Origin: an uncultured Methanosarcinales archaeon | GTDB lineage: Archaea > Nanobdellota > Nanobdellia > Woesearchaeales > GW2011-AR4 | Direction: 5' to 3' | DNA length: 64,000 nt | Assembly (NCBI GenBank): GCA_964650285.1 | Contig: CAZYSP010000004.1 | Coordinates: 354 to 64,353 of the forward strand | In this document: piece by piece, positions 1-64,000 of the stretch | Numbering within the stretch: the stretch's first letter is position 1 | Layout: every line of letters begins with the position of its first letter | The notes under the pieces: model-generated | The model's database searches: none | The model's input: only the letters and a program-made list of their open reading frames with translations | Told to the model about the DNA's origin: nothing | Position numbers and translations under genes: made by a program

Positions 1-900
1 AGGTTTAAGCATTTCGAATTAATTGCTAAAGCTATTGAAAAAGAAGTAAAAAAAGGTGTAGATGGAATAATAATAGGAATGGGAACTGATAATTTAGCTG
101 TTGCTTCTGCTGCATTAGCCTTTATTGTAGAGCAAACTCCAATACCCATATTATTAGTTGGTGCACAAAGAAGTTCTGACAGGGGCAGTTCAGATGCTGC
201 TATGAATCTAATTTGTGCTGCAGAGTTTATCACAAAAACAGACTTTGCTGGAGTAGCTGTTTGCATGCATGAAAATAGTGGTGATAAAAGCTCTGCTATA
301 TTCCCAGCTACAAAAACAAGAAAATTACATAGCTCAAGAAGAGATGCATTAAAACCTGTAAATGATACAATAATAGCAAGGATAGATTACGATTCAAGAA
401 AAATAGAATTTATCAAAAAAGATTATTTGAAAAAAGAAAAAAGAAAATTGATAATAAAACCAAAAATGGAAGATAAGGTAGGATTATTAAAAATCCATAT
501 TAATATGTTTCCTGAACTATTTGAGTTATATAAAAACTACAAAGGGTTGGTAATAGAAGGTACCGGATTAGGCCATACACCAGGGCAAGTTCCAAATGAA
601 TATTGTAAAATCCATGAAAAAATTTATCCTGCTATTAAAAAAGTAATTGCTTCTGGTTGTATTGTAATAATGACAACCCAATGTTTGTTTGGAAAAGTTC
701 ACATGCATGTTTACGATAAAGGTGTTGATTTGACAAACTTAGACGTAATACCTGGCCAAGACATGCTCCCGGAAACAGCTTTTGTAAAACTAGCATGGTT
801 ACTAGGAAACTATAAAAAAGACGAAGTTAAAGAGATGATTGGCAAGAATTTAAGAGGAGAAATTAATGAACGATTGATGAAAGATGAATTCTTGGATTAA
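1..900 (+). CDS. gatD: Glu-tRNA(Gln) amidotransferase subunit D (5' part outside window)
   Basis: Frame open from base 1; asparaginase-family motifs GTD, GAQRSSDRGSSD, RKLHSSRRDA, EGTGLGH, MLPETAFVKLAW. Confidence 0.92.
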   Translation, partial: RFKHFELIAKAIEKEVKKGVDGIIIGMGTDNLAVASAALAFIVEQTPIPILLVGAQRSSDRGSSDAAMNLICAAEFITKTDFAGVAVCMHENSGDKSSAIFPATKTRKLHSSRRDALKPVNDTIIARIDYDSRKIEFIKKDYLKKEKRKLIIKPKMEDKVGLLKIHINMFPELFELYKNYKGLVIEGTGLGHTPGQVPNEYCKIHEKIYPAIKKVIASGCIVIMTTQCLFGKVHMHVYDKGVDLTNLDVIPGQDMLPETAFVKLAWLLGNYKKDEVKEMIGKNLRGEINERLMKDEFLD

Positions 901-1337
901 ACCTCACTTAAAACAACCAATGTTCGAGTCCTGTCTACACCATCTAAATTTCTTAGGTATCCGTCAATAAGCTTGTTCAATTCATCAATATCCTTCACCC
1001 AGACCTTAATTATTGTATCTGTTTCACCAGTTATCACTGATACCTCTTCTATAGCCGGATTTAATTTTAGTTTCTTTGCCAGTTCATACTGTGTTTTTTT
1101 TATTTGTTTTAGCAGCTTATAATCCACAGTAATTAGAACATAGGCAGAAATTGCTTTGTCAATCTTCTTATTGTCCAAAACAACTGTATATTTTTTTATT
1201 ACCCCATCCTTCTCAAGTTTTTTAATCCTATGATGGACAGTTGTTATTGGTATAAAGGTTTTCTTTGAAATCTGCTGAGTGGATAATTTACTGTTTTCTT
1301 TCAAAACATCAAGTATTCGTTCATCTTTTTCGTCCAT
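897..1337 (-). CDS. Lrp/AsnC family transcriptional regulator
   Basis: N-terminal HTH (ILDVLKENSKLS...TTVHHRIKKLEKDGVI) plus C-terminal RAM domain (ITGETD...RTRTLVVL). Confidence 0.93.
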   Translation of the reverse strand: MDEKDERILDVLKENSKLSTQQISKKTFIPITTVHHRIKKLEKDGVIKKYTVVLDNKKIDKAISAYVLITVDYKLLKQIKKTQYELAKKLKLNPAIEEVSVITGETDTIIKVWVKDIDELNKLIDGYLRNLDGVDRTRTLVVLSEV

Positions 1338-1339
1338 AA

Positions 1340-1355
1340 TGGAATATATATTCCA
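1340..1355. promoter_or_regulatory. Perfect 16-bp palindrome, putative Lrp autoregulatory operator
   Basis: TGGAATATATATTCCA lies immediately upstream of the Lrp start codon; a related half-site AATATTCCA occurs near 1389. Confidence 0.55.
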
Positions 1356-1597
1356 CTTTATTTATAAATTTTACTATTTTTTGCAAAAATATTCCATTTT
1401 TCTTGAGATACATTATTATAATTTTAATACAATCTAATCTAAATTCTATAGAATAGTAGGTATATACAATGTCTTACGAAGCAGAATTTGACGAAACAAT
1501 CGAAGAGGAGTAAATACTTGAAAAAGATTAAATTTCTTTAAAGTTTTTAAAATTTATATCAACAAAATATTTATAGTAAATAAATCTTTTTTCTTTT

Positions 1598-1840
1598 ATG
1601 CAGCCAATCCAAAACCTACTTAACAAAATAAAATGGGACAAAAGGGAAAACCCAGAGCAATACTCAATATTCTATTATGATAGAATTATCAAAAAATTAA
1701 TAGAAATTCCTTATACAAAAATCAAGAGAATAGAAGGCAGCTTTATGGTTCTAAACAACGAAGAAGAATCAAACATCCCTTTGCACAGAATAAAAAAAGT
1801 TGCAAAAAACAACATTATTGTTTGGGAAAGAAAACATTAA
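1598..1840 (+). CDS. DUF504/MJ1316-like RNA repair domain protein
   Basis: LLNKIKWD...IYYDR...IPLHRIKKV...VWER pattern. Confidence 0.8.
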   Translation: MQPIQNLLNKIKWDKRENPEQYSIFYYDRIIKKLIEIPYTKIKRIEGSFMVLNNEEESNIPLHRIKKVAKNNIIVWERKH

Positions 1841-1909
1841 GTAATAATTAAATGAAAATAAGTAAACAAAAGAAAACTTTAAATAAAATCAATAAAATAA
1901 CTTGTTATA

Positions 1910-2437
1910 ATGGAAGACGAAAAGGTAAAGCAGCTTGCTGAGACATTAAGGAAAAATGGGTTGGCCGCTTCTGAATACGAGGCAATTGAAAAGGCAAAGA
2001 GCATTCTGAATGTTAGGACGCAGAGGGAAGATGCTTCTCAGGAAGGAGATGTTGCAAAACATGACAGTGAAACAAAAAATGAGCAGGCAATGCCTAATCT
2101 TAACATAGATATAAAAAATCAAAATACTCCTTTAAATGAATTAATGAAGGAAATCAATGTCACACCAGAGCAGGTAGAAGCGCAGAAGCAGGAAAAGTTA
2201 GATGATATAGAAACAGAAGTCAATGAAATAAAAAAAGATATTAAACAGGCTGAAAAAAGCCCTGAAAAAACAGAACAGCTAAAAGAAGAGATTGCAAAGG
2301 TTAAGGACAACTTGGATAAGGTTGAGGAAGTTAAAGCAGAAAAAGAACCTCAAAACAAGCAACAAGCAGAGCAGGATGATATGTTTAAGGAAGAGAAAAA
2401 GATTGATTTGACAAAAGTATTTAACCATAAGAAGTAG
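1910..2437 (+). CDS. Hypothetical charged coiled-coil protein
   Basis: 175-aa ORF, Glu/Lys-rich, TATA-like element upstream. Confidence 0.7.
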   Translation: MEDEKVKQLAETLRKNGLAASEYEAIEKAKSILNVRTQREDASQEGDVAKHDSETKNEQAMPNLNIDIKNQNTPLNELMKEINVTPEQVEAQKQEKLDDIETEVNEIKKDIKQAEKSPEKTEQLKEEIAKVKDNLDKVEEVKAEKEPQNKQQAEQDDMFKEEKKIDLTKVFNHKK

Positions 2438-2607
2438 TATTCTCAGTTAAAATAATTTAAGTTTATTATTTGCCAGCTCTTGTTGCATCTTTCATGCTTC
2501 TGACATAACCATATACATCCTGCAACATCTTTTTTTTATCATTAATATTTTTTGCTCATAAATCTGGGAGTGTTGTATAAGTTTATAAGATTTATGAAGA
2601 TATTCTA

Positions 2608-2844
2608 TTATTTCTCTTTAGCTTTATTTCCAATAACTTCATTCAATTTCTTCACTGCTTCCTCTACTTCCTTGTCACTCATACCATGCGTCTTAAATCC
2701 TGCTTCTAAACTCTCAAAACCAGCCACATGGCAACCAACACAATGAAGCCCAAAACCTGTTAAAGTTGGAACTACCTGCGGATATTTCTCTACAATTTCC
2801 CCTATTGTTGTATCTTTTGTAATTTTTTGTTGTTTTTGTTCCAT
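2608..2844 (-). CDS. DUF1858 / hybrid-cluster-protein-associated redox disulfide domain protein
   Basis: ITKDTTIGEIVEKYP...GLHCVGC...ESLEAG...HG motif; start moved to the ATG at 2844. Confidence 0.85.
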   Translation of the reverse strand: MEQKQQKITKDTTIGEIVEKYPQVVPTLTGFGLHCVGCHVAGFESLEAGFKTHGMSDKEVEEAVKKLNEVIGNKAKEK

Positions 2845-2959
2845 TGTAATCACTATTATCAACAATATTTAGAAGGACTGTTCATTATATAAATGTTTTT
2901 ATTGGGTGTTGACTGTATAGAGCTTTTGTGGTTTACTAATATCAAGAATAAGAATTTAT

Positions 2960-3709
2960 CTACTGAGATATATTGCTTGGCAAGTAAAGAGGGAGTAATT
3001 CTGCAAGAGTATGTATTGTTATGTCTCCCTTACCCAAGGGTGTTCCAATATCTTTCTTATCCGGATTATATAGGATAAAAGTGAGGTTTGGATTTTCCTC
3101 TTTCGCTCTTTGTGCTGATTCACAATCATTACGTGCATCACCAACATATACCATTATAGCATTCTCAGGCACCTTGAACTTTTCACGAATATGATATATG
3201 CCATCTGGAGCAGGTTTAGGTTTCTTTACATTATCACCAGTAAGTACATAGTCAATATTATCTTTTAGAACCTGATATTTTTCCAATACTTTTCTCGTAT
3301 ACCCTTTATCAGAAGAAGTAAAGATTGCTGTCTTAATCCCTGCTTTTTTTAATTCTGGCAAGATTTCCATAACACCTTCGTAAAGAGTGACATTACCTGC
3401 ATGTTCTTGCACATATCCTTGTTTGATGTTGGCAATCTTCTCGACTAATTCACTTTGATTTGGTTTATTTGAATTTTTTACTATAAGTTTAGCAAAACCT
3501 TCATGCGTGAGCCCTTTTTGTCCTTCTATAATCTCCTCAAGAGTTTTGTTCAAAGTAAGATTGTCTTCCTCTTTTGCTTGATTTATCGCCTTTCTGGCGC
3601 CCCCCTCATGCACCTTTGATCCATCGATTAATGTACCATCTAAATCAAAGATTACGAGGTAAGGCATACTTCCGTTTCCTGACAAATGGTCTTCTATCAT
3701 TGTCACCAC
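2960..3709 (-). CDS. HAD-superfamily hydrolase (phosphoglycolate phosphatase-like)
   Basis: Motif I DLDGT, motif III KPKPAP, motif IV YVGD...ND. Confidence 0.88.
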   Translation of the reverse strand: MVTMIEDHLSGNGSMPYLVIFDLDGTLIDGSKVHEGGARKAINQAKEEDNLTLNKTLEEIIEGQKGLTHEGFAKLIVKNSNKPNQSELVEKIANIKQGYVQEHAGNVTLYEGVMEILPELKKAGIKTAIFTSSDKGYTRKVLEKYQVLKDNIDYVLTGDNVKKPKPAPDGIYHIREKFKVPENAIMVYVGDARNDCESAQRAKEENPNLTFILYNPDKKDIGTPLGKGDITIHTLAELLPLYLPSNISQ

Positions 3710-3735
3710 TATTAAGTAAGTATATCAGTATATAA

Positions 3736-6065
<2,330 letters not shown>

Positions 6066-6148
6066 TTGTTTCAAACCTGTTTGGAACATTGAAAATTCCA
6101 ACTAAATTCAATAAAATTTGGGATTTTCATTTTATTAATTTCAAATTG

Positions 6149-6508
6149 TTATTTTCTTGACGGATCAACCAAAAACCTATTTTCAAGTGTATTGACTCCA
6201 ATTAAGACAGAATATTTCATATGAGTTCTGTCTGCTAAAGTAAATTCTGATCTCATTTTTTTCCCTGCCATTACAATTTCTGCTTCTACTATAGGCCTTA
6301 ATGCGTTTCCATGGGCAGACTTTATTATTTTTGATTTTATCACAGGCCCCAGGTTTAATTTTGACGCCAGCTTTGTATCTATAGAGCTTCTTGTTGCACC
6401 TGTATCAACTTTTGCTGTAACCTCTTTGTTGCCATTACTAGACACAAAACTAACCTTTTCTGTGAGCCCAACTATAACCTTTCCATCAACCTTAGCATGC
6501 CTTTCCAT
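6149..6508 (-). CDS. RimK-associated retropepsin-like protease
   Basis: AKVDTGA aspartic motif, FTLADRTHMKYSVLIG; directly upstream of rimK. Confidence 0.85.
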   Translation of the reverse strand: MERHAKVDGKVIVGLTEKVSFVSSNGNKEVTAKVDTGATRSSIDTKLASKLNLGPVIKSKIIKSAHGNALRPIVEAEIVMAGKKMRSEFTLADRTHMKYSVLIGVNTLENRFLVDPSRK

Positions 6509-6617
6509 AGCACAAAAAAAGAGTAATTCTTGGTTTATAAGGTTTTCTAATTTTGTGATATCATATGAATAAAAGAAAAATTTATTTTTATAGTGAATAT
6601 AACTTCCCATTAACCTA

Positions 6618-8687
6618 TTAGTTTTTTCTTTTTTCTTTTAATTTGTTGATATGAACTTCATCAGGAATTGTTGTTCTGTCATAAGCAATTCCGTTTCCGA
6701 TTGGTTTCCATCCCTCTTCCTCGGCACGAAAACGTAAATGCTCACCTATTGCTTCTATTAAAACATCTTTAGGTATTTCAGAAAATTTTCCGGAATCTAC
6801 TGCCTTTTTTTCAATATATGATGGAAATACCTTAAATCCGGTACGTTTGTCTTTCTCTAGAGCCCTATCTACAAACTTGTTTAATGAATTACCTAACCTT
6901 GATTTTTGCTGTTTTTTCGGAATAGGATGTATTTTTTCACTTGAGTCATTGGATTCAAATAATTCGACCAATTTTTTCAATTGGGATTTATAAAGTTTGT
7001 TGCCTTGGTTTAGGTCAACATATAAAGTAACTGCGTTTGTTCTTTGGCCTAAAATTTCTACCGAAGCTGCTCCACGACGCCCTTTACCAATGATGTCGTT
7101 TGGGTAGATCTGACCAAAAACATCAATTGCTGTATACAATACCTTCTCCAACTGGTCTTTAGGCACAGTTAGTTTAGCTAATCTTCCACGAAGTACAGAC
7201 CATGCTGCTAAATGTTCGGGGTCAGATATATTCTTCTTTATATCACTTTTAAGAAATCCTATATCCTTAACATCGTCAAGTAATCTGATTGCATCTTTAG
7301 TTAGCGGTTTTTTGAGAGCTGTTGTTAAAACATCTTTTAAATAATTAGGGTTATCTAAAACTCTTGATCCACAAATTTCAGAATCTGTAGAAATAATCAA
7401 TTCTAGATCCTTTTTACCGCGTGGAAAACCTATACTGAGATTTCCTCTTACATCAATTGGTATATAGAACTCATGAAATAATCCCCCTTTCCTGATTGTT
7501 GAATAATGTTTACCAATATTGACTGGACATAAATCGATTAATCCGATTTCTCTTGAAATTTTGTCAATTTCCTCTTTATCAAAAGTAAGATTTTGAAAAT
7601 GATAATATTTGGAATAATGAGTTTTTTCTTCTAACCCCCCACATTTCCGCTCGTACATTGCAAGTACTGAATGGAGTTTTTTTGTCAATTTCCTTTTACT
7701 ATTATTTAGGACAGTTAATTGACTACTATATTTTTGGTCGATTTTTTCACTTAATTTGACCTTTATTTTTAAATTTCTAATATCATTGTTTAATTTGTTT
7801 AATTCAATAGCATCGTTTCTTGCTGCTTCTGAGATTTCAGAATATTCCATTTCGAAAAGATTTTTATAAAATGAATTTTTTCTAGAGTTCCAGCTCAATC
7901 TAGAAAGTCTTCCTCTTTCCTCATCTATCACATCTTTTCTGAATAAAATTCCTTCAAATTCGTATACAGCGTAATCAAGATGTGATTTTAACTTGTTTCC
8001 TTTGTAGATGTAAACTCCTAACTTTGTTTTAATATTATCCCTTAAATTCTCTCGTTGATGGTTCAACTCATTTATTTTTTCGGCTGATTTTATATCTTCC
8101 TTTTTATTGTGAGTAAACTGCAACATGTCATATTCGTAGGAAATTCTAGAATAATTACCAATATCTTCTTTTAACTCATTGAGTAACTCGTCCTTGTTTG
8201 ACTCTGTGAGAGATTTTATAGATAAGACTTCTCCCATACTAAAATTATGGGCTTTGGCCAGGTTTTTTCTTGTTCCTGGAGGCAATTGTTCCCAATATTT
8301 TTCGGTTAAAAAGTGATATGTTTTAATTGCTTCTGGACTTAGGAAATAATTAACTCCCTTTTCTGATTCTTTAGTTCTTGAACTTAGTAAATAATTATCT
8401 CCCTTTTCAGATTCTTCAGTTCTTTCTTCTAATAGGGATGCAAAAGTATACCAAAAATCTTTATCTTGTTTGCCTACGAACGTAGAATAATCAGATTCTA
8501 AGCTATGTACAATATTTTCCAATTTGTTTTGAGGAGGAGATGCTAAATCTATACTTCCCCTATATTCTATCACTGGCGCATTATCTCTAAACTGCTTTAA
8601 AGAAGCTTCTTTCATTACTCTAAGTAGAGAATCAACTTTATGTAGACGTTCAGTTGGTTTATAGTTTTCGAATAACATAATTATCAC
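6618..8687 (-). CDS. Large hypothetical protein (ORFan)
   Basis: 689-aa open frame with BRE/TATA-like CGAAAGATTTATA upstream; no recognisable motif. Confidence 0.7.
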   Translation of the reverse strand: MIIMLFENYKPTERLHKVDSLLRVMKEASLKQFRDNAPVIEYRGSIDLASPPQNKLENIVHSLESDYSTFVGKQDKDFWYTFASLLEERTEESEKGDNYLLSSRTKESEKGVNYFLSPEAIKTYHFLTEKYWEQLPPGTRKNLAKAHNFSMGEVLSIKSLTESNKDELLNELKEDIGNYSRISYEYDMLQFTHNKKEDIKSAEKINELNHQRENLRDNIKTKLGVYIYKGNKLKSHLDYAVYEFEGILFRKDVIDEERGRLSRLSWNSRKNSFYKNLFEMEYSEISEAARNDAIELNKLNNDIRNLKIKVKLSEKIDQKYSSQLTVLNNSKRKLTKKLHSVLAMYERKCGGLEEKTHYSKYYHFQNLTFDKEEIDKISREIGLIDLCPVNIGKHYSTIRKGGLFHEFYIPIDVRGNLSIGFPRGKKDLELIISTDSEICGSRVLDNPNYLKDVLTTALKKPLTKDAIRLLDDVKDIGFLKSDIKKNISDPEHLAAWSVLRGRLAKLTVPKDQLEKVLYTAIDVFGQIYPNDIIGKGRRGAASVEILGQRTNAVTLYVDLNQGNKLYKSQLKKLVELFESNDSSEKIHPIPKKQQKSRLGNSLNKFVDRALEKDKRTGFKVFPSYIEKKAVDSGKFSEIPKDVLIEAIGEHLRFRAEEEGWKPIGNGIAYDRTTIPDEVHINKLKEKRKN
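8337..8426. repeat. 45-bp tandem duplication inside the ORFan (15-aa repeat)
   Basis: Units 8337-8381 and 8382-8426 encode RTEESEKGDNYLLSS and RTKESEKGVNYFLSP. Confidence 0.85.
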
Positions 8688-8852
8688 TTTTTGATGTTTT
8701 AATAAACAAATATTATATCAAATTTTTTTGACTATTCCAATTTACCCCTTATATACTATAATATAGGTATATATCTCTTTATAAATCTTTCGATTTTGTA
8801 ACTATCACACAGTAATAAAACAACAGCATATAATAACTCAAACACCATATTT

Positions 8853-8914
8853 CCAAAACCAGCGGAAAACAAAGTTTTCCTGGGTATTTGAAAATTCTAA
8901 GAATTTCCAAAACA
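8853..8914. repeat. Palindromic mini-hairpin cluster (REP-like)
   Basis: GGAAAAC-AAA-GTTTTCC and AAATTC-TAA-GAATTT hairpins; the CCAAAACCAGCGGAAAACAAA core recurs, with one extra C, at 54509-54530. Confidence 0.6.
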
Positions 8915-8951
8915 TTTATATATCTCATACCAGCAATCCATAGTGTAAAGA

Positions 8952-9254
8952 ATGGCTTTTAAACAAAGACATCTTACAAAACATGACCGCTATGTTCTAG
9001 AGTTAAGAGACAAGATTAAGCACAAATACGACTTTGTCACTGTTAATGTTAAGGTTGCAGGTAAAAAAAGAAGTCTAGGGGAAATTGATATAGTTGCAAA
9101 GAAAGGCAACAAGGTTGATTTGTATGAGGTTAAGTGCAGCCATAGGATTGTAAAAGCCAAAAAACAGCTGAAAAGAATGAAAAGGCTGATGAACCTGGAT
9201 AATTCAAGAGCATATTTCTATTGCGGAAGCTCAGAGTGTTTGGTTAATGTTTAA
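8952..9254 (+). CDS. Small PD-(D/E)xK nuclease-like protein (YraN/Mrr-like)
   Basis: GEIDIVAKKGNKVDLYEVKCS. Confidence 0.75.
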   Translation: MAFKQRHLTKHDRYVLELRDKIKHKYDFVTVNVKVAGKKRSLGEIDIVAKKGNKVDLYEVKCSHRIVKAKKQLKRMKRLMNLDNSRAYFYCGSSECLVNV

Positions 9255-10225
9255 AGCCCCAGATTTTCATCAAACCCAAACATCAAATTCATATTCTGCA
9301 CTGCCTGTCCAGAAGCTCCTTTAAGCAAATTGTCAATAACAGAAATCACAACTAGCTGATTGTTTTCATCAATTTCAAAGCCACCTATACAACAATAATT
9401 ATTTTTTTGAATATCATGTAAATCCGGAATTTTATCCATAATTTTTATAAAAGGTTCATCTTTGTAAAAATCTTTGAATACTTTAATTATTTCATCTTTA
9501 TTGCTTTTTTTCTTTAGTATTGTATGCGTTGTGCACATCATGCCTTGGAAAGTATCTATAACATGAGGTGTAAAAGAAAGTTTTGTCTTAATGAACTGCT
9601 CTATTTCATATTTGTGCCTGTGCTTGGTTAGTTTGTAAGCCAGAATATTGTCTTCATAATTCTTAGGATCATTATAATAACCAGGTTTTTTTCCTGCTCC
9701 GCTATAACCAGACTTACAATCAAATACAATATATTTTGCAAGTTTTTGTATTGGAAAAGCAGATAATATGCAGACTGTAGCGTAACATCCTGGATTTGCA
9801 ACAATTTTTGATTTTTTTATTTTATTTTTAAATAATTCTGGAAGTCCATATACTGCTTTTTTATTATTCTTCCCATCCAAATGTTTTGTTCCATAAACCT
9901 CTTCATATTTTTGTATTTTCTTAAACCTGTAATCAGCAGATAAATCAATTATTTTTTTGCTTTTTAATTTAGGTAATATTTCAAAAGCTGTTGTATGGGG
10001 AACAGCTAAAAACACACAATCCAGCTTCATTTTATTAATCTCATCAATGGAATAATTTGTATAAACATCCTCGCTATTAAAATCAGGGTAAAGCTCTTTT
10101 ACTTTTTTACCTACATAGCTTTTGCTGTTTAAAACCTTTAATTCTACTTTGGAATGTTTTTTCAATATTTTTATCAATTCATATCCAGTATATCCTGATG
10201 CACCAATTATTCCGATTTGTTTCAT
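9251..10225 (-). CDS. argC: N-acetyl-gamma-glutamyl-phosphate reductase
   Basis: GASGYTG, DLSADYR, YGLPEL, ANPGCY, DNLLKGASGQAVQN. Confidence 0.97.
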   Translation of the reverse strand: MKQIGIIGASGYTGYELIKILKKHSKVELKVLNSKSYVGKKVKELYPDFNSEDVYTNYSIDEINKMKLDCVFLAVPHTTAFEILPKLKSKKIIDLSADYRFKKIQKYEEVYGTKHLDGKNNKKAVYGLPELFKNKIKKSKIVANPGCYATVCILSAFPIQKLAKYIVFDCKSGYSGAGKKPGYYNDPKNYEDNILAYKLTKHRHKYEIEQFIKTKLSFTPHVIDTFQGMMCTTHTILKKKSNKDEIIKVFKDFYKDEPFIKIMDKIPDLHDIQKNNYCCIGGFEIDENNQLVVISVIDNLLKGASGQAVQNMNLMFGFDENLGL

Positions 10226-11382
10226 TTCACTACCTCATCCAAAATATTTATTGCTTCATCAATCTCTTCTTTCATTATTATCAACGAAGGCAAAAACCTC
10301 AAAACCTTTTCTGATGCACAATTAACCAATAACCCTCTTTCCAAACATTTATTTGCAATGTTCTTGCATTCTACACTTAACTCAACCCCAATCATCAATC
10401 CCTTTCCGCGCACTTCTTTAATTATGCTATATTTATTTTTTAATCCATTCAATTTTTTAATGAAATAATTTCCCTGCTTTACTGCATTGCCCATCAATTT
10501 ATTTTTCATTATGAAATCTATTGTTGCATTTGCTGCTGCACAGCTTAGGCTATTCCCTCCAAAAGTGCTTGCATGGTCTCCTTTGTCAAAATCAATTCCT
10601 TTCCCTGCCATCATAACCCCGATAGGAATACCATTAGCCAGGCCTTTTGCCACTGTTACAATATCTGGCTTTACATTATAATGCAAATAAGCAAAAAACT
10701 TTCCTGTGCGCCCTGTTCCTGTCTGCACCTCATCCAAAATCAGCAGAATATTTTTTTTCTCACAAAGTTTCTTTAGTTTTACTAAATAGTCTTCATCAGG
10801 CATTATAATTCCAGATTCGCCTTGTATTGGCTCAACTATAACTGCTGCTGTTTTTTCTGTAATTGCATCTTCTACAGCCTTTATGTTATTATAATCAACA
10901 AAAGTAAATCCCGGAACAGTTGGCTCAAATTTTTTCCTGAGTTTTTCTTTCCAAGTTGCAGACAAAGCACCTAAGGTCCTTCCGTGAAATGCATGTTTTG
11001 TAGCTATTATATCTGTCTTTTCAGTATACTTTCTTGCTAATTTTATTGCTGCTTCATTTGCTTCTGCTCCGGAATTGCAGAAAAAACATTTGCTTAAGCC
11101 GGATATTTTTGCTAATTTTTTTGCCAAAACTACATGTTGTTCAGTATAATAAAGATTAGTTACATTAAGCAGTTTTTTCGATTGAGCACAAACAGCCTCT
11201 GCTACTTTTTTATTTCCGTGTCCAATTGAGCATGTTGCTAGTCCTGCAACTAAATCAAGATATTTTTTACTGTTCTTATCAAAAACATAGCAGCCTTTAC
11301 CATGGTCAATTACAATGCCTGACCTCGAATAAGTCTGCATTATATGTTTTTTCTCTGTTTCAATAATTTTTTTTGTATTCAT
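10222..11382 (-). CDS. argD: Acetylornithine aminotransferase
   Basis: NSGAEANEAA, FHGRT, DEVQTG, AKGL, HASTFGG; located in the arg operon. Confidence 0.95.
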   Translation of the reverse strand: MNTKKIIETEKKHIMQTYSRSGIVIDHGKGCYVFDKNSKKYLDLVAGLATCSIGHGNKKVAEAVCAQSKKLLNVTNLYYTEQHVVLAKKLAKISGLSKCFFCNSGAEANEAAIKLARKYTEKTDIIATKHAFHGRTLGALSATWKEKLRKKFEPTVPGFTFVDYNNIKAVEDAITEKTAAVIVEPIQGESGIIMPDEDYLVKLKKLCEKKNILLILDEVQTGTGRTGKFFAYLHYNVKPDIVTVAKGLANGIPIGVMMAGKGIDFDKGDHASTFGGNSLSCAAANATIDFIMKNKLMGNAVKQGNYFIKKLNGLKNKYSIIKEVRGKGLMIGVELSVECKNIANKCLERGLLVNCASEKVLRFLPSLIIMKEEIDEAINILDEVVK

Positions 11383-11426
11383 TTTTTATTATTAAGCATT
11401 ATTTTTTCATTGGAATTTTAATTAGT

Positions 11427-12263
11427 TTAATTGTTATCATTTTCATATACTATCTCTGTCCCAACACCCTTATCTGTAAAAATTTCAAGCAGAAGTGAAT
11501 GTGAAGTTAATCCATTTAACAAATGTGCCTTAGGACATTTATTTTTAACCGCATAAATACAGGCCTCTACCTTAGGAATCATCCCCTTATTTATCATACC
11601 GCTTTCAATCTCTTTTTTAGCAGTATTGAAATCAACATGGGGCACCAACTTTCTGTTTATTATCACACCATGAACATTAGTCAATATTGTAAGTTTTTCA
11701 GCTTTTAGCGCAACTGCAATATGTGACGCAGCTGTATCGGCATTTATATTGTAACATTTTCCATCATCCTTATTGCTTAGAGGGGAAATTACAGGGATAA
11801 ATCCCGAGTCTATAATCTTTAACAATTTATTTTTGTCTATTCCTGTTATTTCTCCTACAAGACCAAGCTTAATATTTTTCTGCTTTACTTTAATATGCCC
11901 GGTAGCATTAACTGATTTAGTTCCATGGCGTTTGATGTTCGCGACAATTCCATTGTTTATCTTCAAAAAAACTTTTTCAACAATTTTGATTGTCTTATCA
12001 TCAGTATACCTCAAGCCATTGATAAACTTTGGAGTTATTTTTGATTTTTTTAACTCCTTGTTTATCACAGGCCCTCCGCCATGAACAACTACAGGTTTCA
12101 TACCTATATAATTTAATAAAACTATATCTTCTATGACATTTTCTATTTTAGATACAGCATCTCCTCCGAATTTTATTACTACTATTTTATTGTTAAATCT
12201 CTTAATATAAGGTAATGCTTCAACCAAAACCTGTGTTTTTTCATTTAGATTCATTTTTATCAC
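11427..12263 (-). CDS. argB: Acetylglutamate kinase
   Basis: VIKFGG, VHGGGP, NINAD, GMIPKV. Confidence 0.96.
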   Translation of the reverse strand: MIKMNLNEKTQVLVEALPYIKRFNNKIVVIKFGGDAVSKIENVIEDIVLLNYIGMKPVVVHGGGPVINKELKKSKITPKFINGLRYTDDKTIKIVEKVFLKINNGIVANIKRHGTKSVNATGHIKVKQKNIKLGLVGEITGIDKNKLLKIIDSGFIPVISPLSNKDDGKCYNINADTAASHIAVALKAEKLTILTNVHGVIINRKLVPHVDFNTAKKEIESGMINKGMIPKVEACIYAVKNKCPKAHLLNGLTSHSLLLEIFTDKGVGTEIVYENDNN

Positions 12264-13427
12264 TTAAGTAGTATAAGCCGCATTGATTTTAACATAGTCA
12301 TAACTCATATCACAACCATAAGCAATAGCATTTTCTTTGCCTTGATTTAAATCAATTATAATTTTCAAATTATCTTTGCCCATTATTTTATTTATTTTTT
12401 CAATATTAAAATTGGTCATAGTTCCATTATTGACTATTTTTTCATTATCAAAAAAAATATTAACCTTATTCTCCTTAAAATTAGTATCTGAATTTCCCAT
12501 TGCACACATTATCCTTCCCCAGTTTGGATCATTACCAAATACAGCGCATTTGACAAGATTTGAACTAATAACAGATTTGGCAAGTTTTTCTGCATCTGCT
12601 TTTGTAGTTGCATTTTTTACCTCAACTTCAACAAGCTTTGTAGCTCCTTCCCCATCTTTTGCTATTTTTCTTGCCAGCTCTATGCAGACATAATCAAGAG
12701 CATTTTGAAATTTCTGTTCATCAACTTCTCCAGCCAAACCATTTGCCATTACAACTACCATATCACTCGTACTTGTGTCCATATCAACACTTACCATGTT
12801 AAATGATTTATTGACTGAATTTTTCAAATAAGAACTGAGATTTTTTGACGGAATCTTTGCATCTGTTGTTATAAAACACAGCATTGTAGCCATGTTAGGA
12901 TGTATCATTCCAGAGCCTTTTGCTATAGCGCCTATTGTAAAATTATCAGCCTTAACTGCAATTTCCTTTTCAACTGTATCTGTAGTCATTATTGCTGTAG
13001 CAGCATTTGGATTAATGCATAATTCACTTTTTATTCCTCTAATTCCATTCTTTATTTTGTCCATGGGCAAAAAAGCTCCTATCAGTCCTGTTGAGGCTAC
13101 AAGTACATTGTTAGCATTAATTCCAAGTTCTTTGCCTGCACTTTTTGCTGTATCTTCAGCATCCTTTATTCCTTTCTTTCCTGTGCATACATTTGCAACA
13201 CCACTATTGATAACTACTGCTTGCGCTCTCCCATCCTCAAGATGCTTTTTTGTTACAATAAGAGGAGCACCTTTTACTTCATTTGATGTATAAACAGCAG
13301 CTGCATCTGCCACAACCTCGGAAAAAATAACTGCAAAATCTAATTTTCCAGATTTCTTAATCCCCGAAGATTTTCCAAGAGCCTTGAAACCTTTAGGTGC
13401 GCAAACATTGTTTTTTAGAAATTTCAT
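12264..13427 (-). CDS. argJ: Ornithine acetyltransferase / glutamate N-acetyltransferase
   Basis: AIMTTD, KGSGMIHPNMATML (autoprocessing Thr), DGEGATK, DPNWGR. Confidence 0.97.
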   Translation of the reverse strand: MKFLKNNVCAPKGFKALGKSSGIKKSGKLDFAVIFSEVVADAAAVYTSNEVKGAPLIVTKKHLEDGRAQAVVINSGVANVCTGKKGIKDAEDTAKSAGKELGINANNVLVASTGLIGAFLPMDKIKNGIRGIKSELCINPNAATAIMTTDTVEKEIAVKADNFTIGAIAKGSGMIHPNMATMLCFITTDAKIPSKNLSSYLKNSVNKSFNMVSVDMDTSTSDMVVVMANGLAGEVDEQKFQNALDYVCIELARKIAKDGEGATKLVEVEVKNATTKADAEKLAKSVISSNLVKCAVFGNDPNWGRIMCAMGNSDTNFKENKVNIFFDNEKIVNNGTMTNFNIEKINKIMGKDNLKIIIDLNQGKENAIAYGCDMSYDYVKINAAYTT

Positions 13428-13434
13428 TTTTCCT

Positions 13435-14613
13435 CTAGAATTTCCTGCTTACTTTCTTATAAGCTTCCCTAAAAGGAATTCCTTTTTTTACAAGCTTGTA
13501 AGCTTCTTCTGTAGCGTAAAGCTGTTTAGTTAAGGCTTCTTTGCACTTTTTTTCATCAATTTTTATTTTTGGCACTACAAGAACTATCATCTTAATGCAG
13601 CTTTTCACTGTGTCCACTGATTTAATGACAGGCTCTTTTGTGAGCTGCAGATCGCGATTGTAACCAGAGATCAAGTTGCTTATCATGCTTTTGACCTTGA
13701 ATTCTTCCCCTAAAACAACATGATATTTTGCCCTTACTAACTCTAATACATCAGGATTTTTCTTCTGCGGCATAATAGAGCTTCCTGTGCAGAACTCCTT
13801 TGGCAGCGATATAAAGCCAAATTCCTGCATGTTAAACAGCATTAAATCAGTTGCTAATTTGTTTAAATCAAGCATAATCTGGCTCAATAAATGCAAGATT
13901 GTTGCCTCAAACTTACCACGGCTCAACTGCGCATACATTGGATTGATCATTACTTTTGAGAAACCCATCAGGGAAGCAGTCATTTTTTTGTCTATCTTAA
14001 TTAAAGGCACTCCAAAACTAGCAGCACTGCCCAAGGGAGATTTATCTATAATTGAATAAACTGCATCTAATAATTTTAGATCATCCTCTAATGAGGAAAC
14101 AAAGGATCCAAGCCAGGTTTTTATGTCTGTGGGCATGGCTTTCTGCATATGCGTATATCCTGGAATCTTTATCTTTCCATATTTTTTTATTATTGCCACC
14201 AATGAACCTTTATACTGGCTCAATAGCGCTTTAATTTTCTTCAATTCCTCTTTCTCATACAAGCGTAAAGCAGTTAATACCTGATCATTCCTTGAACGGG
14301 CAGTATGTATCTTTTTTCCTGCAGCTCCATATTTTTTCGTAAGGTATTTCTCAATTGCTGTATGGCAGTCTTCATCCTCTTGATTAATTTTGAATTTGCC
14401 TTTCTGGTCGAGTTTTATGATTTCATTTAAACCCTTGATTATTTTATTAAGCTCGCTAGCGTTCAATATTCCGGTCTTCTTTAGCATCTTCGCATGCGCA
14501 ATTGACGCTATGCAATCGTATTTTACCAGTTTTTTATCTAACAAATAATCATTGCCCACTGTAAATTTTTCAATTTCCTTATTTAAGTCATAATCTTTTT
14601 TCCAGAGTTTCAT
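13435..14613 (-). CDS. argH: Argininosuccinate lyase (short, 392 aa)
   Basis: HTARSRNDQ, PGYTHMQ, GSSIMPQKKNPD, GYNRDLQ. Confidence 0.96.
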   Translation of the reverse strand: MKLWKKDYDLNKEIEKFTVGNDYLLDKKLVKYDCIASIAHAKMLKKTGILNASELNKIIKGLNEIIKLDQKGKFKINQEDEDCHTAIEKYLTKKYGAAGKKIHTARSRNDQVLTALRLYEKEELKKIKALLSQYKGSLVAIIKKYGKIKIPGYTHMQKAMPTDIKTWLGSFVSSLEDDLKLLDAVYSIIDKSPLGSAASFGVPLIKIDKKMTASLMGFSKVMINPMYAQLSRGKFEATILHLLSQIMLDLNKLATDLMLFNMQEFGFISLPKEFCTGSSIMPQKKNPDVLELVRAKYHVVLGEEFKVKSMISNLISGYNRDLQLTKEPVIKSVDTVKSCIKMIVLVVPKIKIDEKKCKEALTKQLYATEEAYKLVKKGIPFREAYKKVSRKF

Positions 14614-15530
14614 TTTCCTAACAACTTCAATATTATTGCTTTCTGCATGTGCAGCTTGTTTTCTGCCTGATCAAAGACAATGCTTTGTTTGCCGTCAATT
14701 ACCTCTACAGTCTGCTCATAACCGCGCATAGCAGGCAGACAATTCATAAAAACAGCATCATTTTTTGCATTTGCCATTAATTCCTTATTTACCTGGTAAG
14801 GTTTGAATACCTTTACTCTTTCATCTTTCTGCTCTTTTGGGATATGATAACTCATCCACGAATCTGTATATACCATATCTGCATTAAGAGCAGCTTTTTT
14901 TGCATCATTTAATATTTCAACTTTACATCCAGATTTTTTTGAATTTTTTTCTGCAATTTTTACAATCCATGCTTGTGGTATATGTCCTTTAGGACAGCCC
15001 ACTGAAATATCCATGCCAACTGCTGAGCAACCCAAAAGCAATGAATGAGCTATATTGTTGTTACCGTCTCCAACAAAACAGAGTTTTAAACCACTAAGCT
15101 TCTTTTTTTTCTCATAAATTGTAAGCAAATCAGACAAAATCTGGCATGGATGGAATATATCTGTTAAGCCATTAATTACAGGAACTGTTGCATTATTTGC
15201 CAGCTCTTCTATATCTTCCTGTTTAAACAATCTTGCCATAATTATATCGCAATATCTGCTGGATGCCTTTGCTGTATCTGCTATTGATTCTTTTTCTCCT
15301 AATGGAGTATCTTTTGTTTCCATGAAAATTGCATGATTGCCTAACTGTGTCATCCCAACCTCAAAAGAAACCCTTGTCCTTAATGACGGTTTTTCAAATA
15401 TCATAAGCATTGTTTTGTTCTTTAAACTATCAGAATAATTTTCAGGATTCTTTTTTATTTTAGCTGCACAGCTAATTAAATCCAAAATACTTTCACTATT
15501 CCAGTCAATTAATGAAATTAAATGCATCAT
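14610..15530 (-). CDS. argF: Ornithine carbamoyltransferase
   Basis: FEKPSLRT, HPCQ, GDGNN, NCLP; located in the arg operon. Confidence 0.93.
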   Translation of the reverse strand: MMHLISLIDWNSESILDLISCAAKIKKNPENYSDSLKNKTMLMIFEKPSLRTRVSFEVGMTQLGNHAIFMETKDTPLGEKESIADTAKASSRYCDIIMARLFKQEDIEELANNATVPVINGLTDIFHPCQILSDLLTIYEKKKKLSGLKLCFVGDGNNNIAHSLLLGCSAVGMDISVGCPKGHIPQAWIVKIAEKNSKKSGCKVEILNDAKKAALNADMVYTDSWMSYHIPKEQKDERVKVFKPYQVNKELMANAKNDAVFMNCLPAMRGYEQTVEVIDGKQSIVFDQAENKLHMQKAIILKLLGK

Positions 15531-16705
15531 TTTTTTGATTTCTTTGCCGCTATTTTCTGCTGCAAACCATAAAACTTAATGAATGCTTCTGCTTCTTTGC
15601 CTTTCCATGCACCACATTGGGCATAGCTGCCAACTTTCTCATCTATTAACGAGTTTTTTGTTTTAATTTCAGATAAAAAAGCATTTTTATTACCTACTTT
15701 TATCTTTACTTTCCCGGATACAACTTTCTGATTTGCATCGTTAAATGCCTGGATATCTTTAATTAAAGGTTCGTAAAGCAATCCATTATAAGCAAGATCA
15801 GCCCATTCAATTTCAAGTACACCTTTTATTTTCTGCTGTTTTTTAGTAAGCACTGCTTTTTCCAGAGCTTTATGGGCATCAATCAACAGCATCAGACCTG
15901 GAGCCTCAAATGCCTGAATGCCTTTAATTCCTATTGTTTCATCTTCATAATAAATACCGCGGCCATATCCATGAGCTCCTGCTATCTTATTTAACTCAAT
16001 TAAAATATCTGAGCCATGCATCTTTTTGCCATTTAAAGCTGCAGGAGTTCCTTCTTGGAATTCAATTTCCATATACTCTGGATTTTTCTTTGTTACCTTT
16101 GTAATTTGCCACGCATCTTCTTTTGGCTCTTTTCCTTTATCGATTTCACTTCCGGATATTGTAACTCCGAAAATATTCGTGTTAATGGTGTATTTCTTTG
16201 CTTTCTTATCAACATTGAATCCCTTATCTTCCAGGTACTTTATTTCTTCAGGCCTTGTTATCATCAACTCTCTTATCGGAGCTATTATTTTAAGCTTAGA
16301 ATTTAACGTGTTTATTGTAACATCAATCCTAACCTGGTCGTTGCCTGCTCCAGTACATCCATGTGCAACAAGTTTGGTATTTTCCTTTTTTGCTATTTTT
16401 ATAAGATATTTTGCAATCGTGTAACGGTCAGCACACATATTTGGATAAATTCCCTGGTACAATGCATTGGCCTTGATTAAATTAGATATAATCTCATCAA
16501 AAATTTCCTTCTTAGCATTAATACTAATGTGTTTTATAGCTCCAAGTTCTTTGCTTTTTGCTTCAATCTCCTTTAGCTCTTTGCTACTCAAGCCGCCAGT
16601 ATCAATTGTAGCTGTTACTACATCAAAGCCCTTTTCCTTTAAGTAAAGGACACAAAAACTTGTATCAAGGCCTCCTGAAAACGCCAAAATAACTTTTTGT
16701 TTCAT
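15527..16705 (-). CDS. argG: Argininosuccinate synthase
   Basis: AFSGGLDTS, HGCTGAGNDQ, EAPG. Confidence 0.96.
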   Translation of the reverse strand: MKQKVILAFSGGLDTSFCVLYLKEKGFDVVTATIDTGGLSSKELKEIEAKSKELGAIKHISINAKKEIFDEIISNLIKANALYQGIYPNMCADRYTIAKYLIKIAKKENTKLVAHGCTGAGNDQVRIDVTINTLNSKLKIIAPIRELMITRPEEIKYLEDKGFNVDKKAKKYTINTNIFGVTISGSEIDKGKEPKEDAWQITKVTKKNPEYMEIEFQEGTPAALNGKKMHGSDILIELNKIAGAHGYGRGIYYEDETIGIKGIQAFEAPGLMLLIDAHKALEKAVLTKKQQKIKGVLEIEWADLAYNGLLYEPLIKDIQAFNDANQKVVSGKVKIKVGNKNAFLSEIKTKNSLIDEKVGSYAQCGAWKGKEAEAFIKFYGLQQKIAAKKSKK

Positions 16706-16750
16706 AGGTCAGCTATAACAAGCCTTACTTTTTAAACCTGATGCCCTGTT

Positions 16751-16811
16751 TTAGACAAATTAGACAAAAATGTCTAATATTGGACATTAAAGGCAGAGGG
16801 ACGAATGTCCC
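16751..16811. promoter_or_regulatory. Cluster of GACA/TGTC half-site palindromes upstream of the arg operon promoter
   Basis: TTAGACA-AAAA-TGTCTAA (16760-16777), AATGTCTAATATTGGACATT (16769-16788), GGGAC-GAAT-GTCCC (16798-16811). Confidence 0.6.
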
Positions 16812-17113
16812 ATACAAAACCATATGTTTAATTTCTATTAAATATGTCCGAAACAAAACATTTAAATATAAGTTCTAAACAAATTACTATTGAGCGATAT
16901 ATCTTTTTGAATAGAGTACCGCAAAGACCAAGATATATACGCTCCATTTAAAAAATCTGGAGCCGCAAAACGCAGCTTCCAGTTTATATTACTCATGCAA
17001 AAGGATCTTTCAGAGTGGATTGATGTAAGCAGAGTAGAAATTGATCACAAAATAGTAAAAGAAATCAACAAATCAATTACTCTGGAATAAAATTTCAGTT
17101 GGGGGTTATATAA

Positions 17114-17746
17114 TTGGTTAACATAACAAAACTTACAGAGAGCTATATAGCAGAGCATCCTTTTGTAAAAGATTGCCTGAAAAAGGGCCTTATTAATTAT
17201 TCTTCTCTAACCAGGCAGATATGCCTTGATTTAAAACTGTCTAAAAAAAATTTTGATGCTGTTTTAATTGCATGCCGTCGTTTTTATAGAAAAATAAAAA
17301 CAGAAGCTACAATAGAAAAGAAAATTCTTAATATTCTGAAGAACAGCAAAATAGAAGTTAAAAATAAAATTAACGCTATAGTTTTGGAAAAGGACATTGT
17401 TTTTTCTAATTTGCTTGACATAGAAAAAGAGGCAAAAAAAATTCTGGAAACCTTCCATATTATTGAAGGCGCAACTGCAATAACAGTTATAACTTCCAAT
17501 GAACTTGCTAAAAAGGTAAAACAGGTTTTTAGGAATAAAATTATTAAAGAAAACACTAATTTGGTAGAGGTAATATTAAAAAGCCCAAAACAAATAGAAA
17601 CAACAGCAGGAATTGTTTCCTATATATATTCTTTGTTGGGAGAAAATGGCATAAATATAATCGAAACTTTAAGCTGCTGGACTGATACAATATTTCTAGT
17701 TGAAGAAAAAGACTTAAGCAGGATTATGGAGTTTTTAAGATTTTGA
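17114..17746 (+). CDS. ACT-domain protein with N-terminal helical/HTH-like region; candidate arginine regulator
   Basis: GLINYSSLTR N-terminus; C-terminal ACT-like TAGIVSYIYSLLGENGINIIETLSCWTD; divergent from argG. Confidence 0.75.
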   Translation: MVNITKLTESYIAEHPFVKDCLKKGLINYSSLTRQICLDLKLSKKNFDAVLIACRRFYRKIKTEATIEKKILNILKNSKIEVKNKINAIVLEKDIVFSNLLDIEKEAKKILETFHIIEGATAITVITSNELAKKVKQVFRNKIIKENTNLVEVILKSPKQIETTAGIVSYIYSLLGENGINIIETLSCWTDTIFLVEEKDLSRIMEFLRF

Positions 17747-17750
17747 TTAA

Positions 17751-18353
17751 TTACCCGACAAATCCCTTATCCTCCAGATAATGCCCTAATTTTTCTTTTT
17801 TCGCCTGAAGATAATCTTTATTTTTTGTATGAGGTTTTATTATTAATGGAACCCTTTCAACAATTTCAATTCCATATTTCTCTAAACCTTCTATTTTTTT
17901 TGGGTTATTAGTCATCAACCTCATTTTTTTCACCCCCAAGTCAGCTAGAATTTGAACTCCAATTGTATAATCTCTTTCATCTGCTTCAAATCCAAGTTTT
18001 TCATTTGCTTCAACAGTATCCATTCCTTCATCCTGCAAGCTATAGGCTTTAATTTTATTCAATAATCCAATTCCTCTACCTTCTTGTCTAAGATGAAGAA
18101 GAACTCCACCCTCTTTACCAATCATCCTCAAAGCCTTATCTAACTGCCCATTACAATCACATCTTAAAGAATGAAAAACATTGCCAGTAAGACATTCTGA
18201 ATGAACTCTTACCAAAACATCTTTATTGTTAATTTCTCCTTTAACCAATGCAATATGGTTTAATCCTTCATTGTCTTCATAAACAATTGCAGTAAAATCA
18301 CCATACTCAGTTGGTAATTTCGAGGATTCCTTCCTTCTTATTTTTGCATCCAT
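17751..18353 (-). CDS. ribA: GTP cyclohydrolase II
   Basis: RVHSECLTG...[20 protein letters not shown]. Confidence 0.97.
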
Positions 18354-18433
18354 CTTATGTCGCAAATCAAACCGGTTATTTAAACATTATTATAACATTA
18401 TAGATCTGTGTATACAAAATCAATAGAAACAGC

Positions 18434-18619
18434 TTACTCTTTATCTTCCTCTTCGTCTTCTTCCTTTTTTTCTTTCTTTTCTTCGTCAGCTTCGTCGTAG
18501 CCTTTCATAAACCCTGCTTCCTCAGGGCTTATCTCTCCTCCGTCCACTAGCTCTTCTCTGCCTTCCTCATCGTATACTGTCTCTTCCTCTTTTTCCTCAC
18601 TTTGTTCTTCTTCAGGCAT
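18434..18619 (-). CDS. Small highly acidic protein
   Basis: 61 aa, Glu/Asp-rich with an ordered core (YDEEGREELVDGGEISPEEAGFMKGY); TATA-like element upstream. Confidence 0.7.
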   Translation of the reverse strand: MPEEEQSEEKEEETVYDEEGREELVDGGEISPEEAGFMKGYDEADEEKKEKKEEDEEEDKE

Positions 18620-18758
18620 TTTTAAACCAAATCCAAAATTTAAGAACTAGTTTAAAAAGTTTTCTATACACCATCCCGAATTTTAGTATATTGCCACTAT
18701 CCTTAAATTAAAACAAACAAATTTAAATAAACCCCTATTTTTCCATTTTCAGAGTTTT

Positions 18759-19832
18759 ATGATTTCACATAAAAAGTATATTGATATTGCTATAAAGCTG
18801 GCTGAGAAAGGCAGAGGCTATGTAAGTCCGAACCCTCTTGTTGGATGTATAATTGTTAAGAGGGGCAAGATTGTAGGCCGTGGTTATCATAAAAAATACG
18901 GGGAAGAGCATGCAGAAATAAATGCTTTAAAAGCAGCTGGAAAAAAGGCAAATAACGCAACCATGTACGTTAACATTGAGCCTTGTTCTCACTGGGGAAA
19001 AACCAGCCCATGCACAGAAAAAATTGTTGAAGCTGGCATCAGGGAAGTTATTGTGGGAGTAGAAGACCCCAACCCCTTAGTGGATGGGTATAAAGAATTA
19101 AAATTCCGTGGCCTAAAAACAAGAATAGGCATTTTAAGGGACAAAGCAAAAAAACTAAATGAAGCTTATATAAAGTATACAAAGACAAAAAAGCCTTTTG
19201 TAATCCTGAAATTGGCTATGAGCCTTGATGGGAAAATAGCAACCTCTAGTGGTGATTCAAAATACATAACATCCAGGGCAGCTAGAAAATATGTGCATCA
19301 GCTAAGAAATGATGTTGATGCTGTTATGGTTGGAATAAATACAATTACAAGAGATAACCCAATGCTGGATTCAAGGCTTGTCAAAGGAAAAAATCCTAAA
19401 AAGATAGTAGTTGACTCAAGCTTAAAAATATCAGAAAGATCAAAAATTCTTAAAGAACCAAGCAAAGTCATAATTGCAACAACAAAAAAAGCACCCAGAA
19501 AAAAGATAGATAAATTACAGCATAAAGGTGCTAGGATAATAATATTAAATCCAAAAAAAGGGCTGGTTGATTTGAAAGAACTGGCAAAAGAGCTCGGAAA
19601 ATCTGAAATAGCATCTGTTATGATAGAAGGAGGCGCAGAATTAAGCGGAAACGCTATAAAAGAAGGAATTGTAGACAAGCTTTTGATATTTACTGCACCA
19701 AAGATAATTGGCAATGGTTTAGGGCCAATAAAAAATCTGGGCATTAAAAAAGTCAACAAAGCCATCAAGCTAAAGAACATTTTAACAAAAAAGATAGGAA
19801 AGGACTTTCTGGTAGAGGGAAATTTAAAATAA
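18759..19832 (+). CDS. ribD: Bifunctional riboflavin deaminase/reductase
   Basis: PNPLVG, HAE, EPCSHWGKTSPC, SLDGKIA, IEGG. Confidence 0.97.
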   Translation: MISHKKYIDIAIKLAEKGRGYVSPNPLVGCIIVKRGKIVGRGYHKKYGEEHAEINALKAAGKKANNATMYVNIEPCSHWGKTSPCTEKIVEAGIREVIVGVEDPNPLVDGYKELKFRGLKTRIGILRDKAKKLNEAYIKYTKTKKPFVILKLAMSLDGKIATSSGDSKYITSRAARKYVHQLRNDVDAVMVGINTITRDNPMLDSRLVKGKNPKKIVVDSSLKISERSKILKEPSKVIIATTKKAPRKKIDKLQHKGARIIILNPKKGLVDLKELAKELGKSEIASVMIEGGAELSGNAIKEGIVDKLLIFTAPKIIGNGLGPIKNLGIKKVNKAIKLKNILTKKIGKDFLVEGNLK

Positions 19833-19856
19833 AAAAAGAGTTTTGTCAAATAAATA

Positions 19857-20008
19857 GAGCCAAGTTATTTCTAATATAGGGGAGGTGGGTGGGAAAAATC
19901 ACCAAATGATATTAATTAAAATGTTGTGTATCATAACCAAATAATATCTACAAAATGATATTAAGATGCAACATTTTGTCTAAAGTCCGCTCTGGCATAG
20001 CTTGGCTT
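19857..20008 (+). ncRNA. Unknown structured RNA/element, copy 1
   Basis: Closing stem GAGCCAAGTTAT/ATAGCTTGGCTT; GGGGAGGTGGGTGGG (19879-19893); N20; AATTAAAATG...CATTTTG; CTAAAGTCCGCTCTGGCA. Confidence 0.7.
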
Positions 20009-20078
20009 AATGTCAAATTAATCGATAAGCTCATAAAAAAAGAAAACTATAAAAACCCCCTATTTAAACTACAAACAG

Positions 20079-20741
20079 ATGGAATTCAGCAAAATAAAAG
20101 ACGTTATTAATGACATTAAAAGAGGAAAGTTTGTCATTGTGGTGGATGATGAAAACAGGGAAAACGAAGGTGACCTAGTTCTTGCCGCTTCAAAGGTAAC
20201 AGCCAATAAGATAAATTACATGATAAAATATGCCCGTGGTTTAGTGTGCATGCCGATTATAAGAGAAAGATTAGAGCAATTGGGTATACCTGCAATGGTA
20301 AATCATAAAGAAATCAATAGATGCATGTTTTCTATACCTATAGATTACAAAAACGGAACAACAACTGGAATTTCCCCAGCTGACAGAGCTGCTACAATAA
20401 GTGCTTTAGTTAATGAAAATACAAAAAATGAAGACTTTGCTAAGCCTGGACATTTATTCCCTATAATATACAAAGACGGTGGTGTTTTAGTAAGAGAGGG
20501 TCATACAGAAGCATCTGTTGATTTAGCTCGTTTAGCAGGATTATATCCTGCAGCTGTAATATGCGAAGTAATAAATGATGATGGAAGCATGGCAAAACTT
20601 CCTGACTTAATTGAATTCTCAAAGAAGCATAACAATATGAAGATTGTTACTATTAAAGATTTGGTTGATTATATAAAAAATAATCCTGATGCTAGTAAGG
20701 CAGAAGAGCAGAGTGTAGTTCTAGATACTGCAAATCAATAA
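20079..20741 (+). CDS. ribB: 3,4-dihydroxy-2-butanone 4-phosphate synthase
   Basis: DDENRENEGD, TTGISPADR, PGHLFP, REGHTEA, CEV...DDGSMA. Confidence 0.97.
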   Translation: MEFSKIKDVINDIKRGKFVIVVDDENRENEGDLVLAASKVTANKINYMIKYARGLVCMPIIRERLEQLGIPAMVNHKEINRCMFSIPIDYKNGTTTGISPADRAATISALVNENTKNEDFAKPGHLFPIIYKDGGVLVREGHTEASVDLARLAGLYPAAVICEVINDDGSMAKLPDLIEFSKKHNNMKIVTIKDLVDYIKNNPDASKAEEQSVVLDTANQ

Positions 20742-20774
20742 GCTTTATAAATCGATATTCTTTACCACTACCTT

Positions 20775-21137
20775 ATGGGAGTTAAATTAATATTATCCAT
20801 TTTATTTGTAATCGGATTATTTTTAATAGTTAGTTGTACTTCTGAACCAAAAGTAGAGCCATCTGTGCCAACAATATACATAGCAGGAGCAGTTGAAGAA
20901 CCTCAAGTAAAAACTTTTGTTGTTGGAGAAGAAAATTCCTTGTCATGGATTGAAGAGACAAAAGAAAAAAGGCACGAATTAAACATGATAAGATATTCTG
21001 AAGAATATGAAGATGAACTTGAAGAATTTGAGCTCAAAAGCAGACTAAAAAACGTAAGAAGATCTGTTGATAATGAATTAATTGTTGGGTTTGATGACGA
21101 GCTCGATAATCCAAGGTGGAAGGAAGTGGGTTCTTGA
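20775..21137 (+). CDS. Hypothetical lipoprotein
   Basis: Hydrophobic N-terminus ending LIVSC (lipobox-like). Confidence 0.6.
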   Translation: MGVKLILSILFVIGLFLIVSCTSEPKVEPSVPTIYIAGAVEEPQVKTFVVGEENSLSWIEETKEKRHELNMIRYSEEYEDELEEFELKSRLKNVRRSVDNELIVGFDDELDNPRWKEVGS

Positions 21138-21147
21138 GTGTATAAAA

Positions 21148-22140
21148 ATGATATATTCGTTAGTTAAATCTACAATACAACATTTCAATCCAGGCCTAAT
21201 AAGTAGAACGTTAAGAGAAGTGAGACTGGGGGCAGCAATATCGTTAACACTTAATTATGTAGCTCAAGAATATAGTATATATAAACAAAACAAAGATAAC
21301 AGAATATCCCCAACACTCATACAGCTTGAACTTACAACATATTGTCCTTGGAGATGCAAAGGTTGTTATATGCCTGTAGAAGAAAGAAAAGACAAAAAAG
21401 TAATTGATTTAGAAACAGCACACAAAGCTGTTCAGAAAGGAATTTCTTGGGGAATTAGGAATTTCAATCTAATTGGGGGAGAGACCATAAGTAGGGATAC
21501 TGTACCTGTTATTGAAAGTTTAATTACAGAATATCCTTCATTGAGTTTCCATTGTTGTACAAATGGAATTTATTTATCTTCACAAAATGAGGAATTAGAT
21601 GATATTGTTTTGAGGAATAACCTTAATATAGGGTTAAGTATAGATGGATTTAAGGAGACAAATGATGCTATAAGAGGCAAAAATTCGTATAGAAGTGTTA
21701 TTTCAGCCGCAGAATATTTAAGTTCAAGAAGATCCCTTTATGGAGCTACTGTAACATTAGGACCAGAGAATATTGAAGAAGTTACATCTGAAGAATTCAT
21801 GGATTTTCTGATATCCCATAGATTCCATTATGTAACATATGGCATTTCTCATAAAGTCGATCATGCCTCATGCAGCAATGCTCTTGAAGCATTAAAGTCA
21901 TTAAGAAAAAAACCAATCTTTATTTATATTAATTCACTAGGTCATATAGACGATTTATCCCCGCTAAAAAGAGATAGGCTAATTTCTGTTGATAAGCGTG
22001 GTAAAATTCTTAACGACAGGGGAGAAAGAATACCTATTGCAGATCTTGATACAGATATAGAGGATATAGTTTCAAGTAAAGATTGGAAAAAAAGATTTAC
22101 TTTAGAGTGGGCATTACACTCGAATAAAGAATCTAATTAA
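21148..22140 (+). CDS. Radical SAM protein
   Basis: CPWRCKGC (CxxxCxxC), GGE, TNG, SIDG; start moved to ATG 21148. Confidence 0.88.
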   Translation: MIYSLVKSTIQHFNPGLISRTLREVRLGAAISLTLNYVAQEYSIYKQNKDNRISPTLIQLELTTYCPWRCKGCYMPVEERKDKKVIDLETAHKAVQKGISWGIRNFNLIGGETISRDTVPVIESLITEYPSLSFHCCTNGIYLSSQNEELDDIVLRNNLNIGLSIDGFKETNDAIRGKNSYRSVISAAEYLSSRRSLYGATVTLGPENIEEVTSEEFMDFLISHRFHYVTYGISHKVDHASCSNALEALKSLRKKPIFIYINSLGHIDDLSPLKRDRLISVDKRGKILNDRGERIPIADLDTDIEDIVSSKDWKKRFTLEWALHSNKESN

Positions 22141-22178
22141 CCAAAAACTATTTATTGAACCTCTATCTAAATTCTTAT

Positions 22179-23840
22179 ATGGACAAATTTAAAGAAGAAA
22201 TAATTAAATCAATAAAAAAAAAGGTAAAAGCGGACATAGAATTGGAAATACCCCCAAAGCCAGATATGGGTGATTATGCTTTTCCCTGCTTTTCTTTGGC
22301 AAAAATTTATAAAAAAAATCCAAATGAAATAGCAAATGACCTATCAAAAAAAATAAAGAAAAGCAAATACATACAAGAAATAAAAGTTATTGGGCCATAT
22401 CTTAATTTTTTTATTAATAAAAATGCATTAACTGAGGATACATTAAAAAGAATATTAAAAGAAAAAGATAAGTATGGTTCTTCTAATCTTGGAAAAAATA
22501 AAAAAATAATTCTTGAGCATACAAGTATTAACCCAAATGCAAGCCCTCATGTAGGCCGTGCAAGAAATGCCCTGATTGGTGATGCACTGGTAAAAATTCT
22601 AAGATTTCAGAAATATAATGTTGAAGTGCATTATTATGTAAATGATATTGGAAAGCAGATTGCAATGTTAGTTCTAGTAGCTCAAAACAAAAAAAATATC
22701 AAATTTGATGATTTATTAAAAATTTATATTGGTATATCAAAAAAAGTTGAAAAAAATGAAAAATTAGAGAAAGAAGTGTTGTTGCTTTTAAATAAGCTCG
22801 AGAATGGAGATAAAAAAATAATTAATGAATTCAAAAGAATTGTAAGCATATCAATTAAAGGCCAGACAAAAATTCTTTCTGAACTGGGCATTAAATACGA
22901 TAAGTTTGATTATGAATCAACATATTTATGGAGCAAAAAAACAGATGAAACATTAAAATTGCTGGAAAAAACAGGCAAATTTTTCTTTGATAAAGACAAC
23001 AGGTTTGTTTTGGATGAAAAAGGCTTTGAGTTGGGAATGAAAGTTCCTGTTTTGGTCTTAACAAGAGGCGATAGCACTTCATTGTACCCATTAAGAGATA
23101 TTGCTTATGCGTTAGATATAGGCAAAAAGGGAAAAAACGTTGTTGTGCTGGGAGAAGATCAAAAATTATACAACGAGCAGATAAATGCCGCTTTAAAATT
23201 ATTGGAAAAAAAGCCAAGAAAAGCAGTTTATTATTCTTTTGTACTATTAGAAGAAGGAAAGATGTCCACAAGAAAAGGAAATATAGTTTTGCTGGAAGAC
23301 TTTATGGCAGAAGCATTAAAAAAAGCAGGAGGGGAATTAAAGCAGAGATACAAAAAAATTGACACTAAAGCTGCAAAAATAATTGGTTATGGTTCATTAA
23401 AATACGCAATCCTGAAAGTAAGTCCTGAGAAAAACGTTATCTTTAACTGGCAGCAGGCATTAAACTTTGAAGGCGAAACAGCACCTTACATACAGTATGC
23501 TTATGCAAGAATAAGCTCAATAATAAAAAAGCATAAGAAAGCATTGCCAAAAACCGCTAATTTTTCATTATTAGACAAAAAAGAGGAAATAGAATTAATA
23601 AAAAAATTATCTGCTTTCCCTCAAATTGCAGAAAAGGTATCTGTTGAACTTAGACCAAACATAATCGCAAATTATGCTTACGAACTAGCAAAACAATTTA
23701 ATGAATTCTACCACATACATAATATTTTAAAAGAAAAAGAAGAAATAAAGAAAGCAAGATTATTGTTAGCAAAAAGCGTGCAGCAAACATTGAAGAACAG
23801 CTTGAATTTACTTGGTATAGATATTTTAGAGAGGATGTAA
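22179..23840 (+). CDS. argS: Arginine--tRNA ligase
   Basis: GDYAFPCF, SINPNASPHVG (HIGH-like), KMSTRKG, YIQYAYAR. Confidence 0.97.
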   Translation: MDKFKEEIIKSIKKKVKADIELEIPPKPDMGDYAFPCFSLAKIYKKNPNEIANDLSKKIKKSKYIQEIKVIGPYLNFFINKNALTEDTLKRILKEKDKYGSSNLGKNKKIILEHTSINPNASPHVGRARNALIGDALVKILRFQKYNVEVHYYVNDIGKQIAMLVLVAQNKKNIKFDDLLKIYIGISKKVEKNEKLEKEVLLLLNKLENGDKKIINEFKRIVSISIKGQTKILSELGIKYDKFDYESTYLWSKKTDETLKLLEKTGKFFFDKDNRFVLDEKGFELGMKVPVLVLTRGDSTSLYPLRDIAYALDIGKKGKNVVVLGEDQKLYNEQINAALKLLEKKPRKAVYYSFVLLEEGKMSTRKGNIVLLEDFMAEALKKAGGELKQRYKKIDTKAAKIIGYGSLKYAILKVSPEKNVIFNWQQALNFEGETAPYIQYAYARISSIIKKHKKALPKTANFSLLDKKEEIELIKKLSAFPQIAEKVSVELRPNIIANYAYELAKQFNEFYHIHNILKEKEEIKKARLLLAKSVQQTLKNSLNLLGIDILERM

Positions 23841-23913
23841 AACCAAACATTTATATAGCATTAAACCCATAAATTGACAATATAACATTAAAAAACTATT
23901 ACGGAGGTATAAA

Positions 23914-23940
23914 ATGGGCGGAGGAGATGGTTGCTGTTAA
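23914..23940 (+). CDS. Candidate 8-aa micro-peptide MGGGDGCC
   Basis: GGAGGT SD 5 nt before ATG; promoter-like AAACATTTATATA at about 23845-23857. Confidence 0.4.
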   Translation: MGGGDGCC

Positions 23941-23978
23941 TTCAGCTAAATAAATTAAATTTTATTTTTTTCTTTTTC

Positions 23979-24701
23979 TTATATTCTTCTTGCAAAGCTG
24001 ATAAAACCAGAATGTCCTATTTGCTGGCTTCTGGGCCTTACTTTTCTATCATCAATTTCCCATTCTCTTTCAATAATTTCAGAAGTCTTTACATGAACAA
24101 AATTTTCATTATGCTCTATTTTTTTAATAAAATCCATGCTTTGCGGTATTGTTGGGCTGTAAGAAACTAAAAAACCACCTACTTTCAAAGCTTTCTTAGC
24201 AACATCTACCGCTCTCCAAGGTTCTGGTAAATCAAATGTAACCAAATCAATATTTTTCTCGTCAACACCTTCATAAATACTTTTATGTTTAATTTCAATA
24301 TTCTTTAATCCCAAATAATCAATATTCTTTTTTACAATTTCAATAAAATCTTCCCTTATTTCATATGTAACAACTTCTTTGACAATATTTGCCAGAAAAC
24401 AACATAATGCTCCAGAACCAGAGCCAGCATCAACAACTTTGCTGTTATTGTTAATTCCGGTTTCTGCCGCAATTAATCCAATATCCTTCAAAGGTATAAT
24501 CTGGGCATCTCTTTTAATTTTTTTGTACAAATCAATAAAATAAGGATCAAAAACAGTAAATTCTTTTTTTGTGTTGGAAATTACTTTGCCTGTTTTTTTC
24601 CTCAAATCATTTTTTTTAAAAAAGCCATACTTTGTATGGAAATCCTTACTTGTATCTTTAATCAGAAATTTATCTTTCTTATTCATCAAAACTTTTGCCA
24701 T
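23979..24701 (-). CDS. trmI: tRNA (adenine-N1)-methyltransferase Trm61/GCD14 family
   Basis: DAGSGSG, YEIREDF, FDLPEPW, YSPT...Q, HSGF; true start ATG 24701 (the longer ORF runs through the tRNA). Confidence 0.92.
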   Translation of the reverse strand: MAKVLMNKKDKFLIKDTSKDFHTKYGFFKKNDLRKKTGKVISNTKKEFTVFDPYFIDLYKKIKRDAQIIPLKDIGLIAAETGINNNSKVVDAGSGSGALCCFLANIVKEVVTYEIREDFIEIVKKNIDYLGLKNIEIKHKSIYEGVDEKNIDLVTFDLPEPWRAVDVAKKALKVGGFLVSYSPTIPQSMDFIKKIEHNENFVHVKTSEIIEREWEIDDRKVRPRSQQIGHSGFISFARRI

Positions 24702-24779
24702 AATAAAATCTAGAATAAGTGCAAATTTAAAAACATTGTTATAAAATAAAAAATTTATTTCTTCTTTTCTAAAAAAATA

Positions 24780-24910
24780 CGGGTCAGAAGGGATTCGAAC
24801 CCTCGACCTACAGCTCTCCTCTAATGAATAGAAGGCTGTCGCTCTTTTTGGCTTCGCCAAAACCTTCTCGAAACAGGTTTCTCGAAGTATCCAAGCTGAG
24901 CTACTGACCC
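24780..24910 (-). tRNA. tRNA-Arg(UCU) with two introns (D-loop 20a/21, 43 nt, 24846-24888; 37/38, 13 nt, 24816-24828)
   Basis: Acceptor GGGUCAG/CUGACCC; anticodon stem ACAGC/GCUGU around CU-UCU-AA after splicing; both introns form BHB motifs (UUGG/CCAA; CUUC/GAGG). Confidence 0.9.
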
Positions 24911-24948
24911 ATTGACAAGAATAAGTTTTATTATTTCTTTATAAATGT

Positions 24949-25191
24949 TTATTTAAATCTATACTGTAAGAAAAGATTCATAGCAAAAAAGAATATCAAA
25001 GCAAGGCCCATTAGCACTACTAAAGCCCAAACAAGCCTCTTGTCATTGCCAAAGCCAAACGGAATAAACCCAATAAAACCACCAACTGCTACTTTAGTAT
25101 CCTTATTTGTACTTGTTAAAGCACCTATAAAGACTAATGCAAAGCCTATTAAGATTACTAAAATGCCTATTGGTATTAGATTATTGTTCAT
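24949..25191 (-). CDS. DUF131-like small membrane protein
   Basis: GGFIGFIPFGFG motif between TM segments. Confidence 0.7.
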   Translation of the reverse strand: MNNNLIPIGILVILIGFALVFIGALTSTNKDTKVAVGGFIGFIPFGFGNDKRLVWALVVLMGLALIFFFAMNLFLQYRFK

Positions 25192-25337
25192 GTTGGATTT
25201 TATAGTTTTTTAGATATTTAATTGTTTTGTTAGATTTTATTGCTTTTAAAATATATTCCCCAGTATATAATCAATCCGAAAGCTTTATATATGGGCAATA
25301 TAGATATTCGTATACTAGTTTAGTAATAAGTTTATGT

Positions 25338-25425
25338 CAAAAGGGACATAAACGATATCATATACGAGGACAAAACGATCATATCAATTGACCTTTCACG
25401 TATGATATCTAGTCCCTTTTGTCCT
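25338..25425 (+). promoter_or_regulatory. Structured leader with mutually exclusive stems
   Basis: CAAAAGGGAC/GTCCCTTTTG plus GATATCATA/TATGATATC, versus AGGACAAAA/TTTTGTCCT; lies between CGAAAGCTTTATA promoter and ATG 25431. Confidence 0.5.
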
Positions 25426-25430
25426 TAAAA

Positions 25431-25685
25431 ATGGAACCAGAACTAAAAAATTTTACAGACAATGTAGATGCCTGGATAAAGCAGATAAGAAAGGAATTTA
25501 CAAATTTTTCAGATATACCTAATGTTGTTAGTGAGAACACTGATAATGTACAACACAATTATGAGCTCATATACGAGCTAAAAGACCAGATAGAAGAGCT
25601 AAAGCAGGAAATAAACGCACTAAAACTTATCCAGATAATAAGCCTCAAGAAAAGCAAGCAAGAGCAGCATAAGAAGATCAGCTAA
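25431..25685 (+). CDS. Small coiled-coil hypothetical protein
   Basis: ORF with heptad pattern (NYELIYELKDQIEELKQEINALK). Confidence 0.7.
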   Translation: MEPELKNFTDNVDAWIKQIRKEFTNFSDIPNVVSENTDNVQHNYELIYELKDQIEELKQEINALKLIQIISLKKSKQEQHKKIS

Positions 25686-25986
25686 TCTCATTTACTATTT
25701 TCTTTAAAGCACTGTCTACAGCAACAAAAAGATTTCTTTCCACAACTTCAGAAACAATAGGCTTTCCATCATTTATAAGCTTTATATGTATTTCATACTT
25801 GCTGCTTTTTTCTGTTTCATGAACAGGCTTCATTGTAACACTTAACTTCTCAAACTTCTCAGAAATCTCAGACAATCTTCTGCCATAATTGCCTATTATT
25901 TTCTTTAACACAACCATAGAAGCGCCATCAATATCCCCAAAGCCGGAAAGCTCTATATTTCCGCCTAACTGTGTAGGTTCATCCAT
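25678..25986 (-). CDS. HPF/RaiA-like fold protein (paralog 1)
   Basis: Beta-alpha-beta-beta-beta-alpha pattern ending RNLFVAVDSALKKI, like the HPF C-terminal helix. Confidence 0.6.
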   Translation of the reverse strand: MDEPTQLGGNIELSGFGDIDGASMVVLKKIIGNYGRRLSEISEKFEKLSVTMKPVHETEKSSKYEIHIKLINDGKPIVSEVVERNLFVAVDSALKKIVNEIS

Positions 25987-26040
25987 AACAGCCCCCAAAC
26001 AAGCTATTCTTGGATTTGATGTTTAAATAGTTTTTGTTTT

Positions 26041-26187
26041 GATTAGCTGTGCCTAATTTAGGGGAGGTGGGTGGGAAAAATAAAGCAACGACTTCAATTA
26101 AAATGTTGTGTATCATAATCAAATGATATCTACAAGATGATATCAAGATGCAACATTTTGCCTAAAGTCCGCTCTGGCACAGCTATC
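26041..26187 (+). ncRNA. Unknown structured RNA/element, copy 2
   Basis: Closing stem TAGCTGTGCC/GGCACAGCTA; G-motif 26061-26075; N20 26076-26095; core 79/84 nt identical to copy 1. Confidence 0.7.
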
Positions 26188-26231
26188 GTCAATAACAAAA
26201 TATAAATACCAGCTAAAGAAATTCAAACTTT

Positions 26232-26561
26232 ATGGAGCCAATACAAATCATAGGGATAAAAGATCTAGATGAAATGGAAGTAGAGTCTATTAACAGGCTT
26301 GCCAACAGATATTATGGCAAAGTCCAGAGGGAAATTAAAAACATCACTTCTTTAGTGGTTCATATAAAGAGTATTAATAAAGAAGGAAGGCAGAAAATTT
26401 ATTCGGTCCATGTAAAAGTAATTGCTCCAACTAAAGTATTTGCTTCTACAAAAACAGAAGATTGGAATTTAGAGAAAGCATTACATGGCTCTTTTAGAAA
26501 TATTATAAGAGAAATGCAGCACAGACTGCATACAGACGATCAGCATGACAAAACCCGTTAA
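26232..26561 (+). CDS. HPF/RaiA-like fold protein (paralog 2)
   Basis: LVVHIK...YSVHVKV...DWNLEKALHGSFRNI pattern. Confidence 0.6.
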   Translation: MEPIQIIGIKDLDEMEVESINRLANRYYGKVQREIKNITSLVVHIKSINKEGRQKIYSVHVKVIAPTKVFASTKTEDWNLEKALHGSFRNIIREMQHRLHTDDQHDKTR

Positions 26562-27006
26562 TTCTAAAATTGCAACCTTATGCCAGATTGAAGGATTGAG
26601 TTGTTTCGGCTGCTGCGGAAATGATTACAGCCATAAAAAAAAGCTGATGAGAGACATAAGAAAAAATACATTTGAGTTCAAAAAAACTAATTCAGTTAGT
26701 TCTTTCATGACCAGAACTACAGACTTAAGATCTTCTGGTATTTGCGCTAATGTTGTTTTCAAAGATGGAAAATTTTTCTGCCCAGGACATCCTACATTGC
26801 ATTATGGCAGGGATTATAGGGAGATAGATCCGGATTGTGAAAGAGATAAAGATGACGGATGCAAAGCTTATATTTTATTTCAAAAGTGGAGCAAAGAAAA
26901 GCAAAAACAATTTCTGGATTTTATCAAATCAAAAAAACTGGATAGCTATATTTATTCTATAAAGATGGACAATAATTCTTTGCTGAAAGAGTTTGAGAAA
27001 AAATAG
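26545..27006 (+). CDS. Cys-rich protein, YkgJ-like Fe-S/Zn cluster candidate
   Basis: CQIEGLSCFGCC...C...CPGH...C...C. Confidence 0.6.
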   Translation: MTKPVNSKIATLCQIEGLSCFGCCGNDYSHKKKLMRDIRKNTFEFKKTNSVSSFMTRTTDLRSSGICANVVFKDGKFFCPGHPTLHYGRDYREIDPDCERDKDDGCKAYILFQKWSKEKQKQFLDFIKSKKLDSYIYSIKMDNNSLLKEFEKK

Positions 27007-27078
27007 CGGGGAGAAGATTTGAACTTCCGACCTGAGGGTTATGAGCCCTCCGGGCACTCCTGACTGCCCTACCCCGCT
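27004..27078 (-). tRNA. Initiator tRNA-Met(CAU)
   Basis: AGCGGGG start with A1-U72; GAGGG/CCCUC anticodon stem (three G-C pairs) around CU-CAU-AA. Confidence 0.95.
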
Positions 27079-27127
27079 GTATAAAAAATAAGAATTAATG
27101 CTTCTTTAAAAAGATTGCTGATAAAAA

Positions 27128-27508
27128 CTATCCTCTTTTCCCAATAATCTGAACATTTCCTTTAAAGTCAACAAAAGTGATTTGATCTCCTTCATTAAGT
27201 TCATTACGCAGTTCTTCTGGAGCACTGGCATCTACTGTTTCATAACTTACATTGTCCATTATCTGCACTTTATCATCTGTTTTTGAAATAACCTGGCCTG
27301 TTTTCTTTACTATATCAACAATCTCTACCTTGTCTGTATGATGCATATTTATACTTCTTTCTCCTTTTCCTGTTAGGTCTTTAATGAACAGCTTTAGTTT
27401 GCTGTGAGAATGAGTGCCATAAACAACTATTTCTTTTCTTATAACCTGGACAGGTTCATTATTCTGGATAAAGTAACTTCCCCTTTTAAGTTCTGATGCA
27501 GATGCCAT
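27128..27508 (-). CDS. eif5a: aIF5A/eIF5A homolog lacking the hypusine lysine
   Basis: LKRGSYF...EPVQV, KVEIVDIVKKTGQV...VQIMD..SYET; GTHS in place of GKHG. Confidence 0.85.
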   Translation of the reverse strand: MASASELKRGSYFIQNNEPVQVIRKEIVVYGTHSHSKLKLFIKDLTGKGERSINMHHTDKVEIVDIVKKTGQVISKTDDKVQIMDNVSYETVDASAPEELRNELNEGDQITFVDFKGNVQIIGKRG

Positions 27509-27517
27509 TTTAAAAAA

Positions 27518-27632
27518 CGCCGAGGGTGAGATTTGAACTCACGTGCCCCGAAGGACAAAGGATTTTTATGACAGTCCTTGAGGAAAATAGTCCTAGCAAT
27601 CCTTCGCAATGGCCAGGCTATGCGACCTCGGC
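27518..27632 (-). tRNA. tRNA-Ser(GCU) with 30-nt intron at 37/38 (27564-27593)
   Basis: GCCGAGG/CCUCGGC acceptor, G73, long variable arm GUCC-UUCG-GGGC, AAGGA/UCCUU anticodon stem. Confidence 0.88.
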
Positions 27633-27727
27633 ATTAAAGAAAGTAATTGTAATTTTATTTATAAAACTTATTATAAAATCTGATAAATATCAATATCTTT
27701 TTAAATAAAAAAATCAAAAACAAACAA

Positions 27728-29725
27728 ATGAAAAAAATATTGTCGTTTTTAATGTTTATTTTTCTTTTATCTAATTCAATTTATGCACAGAATGGTGATG
27801 ATTGGTTCTACAATAGTCAAAACCTTATCATAAATATTGATGTTTCTTCAGAAGCGAAAATAGAGCCAAAATCCTCTGATTACAGTGTAAAATACATTAA
27901 TATAAACCTGTCTCATTATCCTTATGAGAGCTTTAATCAAAAAGTAATTAATTTTGAAATCGAGCCAGAAGCAGATATAGAAAGCAATGCAATACTCTAT
28001 AACTGGCAGAACCCAAGAAACAGGGTAACTTTCGGATACAAAACAACAATCAGGACAAACAGCAATATCATTGAAGTAAAAGACAAAATAAAATTTCCTG
28101 TCCTGGATCTGCCAGAAGAGCTTGAGCAATATACACAGCCAAGCGAAATAATTAATTCTGATGACGAGGATATAATCGGTTTTGCTTCAGAGATTGCAGA
28201 AGGAGAAGATGATTTATACATAGTTGTGCATAAAATAGCAGAATGGACAAAAAGCAACATAGAGTATGATTTAAGCACTTTAACTGAAAAATCAAGTTTA
28301 AAAGCTTCATGGGTTTTAGACAACAGGCAGGGTGTCTGTGATGAATTAACTTCTTTGTTTATTGCAATGCTGAGATCCTTAGGAATACCCGGGAAATTTG
28401 TATCAGGAGTTGCTTATACAGAAAATGAATTATTTCCGGAAAACTGGGGAAGTCATGGATGGGCAGAAATATATTTTCCCGGTTATGGGTGGATTCCATA
28501 TGATGTAACTTACGGCCAGTTTGGCTACATTGACCCAACGCATGTAAAGCTAAAAGAATCTGTTGACAGTGGTGAGCCTTCTGCACAATACAGGTGGGTG
28601 GGGAATATAGACTTAGAAACAAAAGATTTAGACATTGACGCTTCTTTACAGGAAACAATTGGAAGAATAAAAAACCCTGTCAGCCTGGATGTTAATGTTT
28701 TAAAGCAAAACATTGGCTTTGGCTCCTATAATCTTATAGAAGTTATTTTAGAGAATCTTGAAGATTACTATATTTCATCAGAGATTTACATATCAAAACC
28801 AGAAGAAGTCGAATTAACAGAAGATTTTATTAAAAATATCTTATTAAAGCCAAATGAAAAGAAAAGTGTTTTCTGGATTGTTAAATTAACAGATAATTTA
28901 CAGAAAAATTTCATTTATACATTCCCCATGACTGTAAGCACATTAAGGGGCTCTAAAGAAGATACAGAGTTTGAATCAAAAAAAGGAGATATTACTTACT
29001 CGTTTGAGGAAATAAATAATATACTGGGACAAAAAAAAGAGGAGGAAAAAAAGATTTATTCCAGGGATGTAAAAATTGACTGCAATATCGATCAAAAAGA
29101 ATTCTATTATTATGAAAAAGCCCTGCTTAAATGCAAAATTAAAAATATTGGAAATACTGTTTTAAAATCTCTGAATGTATGTTTTGAATCTGAATGCTCT
29201 AAAGCAGATTTAGGGATTGTGCAGGAAAAAAGCTTTAACTATACTGTTGAAAAATCTGTAACAGGAAACCAGGAATCAATCTTTAAAGTAAAAAATGCTG
29301 TCGTTTCAAAAGCAGAATATATAGGGTACAATATATTGGATGAACCGGAAATAAAAATAAATGAAATAGAATCACCTGATGACATTGAATACAATGATCA
29401 ATTCAAGATTAGTTTCTTATTAAGCAAAGAATCAGCATCAATCCCATATAATCTGGAAATCACCTTGTCCCGGAATAACTTCAAAAAAACATGGACTCTA
29501 AAAGAGCTTTCTGAAGACAGGAAATTTGTAATTAACCTGCTTGGCAAAAACTTAAGGAAAGGGCTTAATGAATTTGATATTATTGTCAAATATGAAGATG
29601 GAAATGCAAGGCCTTATGAAACAAAAGAAACATTTTCTGTTGAGCTTACTAACGTTACTCTAATCCAGAATATTATGTTGGCATTAAACCAGTTTGTATT
29701 GTTTCTTGAGAATTTAGTGTCGTGA
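27728..29725 (+). CDS. Secreted transglutaminase-like domain protein
   Basis: Signal peptide; GVCDEL, HGWAE, WIPYD triad. Confidence 0.88.
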   Translation: MKKILSFLMFIFLLSNSIYAQNGDDWFYNSQNLIINIDVSSEAKIEPKSSDYSVKYININLSHYPYESFNQKVINFEIEPEADIESNAILYNWQNPRNRVTFGYKTTIRTNSNIIEVKDKIKFPVLDLPEELEQYTQPSEIINSDDEDIIGFASEIAEGEDDLYIVVHKIAEWTKSNIEYDLSTLTEKSSLKASWVLDNRQGVCDELTSLFIAMLRSLGIPGKFVSGVAYTENELFPENWGSHGWAEIYFPGYGWIPYDVTYGQFGYIDPTHVKLKESVDSGEPSAQYRWVGNIDLETKDLDIDASLQETIGRIKNPVSLDVNVLKQNIGFGSYNLIEVILENLEDYYISSEIYISKPEEVELTEDFIKNILLKPNEKKSVFWIVKLTDNLQKNFIYTFPMTVSTLRGSKEDTEFESKKGDITYSFEEINNILGQKKEEEKKIYSRDVKIDCNIDQKEFYYYEKALLKCKIKNIGNTVLKSLNVCFESECSKADLGIVQEKSFNYTVEKSVTGNQESIFKVKNAVVSKAEYIGYNILDEPEIKINEIESPDDIEYNDQFKISFLLSKESASIPYNLEITLSRNNFKKTWTLKELSEDRKFVINLLGKNLRKGLNEFDIIVKYEDGNARPYETKETFSVELTNVTLIQNIMLALNQFVLFLENLVS

Positions 29726-29730
29726 ATTAT

Positions 29731-29792
29731 AAATTCTTTCCATATTGTAAACAATTAATTTCAACCATTTTCAAATTCTTTTCCATATTGTA
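29731..29792. repeat. Perfect 20-bp direct repeat with a 22-bp spacer
   Basis: AAATTCTTTCCATATTGTAA at 29731-29750 and 29773-29792. Confidence 0.9.
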
Positions 29793-29842
29793 ATTAAATA
29801 AAAACCCATAAATTTATAAAGAAAACAGTATTTTAGGGTATT

Positions 29843-31705
29843 ATGAACAACGAAAACAAATCAAATATTGAAAGAATAGTTCCAGACACATCTGTTATAA
29901 TAGAAGGATTGCTGTCTGACAAAATAAGCAAGAATGAAATTAAAGCAAATGAAATAATAATTCATGAAGCTGTTTTAGCAGAGCTGGAGCACCAGGCAAA
30001 TTTAGGCAAATCCATTGGTTTTGTTGGTTTAGAGGAGATTAAAAGAATAAAGGATATTGCAGCTAAGGATGGTTTTAAGTTTTCTTATATGGGTGATAGA
30101 CCAAGAGCAGCTGAAATAAGGCATGCTTCTTTGGGAGAAATAGATGCTTTAATCAGACAACTTGCTTATGATGAAGATGCCACCTTAATAACATCAGATA
30201 AAGTGCAGTCAGAAGTTGCTTTAGCCCGCGGTATAAAAGCAATTTATTTCAGAGGACCAGAAAGAGGCTTGAAAAAATTAAAGCTCGAAAGATTTTTTGA
30301 TGAAACAACTATGAGCGTTCATTTAAGAGAAAATGTAATGCCTTATGCAAAAAAGGGAATGCCTGGAAGCTGGGAATTTAAGGCTTTAAGGAAAGCTGTT
30401 TTAAAACAAGATGAGATACAAGAAATAACTACAGAATTAGTTGAAGAAGCTAAGCTAAGGAAAGATGGTTTTATTGAAATAGAAAGAGAAGGTTCCACAA
30501 TAATCCAGCTAGGAAAGTTTAGGATTGTTATGACTAAACCCCCTTTTTCAGATGGTTGGGAAATAACAGCAGTAAGACCAGTTAGGAGATTAAACTTAGA
30601 GGACTATAAATTAAATGAGAAACTTAAAAGAAGAATCTCAAAGCAGGCAGAAGGTGTTTTAGTTGCAGGTTCCCCAGGCATGGGTAAAACAACTTTTTCT
30701 CAAGCATTAGCTGAATTTTACGCTTCTCAAGATAAGATTGTAAAAACAGTTGAAGCTCCCAGAGATTTAATTTTACCTGATAAAATAACACAATATGCTA
30801 TAAGCCATGGAAGCTCTCAGGAAATTCATGATATATTGCTTTTGTCAAGACCCGATTATACCTTTTTTGATGAGATGAGAAACACTAATGACTTTAAATT
30901 GTTTGCAGATTTAAGGCTGGCAGGAGTTGGAATGATTGGTGTGGTGCATGCAACAAGCCCTATTGATGCTATACAGAGATTTCTTGGTAGAGTAGAAATG
31001 GGTGTTATTCCACAAGTGGTTGATACTGTTTTTTTCATTAAAGACGGATTTATTAACTGCGTTCTTTCATTAAAAATGACAGTTAAAGTTCCATCTGGAA
31101 TGACAGAAGCAGATTTAGCAAGGCCAGTAGTTGTGGTCAATGATTTTGAGACTGAAAAATTAGTTTACGAAATATACAGCTACGGCGAACAAACTGTAGT
31201 AGTTCCTGTACAGGAAACTAAAAAAGAAGCTAAAAAAGGAATTCATATGCTGGCAAAATTTGCAATAGAGGATGAGATAAGAAGATATTCAAGAAATGCA
31301 GAAGCTGAAGTAGTAAGTGACAATAAATGCATTGTTTATGTTCCTGAAAGGGATATTGCAAGAATCATAGGAAAACAAGGGAAAACAATAGAAATGATTG
31401 AAAAAAGCCTTGGAATGAGCATTGAAGTTAAAGAATTAGGAGAAAAAGGTTATGTAAAAGATAATACTGAAAACAAAGAACAAGTTGAGGTTCCTTACAA
31501 ATTAGAAATTGACGAGAAAAATATAAAACTTAATTTAGACATTAAGATGCAAAACAAAGACATTGATATTTACCTTAATAATGAGCTTTTAATGACAGCA
31601 AAAGCAGGTAAAACAGGATTAATAAAAGTAAAGAAAAATAACAATATAGGAAAGGTAATTCTTGATGCTGTTAATAGGGGAGAAAAGATAAGGTTAGTTA
31701 TCTAA
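29843..31705 (+). CDS. PIN-domain ATPase with KH domain (PINA-type)
   Basis: PDTSV PIN start, GSPGMGKT Walker A, DEMR Walker B, IARIIGKQGK KH motif. Confidence 0.92.
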   Translation: MNNENKSNIERIVPDTSVIIEGLLSDKISKNEIKANEIIIHEAVLAELEHQANLGKSIGFVGLEEIKRIKDIAAKDGFKFSYMGDRPRAAEIRHASLGEIDALIRQLAYDEDATLITSDKVQSEVALARGIKAIYFRGPERGLKKLKLERFFDETTMSVHLRENVMPYAKKGMPGSWEFKALRKAVLKQDEIQEITTELVEEAKLRKDGFIEIEREGSTIIQLGKFRIVMTKPPFSDGWEITAVRPVRRLNLEDYKLNEKLKRRISKQAEGVLVAGSPGMGKTTFSQALAEFYASQDKIVKTVEAPRDLILPDKITQYAISHGSSQEIHDILLLSRPDYTFFDEMRNTNDFKLFADLRLAGVGMIGVVHATSPIDAIQRFLGRVEMGVIPQVVDTVFFIKDGFINCVLSLKMTVKVPSGMTEADLARPVVVVNDFETEKLVYEIYSYGEQTVVVPVQETKKEAKKGIHMLAKFAIEDEIRRYSRNAEAEVVSDNKCIVYVPERDIARIIGKQGKTIEMIEKSLGMSIEVKELGEKGYVKDNTENKEQVEVPYKLEIDEKNIKLNLDIKMQNKDIDIYLNNELLMTAKAGKTGLIKVKKNNNIGKVILDAVNRGEKIRLVI

Positions 31706-31706
31706 T

Positions 31707-32303
31707 ATGATTTTCGAACAGATTCCAGTAGGAATTATGCAGAATTTTTCCTATATAATTGGAGATGAAAAAAGCAAAATAGCAGCAGTAGTTGACCCTG
31801 GCTGGCAGGTAAATAAGATTTTGGAAATTGCAGAAAAACATAAATTAAACATTAAAATGATTTTAATGACACATACGCATCATGATCATGCCAATGGTGT
31901 TAAAAGCATTGCAGATGCTACAGACGCAACAGTATATGTCCATAAGGAAGAAATAAACGAAATCAAGAAATTAGGAATTGATAAAATTAAAGCAATAAAG
32001 GATAATGATGAAATTAAAATTGGAAAAATAAAAATCAAAGTTATTCATACACCTGGGCATACCCCTGGTAGTGTTTGTTTTTTAATTAATAATAAAAAAT
32101 TGATAACTGGTGACACATTATTTGTTGAAAACATTGGTCGCGTTGACTTACCAGAAGGAGATGCAAAAAATATGGCTAACAGCTTAAAGAAATTAAAAAA
32201 ATTAAATGACAACATTGAGGTTTATCCAGGCCATGACTATGGCTCAAAACCAAGCTCTACAATTGGTTATGAAAAGAAGAATAATTATCATATGAGAGGT
32301 TAG
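31707..32303 (+). CDS. MBL-fold hydrolase (glyoxalase II-like)
   Basis: THTHHDH, HTPGHT, TGDTLF, PGH. Confidence 0.9.
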   Translation: MIFEQIPVGIMQNFSYIIGDEKSKIAAVVDPGWQVNKILEIAEKHKLNIKMILMTHTHHDHANGVKSIADATDATVYVHKEEINEIKKLGIDKIKAIKDNDEIKIGKIKIKVIHTPGHTPGSVCFLINNKKLITGDTLFVENIGRVDLPEGDAKNMANSLKKLKKLNDNIEVYPGHDYGSKPSSTIGYEKKNNYHMRG

Positions 32304-32346
32304 AAATAGAGTTTTTTAAACAAATTATCAATTTACTAAAAAGAAT

Positions 32347-32754
32347 CTAATTCGTTGTGGGTGTCACATACGGTGTTGCACTAACAGGTTGAATTAAGTA
32401 TCTGTCAATAGTTATCTCAATCTCACCTTTTGCATCTTCTAAATTCACATCTTTTAAACTTACGTTACTGACAATTTCAACCAATGCTTTGCGTGTATCC
32501 TCCCCTTTGAGCTCAGGATATCTCTTCTGGAAATCTCGACCTTGGAATCCAAACAATTCATCATCAGAATAGAATGAAATTCCTTTTTTTGGGATAATAT
32601 CTTTACCTATCTGTCTTAATTCAATATTCTGCCCTAGGTCCACTAATCTGTAATCTTCAGGATAATCTCTCAAGTCTAAATAAAATTCATCAAGACTTTC
32701 CGCTTCCGGAGGTAATGTCTCACCAATCATATCGATTAAATCTGAAAGTTCCAT
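32347..32754 (-). CDS. Hypothetical protein
   Basis: 135-aa ORF, acidic, no motif recognised. Confidence 0.6.
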   Translation of the reverse strand: MELSDLIDMIGETLPPEAESLDEFYLDLRDYPEDYRLVDLGQNIELRQIGKDIIPKKGISFYSDDELFGFQGRDFQKRYPELKGEDTRKALVEIVSNVSLKDVNLEDAKGEIEITIDRYLIQPVSATPYVTPTTN

Positions 32755-32798
32755 TTTTCTTTCAATAACGCAAATCCTTTTTAAATTCTTCTAAAAAA

Positions 32799-34058
32799 CT
32801 ATCTAACCAAACTCTTAGTTAACTCCAAACTGCATTCATCAAATTCATTCATCTGGCAGAAATTGTCTTTTATTTTATCAGCAACTTGCACACCACTAAA
32901 TTTAATTTTATTATTAATCAAAAATGCTGGAAAACTATTTATGCCAAGCTCCTTAACAATTTTAGCATCTTCATTATGCTTCTCAAAATCAACCTTCCCA
33001 TCAAATGCTCCTAAAAATTCCTGCAGGTTTTCTTCTGCTTTTGTGCTTGCACTTTGATCTTTTTTAACAAATAAATCAAGCTTATTAGGTATTTCTTCCC
33101 TTTCAATGTAGTAATTTGCATTTGCTACAGTGTTTTTCATTACATAACTACTATCAACTTTATCAAAAGCATTAAAGAATTTATAATAATTATAAGCTTG
33201 CTGTAAGCTTGAATTTAATATGTAAGCAGGCAAAGCAGTTATATCCAACTTTTCAGCAATTTCTTTGCCTTCTTCTGTTTCAAAATCTAAATTTTCCATA
33301 TCAACAGTAGGAAAAAAACCATTAAGTATAGATAAAACTCTTCCAGTGTCGCAGTTAAAGCAGTTTTTATTGTTTAAAACCATTAGTTTAACCTCAATAT
33401 CTTCAATATACTCACATTCTGAACTTTCTTTGCCAGGATTATTGCATTTCCCTATGCTTCCTTCTCTAACGCAGTCATTATCAGAACTGCAAGCTACTAA
33501 GCTCAATGCCTTATCACCCGATACATCAACACCCGACTCTGAAAAAAAGAAATACCATCCTATAAAACCTAAAATCACAATAATTGCAATATAGGTAAAT
33601 ATTTTCTTACTGTCTTTTTCCTCTTCAACTATAGTTACCCGCGGTTTTTCTTCTACTGGCTTTTCTTCCTTTTCAACCTCAGGTTTTCCCTCAACCTCTC
33701 CTAATTTTTTTTGTTTCTCTTCTTTTATTGATTCTTCTTCCTCATGCTCAACTTCTTTTTTAAGTGGCTCTTTCTCATCTACAGCATCTTTTTTTAACTC
33801 AACTTCTTTAATTTCTATTTTTTTTTCTTCCTTTTCAACCTCAGGTTCTCCCTCAACCTCTGGTTTTTCTTCCTTGACCTCTTCTTTAATTTCCTCCTTT
33901 TCCCTAACTTCTGGTTCTTTTTTTTGTTCCAGTTCATTTAATTTTGCATCAATTCTTTGCTTTGCATTTTCAAATTCTTCTTTTGTTATGACATTCAGCT
34001 CAAGACTTTCTTTCAGGAGCTTTAATTCCTCTCCCAGCTTTTCTTTTTCTGACAGCAT
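32799..34058 (-). CDS. Membrane-anchored protein: SHOCT-like N-terminus, acidic linker, TM, thioredoxin/DsbA-like domains
   Basis: LKLLKESLELNVITKEEFENAK; TM IFTYIAIIVILGFIGWYFFF; CFNC; FPAFLIN. Confidence 0.7.
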   Translation of the reverse strand: MLSEKEKLGEELKLLKESLELNVITKEEFENAKQRIDAKLNELEQKKEPEVREKEEIKEEVKEEKPEVEGEPEVEKEEKKIEIKEVELKKDAVDEKEPLKKEVEHEEEESIKEEKQKKLGEVEGKPEVEKEEKPVEEKPRVTIVEEEKDSKKIFTYIAIIVILGFIGWYFFFSESGVDVSGDKALSLVACSSDNDCVREGSIGKCNNPGKESSECEYIEDIEVKLMVLNNKNCFNCDTGRVLSILNGFFPTVDMENLDFETEEGKEIAEKLDITALPAYILNSSLQQAYNYYKFFNAFDKVDSSYVMKNTVANANYYIEREEIPNKLDLFVKKDQSASTKAEENLQEFLGAFDGKVDFEKHNEDAKIVKELGINSFPAFLINNKIKFSGVQVADKIKDNFCQMNEFDECSLELTKSLVR

Positions 34059-35051
34059 TTACCCACCTATTAATGTTTTCAATATAGCTTTGAACTCATC
34101 CTGCTCTTCAATACCCAATTTTCCAACACGCTTGTATTTACATCCCAAAACAGCAGTAGGGACAAGCTTATTTGGGCTGTATTTTTTGAATAATTCCACT
34201 TCTTCTTTAGGAACACCTTCCTCTTTTTTTGATGTTAACAAATCATCACCAGTATCAAGGCTCCAATGAAATGCCTCAATGCTTCCATCAAACTTCTCAA
34301 CCAAATTTTTAAAAACATCAATACTTTCATTGCAAACTTCGCAAAAACTTGTTGTATATAACCTTATAATTGGCTTCTCTTGATCACAAACTTCGTCATC
34401 AGTTTCTTCAAAACTTCTTAATACAAGCTTTTCAATATTCTCCGGAAATATTTCAATGTCAGAATTGTCTATTAAACTATCCATATATTCCTGAAAAGCA
34501 TCATCATTTTCATTAAAAAACAAACCTTTTTCTTCAATAAAACCAGTATTTGCTTTCTCCAAAAGCTTCATTATAACAGCCCTGGTTTCAAATGATTTTT
34601 TTACATCATCAATTGTAATGCCACTTGACCTTAAATCATTTTCAAACTCATCCAAAGTCAATCCACTCCCTATTATAAAAATCCCTAAAAGCTGTTCAAC
34701 ATCTTCTTCAGTTGCTTTTATGTTCTCTTTTTTAGCTTCCTGCACTAGAACTTCCTGTGGAATTAAGGATAATACCAGGAAATCCTGCTTTGTAACAACA
34801 TCCCTGTACTCAGGAATAACAGATGTCCTATACCACCAATCCAGTTCTTCTGTTGTTATTTTATCTCCATTCACAACAGCAACTACATCTTTATTGAAAG
34901 TAGGAATATTTACAAAATAAAATAAATATGCCACTACTGCAATAAAAACAAGAAAAATTCCGAGCACTATTCTATTTTCCTGCTTTTCTTTTGCTTTTTT
35001 GCGTTTTTTGTTAGAATTTTTAGGGGTTTTTTTCTTCATTTTATCATTCAT
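34059..35051 (-). CDS. SurA-N-terminal-like plus thioredoxin-like membrane protein
   Basis: VAVVNGDKIT...QEVLVQEAK; FCEVC; VPT. Confidence 0.72.
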   Translation of the reverse strand: MNDKMKKKTPKNSNKKRKKAKEKQENRIVLGIFLVFIAVVAYLFYFVNIPTFNKDVVAVVNGDKITTEELDWWYRTSVIPEYRDVVTKQDFLVLSLIPQEVLVQEAKKENIKATEEDVEQLLGIFIIGSGLTLDEFENDLRSSGITIDDVKKSFETRAVIMKLLEKANTGFIEEKGLFFNENDDAFQEYMDSLIDNSDIEIFPENIEKLVLRSFEETDDEVCDQEKPIIRLYTTSFCEVCNESIDVFKNLVEKFDGSIEAFHWSLDTGDDLLTSKKEEGVPKEEVELFKKYSPNKLVPTAVLGCKYKRVGKLGIEEQDEFKAILKTLIGG

Positions 35052-35324
35052 TACTGCTACAAAGTCTCTACCACCCCTTTTTTGAATATGGAGAATATAA
35101 TTGGTAAATAAAGCTTTCGGATTTTAGGCTATTGAGTATACTTTTAAGTTAATTTATTAAATATCAATATATTCACAAAAAATATGCCTTATTTCCTGGA
35201 CATTGTTAAAAAATTAGAATATAAATCAGATAAACAAAGAAGAAATATAATCATTAATTTTTTAAACACTATTATTGGAGAATAAGATAAAGTTTAAATA
35301 TTTCTTTACTGGCAACACTATAAA

Positions 35325-36434
35325 ATGGCAATAAAAAAGATAAGAGAAGCCCTGGAAAAAAGAAGGCAGAGAAAAGCAGAGGAAATTGTTGAAAAAAATA
35401 AGCTTGAAAGCTACAGGGAAAATGAGCAGATGCAGAAAGCAGAGCAAATAAAAAAAGAAGCTGACAGGTTAGCTCATTTAAAGCAATACAAGACCGCAAT
35501 TGATGAGTACAACAAGGCTTTGGAAATCTACCCCTTTGATGAAAAAGAACAAATATTCAAAAAGTCTGCTGAGTTCTTCTTTAAGCTTTACTACAACATT
35601 GCAGCATCGTACTCTTTCCTGAATAAATTTGACGAATCAATAGGATATTTTAACACTGCTTTGAAAATAGAAAATATCGACGATGAGAATAAAGTTAAAG
35701 CATTAATGAGCAAGGGAAACTGCTACTATCGAGCAAAACAACTTGTTAAGGGAGACTATGAGGAAGGAGCCTATAAAATAAGAATGGAATCTGATTTTGA
35801 TGTTGACGAGAAAACAATAGAAACATTTAGAAAACTTGATGAAAAAGAGGGCTTGTTTAAGCTGGCTCATAACTGCTTTACAAAAACAACAGAGCTCGAC
35901 AGGCACAATGCAGATGCGTGGTACAAAAAAGGCCATATGGAATTTTTAATGGACCAGATTAAGGAAGCAATGCTTTCTTTTGACAATGTATTTGAGCTGC
36001 AAAAAAACTATGAAAACAAGGAAGGCATAGAGCTTTTTGATGATATAAGGTCAGAAAAGGGGATAAAAGCCAAGCATTTGAAAGTTCTTGATAGTGATAT
36101 GAAGTTCAAGACAAAAACAGGGCATTATGTCAGGGATAAAGCTGAGAAGATGATTGCTAATTTTATTTATGACAACAATTTGATGTTTCAATACAACATA
36201 GCTGTTACATGGGCAGACAAGGATGATTTTAAAGCAACTTTTTTCATTCCAAAGCTTGATTTGTACATAGAGCACTTTAAATTTGATAAAATCAAAGACT
36301 ACCAGAAACTGATAAGGTGGAAGATAAAGCAGTATGAAAAGAACAAAAAGAAGCTTGTTTACACAACATCTGAAGACGAAGCAAATATAGAAGAAGCCTT
36401 AAAAATCAAGTTAAAACCCTATACTGTGTTGTAA
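35325..36434 (+). CDS. TPR-repeat protein with C-terminal restriction-endonuclease-like domain
   Basis: TPR patterns (AIDEYNKALEI, AWYKKGH); C-terminal VRDKAEKMIANF...LYIEH. Confidence 0.72.
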   Translation: MAIKKIREALEKRRQRKAEEIVEKNKLESYRENEQMQKAEQIKKEADRLAHLKQYKTAIDEYNKALEIYPFDEKEQIFKKSAEFFFKLYYNIAASYSFLNKFDESIGYFNTALKIENIDDENKVKALMSKGNCYYRAKQLVKGDYEEGAYKIRMESDFDVDEKTIETFRKLDEKEGLFKLAHNCFTKTTELDRHNADAWYKKGHMEFLMDQIKEAMLSFDNVFELQKNYENKEGIELFDDIRSEKGIKAKHLKVLDSDMKFKTKTGHYVRDKAEKMIANFIYDNNLMFQYNIAVTWADKDDFKATFFIPKLDLYIEHFKFDKIKDYQKLIRWKIKQYEKNKKKLVYTTSEDEANIEEALKIKLKPYTVL

Positions 36435-36485
36435 AATGACATTTGGATTTTGGTTTTTTCCTTTAAAGCATTATTTTTTATCCAC

Positions 36486-38021
36486 TCAACCCAACTTTAT
36501 TCCACTAAAATCCTTCTTTACTTTTTCTTTCTCTGAATTTTTTACAATATCTTCAAAATCAGGAATCTTAACTGGAATTGCAAACTTTGAGAAATTAGAG
36601 CTTATTAAAGCATCTCCAATGTCTAAAGATGCTATATTCCTGTCATCCTCACTCAAATCCTGGCTAGCAGATTCAATAATTGCAGTTCTTTCAGGTTTCA
36701 TTTCTATGCCCAAGATTATTTTAGTATTAATATTAGCTAAAATCTCTCTTGGTATTAAAGACGGCAGCTGGGTAATTGCTGTTAAGCCAACCTTAAATTT
36801 TCTTCCCTCACGAGCTATTGTTGAAAAAATATTTTGTCCGTGCTCCAGAGCCTCTTTTCCCAGAACCCTGGGAGCTTCTTCCAGAACAACAGAAATAACT
36901 GGTTTTTCATTTAAACTTCCATCCATTTTGTAGAATTTATAATTATTCAATAATTCTGTTGTAATTAAAGACCCAATTAAAATTTCAACTGAACCTGAGA
37001 AACTGGAAGTATCTATAATAACAGTCTTTCCATCTTCTAATTCTTTGCAGATGTCTGGTATTGTGTTGATTCCGGCATTTAAGTCAAAAATACCTTTGGT
37101 AATTATGTTTTCTCCGCCGATTTCCAAATCCAGTAAATACAATAATCTTCTTTTAACAACAGAGATTGTCTGCTCCATGAATGCGACTCCCTCCATTTTC
37201 CTTTCAAACAGGATACTTTTTATCCAGTTAGCGCCAAAATATTTGTAATATATTATCAAAGCCTGCTTTTGTGCATCAGAAAAATCCACAACACCATCAA
37301 AATGATGCGGCTTAATTGCACGCAAATTAATTTTAAGTGTTTTTGCACCTGCAGGCACATTTTTTGGTGTATAATAAACAACTTTTTCGCTTAAATTATG
37401 GTCTTTAAGCCCTGATTTATTCCTTCCATAGTATTCATCATGAGGATCTAAAACTAAAATTCCACAATATTCCTGATTAACCAGATTCCATAAAACATTT
37501 GCTATTAAATTGCTTTTTCCTTTTCCAGTTGTGCCAGAAATCAGAATATGATGGCTTAAAACCTTATTTCCTTCCAAATAAATAGGGACATCTAACATTT
37601 TGCTACCAGACCTTAGATTTCCAATAAATAAAGGATTTTGAGGCTTAGTTAAAAATGATAAATCATCTTTTTTTATTTCCCTTACTTCTGAGAAAAAAGA
37701 TGGCATTAATTTGCTTACAAAAGCGTTATTATTCTTAATTGTAACCAGATTTTTCAATCCAGCAAGCATATAATTCCTTAGGTTTTTATCAAAAAACTCT
37801 GTATCAGTATTTTCTTCTAGGTTCAAACCAGAAATCAATTCTAAATTTTGTTGTGATATTTGAGAACCATAAATCAAATCAAAAACCTGCATCAATATCT
37901 TATTATCTCCGGATTCTGAAATTAATAACTCTCCTAACTCTAACTTTTGGCCAGATTTCTGCCTAACTAGTATTTTTCCAAACTCTCCGCTGATTACCTG
38001 ACCTTTTGTTATAGGAACCAT
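36486..38021 (-). CDS. herA: HerA-family ATPase/DNA translocase
   Basis: [43 protein letters not shown]. Confidence 0.88.
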
Positions 38022-38111
38022 CCAGATATAGAATTTTTAGAATGTATATAAGTTTTTCTAGATATACCCACTAAACAAAAACCTTTATAAAACCAAAATA
38101 CCTACTAGCTA

Positions 38112-38379
38112 TGGGCTAGGCTGGTGTACTGGTCCTACACTGTAACTCTAAACGGACCTTATGAGAGGGCTGAAGCCTGGAAAGAGGCATTTGCTTAGCT
38201 TAGTGGTCTTGATTTCAACGTTGAGGTTCTGTCCTCTTGGGCTGTATTTTTTGGAAATCAGTCAGGATGGGAACATAGCAGCTGTAACCTTTTGATATGG
38301 TGCTTAGGGGGTAGCGGAACTGAGGAGAAATCAAGGTAAGCTGCTTTGCTTTGCTTGTGTCCATTTCCAGGCGCGCCCA
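38112..38379 (+). ncRNA. Signal recognition particle RNA (apparently lacking helix 6)
   Basis: GGGCUAGGC 5' end, UGUAA Alu motif, GGUCC/GGACC loop-loop pairing, helix 5 arms CCUGGAAA/UUUCCAGG, helix 8 CAGG-AUG-GGAA-CAU-AGCAG; TATA at about 38085. Confidence 0.92.
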
Positions 38380-38421
38380 CTTATTTTTCTGATTAGGCAT
38401 TATAAAAATACAAAGAAAAAA

Positions 38422-38477
38422 GTCCTCAAAAATTCCAAAGGAATTTTTGGGACACCAAAAATCGCAAAGCGATTTTT
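38422..38477. repeat. Tandem mini-hairpins (REP-like / possible terminator)
   Basis: CAAAAATTCC-AAA-GGAATTTTTG and AAAAATCGC-AAA-GCGATTTTT between convergent SRP RNA and cupredoxin genes. Confidence 0.7.
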
Positions 38478-38493
38478 TGATGAAATAAAGAAT

Positions 38494-38916
38494 TTACTCA
38501 ACAGTTATCTTTCCGCCTACTACGCCATAGGCTATATTCTGCCAGTATTCATACTCTCCTGCTTCTGTAAATTCATGCTCGAATTTTTCTCCTGGCAGTA
38601 TCCTATTGCTGTTTGTATAAGCCTTGCCATCCTTGAATATTATTAAATATGCTGCTTTTTCATCGTCATTTATCCATGTTACTGCACTTCCTGCACTAAT
38701 TGTCAGCTCTGAGGGGTCAAAACCACCAGCTCCAACAGATCTTATCTCAGTTGATGTAACCTCTGCAACTTCTTCTGGTTCTGCAACAGCATCTCCGGTT
38801 CCCTCTGGCTCAACACTTGGTTCTGGCTCAGTTACAGGTGCTGGTTCAGCAGGCTGCTGAGCGCATGCACTCACAAATATCATCAAAACCAGAATTATTC
38901 CATAAAACAGCTTCAT
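38494..38916 (-). CDS. Cupredoxin-fold lipoprotein without type-1 copper ligands
   Basis: Lipobox VSAC; FDPSELTISAGSAVTWIN; C-terminal YEYWQNIAYG has no Cys/His/Met. Confidence 0.75.
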   Translation of the reverse strand: MKLFYGIILVLMIFVSACAQQPAEPAPVTEPEPSVEPEGTGDAVAEPEEVAEVTSTEIRSVGAGGFDPSELTISAGSAVTWINDDEKAAYLIIFKDGKAYTNSNRILPGEKFEHEFTEAGEYEYWQNIAYGVVGGKITVE

Positions 38917-38978
38917 TTTTACACCCCACATGTTTTTTATTAAATTTTATTTGTTTATTTTATTCTTAACATACCCAT

Positions 38979-39902
38979 TTAAATATTTTTGCTTTTTTCC
39001 AGTTGTAAAACATTTTTTACTGCAGCAATAGCAACCTCAATCTGCTTTTTATTGGGATTTTTAGTAGTAACTTTCTGCATAAGCAGTCCAGGCCATATAA
39101 ACATCTTCATAACAGCATTTTTCTCATATTTTGCGCTTAACTTCAGAAATTCATAAGAAATGCCTGCAATTAACGGCAGCAAGGAAAACCTGATTAAAAA
39201 TAAAATAGTCTTTCTTGGAAAAATGTGCATATTGGCAAGATTTGGAAACAGGTAAAGGACTATTGGCGTCAATATTGAAAAAACAAGTATACTTATAACC
39301 AAAACAATCATGATAAATGCAGTCCCGCATCTTGGATGCAATGTGCTGTATTTTTTCATATTCTTCACATCCAGCTTTTCTCCCTTTTCATAGCAATGTA
39401 CAGCCTTGTGCTCTGCACCGTGGTACCGAAATAAAACCTTAACATCTTTCATTAAGGAAATAGCATAAATATACAATAAAAACATTCCAATTCTTATTAT
39501 GCCGTCTATTAAATTAAAAAAGAATGGTTGCGTCTCTTCCTTAAAACCAATAATTAAAGTTAAAAAATAGGGCAAAGCCAGAAAAAGCAGCAATGCAAGA
39601 CTTACTGCAAAAACAATTGTAAAAGCCATTTCCCATTTGCTTATTTTTTCCTCTTTTTCTGTCGCTATCTGCTGCTCTGCTGACCACATTATAGACCTCA
39701 TCCCTAAAACCAGCATATCAATAAGATTGAAGAATCCCCTTACAATAGGAAGCTTGTAGAATCTGCCTTTTCTCTGCTTTATCTTTTCCTTTTTTGTTAT
39801 TATTTTCTTATTTTTCCTGACTGCAACAACATTATATTTAGGGCCTCTGATCATTATACCTTCTATCACAGCCTGTCCGCCAATGTTTAGTTTTTTGGGC
39901 AT
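38979..39902 (-). CDS. DUF1385 membrane protein
   Basis: IGGQAVIEG, YHGAEHK, HPRCGT. Confidence 0.9.
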   Translation of the reverse strand: MPKKLNIGGQAVIEGIMIRGPKYNVVAVRKNKKIITKKEKIKQRKGRFYKLPIVRGFFNLIDMLVLGMRSIMWSAEQQIATEKEEKISKWEMAFTIVFAVSLALLLFLALPYFLTLIIGFKEETQPFFFNLIDGIIRIGMFLLYIYAISLMKDVKVLFRYHGAEHKAVHCYEKGEKLDVKNMKKYSTLHPRCGTAFIMIVLVISILVFSILTPIVLYLFPNLANMHIFPRKTILFLIRFSLLPLIAGISYEFLKLSAKYEKNAVMKMFIWPGLLMQKVTTKNPNKKQIEVAIAAVKNVLQLEKSKNI

Positions 39903-40069
39903 TTTTTATGCAAAATATACTCTATTTATATTATTTGTTGTTTGGTTTTATTTTGATAATTATTTATATATTAAAAATTGTATTTTTTATTTATTGTACT
40001 CATTTTTTGAATTTATTGTTGTATTAAAGAACAAAAACTTAATAAGCAGCAAATATTGCACTATTTAAT

Positions 40070-40522
40070 ATGAAATGCCCTTACTGCAGTCATGAAGAAA
40101 CCCAGGTAATTGACTCAAGAGATACAGAGAATCTGGAAGCAACAAGGAGAAGAAGAGAATGTTCAAAATGCAAAAAACGCTTTACTACATATGAGCGTGT
40201 AGAAGAAGCCGATATTGTTGTTGTAAAAAAGGATGGAAAAAGAGAAAGATATGAAAGACAAAAATTAATTAATGGAATCCTAAAAGCTTGTGAAAAAAGG
40301 CCCATACCTCTGGAAAAGATAGAGAAGATTGTAGATGACGTTGAGTCTGATTTAAGAAAGCGCGATTCAGTTGAAGTTGGCAGCAAAACAATTGGAAAAA
40401 TAACAATGAGAAAACTTAAATCTTTGGATAAAGTTGCTTACATAAGATTTGCTTCTGTTTATTTGGAATTTGAAGATTTGACCAGGTTTGAAGAAGAACT
40501 GGATAAATTGCAGAAAAAATGA
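40070..40522 (+). CDS. nrdR: Transcriptional repressor NrdR
   Basis: MKCPYC...DSR...RRRREC..C..RFTTYE, ATP-cone, VAYIRFASVY. Confidence 0.96.
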   Translation: MKCPYCSHEETQVIDSRDTENLEATRRRRECSKCKKRFTTYERVEEADIVVVKKDGKRERYERQKLINGILKACEKRPIPLEKIEKIVDDVESDLRKRDSVEVGSKTIGKITMRKLKSLDKVAYIRFASVYLEFEDLTRFEEELDKLQKK

Positions 40523-41163
40523 TTATAGCTTTAACAGGCAAAAACGCATCCGGCAAAAGCGAGGTTGCAGAATATCTGAAAACAAAAGGATTTGTTTATT
40601 ATTCTCTTTCTGATGTGTTGAGGGAAGAAGCTACAAAAAGAGGTTTAGAGCATTCCAGGGATAATTTGACTAAATTAGGAAATGGGTTAAGGGAAAAATT
40701 TGGAGCAAGTTATTTAGCAGCCCAAATTAATAAAAAAATAAAGCAGCAATTAAAGTCCAATAATAGAAATTCAATAATTAAAAAAAACAATGGTTTGATT
40801 AATAATAATGGATCAAAAATCAATGAAAAAAATAACAACGAAACCAATTTTGTAATTGACAGCATAAGAAGCCCTTATGAGGCAAAAGAACTGATGAAAA
40901 ACAAGGATTTTATTCTTATTGGCATCGATGTCCCAGTTGAATTGTGTTTTAAAAGGCTGCTTGAAAGAAACAGGGTTGGAGATGCAAAGACATTGGAAGC
41001 CTTCAAACAACAAGAGCAAAGAGAAAATTTAAATAATACTACAAATCAACAGCTCGATGAGACATTTAAGTTAGCAGAAAAAGTTATTGTTAATGATGGC
41101 ACTTTGGAAGAGTTGCATAAGAAAGTTGATGATTTATTATTACAACTAAAAAATAAACATTAA
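40519..41163 (+). CDS. P-loop nucleotide kinase (dephospho-CoA/cytidylate kinase-like) with Asn-rich insertion
   Basis: LTGKNASGKS, VIDSIR, VNDGTLEEL. Confidence 0.8.
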   Translation: MIIALTGKNASGKSEVAEYLKTKGFVYYSLSDVLREEATKRGLEHSRDNLTKLGNGLREKFGASYLAAQINKKIKQQLKSNNRNSIIKKNNGLINNNGSKINEKNNNETNFVIDSIRSPYEAKELMKNKDFILIGIDVPVELCFKRLLERNRVGDAKTLEAFKQQEQRENLNNTTNQQLDETFKLAEKVIVNDGTLEELHKKVDDLLLQLKNKH

Positions 41164-41212
41164 TTCATATTAAAAATAAAAAATATTATTGGAATAAAAA
41201 TAATGAATAAAA

Positions 41213-41650
41213 ATGACAAGAGCAAGCTGGGAAGAGTATTTCATGAACATTGCAAAGCAGGTTGCTAGCAGAAGCACCTGTGAAAGGAAGCATATAGGCT
41301 CAGTTATTGTAAGGGATAAAACCATACTTTCTACAGGTTATAACGGAAGCATCAGGGGAATGCCGCATTGTGACGAAGCAGGGCATATGATGGAAAATGG
41401 CCATTGTGTTGCTACAATACACGCAGAAGCAAATGCAATCCTGCAAGCAGCTAAAAATGGCGTCATGATTGGCAATTCTGAAATCTACATAACCGCAAGC
41501 CCATGCTGGACATGCTTCAAGATGCTTGCTAACGCCGGAATAAAAAAAATCTATTATGGAGAATTCTACAGGGATGAAAGGATCTTTGATGTAGCAAAGA
41601 AACTAGGCATAGAATTAACACACATAAAAGTTGATCAGAGTAAGTTATAA
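41213..41650 (+). CDS. dCMP deaminase family protein
   Basis: STC, GYNG, HAEANA, PCWTC. Confidence 0.92.
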   Translation: MTRASWEEYFMNIAKQVASRSTCERKHIGSVIVRDKTILSTGYNGSIRGMPHCDEAGHMMENGHCVATIHAEANAILQAAKNGVMIGNSEIYITASPCWTCFKMLANAGIKKIYYGEFYRDERIFDVAKKLGIELTHIKVDQSKL

Positions 41651-41662
41651 AGATTGCACAAT

Positions 41663-41760
41663 CTAACGTGCTGTCCAGCCGCCATCCACAACAAGATTAT
41701 GGCCAGTTATAAAGCTCGATTCATCCAATGCCAAAAAAACTGCAGCATTTCCAATCGGCC
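41663..41760 (-). pseudogene. C-terminal relic of a short-chain dehydrogenase
   Basis: Encodes PIGNAAVFLALDESSFITGHNLVVDGGWTAR-stop; in-frame stop upstream, no N-terminus. Confidence 0.8.
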
Positions 41761-41837
41761 TTTTTCTTTCTTTTGTTGTAGAACTACTTTATAAACCTCA
41801 CGCGCAAATGTCCGGTGGTATAGTAAGAATTAGATGA

Positions 41838-43340
41838 TCAAACACTCTCAGGCTTCCATAATCTTGCAATCCTGTCCTTTTCGCGCCATTTTCTTATGAA
41901 GTTCTTTACCCTTAACGGAAGGACAGTTTCAAGAAGTTCACTTTTTTCAGTCAGCTTGTAAAGCTCTTTTTTTAGCTTGTTGCTTAAGTCTTTATACAAG
42001 CTAGGGTCAGCATAAATCAAGCCTTCCTCAATTCTATGGTAAGCTGTAGTTCCTTCTGGAGCAAAAACTATGTAACCGCGTTTGCCCTTTAAAAGTTCCG
42101 AGTAAGAATCCATCCCCCTGTACACCTTTTCTGCATCTGCTAAATAAACACCGCCTTTCTTGCCGCTTGGGTCTAAAATTACAAGCTCATCACCCTCAAC
42201 AGCCACGCATACAGAATAATGGGCTGATTTTGCTTGCGGAAATAAAATATTCTTTTTATAGTCAACAATAATTAAGGCTCCTTCATTGAGCCATAGCCTT
42301 ATCTCATCTTTTAAGTCTGTTATGTGGCCTATGTCTATCCAGGCTCCCTTAACCTTGTTTTTGGTCATATCCTGCGTAACTTTGATCAATGTTTCCGGAT
42401 GAGTTCCCATACCCACCTTGGTGTTGCTTAATTCCCCTATTTTTGACTGGCTCTCACTGTAGCCAAAGATTTTCAGTATTATTGATACGCTGGCAGGTCC
42501 ACAAAAACTGGGCTTTTGCTCAACATAATAACTTTTTATTTTTTCCAAAGTATCAAGGTCAGTTTCTACATTCTTGAATGATATGTCTTTTTTTACAAAT
42601 TCTTTGTTGGGTATGGATGTTGAATAGCCAAAATCAGACTTTATTGTAACTGCCTGGTTTGATATGGATTTTATGCTGCCATCTATATCATCAATTTTAA
42701 CTTTCTGGCCAAGTTTAAATGATCTAGAGGTTCTTATGTAAATGCCTGCTATAAAATTTTCCATAAACACTTTTGTTCCAAAAAATATGTATAAGAAAAG
42801 CAGGGCCATGATTCCATAAAAAAACCATCCAATAGCAGAGGTTATACCACTTATATTAATACCAAAAAAATCCAGCAGGAATAAGCCGGTAAATAGGTAC
42901 AAAGAAATGCGCACAAAAGCCAGAATCCCGTTCAGGAAATGCTCTCTCTTCTGCTCAAGCATAAACTCTGTAATGCCAGTTGCAGCAAATATCCTTTTTA
43001 ATCCAAAAGTTATCAGATTTATGACTGCTATAGCCAGTATAATCAGCAGTATTACAAGCAGTATGTTTGGCAATAAGTCGTATGTATTTGAAATGAAGTT
43101 GCCTGCTACTGTTATGTCCTTTACCAAATCAACCTGTAAGTAGATTAATGCAGCTAAAATTGTGAAAATCATAACCAGGTATCTGAAAACCTTTACAATC
43201 TGTATGTGCTTTACACTTATTGTTTCTTTTTTTTTGGAGAATGAGATTACTAAGCTACTTCCTATCCTGACTACTACGTAACCTGCTATAAGTATTAAAA
43301 TAGTGATTAAAAGTTTTGTTGTTGTTACATTCAGTGCCAT
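41838..43340 (-). CDS. MscS-family membrane protein fused to a C39-like peptidase domain
   Basis: Multiple TMs, MscS beta-domain (FKLGQKVKI...VTIKSDFG..TSIPN), then QKPSFCGPAS...HY...ILDP. Confidence 0.82.
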   Translation of the reverse strand: MALNVTTTKLLITILILIAGYVVVRIGSSLVISFSKKKETISVKHIQIVKVFRYLVMIFTILAALIYLQVDLVKDITVAGNFISNTYDLLPNILLVILLIILAIAVINLITFGLKRIFAATGITEFMLEQKREHFLNGILAFVRISLYLFTGLFLLDFFGINISGITSAIGWFFYGIMALLFLYIFFGTKVFMENFIAGIYIRTSRSFKLGQKVKIDDIDGSIKSISNQAVTIKSDFGYSTSIPNKEFVKKDISFKNVETDLDTLEKIKSYYVEQKPSFCGPASVSIILKIFGYSESQSKIGELSNTKVGMGTHPETLIKVTQDMTKNKVKGAWIDIGHITDLKDEIRLWLNEGALIIVDYKKNILFPQAKSAHYSVCVAVEGDELVILDPSGKKGGVYLADAEKVYRGMDSYSELLKGKRGYIVFAPEGTTAYHRIEEGLIYADPSLYKDLSNKLKKELYKLTEKSELLETVLPLRVKNFIRKWREKDRIARLWKPESV

Positions 43341-43516
43341 TTTAGGTTTTTTAACTACTTATTCTAAATGATAACCGAGGTTAAATAAATAGTTTGTTGT
43401 TTTTTTGAAATTTTAAACAGAAGTTTGAATGAAAAATGAGATTTTTAATAAAATTGTGTAAATATTATCTCTGTAAAGATAAGTTCAAATAATTATCATT
43501 ATTGCCCTAATATTTA

Positions 43517-43864
43517 ATGACCGTAAACATTACTGTAGAGGAATTAGACATACGTAGAACATATTTATGCAAAAATCTTGATTTAGTTACATTATTTTTT
43601 TTAAAAGAAAAAAGTTCACTTAATGCCTATGATGTTATAGAAGAAGTCCTTTCTGAATTCAAGGTTTTGCTATTCCCACCTACAGTTTATCATGTTTGGG
43701 ATAATCTTACTCACACTAATTATATAAAAGTGGATGAAGCAGGAGAAAAAGGTGAAGAATATTTGAATTTATTAATATCAACTAGAGCAAGAATAGATAG
43801 ACATTTAGGATTAATCCAGAAGGATATGCCACTATACCATCCATTACCTCCAACATTTGCGTAG
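43517..43864 (+). CDS. PadR-like winged-helix protein
   Basis: LDLVTLFFLKE...AYDVI...VLLFPPTVY. Confidence 0.6.
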   Translation: MTVNITVEELDIRRTYLCKNLDLVTLFFLKEKSSLNAYDVIEEVLSEFKVLLFPPTVYHVWDNLTHTNYIKVDEAGEKGEEYLNLLISTRARIDRHLGLIQKDMPLYHPLPPTFA

Positions 43865-43954
43865 TATTTCCTAAGGATTCTTTTAGTTTCTTTATATGCA
43901 ACAGTATCTAAAAAGAAAACATTTATATATCAATCTGCCTTGTATAAAGTTGAA

Positions 43955-44122
43955 ATGATTATAGACAAAAATATTTTGATAGGGCTCGGTATTTTAGTGG
44001 GGATTTACCTATTGTATAAATTTTTGTTCCGTGCAAGCAAGTTTGATGATGAGTACCAAAAAGTCTATAATAAAGTCCTTACCTCAGAAGAGTATAAGGT
44101 TAAAGGACAGTATGATAAATAA
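43955..44122 (+). CDS. Small single-TM protein
   Basis: ILIGLGILVGIYLLYKFLF followed by a charged tail. Confidence 0.6.
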   Translation: MIIDKNILIGLGILVGIYLLYKFLFRASKFDDEYQKVYNKVLTSEEYKVKGQYDK

Positions 44123-44194
44123 GTTCTTCTTTTTCTGGGATTGCATTAAAAATAAATAAATTTATTAAAGATAAATGAGAAATATCATAATAAA

Positions 44195-44320
44195 ATGGTA
44201 AAATGCCCTTACTGCGGAAAGGAATTGACAGAAAATGAAACATTCTGCTGGCACTGCGAGAATGATCTTTCCAAGCTGAAAGATAAGATGGAAAAGCCGG
44301 AATCAGAAGAAGATAGTTAG
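44195..44320 (+). CDS. 41-aa zinc-ribbon protein (absent from ORF track)
   Basis: MVKCPYCGKELTENETFCWHCENDL...; abuts tpiA. Confidence 0.8.
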   Translation: MVKCPYCGKELTENETFCWHCENDLSKLKDKMEKPESEEDS

Positions 44321-44321
44321 A

Positions 44322-45071
44322 ATGGCAATGAAACCTCTAATAGCAGCGAACTGGAAGATGAATAAGGATATTAAGGAAGCTGTTTCTTTTATTAACAAAT
44401 TTAAAAATTTAATTAAAAATATTAAAAATACTGAAATAGTAATTTGTGCACCTTTTACATCATTATCTGAAATAAAAAAATTAATCAAAACTACAAATAT
44501 TAAACTTGGCGCGCAAAACATGCATTTTGAGGAAAAAGGCGCATTTACAGGCGAGATTTCCGGATTAATGCTAAAAGATATTGTTGAATATGTTATTCTA
44601 GGTCATTCTGAGAGAAGGCAGATTTTTCATGAGACTGATGATTTAATAAACAAAAAAATAGAGTCAGCATTAAAAAATAAATTAAAACCTATATTATGCA
44701 TTGGAGAAACATTACAGCAGAGAAACAATAACAAAACAATGAAAATAATAAAAAATCAATTGAAAGGATGTTTAAAAAATGTTTCAAATGATGAAATGAA
44801 AAATATTGTTGTTGCTTACGAGCCGGTATGGGCAATAGGGACAGGGAAAAATGCAACTCCAGAGCAGGCAGAAGAAGTTCATAAGTTCATAAGGGAATTA
44901 TTGTCAAAAATGTATAATGAAACTATTTCTAAAAATACAAGGATAATTTACGGCGGCAGCATGAAGCCAAATAACGCCCGCGAGCTGTTATCAATGCCAA
45001 ACATCAATGGCGGCTTAGTTGGTGGTGCTTCTTTAGATGCCAAGAGTTTTGGTGAGATTTGCAATACCTAA
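44322..45071 (+). CDS. tpiA: Triosephosphate isomerase (bacterial-length)
   Basis: [33 protein letters not shown]. Confidence 0.97.
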
Positions 45072-46171
45072 AACATCTTACCCAAAAACCCTTTTTTCTT
45101 CTTGTTTCCTTTTTCAAATTCCTTAAGAAGTTCTTTCTGTTTTTTGCTTAATTTTTCAGGTACTTCAATAACAACCTCAACATTTTCATTTCCAGTGCCA
45201 TGACCATGTAGATAAGGTACGCCTTTTCCTTTCATTCTAAAAATAGTATTATTTTGCGTGCCAGCAGGTATTTTTAACTTGGCCTTTTCATCTAATGTAG
45301 GAACTTCTATTTCCCCACCTAAAGCTGCTATAGTAAATGGTATTGGTACTTTAATGTAGATATCATCACCATGCCTTTCAAATATTTCATGCTCTTTTAC
45401 ATGAATTATGATGTATAAGTCACCAGGTTCTGCACCTTTTTCTCCTGCTTCACCTTCCTCAACAATCCTTAAATTTGTCCCTTCTTCTGCCCCTGTTGGA
45501 ACTTTAACTTCAAGCTTCCTGGTTTTTTTAACAACTCCAGTACCATCGCAAACTGCACATTCTTTCTTTATGTATTTTCCCTGGCCGCGGCATTTGCCGC
45601 AGGTTGTTGTTGTAGAGAACATTCCAAATGGTGTCCTTTGCGTTCTTCTTTGCATTCCAGAGCCGTTGCACTCAGGACAGTTTACAATATCTGCATCGCT
45701 TTCAGCACCAGAGCCATGGCATTTTGAACAGGACTCTAATCTTGGGATAATAATATGCTTTGCTACACCTTTAGCAGCCTCTTCCAGAGTAATTTCCAAA
45801 TCATACCTTAAATCAGCTCCTCTTCTAGGTCCTCTTCTTCTTGAGCCAAACTGCCTTCCTCCGAAAAAACTTTCAAATATGCTGTCAAAATCAAAACCAC
45901 CTCCAAAATCAGACATTATATCGCTAAAGTCAAAGCCTTCAAAGCCCTTGAACTGGTCTGCAGTTGTGCCGTACTGGTCGTATTGTGTTCTTTTCTGGTC
46001 GTCAGCAAGAACAGCAGCAGCTTCATTTATTTCCTTGAACTTATCAGCAGAATCCTCTTCCTTATTCAAATCAGGATGATATTTTTTAGCCAGCTTCTTG
46101 TAGGCTTTCTTTATTTCCTCCTTGGTCGCGTTCTTACCTACGCCTAGTATTTTGTAATAGTCTTTTGGCAT
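45068..46171 (-). CDS. dnaJ: Chaperone DnaJ
   Basis: HPD J-domain, four CxxCxGxG repeats. Confidence 0.98.
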
Positions 46172-46261
46172 TTTATTTGATTTTAATTTTATTTTAATAA
46201 TTATTTTTTATTGAATTTCCTATTTTTATTATTTTAATAAAATTTTTAATTGGATTTATTA

Positions 46262-46738
46262 TTATTGTAGCAATTCTTCCTCAATCTTTTTTACAAATTC
46301 TAATTTTTTAGTTAAATCAATATTATACCTTTTTTCTAAATCTTTAAACCTTTCCTCCAAACTTACTATTCTGTTTCCCCTAACTCTTTTGTCAGCATAA
46401 AAAAGAATCTTTTCCTCAATTCTTATTGGCTGGTTTTTTTCTTTTTCAATTTCGTACAAACTATGTTTTCTAGCCACTTCAGAAACTTCCGGAAAGCCTA
46501 TGCTTTTTAATAACTTTGCCCCTGCAATTATATGATTATCTTTTTCTCTTTCAACATCATGCAATAAGGCTGCTGCAATAACAAGGTTTTTATTAATATT
46601 AATGCCTTTTTTTATTAATCTATCAGCAATTTCTTCAGCAACTTTGCAAACAGTTTTACAGTGCCCAATCACATTAGAAGGAGTTTTATTTTTATTTAGA
46701 ATATCTAAACATTCCTCTTTTGACGGGATTAGTGCCAT
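46262..46738 (-). CDS. HD-domain (HDIG) protein
   Basis: HC..V, ALLHDV, H, H, YADKR. Confidence 0.88.
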   Translation of the reverse strand: MALIPSKEECLDILNKNKTPSNVIGHCKTVCKVAEEIADRLIKKGININKNLVIAAALLHDVEREKDNHIIAGAKLLKSIGFPEVSEVARKHSLYEIEKEKNQPIRIEEKILFYADKRVRGNRIVSLEERFKDLEKRYNIDLTKKLEFVKKIEEELLQ

Positions 46739-46753
46739 AATAAAAAAGAAAAA

Positions 46754-48670
46754 TTATTTTTTCTTTTTCTTTTTATCATCATCTTCCACTTTGTACTCTG
46801 CATCAACTACTTTGTCATCTTTCTTTTCACTCCCAGAACCTGCAGAAGCTCCTGCTTGTTTGCCTTGCTGTTGCTTCTTAGCCTGCTCCTGTGCAACTTT
46901 TTGGTACATCTCTGTTGACATTTTCTGGACTAACTGGTTAACCTCATCCATTTTTGCCTTTATTGCTGCAATATCTTTCTTTTCTTGCTTCAACAGCTCT
47001 TTCAATTCCATTCTTTTTCCTTTCACTGTCTCAAGCTCTTTGCTGTCAACCTTGCCCTCAAACTCCTTGAAGAGCTTTTCAGTTGAATAGACCAGCGCAT
47101 CTGCATTATTGACGGTTTCCACTTGCTCTTTTCTTTTCTTATCTTCATCAGCATGTTTTTCTGCATCTTCTTGCATCTTAGCAATTTCTTCATCTGAAAG
47201 ATTTGTTGAAGCTACAATTTTAACTGATTGTTCCTTTCCTGTTCCTAAATCCTTTGCTGAAACATTTACAATACCATTTGCATCAATATCAAATGTAACT
47301 TCAATTTGAGGAACTCCTCTTGGAGCTGGAGGTAATCCTTCTAGATTAAATGAACCAATAACTTTATTGTCATTAAACATTGCTCTCTCTCCTTGACCTA
47401 CTCTAATTGTTACAGCTGATTGATTATCTTCAGCTGTTGAATACACTTGAGATTTCTTTGTTGGAATTGTTGTATTCTTATCAATCATTTTTGTGAAAAC
47501 TCCACCAAGTGTTTCAATACCAAGTGTTAATGGTGTTACATCAAGCAATAAGATGTCCTTGACTTCTCCGGCTAAAACTCCTGCCTGTATTGCTGCACCT
47601 TGGGCAACACATTCCATTGGATCAACACCACGCTCTACCTTTTTACTAACAAAATCTTCTACAAATTTCCTTACAATAGGCATTCTTGTTGGACCGCCTA
47701 CAAGAATTATCTTGTTTATGTCTTTTGATGTCAATTTAGAGTCTTTCAATGCCTGCTCCATTGGATGCTTGCATTTCTGTATAATTAGCTCTACAAGCTG
47801 CTCTAACTTTGACCTTGCAAGCTTCATGCTTAAGTGTTTTGGACTGTCGTTAACAGAAGTTATGAAAGGAATATTGATATCTGTTTCAAGTGTTGTAGAT
47901 AACTCAATTTTTGCTTTTTCTGTAGCCTCTCTTAAGCGCTGCATAGCTGTGTCATCCTCACTTAAATCAATTCCTTCCTTATTTTTAAAGTCCTCAATAA
48001 TGAATTTCATCAATGCTTCGTCCATATCTGTTCCGCCTAGTTGTGTGTCTCCAGAAGTAGCTTTAACTTCAAAAACTCCTTCAGAAAAATCCATTATTGT
48101 AACATCTAGTGTTCCGCCGCCAAAGTCAAATACAAGAATTTTTAGTTCCTTATCCATCTTGTCTAGGCCGTAAGCCATTGAGGCTGCTGTTGGCTCATTG
48201 ACTAATCTAACAACTTCCAAACCTGCTATAGTACCAGCATCTTTTGTAGCCTGTCTTTGGTTGTCATCAAAATAGGCTGGTACTGTTATGACTGCCTTCT
48301 TTATTGGTTCTCCTACAAATTCTTCTGCATCCTTCTTTATTTTTTGTAGAATAAATGCTGAGATTTGCTGTGGAGAGTATTTTTTGCCATTTATTTTGTA
48401 CTCAAAGCTCTTTCCCATCTTTCTTTTTGCAACAGTTATTGTGCCTTGAGGATTGCTTACAGCTTGTCTTCTTGCTGGCTCTCCCACTAACATTTGCCCG
48501 TCTTTTGTAAATGCAACTACACTAGGAAATGCTTTTCCGTAAGCAGTTGTGCCTTCTGCACTGGGTATAATTGTGGGTTTGCCTGCTTGCAAAACAGAAG
48601 CAGCACTGTTGCTTGTACCCAAATCTATTCCAATAATTTTTTCTTTCTTCATTTTTGTTTTTTCAGCCAT
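46754..48670 (-). CDS. dnaK: Chaperone DnaK
   Basis: [34 protein letters not shown]. Confidence 0.99.
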
Positions 48671-48777
48671 TTTTACATCACCATTAGTTTTATTTTTTTA
48701 TTTTTTTAATCAATATTTTTTAATTTGAAATTATTGTTTTTATTACTGTAAATTTTTGAATTGGAATTTTTCTGTTG

Positions 48778-49308
48778 TTATTTTAATAATTCAAAACTTA
48801 ATATTTTCTTTAACTTCTCTTTATCAGGAACTAAATCCTTTAATTCAGCTCCTCTTAGTGTTTTTCCGCCACTTTTCAGGTAAGTTGCATACTGTCTTAA
48901 ACTCTCTGGGTCATTTTCATTTACAAAATGGTTAAGCATAAACCACAAACTTAATTGCTCACCATAGTCTTTGCATCCCATTGCAACTTTACATTCCAAT
49001 GGTTTTGCTTCATGTATTCTGCATCTGATTTCTTGATCAAAAAAGGCGCATTTTCCATATGGTTTGTGTTTCTTCAGTATTCTTGGTCTGTATTTTTTTG
49101 TGTTAAATTTCTCAACTTCTTCTAAAAATTCTTTTTTCAAAACCTCTTCTGTTATCCCTAAATGTTTTGCAATTCTTGAAATGTCATCATTAACTAAAAA
49201 GCCGCTACCATATTTGCATCCATTAGTGCATGCCTCGCATTTGCATGCATGCACAAGCTTCAAAACCTCTTCTACAGGAGTGTTTTTTGTTAAATTTATT
49301 TTTTTCAA
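48778..49308 (-). CDS. YkgJ-family cysteine cluster protein
   Basis: CKCEACTNGC, CAFF...CRIHEAKPLEC. Confidence 0.8.
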   Translation of the reverse strand: MKKINLTKNTPVEEVLKLVHACKCEACTNGCKYGSGFLVNDDISRIAKHLGITEEVLKKEFLEEVEKFNTKKYRPRILKKHKPYGKCAFFDQEIRCRIHEAKPLECKVAMGCKDYGEQLSLWFMLNHFVNENDPESLRQYATYLKSGGKTLRGAELKDLVPDKEKLKKILSFELLK

Positions 49309-49337
49309 TCAAATACCTCTTTACATTGTTTATTTGC

Positions 49338-49440
49338 TATTTTCTAAGTTCACAATTATTTGTTTAGTTATTTTTTATTTTACACATAATACTATTTCGG
49401 CATTGAAATTATTTTTAATAAATAATCATCGTTAGCGATG
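49338..49440 (-). repeat. AT-rich dispersed intergenic repeat, copy A
   Basis: 24-bp AAATAATTGTGAACTTAGAAAATA identical to 57133-57156; flanks also align. Confidence 0.75.
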
Positions 49441-49493
49441 CAAATTGTTTGGTTTTTGTTTTTAATATAAATTTTTATTATTGGAAAATTTTT

Positions 49494-50060
49494 TTATTTT
49501 TTATTATTGTTACTTTCTTTTTTCTCTTCTATTTTTTCATTAATCTTGACTTTGCTGTGCCTCAAAACCTTTCCATTAAGCATATAGCCTTTTTGCAGTT
49601 CTTCCAAAACAATATTTTCATCCTTATCGGATTTTTCCTTTAACATTACTTCATGCAAATAAGGATCAAACTTTTTTCCCAATGCTTCAATTGGTCTTAC
49701 TCCTTCTGACTCCAAAATTGAAAACAACTGAACATAAACAATCTCCATACCCTTTACGAATTTTTCCTTGTCATTAGTGTTTTTTAATGCGATTTCAAAG
49801 GTGTCAATTATTGACAATAATTTTTGAATAAGCTCTGCTTTGGCATATTTTACAAACTCTCCTTTTTCCTTATCTACTCTTTTTCTATAGTTTTCAAATT
49901 CTGCCTGTGTTCTTTGCAGTGTTTCTGTAAGCTCTATAATAATCTCTTTTTCTGTTGGTTTTTTTGCTTTTTGTTGTTTTTTTTCTTTTAACTTTTCATC
50001 TTCCTTTGTTTCTTTCGCTTGCTCTTTTTTTACTTCTTTTTCCATTTTTATTATTTCCAT
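49494..50060 (-). CDS. grpE: Nucleotide exchange factor GrpE
   Basis: AEFENYRKR, FDPYLHE, LQKGY..NGKVLR. Confidence 0.96.
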   Translation of the reverse strand: MEIIKMEKEVKKEQAKETKEDEKLKEKKQQKAKKPTEKEIIIELTETLQRTQAEFENYRKRVDKEKGEFVKYAKAELIQKLLSIIDTFEIALKNTNDKEKFVKGMEIVYVQLFSILESEGVRPIEALGKKFDPYLHEVMLKEKSDKDENIVLEELQKGYMLNGKVLRHSKVKINEKIEEKKESNNNKK

Positions 50061-50127
50061 TAATTATAAAAATATTAAATTAAAAAACAAAAATTGAGTT
50101 ATTGTCTCACATCATTGTTTTAATCTT

Positions 50128-50144
50128 GTTGACTTTAAATCAAC
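50128..50144. promoter_or_regulatory. Inverted repeat GTTGA-N7-TCAAC near the grpE-dnaK promoter
   Basis: GTTGACTTTAAATCAAC. Confidence 0.45.
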
Positions 50145-50243
50145 GAAACTATGGTAACATCAACTTATATTTAAATATTTCTGTTCTAGAGTATATAAAT
50201 AAGCAAAACATTAATAAATAAGTGTATCTTTAAGGGTTTTATC

Positions 50244-50365
50244 GGGCTTTGCCAGAGCGGACTTTAGTCAAAATGGGCATTTTTAAAAAACAAAAAATGC
50301 AAGCATTTTAATTGCACATTTAGCCTGATTCTACCCACCCACCTCCCCTAAAATTGGCAAAGCCC
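50244..50365 (-). ncRNA. Unknown structured RNA/element, copy 3
   Basis: Perfect 11-bp closing stem GGGCTTTGCCA/TGGCAAAGCCC; G-motif (rc 50334-50348), N20, shortened inner stem, CTAAAGTCCGCTC. Confidence 0.7.
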
Positions 50366-50367
50366 AG

Positions 50368-50781
50368 ATGTTTAAAATGAGATACGTACACAAAATAACA
50401 ATAATGAACCTAAGGAAGCCTGTGCATAAGAATGTTAACCAGGAACTGCAATGGTTGGGGAGTTCTTTAGGCTTGTTTAATTTAAGGGATAAGGATAAAA
50501 GTTGTTTTAGGGTTTTTATTGAACTGGTTAAGAATGCAAAAAAAGGTGTTCCCTTGTCAAGCGACGAATTGGCTTACAAACTTGGTTTAAGCAGAGGTAC
50601 AGTTATCCATCATATTAACAAATTACTTGATTCAGGTATTGTCGTGCAGGTTCATAAAGGCTATATTCTAAGGGTTGGAACTTTAAGAGAACTAATAGAC
50701 GAGGTTGAAAAAGATCTTAGAAGGACATGCGACGACTTAAAAAAGATGGCAGAAGAGATTGATCAGAGTTTAGGGCTTTGA
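50368..50781 (+). CDS. Winged-helix transcriptional regulator (TrmB/ArsR-like)
   Basis: SSDELAYKLGLSRGTVIHHINKLLDSGIV. Confidence 0.82.
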   Translation: MFKMRYVHKITIMNLRKPVHKNVNQELQWLGSSLGLFNLRDKDKSCFRVFIELVKNAKKGVPLSSDELAYKLGLSRGTVIHHINKLLDSGIVVQVHKGYILRVGTLRELIDEVEKDLRRTCDDLKKMAEEIDQSLGL

Positions 50782-51724
50782 TTTAGCTATAACATTGTCC
50801 ATCTCTTGTGTACTTCTTATCTGCAAACTTTCTCGCAGAACAGCAATAGGATCACCACGTTTTTGTGCCCAATCTGCTAATTTATACATTCCTTGGGCGT
50901 AAGTTGTGTTTCCTCCCCCTACATATTCATCAATGCCAATACCAGATACTGGTGTATTTTTTCTTATCTGCGACATATCTATAGGCAATCCCTTATGCTG
51001 AGCAAAAACATAGGCAAAAAATTCACACCAACCTTCATCTAATCTCTCTAAATCATTCTTACGGTCCAGTAGACGATGGAAGTCCAATACTGGTTGGATT
51101 ATAGGACTAACTATTTCCCGAACATGTTCTGGTAACGAACTAAATGATTTTTGAACTTCTTCTAATTTATAAGGTTTTGAAAGTACTTCATGTGGTTCTA
51201 CTTCTATTCCACACCACCGGAGACCGCTTTTACCATTTCTTTCTATTACATTACTTCCTAAACTAACAGTCTCATTTTCTTTATATTGATTATAAATATT
51301 GGATAAGTTTCTTAAATCCATATAGTAGAAATCATTCGCTGCCTTTCTTGCAGTTGCGTGAGTTTCTCTTAGTTGTTGAAGTACATTATGATATTCAGCA
51401 TTTGCTACCCACAAATCTGCGTGAATAGGATGACCCGTTTCATGTACACTATGTTAGTGTAATTTTGGTCTTGTCAGGAGGTAATGTAACATAAGCTGTA
51501 TCTTTTTTATCCCAATATCCCCTAATTCCTTCTCTTTTTGCTACATATTCTGGTAATGGTTTTATACTTAATTTTGGCCTAGAAGCCCCTAACTCCCTAA
51601 CCGCAAATTCAATTGCTTCTCGGGATACTTGTCTAGCAGCTTCAAGTCTATTTGGAAATCTATGGGATATTACTAGATCACTAACTATTCTTTCAAGTGG
51701 ATTTTTAAAAATATTGTTTGACAT
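50770..51724 (-). pseudogene. Zincin-like metallopeptidase split by a frameshift near 51450
   Basis: HETGH (51430-51444) lies in the downstream frame before its first start codon; downstream DEGWCE third-ligand motif. Confidence 0.72.
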
Positions 51725-51828
51725 AATAATCACTTTTTATTGATTTTGAAACTAAGTTAAATTAACTTATAGAATGGTGATTAATTAAGATATATAAATC
51801 TTTCTATTTTTTAACCACTATCCAGTAA

Positions 51829-52212
51829 CTAAGAAATTAGTACAGCATTAACAGTTCCATCCTGTCCAGGTCTGCTTGTAATTCTTGCCTTGCCTTTTTC
51901 TGTGTCTATTATAGTGCCTTTTGTCATTATGTTTCTTCTTACAAAGTGCCTGTTAGCGGGATTTTCAAGGATTGTCTTTATTTTTATCTGCTCATATTTT
52001 TTGGCTTTAGGGTCAAATAAATTTGCAGTATTTATGCCGAGCAGCCTTGCTTTTCTATTATTACCCATTGTTCTTATATATATTGCCCTTTTTTTCTCTA
52101 GTTTGGTGAGTGCTGGCTCTCTGCCAAGCTCGTATTGCTTTTGCTTTCTTCCCTTTCTCTTATATTTACTGCCACTAAACTTTCTTAAAGACCTTCTTTG
52201 AGAGATTGCCAT
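51829..52212 (-). CDS. rps8e: 30S ribosomal protein S8e
   Basis: RTMGNNRK, NPANRHFVRRNIMTKG, ITSRPGQDG. Confidence 0.97.
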   Translation of the reverse strand: MAISQRRSLRKFSGSKYKRKGRKQKQYELGREPALTKLEKKRAIYIRTMGNNRKARLLGINTANLFDPKAKKYEQIKIKTILENPANRHFVRRNIMTKGTIIDTEKGKARITSRPGQDGTVNAVLIS

Positions 52213-52314
52213 ACCAAAGAGGATATGTGGCTGATTTATAAAAATTTCTAAATTTTTCCATAACCTTTATATATAAATACCACTACTCGTTTTTTTATGT
52301 ATGGAGTGTATTAA

Positions 52315-52542
52315 ATGGTAGAACCTTCTAGACCACTGGATGCTTTGAACAAGGCTCGGGATAAAAGAGTAATTGTTGAACTAAAAAATAACATGCAGTA
52401 TATTGGAAAACTAAAGTCATTTGATATACACATTAATTTAGTGCTTGAAGATGCTGAAGAGCGTGTTGATGGAGAGGTAAAAAGAAAACTTGGTGTAGTA
52501 TTTATCAGGGGAGACACAATAACTATCATATCTCCTGAATAA
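52315..52542 (+). CDS. Sm-like archaeal protein (LSm/SmAP1)
   Basis: RPLDAL, FDIHINLVL, IRGD. Confidence 0.95.
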   Translation: MVEPSRPLDALNKARDKRVIVELKNNMQYIGKLKSFDIHINLVLEDAEERVDGEVKRKLGVVFIRGDTITIISPE

Positions 52543-52562
52543 ATGAATTCTGGGTGTTTAAA

Positions 52563-52727
52563 ATGGTTAAAGGAACTTCATCTATGGGTAAAAAATCTGG
52601 GAAAAAGAACATGATACATTGTCGTCGCTGCGGACTTCGCACATACCACATTAGAAAGAAAAAATGCGCTTCCTGTGGCTATGGTAAGTCTGCAAGACTA
52701 CGTTCTTATAATTGGCAAAAAAAGTGA
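52563..52727 (+). CDS. rpl37e: 50S ribosomal protein L37e (absent from ORF track)
   Basis: MVKGTSSMGKK...CRRCG...CASCGYG; follows the Sm gene as in other archaea. Confidence 0.96.
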   Translation: MVKGTSSMGKKSGKKNMIHCRRCGLRTYHIRKKKCASCGYGKSARLRSYNWQKK

Positions 52728-53035
52728 CCCACAAGCACTGGACATTCACGCATAATAGAAGAAAGAAGCTCATTAAGCTATTTAAAAACAAAAGATTATC
52801 TGAATTTAGGTATCTTCAAGCATTAAAACCAAGCTCTAAAACAATTAAAGAATTGTCTGATTTCTTTAATGTAACATATCGTGCGTCTAATGAGGTTTTA
52901 AAATATTTACAAAAATTTGATCCAATTAAACAAAAAGTTAAGTTTGTTGATAGAGGTAGAAGAAATTATAAAACTAGATATTTTAATTTGTCTGGTAAGG
53001 GGAAGGCGCTACTTAGAGAGCTAAATGGATTATAA
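52712..53035 (+). CDS. Possible winged-helix protein, start uncertain
   Basis: TIKELSDFFNVTY...YFNLSGKGKALL; only a TTG start overlapping L37e. Confidence 0.4.
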   Translation: MAKKVTHKHWTFTHNRRKKLIKLFKNKRLSEFRYLQALKPSSKTIKELSDFFNVTYRASNEVLKYLQKFDPIKQKVKFVDRGRRNYKTRYFNLSGKGKALLRELNGL

Positions 53036-53078
53036 AAACAAAACATTTTAAAATAATATACAAAACTAATTCTATTAT

Positions 53079-53293
53079 GCGGGGATGCCGGAGTGGCCAA
53101 ACGGGACAGAATTAATGTCTAAGCTTAGGTCGCTTATGTAGGTAACCTGTTAGCTTAGTGCTTACGTGGGTTCGAAACAGCTTTTTTGCTTACGCAAAAA
53201 ACCTGGGAAAATGCGGCGAACTTCCCTTTAGTCGTTCACCTAGGATTTTGCTACGCAAAATCAGAAAAGCTGGCGAAAGTCCTACTCCCCGCA
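53079..53293 (+). tRNA. tRNA-Leu(UAG) with three introns (30/31, 13 nt; 37/38, 15 nt; 59/60, 103 nt at 53177-53279)
   Basis: GCGGGGA/UCCCCGC acceptor, A73; spliced anticodon arm ACAGG-CUUAGGA-CCUGU; each intron supplies a BHB central helix (GGAC/GUCU, CUUA/UAGG, UUCG/CGAA). Confidence 0.88.
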
Positions 53294-53303
53294 TCTTATT
53301 AAA

Positions 53304-53660
53304 ATGATTGAATTCATTGTGCCTATTGTATTGATTCTGTTTGTGGTATTCCTGATAATAACATCCCTTAGCTATACCTCATTATTCCTAAACTTAATAA
53401 TTATCATAGCTTTATATTTTTTAATAAGCAAAGATCTAAAAGACAGAGCTAATCATAAATATTATCTCATATCTTTATTCTTAACAGCAATATTCTTTAT
53501 TTTTAGTGGTACAGGTTTTGTAAAAAATTTCCTGTTTTTAACAGAAAAAATGCTGCTTTCCATTGCAATAGTCTCAGTGATAATACTCTATATACTTGTA
53601 CATCTAATATCTTTTGTTTATGAAGCTTATCATCATTTAAAAGAAAAATACAAAAGATGA
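53304..53660 (+). CDS. Hypothetical membrane protein
   Basis: About four hydrophobic segments. Confidence 0.65.
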   Translation: MIEFIVPIVLILFVVFLIITSLSYTSLFLNLIIIIALYFLISKDLKDRANHKYYLISLFLTAIFFIFSGTGFVKNFLFLTEKMLLSIAIVSVIILYILVHLISFVYEAYHHLKEKYKR

Positions 53661-53845
53661 AAATAAATCGGACCAACAAATTATTATTAATAGGGCTTTT
53701 GTTATATATCTTTGCAGGAATTATGGCTATAACCGGATTAAGTTACAGTTCAATTATTCTTCTTGCAGCAATAATATTCCTTGCATTTGGATTCTTTGTA
53801 AATGTAAAGTTTAGGTGGGATAGATCGTTTAAAAAGAAAATTTGA
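53657..53845 (+). CDS. Small two-TM protein
   Basis: ATGA overlap with the upstream gene; two hydrophobic segments. Confidence 0.55.
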   Translation: MKINRTNKLLLIGLLLYIFAGIMAITGLSYSSIILLAAIIFLAFGFFVNVKFRWDRSFKKKI

Positions 53846-53898
53846 GAAATCAAACAAAAAGAAGAAGACAAGAAAATATTAATCCCACAGAAAGTACA

Positions 53899-54399
53899 CT
53901 ATTTACCAAACAAAGGAAACGGTCTTACATCATATACTTCAGCTGATTCACGTAACTCAGTCCTATCCAACACAACATTATCTTGGTCTATTAGTAATGC
54001 TTCAGCTATTGTAGGAACTTTGCGTTCAAATTCCCTTAACCTACTGTCTGCTGTCATTAATGATTCTAAACCTACTCTGATTATTGTTTCTGGAGTATAA
54101 CCATACGAGTCAAAAAATTTATTAACAAAATTTCTATAATTTTCATCTAAGGTAATCTTTCTTTTATTATCCATTAATCCAATATAAACAGTCCCCCAAA
54201 TATAATGAGTGTCAGTTTCACCATTAAACCTTGTCAAATTTTTTTCCATTGAATAAGTCCTTGCTATTACACTAACATATTCTCCAATAGATATTAAATT
54301 AATAAACTCGTTCAAATTTTTACTTTTTACTATGGGTGTATTTACTATGGGTGTATTATATCCATTAATTTGCTCATTGACCCATTTAGTTAGTTGCAT
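53899..54399 (-). CDS. Hypothetical protein with a 15-bp tandem duplication
   Basis: 166-aa ORF; TTTACTATGGGTGTA twice at 54326-54355 (NTPIV twice). Confidence 0.6.
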   Translation of the reverse strand: MQLTKWVNEQINGYNTPIVNTPIVKSKNLNEFINLISIGEYVSVIARTYSMEKNLTRFNGETDTHYIWGTVYIGLMDNKRKITLDENYRNFVNKFFDSYGYTPETIIRVGLESLMTADSRLREFERKVPTIAEALLIDQDNVVLDRTELRESAEVYDVRPFPLFGK

Positions 54400-54618
54400 T
54401 CTAACACCAATCTAAATTTTAAAATTTGTAATTAACAAAAAAATACTTAATACTAATGCATAACACCATTTAAAATTTTCTATTCTAACTTATTAATACC
54501 AATTAACACCAAAACCCAGCGGAAAACAAATTTACTCAAAAATACAATTTTTTACACCAACTTCATTAGTTTCCAAAACCTATTTAAACTAAATCAATAA
54601 TCAAAATATTGTGTTAAA

Positions 54619-56961
54619 ATGGGTGGTGTTGATAGCAAACTAATAGATATAGAAGCTATGTCAGATGCAGATTTACAAAATTTTCTGAAAAAAAATGCTG
54701 TTTCTTTAACAACATCAGAAGCAAGAAGAATTACAGAGCTAATTGGAAGAAATCCAACATTAACAGAGCTGCATATTTTCAACATACAATGGTCAGAGCA
54801 CTCCAGCTACAAAAGCTCAAGAGCAGTTTTAAAAATGTTGCCAACACAAGCTCCAAATGTCATTTTAGGCCCTGTAGAAGACTCTGGAATTATAGAGCTA
54901 GGAAAAATAAACAATGAAAAGTATGGAATTGTTGTAAGCATGGAATCCCATAATCATCCTTCTCAAGTTGTTCCTTATGAAGGAGCAGCAACAGGTATTG
55001 GTGGAATCTTAAGAGATGTTTTATGCATGGGAGCAAAAATAATAGCAACAGCTGACCCATTAAGGTTTGGCAATCCAAATGGAATAAATAAAAACAAAAC
55101 AAAATATATTGCAAATGAGGTCATAAATGGAATAGCTGGCTATGGAAATGCTGTTGGAATACCAAACCTTGCTGGAGATGTTTATTTTAATGAAAGTTTT
55201 GATGATAACTGCTTAGTAAACGTAGTTTGCTTAGGTATTCTAAAAGAAAAAGACATTATTCATAGCTATGCTCCAAAAAACACAGAAAATTATGATATAA
55301 TAATTGTAGGAAAGCCAACTGATAATTCCGGTTTTGGGGGAGCTGCTTTTGCTTCCTTAGTGTTAGATGAAGGAGAGGAAGAGTACAATAAAGGCGCAGT
55401 TCAGGTTCCAGACCCTTTCCTGAAAAATGTTTTGATAAGGGCAACTTATGAAGTGTTTAAAGCAGCAAAAAAACAAAATATCAAATTAGGGTTTAAGGAT
55501 ATGGGCGCTGGAGGAATAATGTGCGCTTCTTCAGAGCTATGCTCGGATGCAGATTATGGGGCTGAGATTAATCTTGACAAAGTTCATGTTTCAATGAAAA
55601 ATTTACCACCATACATTATATTCTGCTCTGAAACTCAGGAAAGATTTACCTGGCTCTGTCCAAAAAGATTTACAAAAACTTTGTTAAAAATTTACAATGA
55701 TGATTTTGCTTTATCTACAATAGCAGAAAATGCACGTGCTGTAGTAATAGGAAAAGTAACCAAAAACCAGGATTATAAAATCAGGAATAAAGGAAAAATT
55801 GTTTGTAATGTTCCAATAAAAACCGTGACAAGGGGCATACAATATAATAGAGAAATTAAAAAACCAGTAAGAGAATTTAATGAGCCAGTACTTGACGAGC
55901 CAAAAAATTACAATGAAATTGCATTGAAAATATTAAACCATCCCAATATTGCTTCTAAAGAAAAATGTTACAAGCACTATGACAGGAATGTTATTGGAAA
56001 CACAATTATCGAACCAGGACAGGCAGATGCTGGATTAATCAGAGCTGTGCCTAAAAGCAAATATGGAATTGCTTTATCTGTTGATTCAAATCCAAGATAC
56101 AACAGGATAAACTCTTATTTAGGTGCAGTAAATGCAGTTGCAGAGAGCATGAGGAATATTGCTGCTATTGGTGCTGTTCCTGCTGCATTAACTGACTGCT
56201 TAAATTATGGAAACCCGGAAAAACCAGAGCAATTTTATGATTTTGTTGAAGGTGTTAAAGGAATTAAGATAGCAGCTGAAAACCTTTATCTTAGAAATAC
56301 AAAAGGTCCAGTACCAATAGTTTCTGGAAATGTAAGCTTTTACAATGAAAGCTCTAAAGGCTCTTCAATTGATCCAAGTGCTGTTATTGCATGCATTGGA
56401 GTAATGAAAAATTATGAAAAAGCAATTACAATGAAAATAAAGGAAGCAAAAACTAATCTATTTCTAGTTGGAAACAGAAAAGATGAACTTGGAGGAAGTG
56501 TTTATTATGAAATTAACAATGAATTAGGGGCTAATGTGCCTGAAATTGACTTTCAACAGCAAAGAAATATGATTTATGCTATAATAAATTGTATTGAAAA
56601 TAACTTATTCTCAAGCTGCCATGATATCTCTGATGGTGGTTTATTTACAACAATAGCTGAAATGATTTTGGGAGGAAATGCTGATGGAAAAATTGGAGCA
56701 TTGATTAATATTGACTCGGATTTAAGGAACGACAAAATATTATTCTCAGAAACACCAGGGTTTGTTTTTGAAGTTGAAAATAAGAACATAAGCAAAGTAA
56801 AATCAATTTTTAAAAAATATAATTTGGAAATAAACAATATAGGAAAAACAATGAAAAATGATTCATTAATTATAATTAACAATAATAAAGAAATTATAAA
56901 TTTAAAAATTGAAAAATTAAAGCAAGCTTGGACAAGTGGTTTTGTCGACGCATTGAAATAA
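54619..56961 (+). CDS. purL: FGAM synthase subunit PurL (small type)
   Basis: WSEHSSYKSS, ESHNHPS...PYEGAATG, DMGAGG, SETQER, VSGNVSFYN. Confidence 0.97.
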   Translation: MGGVDSKLIDIEAMSDADLQNFLKKNAVSLTTSEARRITELIGRNPTLTELHIFNIQWSEHSSYKSSRAVLKMLPTQAPNVILGPVEDSGIIELGKINNEKYGIVVSMESHNHPSQVVPYEGAATGIGGILRDVLCMGAKIIATADPLRFGNPNGINKNKTKYIANEVINGIAGYGNAVGIPNLAGDVYFNESFDDNCLVNVVCLGILKEKDIIHSYAPKNTENYDIIIVGKPTDNSGFGGAAFASLVLDEGEEEYNKGAVQVPDPFLKNVLIRATYEVFKAAKKQNIKLGFKDMGAGGIMCASSELCSDADYGAEINLDKVHVSMKNLPPYIIFCSETQERFTWLCPKRFTKTLLKIYNDDFALSTIAENARAVVIGKVTKNQDYKIRNKGKIVCNVPIKTVTRGIQYNREIKKPVREFNEPVLDEPKNYNEIALKILNHPNIASKEKCYKHYDRNVIGNTIIEPGQADAGLIRAVPKSKYGIALSVDSNPRYNRINSYLGAVNAVAESMRNIAAIGAVPAALTDCLNYGNPEKPEQFYDFVEGVKGIKIAAENLYLRNTKGPVPIVSGNVSFYNESSKGSSIDPSAVIACIGVMKNYEKAITMKIKEAKTNLFLVGNRKDELGGSVYYEINNELGANVPEIDFQQQRNMIYAIINCIENNLFSSCHDISDGGLFTTIAEMILGGNADGKIGALINIDSDLRNDKILFSETPGFVFEVENKNISKVKSIFKKYNLEINNIGKTMKNDSLIIINNNKEIINLKIEKLKQAWTSGFVDALK

Positions 56962-57049
56962 AGCACAATAAAAATAATACAATAATTAAAATTCAATTAA
57001 AAAATAAAAAACCAATCATTGAAAAATAAATAATAAAAAAACCATTAAT

Positions 57050-57166
57050 AGCGACGCAAAATGATTGGTTTATCAATAATAAATTTTTCAATGCCAAATA
57101 ATATTAAGTTAAAAATAAAATAATGAATTAATAAATAATTGTGAACTTAGAAAATAACTAATAAAA
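57050..57166 (+). repeat. AT-rich dispersed intergenic repeat, copy B
   Basis: Aligns with the reverse complement of 49338-49440. Confidence 0.75.
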
Positions 57167-57943
57167 ATGTCAAAACCCAAAATTGCAGTCCTGTATTTTC
57201 CCGGCAATAATTGCGAGGAAGAAACCAGAGATAGATGCATTGATGTCGGTATGGAAGCAAAAATCATAAGATGGAATTCTAAAGAAAAACTAAGCAGTTA
57301 TGATGGTTTCATTATTCCAGGAGGGTTTTCTTATGAGGATAGGGTACGTGCAGGAATTATTGCAGCAAAAGAGAAAATAATGGATAAAATTCAGGAGGAA
57401 GTAAAAGATGGAAAGCCTTTATTGGGCATTTGTAATGGAGCCCAAGTTTTAGTAGAAACAGGATTGATTCCTGGATTAAAGAATAATGTTGAGATGGCCC
57501 TTGCACCCAATATTAATCCTTTGGTTTCCGGGTATTATTGTGCCTGGGTCAATATAAAAAACATTAATGGAAAAAACTGTGCATTTAATTATTATTATAA
57601 TAAAAATGAAATAATAAAAATTCCGGTTGCGCATGGCGAGGGCAGATTTACAACAAAAAATAAGGCATTGGTTAAAAAATTAGAGAAAAATAAGCAAATA
57701 ATATTCAAATATTGTGACAATAATGGAAAAATTAATGAGAAATATCCAATAAATCCTAATGGTGCTGTTAATAACATTGCTGCTATATCAAACAAGCAGG
57801 GAAATGTAATGGCAATAATGCCGCATCCTGAACGTGCCTCTTTTAACTGGCAGATTCCCAACACAAAAAAAGATAGTGAAAAAGCAAATGGAATAAAAAT
57901 ATTTGGCTCTATGAAAAAGTATATTGAGGAAAAAATAATATGA
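57167..57943 (+). CDS. purQ: FGAM synthase glutaminase subunit
   Basis: FPGNNCE, PGGFSYED, GICNGAQ, HGEG, MPHPER. Confidence 0.97.
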   Translation: MSKPKIAVLYFPGNNCEEETRDRCIDVGMEAKIIRWNSKEKLSSYDGFIIPGGFSYEDRVRAGIIAAKEKIMDKIQEEVKDGKPLLGICNGAQVLVETGLIPGLKNNVEMALAPNINPLVSGYYCAWVNIKNINGKNCAFNYYYNKNEIIKIPVAHGEGRFTTKNKALVKKLEKNKQIIFKYCDNNGKINEKYPINPNGAVNNIAAISNKQGNVMAIMPHPERASFNWQIPNTKKDSEKANGIKIFGSMKKYIEEKII

Positions 57944-58419
57944 CAACTGTAGAAATGATTGTAAGCCTGAAAGTGCCGGATAATGTTGCAATTACCGCAT
58001 TTAATACTCTAAAAAGGAGGGGTTATAAATTTAAAAAACTTGAAAGAGCTGATTATTATAAATTCGATGTAAAAGACAAAATTGAAATTTTTAAGGAAAA
58101 AATAAGCAATACAGATATTTTAGTCAATGCCAATAAAAATAAATTTTCATTTTCAATAAACAACAATAATAATAAAAATAAAAAAACCAAAAAAACGAAT
58201 TTTAAAAAAATTAATGTTTTAATACAAGATTTAGATAATGGCTCTGGTTTATTATCAACTTTAAAGGATAGATTGGGCTTTACAAATATTAAAAAACTTG
58301 AAAAAGGCATTTTGTGGACAATGTATTTTGACAAAAAAATTAATGCTAAAAAGATTGCTATAGAAATTACAAAAAACTTATTAATGAATGAACATTACCA
58401 GGAGTATAAGATATTGTGA
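57940..58419 (+). CDS. purS: Double-length PurS
   Basis: Two PurS-like halves, ending KNLLMNEHYQEY; located in the pur operon. Confidence 0.78.
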   Translation: MTTVEMIVSLKVPDNVAITAFNTLKRRGYKFKKLERADYYKFDVKDKIEIFKEKISNTDILVNANKNKFSFSINNNNNKNKKTKKTNFKKINVLIQDLDNGSGLLSTLKDRLGFTNIKKLEKGILWTMYFDKKINAKKIAIEITKNLLMNEHYQEYKIL

Positions 58420-58439
58420 TAAAAAGCAGGTGGTTGTTA

Positions 58440-59207
58440 ATGGCAGATGTTTTGGTTTTATTCGGCTCAAAATCAGATGGAGAGACTTACAAACAAATTA
58501 CTAAGATTCTTGACAGGGAAAAAGTGAGCTATGAGCTAAAAATAGCAAGCGCCCATAAAACTCCTGGCGATGTTGATAATATACTAAGGCAGGACTATAA
58601 GCTCATAATTTCAGGCGCTGGTTTATCTGCAGCGCTGCCTGGTGTTGTTGCAGCAAAAACTATAAGACCTATAATTGGAGTTCCTTGCCAGGGAAGCTAT
58701 CAGGGTTTAGATGCTTTGCTTTCCATTATGCAGATGCCGCCTGGAATTCCTGTTTTAAGCGTGGGTGTTGGAAAAGCAGATGTTGCAGCTTACTCAGCAA
58801 TAAAAATTCTTAAAAATACAAAAAAGGTTGTTTTGCTTGGAGACAAAAATAACAATGCATTTAGAAAAGCAGAAGAAATTTTAAGACAATTTAATGTTAA
58901 TCATGCACATTCAATGCAAGTGGCAGATAATGCAATAAATATTGCTTTTGTTTATTTTGATGAGCCAATAGAAAAGAAAGAACAGCTTGTAATTTACTGC
59001 CCATTGTCAATGGAAGATGATGACAAGGCAGAAGCTTCCTTAAACTTGTTGAAGCATTCTGACCATGGTTTGTGGGTTGGACTTAACAATGGAACTAATG
59101 CTGCTTTAGCTGCAATAGAAATTTTGAATATTGACAACAGCTATGAGCAAAAACTTGTTGATTACAGAAGGGAAATTGGAGATAGGGTAAGGGATTACAA
59201 TAAATAA
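58440..59207 (+). CDS. purE: N5-CAIR mutase/AIR carboxylase with a degenerate second domain
   Basis: GSKSD, SAHKTP, AGLSAALPG, IMQMPPGIPV; about 100 extra C-terminal aa ending NNGTNAALAAIEIL. Confidence 0.9.
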   Translation: MADVLVLFGSKSDGETYKQITKILDREKVSYELKIASAHKTPGDVDNILRQDYKLIISGAGLSAALPGVVAAKTIRPIIGVPCQGSYQGLDALLSIMQMPPGIPVLSVGVGKADVAAYSAIKILKNTKKVVLLGDKNNNAFRKAEEILRQFNVNHAHSMQVADNAINIAFVYFDEPIEKKEQLVIYCPLSMEDDDKAEASLNLLKHSDHGLWVGLNNGTNAALAAIEILNIDNSYEQKLVDYRREIGDRVRDYNK

Positions 59208-59316
59208 AAACAATAGAGTTCAGAAACAGAATAATGATTATTTGATTAAAATAAATAGCAAATAATGAGTTAACAAATAATTGTGAACATAAGATAAAAA
59301 ATAAATTCAATGTAAA
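59205..59316 (+). repeat. AT-rich dispersed intergenic repeat, copy C
   Basis: AATGATTATTTGATTAAAATA...CAAATAATTGTGAACATAAG. Confidence 0.65.
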
Positions 59317-60285
59317 ATGCTATCAGACGAAATTTTAAAACAGCAATTAGGAAGTACACTGGAAAAAACTGATCTTAAAATAGGAAAGAAATATGAGGCC
59401 AAGGTAAGGGACAACTATGTTCTTGATGGCAAGAGATTAATAATAACTACTGACAGGATTTCTGCTTTTGACCGCGTTCTGTGTACAATCCCGTTTAAAG
59501 GCCAGGTTTTAAACCAAACATCTGCATTTTGGTTTGAAAAGACAAAAGATATTGTAAAAAACCATGTAATTGATGTTCCTGACCCTAATGTTATGGTTGT
59601 TAATGAATGCAAATTGCTTCCAGTAGAGATGGTTGTAAGGGGCTATATAACTGGTGTAACAAAAACATCAGCATGGTATAATTATGAAAAGCGTGTTAGG
59701 AATTTCTGCGGTAATATTTTGCCAGAAGGCATGAAAAAGAACCAGAAGTTTGACAAACCAATAATAACGCCATCCACAAAAGCTGAAAAAGGGGGACATG
59801 ACGAATCACTTTCAGGCGAAGAAATGATTAAAAGAGGTATAGTTGATGAAAAAATATACAGAGAAATGGAAAAAGCAGCTTTAGCATTGTTTAATTTTGG
59901 GAATGAATTAGTTGAGAAAAATAATTTAATCCTTGTCGATACAAAATATGAGTTTGGTTTGGACAAAGATGGAAATTTAACCTTAATTGACGAAATACAT
60001 ACACCAGATTCATCTAGATTCTGGATAAAAGATACTTATGGGAAATTATTTTCTCAAAACAAAGAACCGGAAAAATTAGATAAGGAATATGTAAGACAGT
60101 TTTTGGCAGAAAAAGGATTTATTGGTGATGGAGAAATACCGGAAATACCAGATGATGTTAAAGTTGAGGCTGCAAAACGATACATAAAAGCTTATGAAAT
60201 GATTACAGGACAGGATTTTGAAGTTAAGACTGAGGATGTGCTGGAAAGGATAAATAGGAATATTCAAAAATATTTGTCTTCATAG
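59317..60285 (+). CDS. purC: SAICAR synthetase
   Basis: KVRD, TDRISAFD, KGQVLNQ, TPSTKA, DTKYEFG, DEIHTPDSSR. Confidence 0.97.
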   Translation: MLSDEILKQQLGSTLEKTDLKIGKKYEAKVRDNYVLDGKRLIITTDRISAFDRVLCTIPFKGQVLNQTSAFWFEKTKDIVKNHVIDVPDPNVMVVNECKLLPVEMVVRGYITGVTKTSAWYNYEKRVRNFCGNILPEGMKKNQKFDKPIITPSTKAEKGGHDESLSGEEMIKRGIVDEKIYREMEKAALALFNFGNELVEKNNLILVDTKYEFGLDKDGNLTLIDEIHTPDSSRFWIKDTYGKLFSQNKEPEKLDKEYVRQFLAEKGFIGDGEIPEIPDDVKVEAAKRYIKAYEMITGQDFEVKTEDVLERINRNIQKYLSS

Positions 60286-60351
60286 TAGCAGATTTGCGGA
60301 ATTTTAGGAGATGTTAATCCACCTTGGTCCTTGTAAGTCGGTATTTATTCT

Positions 60352-60897
60352 TCATAATTGCACTGCTTTAACCTTAAGCGAATGTTCTTCCTTAAATATC
60401 CATGACAACATATGTGGAAACTTTAATACGACCAATTCTATTGGGATTCTTTCATTAACTCTTTCTTTAAGTTTTGCTCCATGTTGCAATCCAGGTGCAA
60501 TATGATAGATATGCCCCTTTTCCAATAAATACTCCTCCCTATTAAGCATAAAAATGGCTTCTCCGTTATGTGCATAATAGAATTCTTCCTCTCTATGGGA
60601 ATGATTAATACCTCCAGGGTTAACAGAGATATAAAGCAACTCAGAATCTTCAATTGATTTGTCATACCCTTGTACTACTACTCTGCCCAGTTCTTTTTTA
60701 TAATAGTCCTGTCCTTGGCCTGTTACCTCAGTTTTTGGAATCCATTTCAAGAGGCTTGCATTGTTAATTAGTTCACTATATTCGTGCAATATCTCTGCGC
60801 AAGCCTTATCAAAAGCAGGATTTCCACTACTACCGTGAAGCACGATGCGTTCTAAATCACTTGAGTTTCCTATAAATAATCTTTTTTCTTTAAGCAT
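60352..60897 (-). CDS. Cupin-domain protein
   Basis: HSHREEEFYY...G; HIAPGLQH. Confidence 0.8.
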   Translation of the reverse strand: MLKEKRLFIGNSSDLERIVLHGSSGNPAFDKACAEILHEYSELINNASLLKWIPKTEVTGQGQDYYKKELGRVVVQGYDKSIEDSELLYISVNPGGINHSHREEEFYYAHNGEAIFMLNREEYLLEKGHIYHIAPGLQHGAKLKERVNERIPIELVVLKFPHMLSWIFKEEHSLKVKAVQL

Positions 60898-61006
60898 TTT
60901 TTAAAGGTATAGCAAATTCATTTTAAATCTTATCGGCAAATTCTATATTTTTTATAGCATGCTCCAAACCAAAACATATTAATATACCTTTGATTCCGGA
61001 TGTTTT

Positions 61007-61762
61007 ATGAAATCTTTAATGTTCAAGGCTGCAAAAGCTGCAGGCAAAGTTATACTGGAACACTATGGTAACATAGGAAAATTAAAGTTTAAAGCTCCCA
61101 GGGACATAGTTACAAAAGCAGACGTTCTTTCAGAAAAAATAATTATTGAGACAATAAGAAGCAAATTTCCAGATCATGGTTTTATTACTGAAGAAAGCGG
61201 CAGTCTTGTACGAAGTTCAGAATATAAATGGATTATAGACCCTATTGACGGCACTATTAACTATGCGTCAAAAATACCTGAGTTTGCAGTTTCTATTGCA
61301 TTGGCAAAAAACGATGAAATTTTGATGGGTGTAGTTTACAATCCAGTCACTAATGACATGTATTTTGCTGAAAAAGGAAAAGGCGCTTATCTGAATAATA
61401 AAAAGATTGAAGTTTCTAAAAAAAATGAACTGCGACATTGTTTACTCGGGTTTAGTACTCCAAGTGGTATTAAACTTGGAAGGAAATCATGGAATATATT
61501 AAGAAAAAGTCATGGAAGTTTTAGGGCAGTAAGGAATTCCGGCTCTGCAGCTCTGAATTTATGCTATGTTGCAGATAGGAAATTTGACATGTACTTTAGT
61601 TTAAACCTGAATGCATGGGATGTTGCAGCTGCCAAAATTATAGTTGAGGAAGCCGGAGGAAAAGTTACGAATATCAATAATAAAAAATGGAGCATTAATG
61701 ACAAGACAGTTGTCGGAAGCAACAAGATTTTGCATAATAAACTCATCAAACTGCTAAAATGA
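61007..61762 (+). CDS. suhB: Inositol monophosphatase family protein
   Basis: TEE, WIIDPIDGT, GSAAL, WDVAAA. Confidence 0.92.
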   Translation: MKSLMFKAAKAAGKVILEHYGNIGKLKFKAPRDIVTKADVLSEKIIIETIRSKFPDHGFITEESGSLVRSSEYKWIIDPIDGTINYASKIPEFAVSIALAKNDEILMGVVYNPVTNDMYFAEKGKGAYLNNKKIEVSKKNELRHCLLGFSTPSGIKLGRKSWNILRKSHGSFRAVRNSGSAALNLCYVADRKFDMYFSLNLNAWDVAAAKIIVEEAGGKVTNINNKKWSINDKTVVGSNKILHNKLIKLLK

Positions 61763-62508
61763 ATATCGTTGTTTTGGGCTCTGGAACATCAGTACCGAGG
61801 CTTGATAGGAATATGTCTGGTTATTTATTAGAAGTTGGCAAGAAAAATATTTTGTTTGATTCCGGTCCTGGTACAATAAGGCAGTTATTAAAATTAAAAG
61901 TAAATTTTCTGGACATAGATGATATTTTTTATACACATCTGCATAATGACCATATTAATGATTTACCGGCAATTATCTGGGGCAATAACTACGGGACTTT
62001 TAGAAAGAAAGCATTAAATCTTTACGTTCCTGTAGGTTTTAAAAAATATTTTGATATTCTGATTAAAAAAATTATGAAGCCAATAAAATTAACTTACGCA
62101 GTTAAGATCAAAGAGATGAAAAACAATTCAATAGCTAAGCTTTCGAATAATCTAACGGTAAAATCAATTAAATCAAAACACACAGAAAACAGCGTTTCTT
62201 ACAGGATTGAGCATAATAATAAATCAATTGTTTATAGCGGAGACAGTGATTATTCCCGAAATATAATAAAATTGTCTAAAAATACTGATTTGTTGATTTT
62301 GGAATGCTCTTTTCCGGATAATGAAAAAGTTGAAGGACATTTAACTTCTTCTTTATGCGGCAGAATAGCTGCTAAAGCTAATGTAAAAAAGCTTGTCCTG
62401 ACACATTTTTATCCTGAATGTGACAAGGTCGATATAAAAAAACAGTGCAGTAAAGAATTTGATGGAAAAATTATTTTGGCCAAGGATTTTATGAAAATTA
62501 ATGTATAA
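61759..62508 (+). CDS. RNase Z-like MBL-fold hydrolase
   Basis: LGSG, DSGPG, THLHNDH, YSGD, H, LTHFY. Confidence 0.85.
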   Translation: MNIVVLGSGTSVPRLDRNMSGYLLEVGKKNILFDSGPGTIRQLLKLKVNFLDIDDIFYTHLHNDHINDLPAIIWGNNYGTFRKKALNLYVPVGFKKYFDILIKKIMKPIKLTYAVKIKEMKNNSIAKLSNNLTVKSIKSKHTENSVSYRIEHNNKSIVYSGDSDYSRNIIKLSKNTDLLILECSFPDNEKVEGHLTSSLCGRIAAKANVKKLVLTHFYPECDKVDIKKQCSKEFDGKIILAKDFMKINV

Positions 62509-62577
62509 TTATATTTCTATAATAGTAAGATTTAAATATTCCAGATTGCAGAAGTAAAATCAAAAGAGGCACAAAAA

Positions 62578-63210
62578 ATGAAAAAAGAAGGTAAAAATCA
62601 ACCAAATACTTTGCTTTTAGCTATAGTTTTAGGAATACTTGCTGGAGGCATAACAGCATATGCTATTGTAAATTATAAGCTGAGTCAACCAAAAAATCAG
62701 GATGATCTTATCAAAGAGTTCTATGAAGTTGAAACTGCAGTTCATGTAAGTCCGCATGGTATGAGAAAACATTTAGGGGAAGACCCCAATCAGGTTATTG
62801 TTGATTTAAGAAGCCAAGAAGAATATGAGACAGCTCATATTACTACTGCCATAAATATACCTGCTTATGCAACACCAGATAAATCTGATTATGGTGCTGT
62901 TGAGAGAATTGTTGGCAGATTTGAAAAAATACTAGAAGAAAACCCCGATGCAGATATTATTGTTTATTGTTACAGTGGACCTTGTATGACTGGGAGAAAG
63001 ATTGGTCACATGCTTGCAGACCATGGAATCTATGTAAGACATCTTGGTATTGGCTGGAGTGAGTGGAGATATTATTGGAATATGTGGAACCATGATGGGG
63101 AAACACAAGTTAACCCAGAGGCATTTATAACAAGCGGACCTGAACCAGGAACTTTAGACGAAGATTTAACTGGCCAAGGTTGTCCAATAGAAGGTGCATT
63201 TGGCTGTTGA
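62578..63210 (+). CDS. Membrane-anchored rhodanese-domain protein
   Basis: VDLRSQEEY..AHI..AINIP, VYCYSGPC. Confidence 0.85.
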   Translation: MKKEGKNQPNTLLLAIVLGILAGGITAYAIVNYKLSQPKNQDDLIKEFYEVETAVHVSPHGMRKHLGEDPNQVIVDLRSQEEYETAHITTAINIPAYATPDKSDYGAVERIVGRFEKILEENPDADIIVYCYSGPCMTGRKIGHMLADHGIYVRHLGIGWSEWRYYWNMWNHDGETQVNPEAFITSGPEPGTLDEDLTGQGCPIEGAFGC

Positions 63211-63216
63211 GGTTTT

Positions 63217-63606
63217 ATGAAAAAAATATTTTTATTTGTTTTTTTGGTTGCAGGAATAATTGCTACCGGCTGTACACCGCAGGTACAAGATAATCCTGAG
63301 CCTTCAGAGCTTGATGATTTTGCTAAATGTCTGAATGAAAATGAGTTAAGGATGTACGGCCAATATACTTGTGGCGTATGCAGAAAACAAAGGGAGCTTT
63401 TTGGCTCTTCTTTCCATTATGTAGGGGAAATAGAATGCCATCCTGAAGGAGAAAATCCGCAAACACAACTTTGTCTGGAAAAAGATATTATGAAAACTCC
63501 AACATGGATTCTTGAAAAAGATGGTGTTGAGGTTGATAGGCTTGAAGGATACCAGACTTTAGAAACTTTATCTGAATTTTCAGGATGTTCTATTGAAGGA
63601 ACATGA
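63217..63606 (+). CDS. Thioredoxin-like lipoprotein
   Basis: Lipobox ATGC; YGQYTCGVC...Q..LFG; TPTW. Confidence 0.8.
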   Translation: MKKIFLFVFLVAGIIATGCTPQVQDNPEPSELDDFAKCLNENELRMYGQYTCGVCRKQRELFGSSFHYVGEIECHPEGENPQTQLCLEKDIMKTPTWILEKDGVEVDRLEGYQTLETLSEFSGCSIEGT

Positions 63607-63619
63607 TTACTGATAAAAA

Positions 63620-63694
63620 ATGAAAAAAAAGAAAAGTGCTAAGCCTAAAAACAAGGGTAAGAAAAAAAAGAAAAATGTTTGTGAGTTTTGTTGA
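63620..63694 (+). CDS. 24-aa Lys-rich peptide ending CEFC
   Basis: MKKKKSAKPKNKGKKKKKNVCEFC, filling the gap between two operon genes. Confidence 0.6.
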   Translation: MKKKKSAKPKNKGKKKKKNVCEFC

Positions 63695-63709
63695 TTATAG
63701 GTGTAAAAC

Positions 63710-64000
63710 ATGGCTGAACAGCTTACACTTGGTATAATAATTGTAGCAGCATTGGCTGACAGCATCAATCCATGTGTTTTTGGGGTTCTAATATTTTTGC
63801 TGGCCTATATGGTTACTGTTTTCAAAAATAAATTGAAAATGCTGCTTGCGGGCATTATTTATACAGCTGTAGTTTATATCACTTATCTTTTAATCGGGAT
63901 TGGCTTGCTGGCAGTTGCGCAATCAACAGGGATTGTTAAGCCATTTTACTGGGTTGCAGGTATTATAGCAATATTAGCTGGCATTCTAGAGGTAAAAGAC
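63710..64000 (+). CDS. CcdA/DsbD-family membrane protein (partial, runs off window)
   Basis: AALADSINPCVFGVLIFL plus TM segments. Confidence 0.82.
   Translation, partial: MAEQLTLGIIIVAALADSINPCVFGVLIFLLAYMVTVFKNKLKMLLAGIIYTAVVYITYLLIGIGLLAVAQSTGIVKPFYWVAGIIAILAGILEVKD

Follow-up and report, generated by a model that had tools for sequence, protein, structure and literature searches.

What does a protein do that joins the membrane module of an MscS-type channel to an enzyme of the papain fold? The question is raised by a 500 residue reading frame in a 64,000 nucleotide stretch of DNA (the window) from a small-genome DPANN archaeon. The original prediction described an MscS-type channel fused to a C39-like cysteine peptidase, and the frame in the ORF list coincides exactly with the one it had named (Table 1). 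The combination is real, with a Cys-domain occupying the position of the MscS cage, and the architecture is firm: five TM helices are followed by the TM3b helix and beta-domain of MscS, a papain-fold domain and a helical tail. An assembly chimera was considered and rejected: many independent contigs encode the full-length protein in identical or near-identical form, and at least 98 species genomes have the same architecture. What the protein does, we infer.

Homologues fall into 125 clusters, the carrier genomes with informative titles are all DPANN, of several phyla, and ~60 representatives at 50% identity form a sharply separated family that appears to be DPANN-restricted. There is one copy per locus, and the gene is vertically conserved across DPANN, its tree tracking the lineages. 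Literature searches found no publication on an MscS-papain fusion.

Table 1. Coordinates of the fusion gene, its parts and associated features in the window.
Feature	Position	Strand	Basis
Whole fusion gene	41838..43340	(-)	500 aa, ATG start; ORF list, Pfam, 125 homologues, at least 98 species genomes
Residues 1-192, five TM helices, N-out/C-in	42765..43340	(-)	hydropathy, charge pattern, AF2, Foldseek
Residues 193-255, TM3b-like helix and MscS beta-domain	42576..42764	(-)	PF00924, conservation, AF2
Residues 256-428, predicted cytoplasmic papain-fold domain	42057..42575	(-)	profile vs PDB, Foldseek, conservation
Residues 429-500, conserved helical tail	41841..42056	(-)	conservation, AF2
Q275 codon	42516-42518	(-)	verified
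C280 codon	42501-42503	(-)	verified
K363 codon	42252-42254	(-)	verified
H374 codon	42219-42221	(-)	verified
D390 codon	42171-42173	(-)	verified
R421 codon	42078-42080	(-)	verified
Promoter-like block with TATA-like TTTATTTAA	43341..43405	(-)	directly 5' of start codon
RimK-family alpha-L-glutamate ligase	4980-6101	(-)	TIGR00768, 181.5 bits vs cutoff 143.4
RimB-like retropepsin	6149-6610	(-)	PF05618, E 3e-16

Membrane module and C-terminal tail

Residues 1-192 show five hydropathy peaks, and the AF2 model places helices at 5-36, 43-74, 76-121, 133-158 and 164-188, a five-TM layout like that of YnaI. The mean number of Lys plus Arg residues per loop is 0.9/4.8/0.9/3.3/0.2, then 10.4 past TM5 (99 sequences), a positive-inside pattern that strongly supports the predicted cytoplasmic placement of the papain-fold domain and agrees with the N-out/C-in topology of the MscS superfamily. 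An extracellular papain domain, prompted by a fold match to the pseudomurein endoisopeptidase PeiR, was ruled out by this topology.

TM5 (~168-192) is the counterpart of the MscS pore helix TM3a, and in the model it runs from 164 to 188, breaks at the near-invariant G188 and continues as a helix at 190-205. The Gly/Ala packing pattern of E. coli MscS TM3a is missing, however, and bulky aromatics stand in its place. The TM3b-like motif is E-N-F-I-A-G-I-Y, with N195 and G199 near-invariant; by eye, E-N-x-x-A-G...R-x-F lines up with S-N-L-A-A-G...R-P-F of MscS. Residues 194-253 match the superfamily signature PF00924 (MS_channel_2nd) of Pfam with 39.2 bits (cutoff 20.2, E 7.5e-10), the MscS and MscK models of NCBIfam match weakly, the modelled beta-domain strands span 213-255, and Foldseek matches the model to MscS and YnaI at E ~1e-6. 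Because the profiles recognise only the beta-domain/TM3b region within the MscS module, and because the pore helix is aromatic-rich, conduction and mechanosensitivity should be regarded as putative.

The papain-fold domain starts ~10 residues after the end of the beta-domain, and the third (alpha-beta) domain of MscS was detected neither by Pfam nor in the AF2 model. Where MscS has an alpha-beta cage and C-terminal barrel, the fusion has a predicted papain-fold enzyme and a helical tail. The missing cage is compatible with membership of the MscS superfamily, because T. cruzi MscS (137-residue chains), an accepted relative found among the Foldseek matches, is also without one; an extra functional domain after the conserved core is likewise a feature of bCNG channels (PMC13591265). 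The tail itself has invariant R436, Y449, P475 and W495 and modelled helices at 432-438, 446-468 and 476-488, of lower pLDDT (57-69), and may serve structure or oligomerisation.

Affinities of the papain-fold domain

The motifs Q..CGPAS, HY and DP, pointed out in the original prediction, are present as Q275...C280-G-P-A-S, H374-Y and D390-P. In the AF2 model, whose fold is papain-like, the Cys starts a helix and the His and Asp sit on adjacent strands, and Q275, C280, H374, D390, K363 and R421 are strictly invariant in an alignment of 99 homologues (A2, 33-100% identity), which points to selection on catalysis in most lineages. The Q/C/H/D set occurs in papain order, but the whole papain cluster has the same feature, so it is not specific to C39.

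The domain HMM search that had been proposed as a check recovered, besides MS_channel_2nd, scores in the range of three papain-cluster families. Over residues ~272-423, Peptidase_C39 reaches 22.7 bits (cutoff 22, E 9e-5), Peptidase_C39_2 22.9 bits (cutoff 24) and Phytochelatin (PF05023) 19.1 bits, below its cutoff of 24.9; some homologues bear a precomputed PF05023 match. Against PDB sequences, the C-terminal half used as a single-sequence query gave no useful match, and the family profile alone reached Alr0975, a prokaryotic hydrolase of gamma-glutamyl peptides that resembles phytochelatin synthase (E 5e-8, 159 profile positions, covering the whole domain), compared with E 0.5 for the C39 domain of ComA. 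This alignment, in which the numbering offset of the Alr0975 chain was checked by hand, pairs Gln64/Cys70/Arg173/His183/Asp201 with the triad, oxyanion Gln and invariant Lys of the fusion. The top Foldseek match is Alr0975 as well (E 6e-10, rmsd ~3 A (2.7 A), ~190 columns), with C39 matches at E ~1e-6 over ~160 columns and TM scores, normalised to the target, of 0.66-0.79 for the peptidase domains of ComA, PCAT1 and LahT. Among non-fused proteins, small C39/C39_2 proteins come closest in sequence, and a true phytochelatin synthase (PCS; P0203) is among the distant matches of the family.

A closest relationship to Alr0975, with C39 peptidases next, is strongly supported. C39 and PCS form one papain cluster (PMC10318531), so that the 'C39-like' label is near without being exact: the papain-clan Cys/His/Asp domain is supported, while C39 as the specific family is not. 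With ComA, PCAT1, LahT and standalone C39_2 proteins the domain shares this sub-cluster and the order Q...CG.A...H...D, and with the C39 domains of ABC transporters the joining of an enzyme to a membrane conduit. Unlike them, it has the added structural elements common to PCS in place of the reduced C39 core, Pfam finds no ABC module in the protein, and double-glycine substrates are missing nearby.

Nor is the domain a true PCS. Arg173, Lys206 and Tyr207 are among four strictly conserved residues round the PCS acceptor cavity (PMC3855540). In the profile alignment of 99 sequences, Arg173 of NsPCS corresponds to the invariant K363, Lys206 to K395, a variable position (K/T/S/N), and Tyr207 to G396, an invariant Gly in a region with an invariant Gly-Gly-Val-Tyr motif; it is because Lys206 and Tyr207 are not retained that we separate the fusion from PCS. 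The catalytic residues and a C-terminal R-G-[FY] do align with Alr0975/NsPCS (MEROPS C83, PF05023), from which the fusion further differs in falling below the Pfam cutoff, in a Q-to-C spacing one residue less, and in its membrane channel and extra 70-residue tail. Arg232 of NsPCS, which together with Asp225 we take to bind the gamma-Glu moiety, lines up with the invariant R421, a correspondence that is a lead and not a test.

Gene neighbourhoods and RimK-type ligases

In the window the fusion gene appears monocistronic, its neighbours being divergent or convergent, and it sits among housekeeping genes (dCMP deaminase, NrdR, triosephosphate isomerase, DnaJ/DnaK). The promoter-like block is near-invariant in lineage-0 relatives, the remaining intergenic region being variable, and an Rfam scan of 41000-45000 found no RNA family. 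The divergent gene formerly described as PadR-like (a 115-aa ORF, 43517..43864) did not survive scrutiny: neither Pfam nor NCBIfam matches it, 88 related loci contain no homologue, and it falls within a ~500-bp segment missing in close relatives.

A deep halophilic clade presents a different arrangement. There the fusion gene overlaps a diverged ATP-grasp paralogue by 4-29 nt, and a RimK-family ligase comes next (TIGR00768, 154.5 bits against a cutoff of 143.4); the overlap holds clade-wide, including two loci (L052, L063) with different upstream genes. These linkages were taken from the gene-order table, since the automated operon flag missed some of them through over-extended ORF starts. Since they comprise this one clade and a single convergent case (lineage 5), the ligase association amounts to one or two evolutionary events, and it is missing in 19 of 24 lineages, that of the window included.

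The window does contain a rimB-rimK-type pair (4980..6610 (-)), 36 kb from the fusion gene, and at two other loci (L035, L039) the orthologues of this pair are arranged tail-to-tail with the fusion; the pair in the window may be a pathway partner of the fusion. Because a RimB-like gene adjoins rimK here, the fusion is not needed as the peptidase of RimK in this organism. At the halophilic ligase loci no RimB-like protease is found within 8 kb, and the fusion holds the upstream slot that RimB has in the window.

In bacteria, RimB trims the products of RimK, and Pseudomonas requires rloABC for hypo-osmotic tolerance, the three genes encoding an ATP-grasp ligase, a 7TM protein that bears a papain-superfamily domain and a peptidase that cleaves polyglutamate (PMC11957051). 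The fusion resembles these systems in its halophilic operons with RimK-family ligases, its RimB-like upstream position and, as in RloB, a papain-superfamily domain joined to TM helices. It differs from RimB in being a cysteine papain-fold enzyme and not a retropepsin, and from RloB in having an MscS core in place of seven TM helices; the papain domain of RloB is periplasmic and inactive, whereas that of the fusion is predicted to be cytoplasmic and active, and the ligase link is missing in most lineages. Hypo-osmotic tolerance is the classical MscS phenotype. The fusion seems to belong to the metabolism of glutamate peptides and not to bacteriocin export.

Possible functions of the fusion

Our preferred reading, to which we give a probability of roughly 0.4, is an MscS-family channel with a cytoplasmic vestibule of cysteine amidase domains that act on glutamyl-type peptides in osmotic or solute homeostasis; fold similarity and gene context together suggest the substrate class. 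If the protein assembles as a heptamer, as MscS does, seven enzyme domains would form the vestibule below the pore. Rather than cutting double-glycine leaders, the enzyme, a cysteine amidase or peptidase, would act on small peptides of glutamyl type or on glutamylated C-termini such as RimK-family ATP-grasp ligases produce. Hydrolysis or binding of such peptides may be coupled to solute release via the channel, most obviously of glutamate. Halophilic DPANN have the gene translationally coupled to its ligase genes, and in the lineage of the window it stands alone. The 'protease-regulated channel' offered as one option in the original prediction is a possible reading and close to this picture. 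A more elaborate version, which we consider unlikely, makes of the heptamer a self-compartmentalised ring of seven cysteine peptidases under the MscS pore. As a tension-controlled osmostat it would shift glutamate back and forth between an osmotically silent oligomer, which the co-operonic RimK ligases produce, and the free form, which would be vented; as an ATP-independent export device, specific to DPANN symbionts, it would release what it cleaves directly via the pore, either outside the cell or into the host cell.

Alternatively, the papain domain may be mainly a structural or regulatory cage, such as a ligand sensor or an ATP-grasp docking platform, on an ordinary safety valve, with catalysis secondary or vestigial; we regard this as possible, if doubtful. 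In about 14 of ~50 full-length representatives the catalytic residues (Cys and His) are gone, and gone together, yet the papain domain, the tail residues R436, Y449 and W495 and the same operon are retained, so some at least of what the family does is possible without catalysis; tail conservation is independent of the active site. These dead variants have additional ligases in their operons, along with different hydrolases (FGase, MATCAP, AstE/AspA). MscS-like bCNG channels with a ligand-binding C-terminal domain are known (PMC13591265). The cage is opposed by the invariance in A2 of the Q/C/H/D set together with K363 and R421.

A channel-anchored thiol-peptide enzyme (phytochelatin synthase or a glutathione/gamma-Glu-Cys hydrolase) working in metal or redox homeostasis seems to us improbable. 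Alr0975, the best profile and structure match, deglycylates glutathione (PMC3855540), some homologues carry the PF05023 match, and the operon of some halophilic-clade members includes a carboxylate-amine ligase of the GCS2/YbdK type (glutamate-cysteine-ligase family 2). The GCS2 gene, however, scores far under curated cutoffs and is present at some loci only, the dominant partners are RimK-type alpha-glutamate ligases, PF05023 stays below cutoff in the protein of the window, and both acceptor-cavity residues discussed above are replaced.

The evidence weighs still more heavily against the non-ABC peptide processing and export module first envisaged, in which a C39-like domain cuts double-glycine leaders and mature ribosomal peptides exit via the MscS pore, and we hold it to be very unlikely. 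Peptidase_C39 barely reaches its Pfam cutoff, the C39 peptidase domains are matched in fold, and the enzyme would lie directly below the pore, as in PCAT transporters. But the profile favours the PCS-like match over C39, peptide translocation would lack an energy source, dead-enzyme variants persist in the same operon, and no conserved transporter neighbour was found across the surveyed loci. Family clustering and a strict GG-leader pattern, applied to 3,398 small ORFs within 2.5 kb at 86 loci, revealed neither a conserved small-ORF family nor a double-glycine leader (LSxxELxxIxGG-type); a looser pattern, hit by 79 of the 3,398, is uninformative. The small ORFs adjoining the window gene, mentioned in the original prediction, are not leader-peptide-like and encode a TM protein and a zinc ribbon, kept in close relatives only.

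An anti-virus or conflict effector, in which a membrane pore would be switched on by a protease or would itself switch one on, is hardly credible: papain-like toxin domains (CdiA-CT, toxin/immunity pair) are among the weaker Foldseek matches, but PADLOC gave no defence-system match, the surroundings are those of a housekeeping gene, the gene-order survey found no immunity-like or variable neighbours, and conservation across DPANN is vertical, with one copy per locus.

MscS-like channels are usually seen as passive osmotic safety valves. A 2026 review of the superfamily names the nucleotide-binding bCNG channels, whose role is unclear, as the sole C-terminal fusion class and does not mention an enzyme-fused MscS (PMC13591265). 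If the vestibule of the DPANN protein does consist of active enzyme domains, it would give the MscS scaffold its first example of built-in catalysis. Heptameric MscS relatives are routine cryo-EM targets, which makes the fusion experimentally tractable, and its active and dead variants, taken together, are a natural experiment on structural versus catalytic roles. DPANN archaea have tiny genomes and depend on hosts, and that so many of their species, from several phyla, keep the gene makes it probable that it matters for the balance or exchange of solutes. Its operons with RimK ligases suggest a tie between glutamyl-peptide chemistry and archaeal osmotic homeostasis, like the one at which the rlo and rim systems hint for bacteria.

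Architecture and ancestry of the fusion protein

The fusion gene is an uninterrupted 500-codon frame with an ATG start, in a window of ~32% G+C; the genes around it have housekeeping roles usual in archaea (NrdR-like, nucleotide kinase, dCMP deaminase, triosephosphate isomerase, DnaJ/DnaK, HerA-like ATPase). Pfam places an MscS beta-domain (PF00924, E 7.5e-10) on residues 194-253; a papain-type domain starts ~10 residues further on, and the catalytic motifs named in the original prediction were located within it (Q275-x4-C280-G-P-A-S, H374-Y and D390-P), confirming the fusion of an MscS-type core with a papain-type domain. NCBIfam yields weak MscS/MscK matches alone, to the same core.

The membrane part has five hydrophobic segments, and mean K+R counts in successive loops (0.9 / 4.8 / 0.9 / 3.3 / 0.2, then 10.4 past TM5; 99 homologues) alternate in a pattern that implies an N-out/C-in topology, the arrangement of YnaI and other MscS relatives with five TM helices. 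An AlphaFold model from a 99-sequence alignment (mean pLDDT 80) predicts helices at 5-36, 43-74, 76-121, 133-158 and 164-188, the last broken off at the near-invariant G188 and followed by a helix (190-205) and a small beta-domain (213-255). Foldseek partners of this N-terminal half are MscS, YnaI, MscK, YbiO and MSL1, and the TM3b motif is conserved (E-N-F-I-A-G-I-Y...R-S-F versus S-N-L-A-A-G-V-L...R-P-F in MscS). The pore-helix equivalent, however, has many W/F/Y residues and no Gly/Ala pattern, which is atypical for MscS, and the MscS alpha-beta domain was not found after the beta-domain.

Over residues ~272-423 three marginal Pfam matches overlap, to Peptidase_C39 (22.7 bits, cutoff 22), Peptidase_C39_2 (22.9 bits, cutoff 24) and Phytochelatin synthase (PCS; 19.1 bits, cutoff 24.9), and single-sequence searches left the papain family undecided. 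A domain profile built from 24 diverse sequences matched the cyanobacterial PCS-like enzyme Alr0975/NsPCS (E 5e-8, profile positions 14-172), pairing C280 with Cys70, H374 with His183, D390 with Asp201, Q275 with Gln64, K363 with Arg173, and the R421-G-Y motif with R-G-F; ComA C39 was matched at E 0.5 only, around the Cys motif. With the full-length model and with a model of the domain alone (pLDDT 78), Foldseek ranked Alr0975 entries first (E 6e-10, ~190 columns, rmsd 2.7-3.3 A); next came the pseudomurein endoisopeptidase PeiR and, after it, C39 domains from ComA, PCAT1 and LahT (E ~1e-6, ~160 columns). The model puts C280 at the N-terminal end of a helix, with H374 and D390 on two neighbouring strands, a predicted arrangement that is canonical for papain. 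The enzyme domain is of PCS-like/C39-like ancestry; the earlier label 'C39-like' was a near miss rather than an error, because a published classification puts C39, C39_2, DUF3335, BtrH_N, C70 and PCS (C83) in one cluster (PMC10318531), although profile and structure both place Alr0975 ahead of C39. Among relatives without the fusion, the closest are standalone C39/C39_2 proteins of small size and one bona fide PCS. A true phytochelatin synthase was rejected: of the four strictly conserved acceptor-cavity residues of PCS (Gln64, Arg173, Lys206, Tyr207; PMC3855540), Lys206 aligns to a variable position (K/T/S/N) and Tyr207 to an invariant Gly. The protein ends in a helical tail of 70 residues (429-500), with R436, Y449, P475 and W495 invariant.

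Distribution, active and dead forms

The fusion family is distributed across DPANN archaea. A word-indexed search returned 125 homologue clusters, nearly all full length (480-535 aa, identity down to 33%). Where sources are named, they are Woesearchaeota, Aenigmarchaeota, Nanoarchaeota and Nanohaloarchaeota, the last with the complete genome of Ca. Nanohalovita haloferacivicina. When each GTDB species was represented by a single genome, a scan located a relative at 98 loci, with a DPANN lineage in every informative title. Representatives at 50% identity, searched exhaustively with a profile of just the C-terminal domain, yielded ~60 in which this domain spans residues ~250-500 of some 500; below these, scores fall sharply from above 90 to below 70 bits. 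Recurrence of one architecture across clusters, species genomes and representatives excludes an assembly chimera. Fusion genes 82-86% identical to Woesearchaeota versions occur in many species-representative MAGs whose title is 'uncultured Methanosarcinales archaeon' (e.g. L010, L011, L013, L028); these titles are probably placeholders or incorrect taxonomy.

Conservation of the catalytic set is complete among the 99 homologues that the first search gave: Q275, C280, K363, H374, D390 and R421 do not vary. In the more distant set from the exhaustive search, Cys and His are missing from some 14 of ~50 full-length proteins, and K363 and R421 have usually gone with them; R436, Y449 and W495 are still present. 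The joint loss identifies the six residues as a single unit serving catalysis and substrate binding, with the tail functionally separate, and shows that the scaffold still has a use when catalysis is gone. Catalytically dead fusions (L088 8001-14023, L089 974-9577) lie in clusters with three or four RimK/ATP-grasp genes and with FGase (PF05013), MATCAP (PF08014) and AstE/AspA-type (PF24827) hydrolases; other hydrolases may thus stand in for the cysteine enzyme that was lost.

The window's locus and the ligase operon

Features of the window's locus
Feature	Position	Strand	Remarks
RimK-family alpha-L-glutamate ligase	4980-6101	-	TIGR00768 181.5 bits; ~80-residue C-terminal extension
Retropepsin-like, PF05618 'Zn_protease' (RimB family)	6149-6610	-	directly upstream of RimK-family ligase
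rimB-rimK pair	4980-6610	-	bacterial-type, in a DPANN archaeon
Fusion gene	41838-43340	-	500 codons
Promoter-like block	43341-43405		60 nt, just 5' of fusion ATG
Window-specific segment	43406-43910		~500 bp
115-aa ORF	43517-43864	+	inside window-specific segment
60-aa single-TM protein	43940-44122	+	adjoins fusion gene
41-aa zinc-ribbon protein	44195-44320	+	acidic C-terminus ...KPESEEDS; weak LysW-type ribbon match, E 0.028

In the window the fusion gene appears to be monocistronic. The block preceding it contains the TATA-like AAAAACAACAAACTATTTATTTAAC, is nearly invariant among relatives with proteins 82-89% identical, has no Rfam match, and resembles a conserved promoter or 5' leader of archaeal type. 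The divergent PadR-like regulator proposed earlier did not survive: this 115-aa ORF, which may not be a gene, has no HMM match and no homologue in 88 loci, and its enclosing segment is missing from close relatives and shows no convincing terminal repeats. At the same place, in the otherwise A+T-rich intergenic region upstream of the fusion gene, relatives carry G+C-rich palindromic stretches such as GGGATGCCTGCGGCATCCC (L010 ~1990-2180, L015 ~7800-7950) that may be small repeat elements. The TM protein and zinc ribbon are conserved in close relatives only; the acidic-tailed ribbon presumably resembles the LysW carrier proteins used by RimK-family ligases.

ORFs were called and neighbours clustered at 86 loci in 24 lineages (<55% identity between target proteins), and ATP-grasp was the sole neighbour family common to more than four lineages. 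Throughout a deep halophilic DPANN clade (lineages 11, 14, 15, 16) a diverged ATP-grasp paralogue overlaps the fusion gene. It is followed by a ligase that scores 154.5 bits against NCBI's 143.4-bit cutoff for "RimK family alpha-L-glutamate ligase", then by a GCS2/YbdK-type carboxylate-amine ligase or P-loop protein and often one more ATP-grasp gene. The carboxylate-amine ligase (family f10; L001 9237-10268 and equivalents) and the 346-aa P-loop protein with a weak MobB-like match (family f9; L004 9295-10335), both downstream of the ATP-grasp pair, do not occur together in halophilic loci; they appear to be alternatives for the operon's fourth gene. At L052 and L063 the upstream genes are different and the downstream ATP-grasp/ligase pair is retained, which argues for selection on the operon, not merely inherited synteny. 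Two dead variants, P0165 and P0143, occupy the same operon, their clusters adding extra RimK-type ligases and other hydrolases (FGase, MATCAP, AstE/AspA-type). The operon link with RimK-family ligases holds in one major clade; operon-linked fusion genes form a single deep clade in the tree, implying one or two events of association, long retained. No RimB-like gene was found within 8 kb in halophilic loci, where the fusion, directly upstream of a RimK-type ligase, has the same position as the RimB-like gene in the window's pair. In lineage 5 an ortholog of that pair lies tail-to-tail with the fusion gene.

Possible function

Our preferred reading (probability about 0.4) is of a channel with a cytoplasmic vestibule of cysteine enzyme domains acting on glutamyl-type peptides: MscS-like heptamerisation would assemble seven enzyme domains into the vestibule, the substrate would be of glutamyl-peptide type, and its hydrolysis or binding would be coupled to solute release. 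Tolerance of hypo-osmotic conditions is the trait with which MscS is classically associated. RimK's polyglutamate product is trimmed by RimB, and in Pseudomonas hypo-osmotic tolerance requires the rloABC operon, which encodes an ATP-grasp ligase, a polyglutamate peptidase and a TM protein carrying a papain-superfamily domain (PMC11957051); by analogy, these precedents make such a mechanism plausible. Against it stand the absence of the ligase operon link in most lineages, including the window's, a RimB-like protease already present in the window's organism, the atypical pore helix and the dead variants.

A papain-fold domain serving mainly as a structural or regulatory cage, as in those dead variants it might, is rather unlikely for a family with so conserved a catalytic set. 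A thiol-peptide enzyme of the PCS type, close as the domain is to Alr0975, is a doubtful candidate given its altered acceptor cavity. Leader-peptide processing and export, as originally proposed, is improbable: no small-ORF family follows the fusion gene across lineages, apparent ones being antisense shadows of ATP-grasp genes; none of 3,398 nearby small ORFs has a canonical double-glycine leader; and the window's TM protein and zinc ribbon do not extend beyond close relatives. A conflict-system effector is very improbable, PADLOC giving no match.

In databases, proteins of this family are annotated as "mechanosensitive ion channel family protein" or as "C39 family peptidase". Literature searches found no publication on an MscS/papain-domain fusion, and a 2026 review of MscS-like channels lists the cNMP-binding bCNG as the sole C-terminal fusion class (PMC13591265). 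What is new here is an MscS-superfamily channel that, judged by its conserved residues, bears an apparently active enzyme domain.

Follow-up and report, generated by a model that had tools for sequence, protein, structure and literature searches.

The window, i.e., the whole 64-kb stretch of DNA that was analyzed, carries on its forward strand a tRNA-Leu(UAG) gene at positions 53079 to 53293, which specifies a 215-nt precursor with three introns. Exon 1 (53079 to 53109) comprises tRNA positions 1 to 30, namely the 5' strand of the acceptor stem, the D-arm, and the first 4 nt of the anticodon stem, and is followed by intron 1 at position 30/31 (53110 to 53122; 13 nt, AATTAATGTCTAA), with a relaxed BHB and the bulges AG↓A and AA↓G (arrows mark the cut). 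Exon 2 (53123 to 53129; 7 nt) corresponds to positions 31 to 37 and includes the anticodon UAG, and intron 2 (53130 to 53144; 15 nt, TCGCTTATGTAGGTA) lies at the canonical position 37/38, with bulges GG↓U and UA↓A and a 2-bp inner helix. Exon 3 (53145 to 53176) covers positions 38 to 59, i.e., the 3' strand of the anticodon stem, the long variable arm, the 5' strand of the T-stem, and the T-loop UUCGAA. Intron 3, 103 nt in length, interrupts the T-loop at position 59/60 (53177 to 53279) and belongs to a same-site family found also in tRNA-Gly(UCC) and tRNA-Lys(CUU). Exon 4 (53280 to 53293) supplies position 60, the 3' strands of the T-stem and acceptor stem, and A73; the CCA end is not encoded. 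All these parts are on the plus strand, and splicing in silico yields an 84-nt class II tRNA-Leu(UAG) with discriminator A73 in the ARAGORN cloverleaf.

No feature was reported at 53079 to 53293 by either ARAGORN or Rfam at gathering threshold when the 64-kb window was scanned; ARAGORN returned tRNA-Met only, and Rfam returned tRNA-Met and the archaeal SRP RNA (38109 to 38382, plus strand; RF01857, 126 bits). The suspicion of the earlier note that standard scanners may miss the gene is therefore borne out for these two programs. Two other tRNA genes in the window were likewise unseen by both. One is a tRNA-Arg(UCU) gene (24780 to 24910, minus strand; spliced length, 75 to 76 nt), with a 42- to 43-nt D-loop intron containing the hairpin UUUUGGC-GAA-GCCAAAA, whose boundary is ambiguous between two registers, and a 13-nt intron at 37/38; both introns have 4/4 BHB central helices. 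The other is a class II tRNA-Ser(GCU) gene (27518 to 27632, minus strand); its intron measures about 30 nt, lies at or close to 37/38, and has a relaxed central helix with fewer than 4/4 pairs. Altogether, the window has four tRNA genes with six introns among them, and three of these genes are interrupted. The Leu, Arg, and Ser genes are preceded, at a distance of about 25 to 40 nt, by similar A/T-rich boxes: AAACATTTTAAAAT (53041 to 53054, plus strand), read as promoter-like from its sequence at about -38 to -25 from the first tRNA-Leu base, AAACATTTATAAAG (24937 to 24950, minus strand), and TTTTATAAAT (27657 to 27666, minus strand), respectively. These boxes probably represent archaeal TATA/BRE elements, each serving a separate tRNA transcription unit. 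An ORF for a GCD14/TrmI-type tRNA m1A58 methyltransferase (23979 to 24860, minus strand) overlaps the 3' part of tRNA-Arg, a curious juxtaposition of a T-loop methylase gene with tRNA genes that have intron-split T-loops. Gene callers ran ORFs into unrecognized tRNA genes both here and in a relative, L061, where a 134-aa gene call (2501 to 2905) starts inside a T-loop intron.

The GC content of the window is 31 to 34%, and the SRP RNA is of archaeal type. Marine assemblies, those of TARA among them, contain a PurL identical to that of the window. The closest GTDB genomes (55 to 85% PurL identity) are labelled Woesearchaeota, Nanoarchaeota, or Nanoarchaeia, and the named homologues of the 118-aa ORF downstream of tRNA-Leu are assigned to "Candidatus Woesearchaeota archaeon." An affiliation with Thaumarchaeota, which the marine origin, a GC content of about 33%, and DnaK might suggest, was rejected on the basis of these genome and protein labels. 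The earlier note had placed multi-intron tRNAs mainly in Thermoproteales. Such genes are indeed known there (PMC4090602), but the present host is a marine DPANN archaeon carrying Woesearchaeota/Nanoarchaeota labels, and disrupted tRNA genes are reported to be frequent in DPANN (PMC5829648). We also observed DnaK-GrpE-DnaJ, a full arginine biosynthesis cluster, and purine biosynthesis genes in the window, a fairly rich metabolism for a DPANN genome.

The intron boundaries were established by comparison with orthologous genes. At the locus, the order is LSm-L37e-tRNA-orf118, and the 118-aa ORF starts 11 nt downstream of tRNA-Leu. Homologues of this ORF (38 to 97% identity) occur in marine and groundwater Woesearchaeota assemblies, and the DNA around eight of them led to the orthologous tRNA-Leu(UAG) at the LSm-L37e-tRNA-orf118 site. 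PurL was rejected as a synteny anchor, with tRNA-Leu present in only 4 of 45 loci; the tRNA is instead linked to S8e-LSm-L37e and, downstream, to the 118-aa ORF. L064 has at the syntenic site an intron-free tRNA-Leu gene that is identical at 84 of 84 positions to the in-silico spliced product of the window; it scores 55 bits against Rfam tRNA (threshold, 29) and is called Leu(tag) by ARAGORN. Furthermore, exons 1 and 2 are contiguous in L064, L030, L051, L068, and L070, and in relatives with contiguous exons 3 and 4, TTCGAA is fused directly to TCC. Because intact homologues have the exons joined at these points, each of the three segments is an insertion at the position given above, and the earlier assignment of a tRNA-Leu(UAG) gene with introns at 30/31, 37/38, and 59/60 proved exact in coordinates and sequences. 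The ARAGORN call on the spliced product is itself weak evidence for exact boundaries, since brute-force deletion combined with ARAGORN, tried on a neighboring gene, was far too permissive and accepted many alternative deletions around the anticodon loop.

The splice motifs were examined in a fixed BHB register: for an intron at X/X+1, exon bases X-5 to X-2 pair with intron bases n-5 to n-2, the bulges are X-1, X↓i1 and i(n-1), i(n)↓X+1, and the cut falls after base 2 of each 3-nt bulge. The central helix has 4/4 pairs in all three introns (chance, about 0.02 per intron with boundaries fixed). It is formed by G25-G26-A27-C28 with GUCU in intron 1, two bases being taken from the anticodon stem, by C32-U33-U34-A35 with UAGG in intron 2, and by U54-U55-C56-G57 with CGAA in intron 3. 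Intron 1 has an outer helix of 1 bp and no inner helix, a relaxed motif whose 5' site lies effectively in a hairpin loop, and for this reason it would need a broad-specificity endonuclease. The outer helix of intron 2 lengthens from 1 to 6 bp once intron 1 is removed, which predicts that intron 1 leaves before intron 2; such sequential removal has already been described for closely spaced archaeal introns (PMC8450103). In intron 3, the outer helix is the T-stem (5 bp), the bulges are AA↓A and AG↓U, and the inner helix, CAGCUUUU... with ...AAAAGCUG, has 8 to 11 bp, with one unpaired base opposite the 5' bulge (a 3x1 internal loop). This BHB was reproduced by the unconstrained MFE fold of the whole 215-nt precursor and recovered in unconstrained MFE folds of six of the seven family members. 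The introns thus differ, and the gene as a whole falls short of a strict hBHBh' motif, i.e., outer and inner helices of at least 2 bp abutting the bulges. The description in the earlier note, that each intron supplies a 4-bp central helix with cuts in 3-nt bulges, stands for the pairing of all three introns, but a full BHB is too generous for the relaxed intron 1. Introns at 30/31 occur in four lineages (the window, L061, L063, and L067), at lengths of 13, 13, 21, and 28 nt and all with 4/4 central pairs, and the central helix of intron 1 covaries, GGAC/GUCY being replaced in L063 by GGUC/GACC (compensatory A-U to U-A).

Intron 3 was confirmed to be a structure of nested palindromes, consisting of an outer stem, two near-identical hairpins of the form UUUUGC-N3-4-GCAAAA, and a middle CCUGGG...CCUAGG domain. 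The 5' strand of the inner helix (h'), CAGCUUUUUU (53178 to 53187), pairs with the 3' strand, AGAAAAGCUG (53263 to 53272). Hairpin 1, UUUUGC-UUAC-GCAAAA (53184 to 53199), has a U-run in common with the inner helix; the middle domain, in which CCUGGG...CCUAGG enclose GGCGAAC/GUUCACC (53202 to 53244), was derived from aligned sequences; and hairpin 3, UUUUGC-UAC-GCAAAA (53246 to 53260), is a near-repeat of hairpin 1. The intron ends with an unpaired G, CGAA as the 3' strand of the central helix, and AG of the 3' bulge (53273 to 53279). The fold has a z score of -3.0, and none of 200 shuffles was equally good. Across six family members, all cells of the inner helix are paired, and 5 of its 10 pairs have compensatory changes. 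Between the Leu and Gly copies, the outer stem of the middle domain changes from C-G to U-A and GGCGAAC/GUUCACC becomes GGUUUGU/ACAAACC, and hairpin 3 of the Gly copy shows a compensatory G-C to C-G change (UUUUCC/GGAAAA), so that the pairing of all three hairpins is kept in the Leu/Gly subfamily through compensatory changes. No C (RUGAUGA) or D (CUGA) boxes or H/ACA features are visible in the intron 3 sequence, and an Rfam scan of the intron at an E value of ≤10 gave two noise-level matches only. Neither group I nor group II self-splicing introns were indicated by an Rfam intron family match, and at 103 nt intron 3 compares with >200 nt expected for these. A reading as a MITE-like DNA element was also rejected; the terminal stem resembles terminal inverted repeats, but no target-site duplication is visible.

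RNA contigs over the tRNA-Leu gene were found in four marine metatranscriptomes. They span 53085 to 53285 (identical to the window), 53128 to 53292 (two runs, variant strain), and 53182 to 53292, and the flanks have zero depth in all four, whereas, for the sample behind two of these RNA runs, a DNA run covers both flanks at about 17x. Because the RNA is confined to the gene while the same-sample DNA runs through the flanks, the signal is a gene-limited, intron-containing transcript. No spliced joint was detected in the four RNA runs; this is uninformative, since tRNA-Met, which has no intron, and the Ser and Arg precursors, which are shorter, likewise went uncaptured in these libraries. The RNA contigs seen are all unspliced, and the DNA of the same communities includes intron-free alleles; junction reads in metatranscriptomes are therefore ambiguous unless linked to the flanks. 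The four RNA runs gave no intron-only or circular-junction contig of intron 3. In the contig from run X4 (53182 to 53292), a Gly-like 5' exon (...GCTCGCTATCCGGGTTCAAA) is joined to intron 3 and the Leu 3' exon, with a TTCAAA T-loop variant hosting the same intron 3; shared intron sequence probably led the assembly to produce this contig as a chimera.

The orthologous tRNA-Leu genes of related marine and groundwater populations carry from zero to three introns. L064 has none; L068, L070, L030, and L051 have the 37/38 intron only; L034 and L047 combine a D-loop intron with 37/38; L067 has 30/31 and 37/38; L063 has 30/31 together with a T-loop intron at 54/55; L065/L066 and L069 have 37/38 and 59/60; and L061/L062, L059/L060, and the window have all of 30/31, 37/38, and 59/60. 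The window gene itself is identical on seven metagenome contigs from different samples (L001 to L005, L007, and L008), the L059/L060 variant departs from it inside intron 3 only, and no other strain variation was seen. The three-intron layout is retained in the diverged L061 with different intron sequences. The T-loop intron of L063 (tRNA-Leu upstream of 2501) is 30 nt long, its central helix (4/4 pairs) being built from the T-stem and its inner helix having 10 bp; its position at 54/55 indicates that the T-arm has been hit at more than one position in the lineage. We also observed that 37/38 introns of relatives, 30 to 48 nt long, share an arrangement of CUGA/UGAG, a short hairpin, and (G/U)AUGA (L030 2482 to 2595, L034 3360 to 3499, L051 2932 to 3049, L061 2322 to 2534, and L068). 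This resembles a box D'/C' K-loop and is a candidate L7Ae site; the 15-nt intron 2 of the window has lost the arrangement.

Relatives of intron 3 were sought by searching a metagenome collection with both intron ends (26 fixed end bases) and the interior left free. Besides the Leu variant, the scan returned tRNA-Gly(UCC) (L056/L058), which has a 103-nt 59/60 intron and a canonical intron, and tRNA-Lys(CUU) (L057), with a 113-nt 59/60 intron; in both, the insertion site is exactly TTCGAA↓...↓T. The seven copies start with AC(A/G)... and end with ...CGAAAG, and in each a single unpaired base (G, A, or U) separates the inner helix from CGAA. The end likeness of the Gly and Lys copies is built in by the search pattern, which does not affect the interior comparison or the synteny-derived copies of L061, L065, and L069. 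In gap-free mini-constructs of T-arm, BHB, and inner helix from six distinct 59/60 copies, three of which (L061, L065, and L069) were found by synteny, 114 of 114 cells are paired and 8 pairs have compensatory changes, versus 48 to 62% of cells paired in slid controls. With the pattern-fixed ends excluded, the interior of the window Leu intron is 73% identical to the Gly copy (z = 11) and 62% identical to the Lys copy (z = 4), as against 41 to 53% (z about 1) to the orthologous Leu introns of L061, L065, and L069; the last two form a subfamily of their own (L065 versus L069, 75% identity, z = 8). Family-wide, the interiors vary in length (69 to 113 nt), hairpin layout, and sequence, and the splice scaffold alone is shared. 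The relationships of the introns thus disagree with those of the host genes, the interior matching Gly and Lys copies and no orthologous Leu intron significantly, from which we infer that intron 3 has moved between tRNA genes and lineages.

The distribution of the family was also followed in the communities. The Gly contig (L058) is present in run X17 and absent from runs X20 and X5, where the window population reaches about 17x and 3 to 4x, respectively; its abundance profile differs from that of the window population, so the Gly copy belongs to a different organism or population. In another sample, the Gly orthologue lacks the long insert. In DNA runs, intron 3 has a depth of about 240 to 430x versus about 17x for its flanks, and loose ends join it to other exons, implying that in these communities the family far exceeds this one locus in abundance. 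The 64-kb window itself contains one 59/60 family copy, and none was found in the other loci examined, the L058 copy being of another population. A covariance model (R1) search of 577 kb of loci added no family members, nor did a structure-only regex over 788 kb, apart from one probably spurious match in L038, and viral contigs gave no match to the intron 3 pattern. Directly downstream of the family-bearing tRNA-Gly in L058, an Rfam tRNA call (6957 to 7058, 40 bits) spans 102 nt, and because of this span that tRNA probably contains an intron too.

Taken together, we regard it as highly probable that a marine DPANN archaeon of the Woesearchaeota type has here a functional tRNA-Leu(UAG) gene with three archaeal introns, which would be protein spliced (BHB) and the third of which derives from a mobile T-arm family. 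Transcription of the 215-nt precursor is documented by the RNA contigs. The following steps are proposed from motif geometry and established archaeal biology: a splicing endonuclease would cut each 3-nt bulge following its second base, and an RtcB-type ligase would join the exons. Among the called genes covering the 64-kb window, the extent of our tRNA and splicing-enzyme census, no tRNA_int_endo (EndA) or RtcB Pfam family was found. Intron 3 is predicted to be the easiest substrate, with the T-stem as outer helix, its own 8- to 11-bp stem as inner helix, A58-A59 plus the first intron base as 5' bulge, and U54-U55-C56-G57 paired with the 3'-terminal CGAA as central helix. Introns 1 and 2 probably leave in order: the helix of intron 1 borrows G25-C28 and would compete with the anticodon stem, which could form only after intron 1 is removed and would then give intron 2 a canonical outer helix. 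As the whole splice scaffold of the 59/60 family appears to be built from the near-universal T-arm sequence GGUUCGAA↓UCC, such an intron could sit in any tRNA. A stronger version of this idea, which we offer only tentatively, is that the 59/60 introns are an actively spreading "T-arm docking" element, in which GGUUCGAA↓UCC of any tRNA, the CGAAAG end of the intron, and its terminal stem make up the scaffold; the element might be insertable into, and cleanly spliced from, any tRNA gene, be multicopy across marine Woesearchaeota populations, and perhaps yield an abundant stable RNA.

Three other explanations were weighed. The 59/60 intron might descend vertically from an old tRNA-Leu insertion, with the Gly and Lys copies going back to separate old insertions and no recent movement having occurred; 59/60 introns with the same end motif do extend among Leu orthologues as far as L069, where the neighboring protein is 57% identical. 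We consider this unlikely, however, because the interior resembles the Gly and Lys copies of other organisms and not the orthologous Leu introns, presence and absence are patchy among close relatives, and a Gly orthologue without the long insert exists. The gene might also be a decaying pseudogene, that is, a former tRNA-Leu with three insertions that is transcribed but never matured, decoding being left to another gene. The exclusively unspliced RNA contigs, the weak motif of intron 1, and the intron-free Leu alleles of related organisms would all suit this idea. Yet the exons have no mutation relative to the intron-free orthologue (84/84), every insertion is exactly in BHB register, the diverged L061 keeps the three-intron layout although its intron sequences differ, the lineage has its Leu(UAG) gene at this syntenic site, and strain variation is restricted to intron 3, which together make a pseudogene very improbable.

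The remaining alternative concerns the role of intron 3, which could host a functional noncoding RNA, e.g., a stable and possibly circular RNA released by splicing, with the tRNA gene as its expression platform. The length and good fold of the intron (z = -3.0), the compensatory maintenance of the three hairpins between Leu and Gly copies, its high abundance in community DNA, and the capture of intron-containing RNA alone among the regions tested in all four metatranscriptomes are consistent with such a role. On the other side stand the missing C/D and H/ACA boxes, the lack of a credible Rfam match even at an E value of ≤10, and the four RNA runs without an intron-only or circular-junction contig; moreover, the family interiors differ in length (69 to 113 nt), architecture, and sequence around a common splice scaffold, and structural conservation could simply serve correct presentation of the BHB. 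A functional RNA in intron 3 thus seems quite improbable, although less so than a pseudogene, and we retain the reading of a functional tRNA-Leu(UAG) gene interrupted by three protein-spliced introns.

Multi-intron tRNAs, both noncanonical sites, and intron transposition have already been published, and such genes were expected in DPANN. Indeed, 30/31 and 59/60 are listed noncanonical sites, three-intron genes are known, and intron transposition has been described for Thermoproteales (PMC4090602). The BHB models of tRNAscan-SE 2.0 were trained on introns of Crenarchaeota/Euryarchaeota and Thaumarchaeota, and the paper on that program gives "up to three" introns per gene (PMC8450103). In several DPANN lineages, alpha4 endonucleases with the L3 loop have been assigned, the lineages with such enzymes have more tRNA gene disruption, and unidentified disrupted tRNA genes have been predicted in DPANN (PMC5829648). 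Our literature search, of incomplete coverage, found no report of a long structured 59/60 intron family across tRNAs in Woesearchaeota. What is added here is an intron-free allele identical to the spliced product, a series of zero to three introns at one locus, and a long mobile T-loop intron family on the invariant T-arm. The series, which includes that allele, is a natural one for intron gain and loss. For annotation, Woesearchaeota MAGs will look tRNA-poor when they are not, as suspected for DPANN in PMC5829648, because ARAGORN and Rfam miss interrupted genes (three of four in the window). As to mechanism, a family always docking at 59/60 on the invariant T-arm would provide a concrete, testable model for the spread of protein-spliced introns between tRNA genes.

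The multi-intron genes of Thermoproteales resemble the tRNA-Leu gene in having up to three BHB introns per gene, noncanonical sites including 30/31 and 59/60, relaxed motifs, and closely spaced introns that need sequential removal, and in being missed by standard scanners. They differ in their hosts, hyperthermophilic crenarchaea as opposed to a mesophilic marine DPANN archaeon, and the T-loop intron here is 103 nt long and multi-hairpinned, whereas most noncanonical introns of Thermoproteales are much shorter. An example is tRNA-Pro(UGG) of Pyrobaculum islandicum, for which introns at 25/26, 37/38, and 56/57 are given (Sugahara 2007/2008, as cited in PMC4090602 and PMC8450103). Within DPANN, pre-tRNA-Cys(GCA) of ARMAN-2 ("Ca. 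Micrarchaeum") is described as carrying a 59/60 intron with an hBH motif (Fujishima 2011; it served as substrate in PMC5829648). It is alike in its T-loop site and in a nonstrict motif needing a broad-specificity endonuclease, but belongs to a different tRNA and lineage with an epsilon2-type enzyme, and we saw no sequence link between its intron and intron 3.

Another structured archaeal tRNA intron of comparable length (about 100 nt) is that of pre-tRNA-Trp, which encodes a box C/D sRNA (Singh 2004, as cited in PMC4090602). According to that account, it lies at 37/38 and its C/D boxes guide methylation, whereas intron 3 lacks such boxes and matches no Rfam family. Finally, transposed tRNA introns in the sense of Fujishima 2010, as outlined in PMC4090602, are near-identical or plainly homologous introns in tRNAs of different identity, implying gain by movement. 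The tRNA-Leu intron family fits this transposition signature of Thermoproteales, because intron and host-gene relationships disagree; relative to the transposed introns as outlined there, all copies seen of the present family are at 59/60, their scaffold is the invariant T-arm sequence, and they are spread over different organisms in marine communities.

Follow-up and report, generated by a model that had tools for sequence, protein, structure and literature searches.

The stretch at positions 53079-53293 (plus strand) holds a class II tRNA-Leu(UAG) gene interrupted by three introns. It belongs to the window, that is, the whole analyzed stretch of 64,000 nt (C4:354-64353), which is part of a 927-kb genome assembled in 36 contigs, with 33% GC and an estimated completeness of 90.6%. 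The exons occupy positions 53079-53109, 53124-53129, 53146-53176 and 53280-53293; ARAGORN identifies the hand-spliced product (82 nt) as tRNA-Leu(tag), and the unspliced gene was missed by both ARAGORN and Rfam. In the window ARAGORN calls a single tRNA (21 genome-wide), and Rfam yields the SRP RNA (38109-38382) and one tRNA. Protein-coding regions were defined by a simple ORF mask.

Intron 1 (14 nt, 53110-53123, plus strand) at tRNA position 31/32 was delimited by hand. Its removal is required for the ARAGORN call, and its 3' CTAAG is complementary to exon CTTAG; in the congener G004, the same 31/32 site of tRNA-Leu(UAG) holds an intron of 31 nt. Intron 2 (16 nt, 53130-53145, plus strand) occupies the canonical position 37/38, as follows from the ARAGORN call on the spliced product; this position is interrupted in the congeners G004 and G011 as well. 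Intron 3 (103 nt, 53177-53279, plus strand) is in the T-loop, at position 59/60, and forms a strict hBHBh' motif in the consensus fold of ten members of its family. An earlier note on this DNA had flagged exactly this interval as containing dispersed mini-hairpin units shared by tRNA introns and intergenic DNA.

All seven small hairpins listed in that note do exist. Two of them belong to intron 3, namely hairpin 1 (TTTTTTGC-TTAC-GCAAAAAA, plus strand, 53182-53201, ttttttgc-TTAC-gcaaaaaa) and hairpin 3 (GATTTTGC-TAC-GCAAAATC, plus strand, 53244-53262, gattttgc-TAC-gcaaaatc), and one to an intron of tRNA-Arg (24846-24862, ttttggc-TTC-gccaaaa). Two are parts of an intergenic repeat that we call family A (38427-38449, caaaaattcc-AAA-ggaatttttg, and 38457-38477, aaaaatcgc-AAA-gcgattttt), and two of another one, family B (8864-8880, ggaaaac-AAA-gttttcc, and an imperfect hairpin with the core at about 8897-8911, tttgaaaattc-TAA-gaatttccaaa). 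The loop readings GCGTAAGC, GCGTAGC and GCGAAGC had also been given correctly; these readings are found on the strand antisense to the tRNA in the two tRNA-Leu hairpins and on the sense strand in the tRNA-Arg hairpin. The hairpins have a common look: a short lower helix of G/C pairs and a mismatch are followed by an A/T-run stem, which is clamped by G/C, and the loop has 3-4 nt.

The genome-wide census of palindromes suggested in the earlier note, set against shuffled sequences, gives different results for different hairpin classes. Perfect hairpins with a 6-8-bp stem and a 3-5-nt loop show no excess over first-order Markov shuffles of the 927-kb genome, and the only class found in excess in the genome-wide census is that of stems of at least 9 bp with 3-nt loops (34 observed, about 9 in shuffles). 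In non-coding DNA, however, hairpins with a stem of at least 7 bp, a run of four A or T, and G/C beside the loop are enriched 9- to 14-fold, with 18 observed against 1.3 expected when the 5' arm has the A-run, and 8 against 0.9 when it has the T-run. This polarity does not depend on the strand read and hence defines a true sequence class. Intron hairpins are T-run-first, and intergenic hairpins are A-run-first. Of the eight T-first hairpins in non-coding DNA, five are situated in tRNA introns and another two are formed where the paired hairpins of a family A copy adjoin, while the A-first ones are mostly members of the two intergenic families. The chance-level counts of 6-8-bp hairpins agree with the possibility that the hairpins are mere products of an AT-rich genome, but the enrichment of the clamped class, the existence of sequence families with E-values down to 1e-15, and the conservation of these families across genomes make this explanation extremely unlikely.

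The RNAalifold consensus of ten copies of the T-loop intron comprises, besides the T-stem, the 4-bp splice helix TTCR/YGAA, a pair of 3-nt bulges (AAA and AGT), and an intron helix of 11 bp. The splice helix is formed by T54-R57 of the tRNA and YGAA of the intron, and the pair involving R57 covaries, being G-C in five copies and A-U in the other five, so that the tail of the intron matches the T-loop of its host. The arrangement is that of a BHB intron, in which a 4-bp helix with a 3-nt bulge on either side lies where exon and intron join and is flanked by further helices. The 5' arm of hairpin 1 can alternatively pair with the 3' end of the intron, yielding the h' helix of the splice motif, so that this helix and the local hairpin are alternatives. 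Hairpin 3 retains 7 bp in all ten family members, its closing pair showing one compensatory change. Removal of the introns in silico produces canonical tRNA-Leu(tag), tRNA-Arg(tct) and tRNA-Val(tac), as called by ARAGORN, and the splicing endonuclease EndA is encoded in this genome by an ORF of 214 aa on contig C21 (PF01974, 92.5 bits). The 103-nt segment is a BHB intron, which the archaeal splicing endonuclease is expected to excise, and the two flagged hairpins are its internal arms.

A similar situation is seen in the tRNA-Arg(UCU) gene (24780-24910, minus strand). It has a D-loop intron of 42 nt (24846-24887) and an intron of 13 nt at position 37/38 (24816-24828), and its spliced product of 76 nt is called tRNA-Arg(tct) by ARAGORN. 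The hairpin TTTTGGC-GAA-GCCAAAA (24846-24862, minus strand) constitutes the 3' end of the D-loop intron, an assignment made by hand and supported by the ARAGORN call, and CCAA in its 3' arm is complementary to TTGG of the exon.

The number of introns in tRNA-Leu(UAG) varies among close relatives: there are none in G002, one (canonical) in G011, two (both in the anticodon arm) in G004, and three in this genome (G000). The exons of the G004 gene are identical to those of G000, and the T-loop intron is present in G000 only, being absent in G004, G002 and G011, which by parsimony points to a recent gain in the G000 lineage. Thus, the comparison of presence and absence across relatives, also suggested in the earlier note, fits a recent origin of the flagged intron; parsimony over four genomes, applied without a tree, favours the gain, the alternative being three losses.

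The T-loop intron belongs to a large family. A home-made search identified at least 12 tRNA genes of this genome with a 59/60 intron that ends in YGAA and two more bases, mostly YGAAAG, and these introns fall into subfamilies. The 103-nt intron itself has one paralogue in the genome according to BLAST, in tRNA-Val(UAC) on another contig, the identity of the two being 94% over 96 nt in BLAST and 92% in the full-length alignment. A BLAST search with the 12 T-loop introns against this genome revealed no convincing copy outside tRNA genes, with matches of just 15-19 nt (E 0.004-0.044). Beyond this genome, 17 of 61 relatives have members of the family, likewise at the 59/60 site, in tRNAs whose exon sequences differ and which were assigned by hand to Leu, Val, Ser, Gly, Glu and Tyr. 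Similar introns in different tRNA species, together with orthologues that differ in intron presence, are what one expects of a transposed intron family.

Family members differ in length (36, 43, 76, 103 and 132 nt), the shortest one (L015) consisting of hairpin 1 as the entire intron body and the YGAAAG tail, while members of about 153 and 215 nt carry foreign insertions. The larger members have extra modules, which in two relatives are demonstrably foreign hairpin insertions. Read antisense to the tRNA, the loops of the intron hairpins mostly have the form GNRA or GNA among the relatives. We also observed that G005 and G003 contain a reverse-oriented module resembling the short intron outside tRNA genes, where a protein gene ends (3'), between two copies of a 43-bp gene terminus.

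According to the earlier note, an intron arises when a palindrome lands in a tRNA gene and is tolerated there. The evidence instead fits copying between tRNA T-loops: all 12 T-loop introns of this genome are exactly at 59/60, and their YGAAAG ends covary with base 57 of the T-loop. Since the 3' YGAAAG matches each host T-loop, copying between tRNA genes is the most likely route, and the Leu intron would have been acquired from another tRNA gene via the near-universal T-arm flanks. The identity matrix shows that intron copies are 82-94% identical irrespective of the host tRNA or genome, so the donor cannot be named.

The hairpins outside tRNA genes are of a different kind. Forty nucleotides downstream of the SRP RNA there is a family A element of 60 nt (38423-38482, plus strand) with the structure TCCT-hp1-GGGACAC-hp2-GATG, this particular copy reading TCCT-CAAAAATTCC-AAA-GGAATTTTTG-GGACAC-CAAAAATCGC-AAA-GCGATTTTTT-GATG. 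The orthologous spacers of G001, G008, G010 and G011 cleanly lack it. The profile search found 14 copies in this genome, none of the 14 being in a tRNA gene. In each hairpin of the element the lower helix has 3 bp and differs between subfamilies in a covarying manner, with the variants TCC/GGA, TGC/GCA, ATC/GAT, CAC/GTG and ATGC/GCAT; the MAFFT alignment of family A (A2) is structurally inconsistent.

Three of the 14 copies are located within long ORFs, in frame and with no stops. The host genes encode an aspartokinase, a GT2 glycosyltransferase, and a dihydroorotase-like protein. For the first two, the orthologues in five congeners each lack exactly 60 nt (20 codons), and the orientation of the element in the aspartokinase gene is opposite to that in the GT2 gene. 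These two insertion sites were mapped to the base, and neither shows a target-site duplication. Other copies are situated in divergent promoter regions, with both orientations occurring. The alternative that family A copies in ORFs are BHB introns of mRNA was considered and rejected on inspection, as their A-rich flanks cannot pair and all three are stop-free and in frame. The inserts in protein genes are presumably translated, by analogy with Rickettsia palindromic elements. If the aspartokinase and GT2 inserts are translated, peptides such as VLKNSKGIFGTPK are expected.

Moreover, family A has entered the T-loop introns. Both G001 and G007 have a member of the intron family in which the A-run of hairpin 1 is interrupted by a family A copy, and in G007 a second copy is nested within the first one, inside the intron. 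Among 41 family A matches across all fetched loci, these two are the only ones near tRNA, and both are inside a pre-existing intron. Elements of the same architecture, with identical tags and variable stems, are seen in other low-GC archaeal MAGs, whose labels are Woesearchaeota, Pacearchaeota, Nanoarchaeota, Aenigmatarchaeota, Methanosarcinales and Methanobacterium. In 185,000 species genomes the core pattern of family A has 62 matches, of which chance would by our estimate account for about 17, and only 23 loci matched the family A profile significantly.

Taken together, the 14 copies, the empty site in four congeners and the in-frame insertions (demonstrated for two of the three genes) bear out the part of the earlier note that saw in the intergenic hairpins small palindromic mobile DNA. 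Family A behaves like Rickettsia palindromic elements in being a dispersed palindrome that stays in frame and stop-free in genes and is absent from orthologues. It does not resemble a classical MITE, as neither a target duplication at the two mapped sites nor a parent element was found. The absence of target duplication is compatible with HUH-type movement, although nothing here links the two.

Family B (8859-8911, minus strand) consists of CCAGCGGAAAAC-AAA-GTTTTCCTGG followed by TTTGAAAATTC-TAA-GAATTTCCAAA and adjoins a BRE/TATA promoter at 8909-8923 that serves a leaderless gene starting at about 8952. Its unit can be described as ACCAGCGRAAA..TTTYCTGGG, then TA or GC, then TTYGRAA..TTYCRAA. 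Directly after the unit come AAC and a TATA box, followed in most inspected copies by a start codon some 25-35 nt further, and in every inspected copy the side of the first hairpin faces the adjacent TATA box. The profile search found nine full and two partial copies in this genome, and the family is dispersed in all congeners. At the orthologous promoter of seven congeners, BRE/TATA is kept and both family B hairpins are absent. The motif YCRAAA occurs in 16 of the 333 promoters of this genome that combine a TATA box with an ORF.

By eye, the CCCAG...CTGG hairpin of family B with its flanks TTCRAA/TTTGAA resembles one subfamily of T-loop introns. The homology of the second family B hairpin to the TATCCCAGAG T-loop introns was considered and is rejected for now, the HMM failing to reach them even at E = 10. 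A loose regular expression for the TTCRAA-CCCAG junction was uninformative (156 matches, 141-170 in shuffles).

The positions of both families bear on a further explanation, in which the intergenic hairpins are immobile, functionally conserved signals of the host, such as terminators, stabilizers of RNA 3' ends, or operators. Many copies are indeed intergenic, following the SRP RNA or standing beside promoters, their stems covary so that the structure is kept, the strand transcribed at the site has A-rich loops, and each inspected family B copy has the side of its first hairpin beside the BRE/TATA of a leaderless gene. However, four congeners lack the family A copy that follows the SRP RNA, three of the 14 copies are in ORFs and in both orientations with others in divergent promoter regions, family A insertions can be nested, and seven congeners do without family B at the orthologous promoter. 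Moreover, Rfam searches with permissive thresholds over the intron and both families gave nothing above chance, that is, no matching family. We consider this explanation highly improbable. In its narrowest form, that the hairpins are solely terminators at the 3' ends of genes, which the earlier note had named as grounds for discarding its own proposal, it disagrees with the occurrence of family A in ORFs and divergent promoter regions in both orientations, and of family B upstream of promoters.

It is necessary to ask if the three classes derive from one source, as the earlier note supposed: a single palindromic unit, moved as single-stranded DNA by an HUH enzyme (Y1, RAYT-like) and becoming a tolerated intron after landing in a tRNA gene. 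Several observations agree with this. Family A is mobile, leaves its targets unduplicated, and its hairpins bear short conserved tags; the intron L015 is merely hairpin 1 with the YGAAAG tail; and genes of the Y1 type (PF01797) are present in 25 of 61 relatives and in 6 of 12 congeners. The remaining links between the classes are family A copies inside tRNA introns of G001 and G007, the reverse intron-like module outside tRNA in G005 and G003, and the GNRA/GNA loops on the antisense strand of the introns in most relatives.

Other observations point in the opposite direction. The polarity of the classes differs, the intron hairpins being T-run-first and families A and B A-run-first. No cross-matches were obtained by BLAST or HMM, the profiles of families A and B in particular matching no tRNA gene or intron of this genome. 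Only two of the 41 family A matches are near tRNA, in introns that had existed before, and the T-loop introns keep to a single position with a host-matched 3' end. As for the enzyme, PF01797 was not found in this genome (completeness 90.6%). In congeners, Y1 genes are bounded by GC-rich hairpins that do not resemble those of families A and B, and one of these elements is an ordinary IS200-type one (685 bp, two copies) that inserts 3' of TTATAC. Matches to the family A/B profiles lie upstream of only two congener Y1 genes, outside the IS ends. Of the features of REP/BIME elements with RAYT, neither a Y1 gene flanked by the repeats nor a strictly extragenic location (3 of 14 family A copies are in ORFs) is observed. 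Neither the common unit nor the link to an HUH enzyme is supported, and an origin of all seven hairpins from one such unit is very unlikely.

The explanation that we prefer, with a probability of about three in four, is that the seven hairpins are of unrelated kinds, three of them belonging to tRNA introns, two to family A and two to family B, and that the Leu intron was gained by copying. The common look of the hairpins is then a matter of AT-rich composition and general hairpin requirements, with no common descent. The T-loop introns form a modular family of 36 to about 215 nt that occupies the same site in many tRNAs of the genus and its neighbours. Family A is then a selfish element that inserts into A/T-rich sites without target duplication and persists in intergenic DNA, within protein genes (in frame), and inside tRNA introns. 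Family B is a distinct two-hairpin repeat adjoining promoters. The mechanism by which the elements move, the splicing in vivo and the translation of the inserts are what we infer here. With respect to the earlier note, its hairpins are real and, given the empty sites of family A, the intergenic ones are mobile palindromes, but they do not constitute one family, as there are no cross-matches, and the idea that palindromes make introns finds no support, T-loop copying fitting the data.

A more speculative scenario, rather unlikely in our opinion, would retain a part of the idea of single-stranded movement. Tiny hairpin elements (family A, the intron modules, and perhaps family B) may move as single strands, by means of Y1 acting in trans or another enzyme, with introns being landing pads that grow by accretion, and a hairpin with YGAAAG may have seeded the T-loop family. 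If so, the route of intron gain proposed in the earlier note would be right in essence, and the genus would show both the birth and the growth of introns.

The genus is of interest for the question of how archaeal tRNA introns arrive. A 2014 review calls for snapshots of the insertion event (PMC4033280), and when several routes of intron arrival were tested in Asgard archaea, none proved general (2026 preprint, 10.64898/2026.10.13.758758). The tRNA-Leu(UAG) gene offers such snapshots, with 0, 1, 2 and 3 introns in four close relatives, its newest intron being a copy of a family that is 82-94% identical over tRNAs and genomes and that has itself been caught with a 60-nt mobile insert. In the library searched for palindromic repeats or tRNA introns in Woesearchaeota we found no description of the T-loop intron family or of the hairpin repeats.

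Several known systems can be compared with the elements described here. REP/BIME elements with RAYT and palindromes derived from IS200/IS605 are short tagged hairpins, often paired, that produce no target duplication. Short tagged hairpins and the absence of target duplication are common to them and to the elements studied here, and Y1 genes exist in the wider lineage. In contrast to REP/BIME, there is no Y1 gene in this genome and no Y1 gene of a relative is flanked by family A or B hairpins; the elements have neither a GTAG-type head nor a conserved target tetranucleotide, and there are copies inside genes.

Family A is closer to Rickettsia palindromic elements, which (Ogata et al. 2000, as described in PMC10969869) are dispersed, in frame and stop-free in unrelated metabolic genes and in intergenic regions, with insertion polymorphism. 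Likewise, family A is a dispersed palindrome, in frame and stop-free, that is found in genes and between them and is polymorphic among relatives, so that a very small palindromic element resides inside enzymes of a reduced archaeal genome as the Rickettsia elements do in theirs. In this comparison, made by description, size and host, the Rickettsia elements have about 100-150 bp, whereas family A has 60 nt and two tagged A-run hairpins, is archaeal, and also occurs in tRNA introns.

Non-canonical tRNA introns are known in Candidatus Micrarchaeum (ARMAN-2) and other DPANN archaea, whose tRNA sets seem incomplete to standard finders (PMC3239211, PMC5829648). Unidentified disrupted tRNA genes have been predicted in Woesearchaeota and Pacearchaeota, and alpha4-type EndAs of DPANN with an inserted loop have been linked to heavy disruption of tRNA genes (PMC5829648). 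Consistent with this, standard finders miss many tRNA genes in the genomes studied here, ARAGORN calling 21 in this one. These papers deal with endonucleases and intron positions, while a long common intron family, the gain of an intron in a single gene, and insertions inside introns are not described in them.

The closest parallel to the T-loop introns is provided by the intron families of Thermoproteales. According to Fujishima et al. 2010 (Mol Biol Evol 27:2233), as summarized in PMC4033280, similar BHB introns are located at non-canonical positions of different tRNAs, within and between related genomes, multi-intron tRNA genes are common in this order, and orthologues differ in intron presence, indicating recent gain. 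All these features, namely BHB introns in different tRNAs, multi-intron genes, and orthologues differing in presence, are found here as well. Still, the host in our case is a DPANN archaeon (Woesearchaeota-type) with a single-domain EndA, and the family is tied to one site, 59/60, with a host-matched YGAAAG tail. Moreover, the introns are long and modular (36 to about 215 nt), and in some relatives they carry a separate mobile hairpin inside.

Copies of family A, the 60-nt two-hairpin mobile element of this genome (G000), are found inside three protein-coding genes outside the window, and in each of them the reading frame continues through the element without a stop codon. These copies lie in the genes for aspartokinase (C8:43628-43687, 60 nt), a GT2 glycosyltransferase (C5:60886-60945, in the reverse orientation) and a dihydroorotase-like amidohydrolase (C6, about 31944-32006). 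Orthologues of aspartokinase and of the glycosyltransferase (five congeners each) are exactly 20 codons shorter at the position of the insert, and comparison with these orthologues reveals no target duplication at either insert.

Family A is also inserted in T-loop introns of tRNA genes of two related genomes, G001 (C5, L008) and G007 (C7, L020), the insertion point in both cases being the A-run of intron hairpin 1. In G007, a second copy of the element is nested within the spacer of the first one. The tRNA exons and the splice motif look intact at both loci.

The complete architecture of family A, TCCT-hairpin-GGGACAC-hairpin-YRGTG, is present in other low-GC MAGs as well (public genome contigs, L086-L147), which are labelled Methanosarcinales, Methanobacterium sp. 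UBA8 and Methanobacteriota. Two readings are possible: family A crosses phyla, or these low-GC bins are mislabelled or contaminated.

In the related genome G008, an IS200-type element of 685 bp, encoding a Y1 (HUH transposase) protein of 200 aa, is present in two copies with 96% identity (C29, L047 and C30, L048). Its end hairpins are GC-rich, and insertion is 3' of TTATAC. Tandemly repeated 75-nt units, each a double hairpin plus TATA, surround one copy; the second copy adjoins elements of family B, a separate two-hairpin repeat, upstream of the SRP RNA locus.

Among further repeats of G000, the segment 54512-54548 of the window, AAAACCCAGCGGAAAAC, weakly resembles family B (nhmmer E = 0.52) and may be a decayed copy of it. 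Another, separate repeat, with the pattern GGCTGTGCCAGAGCGGTGTTGCAAGCG..CATTCGAC-AAA-GTCGAATG.., is at least about 150 nt long and has at least two near-identical copies (C2:25124-25338 and C12:19500-19664). Two T-first hairpins, TTTTT(T)CT-GCA-AGAAAAA(A)TCGCGGAGTGA, are located about 470 nt apart on C14 (20428-20444 and 20901-20919), both outside any recognised tRNA.

A short version of the T-loop intron is observed in reverse orientation 3' of a protein gene in G005 (C2, about 2540-2680, L010) and G003 (C33, L014). This module consists of two T-first hairpins, with a GNRA loop on the sense strand of the gene, and is flanked by two direct copies of the last 43 bp of the gene, as if its insertion had rebuilt the gene's end. 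In the window, the T-loop intron of tRNA-Leu(UAG) carries a six-T run on the tRNA sense strand (53181-53187), which resembles an archaeal oligo-T termination signal, here within an essential tRNA gene.
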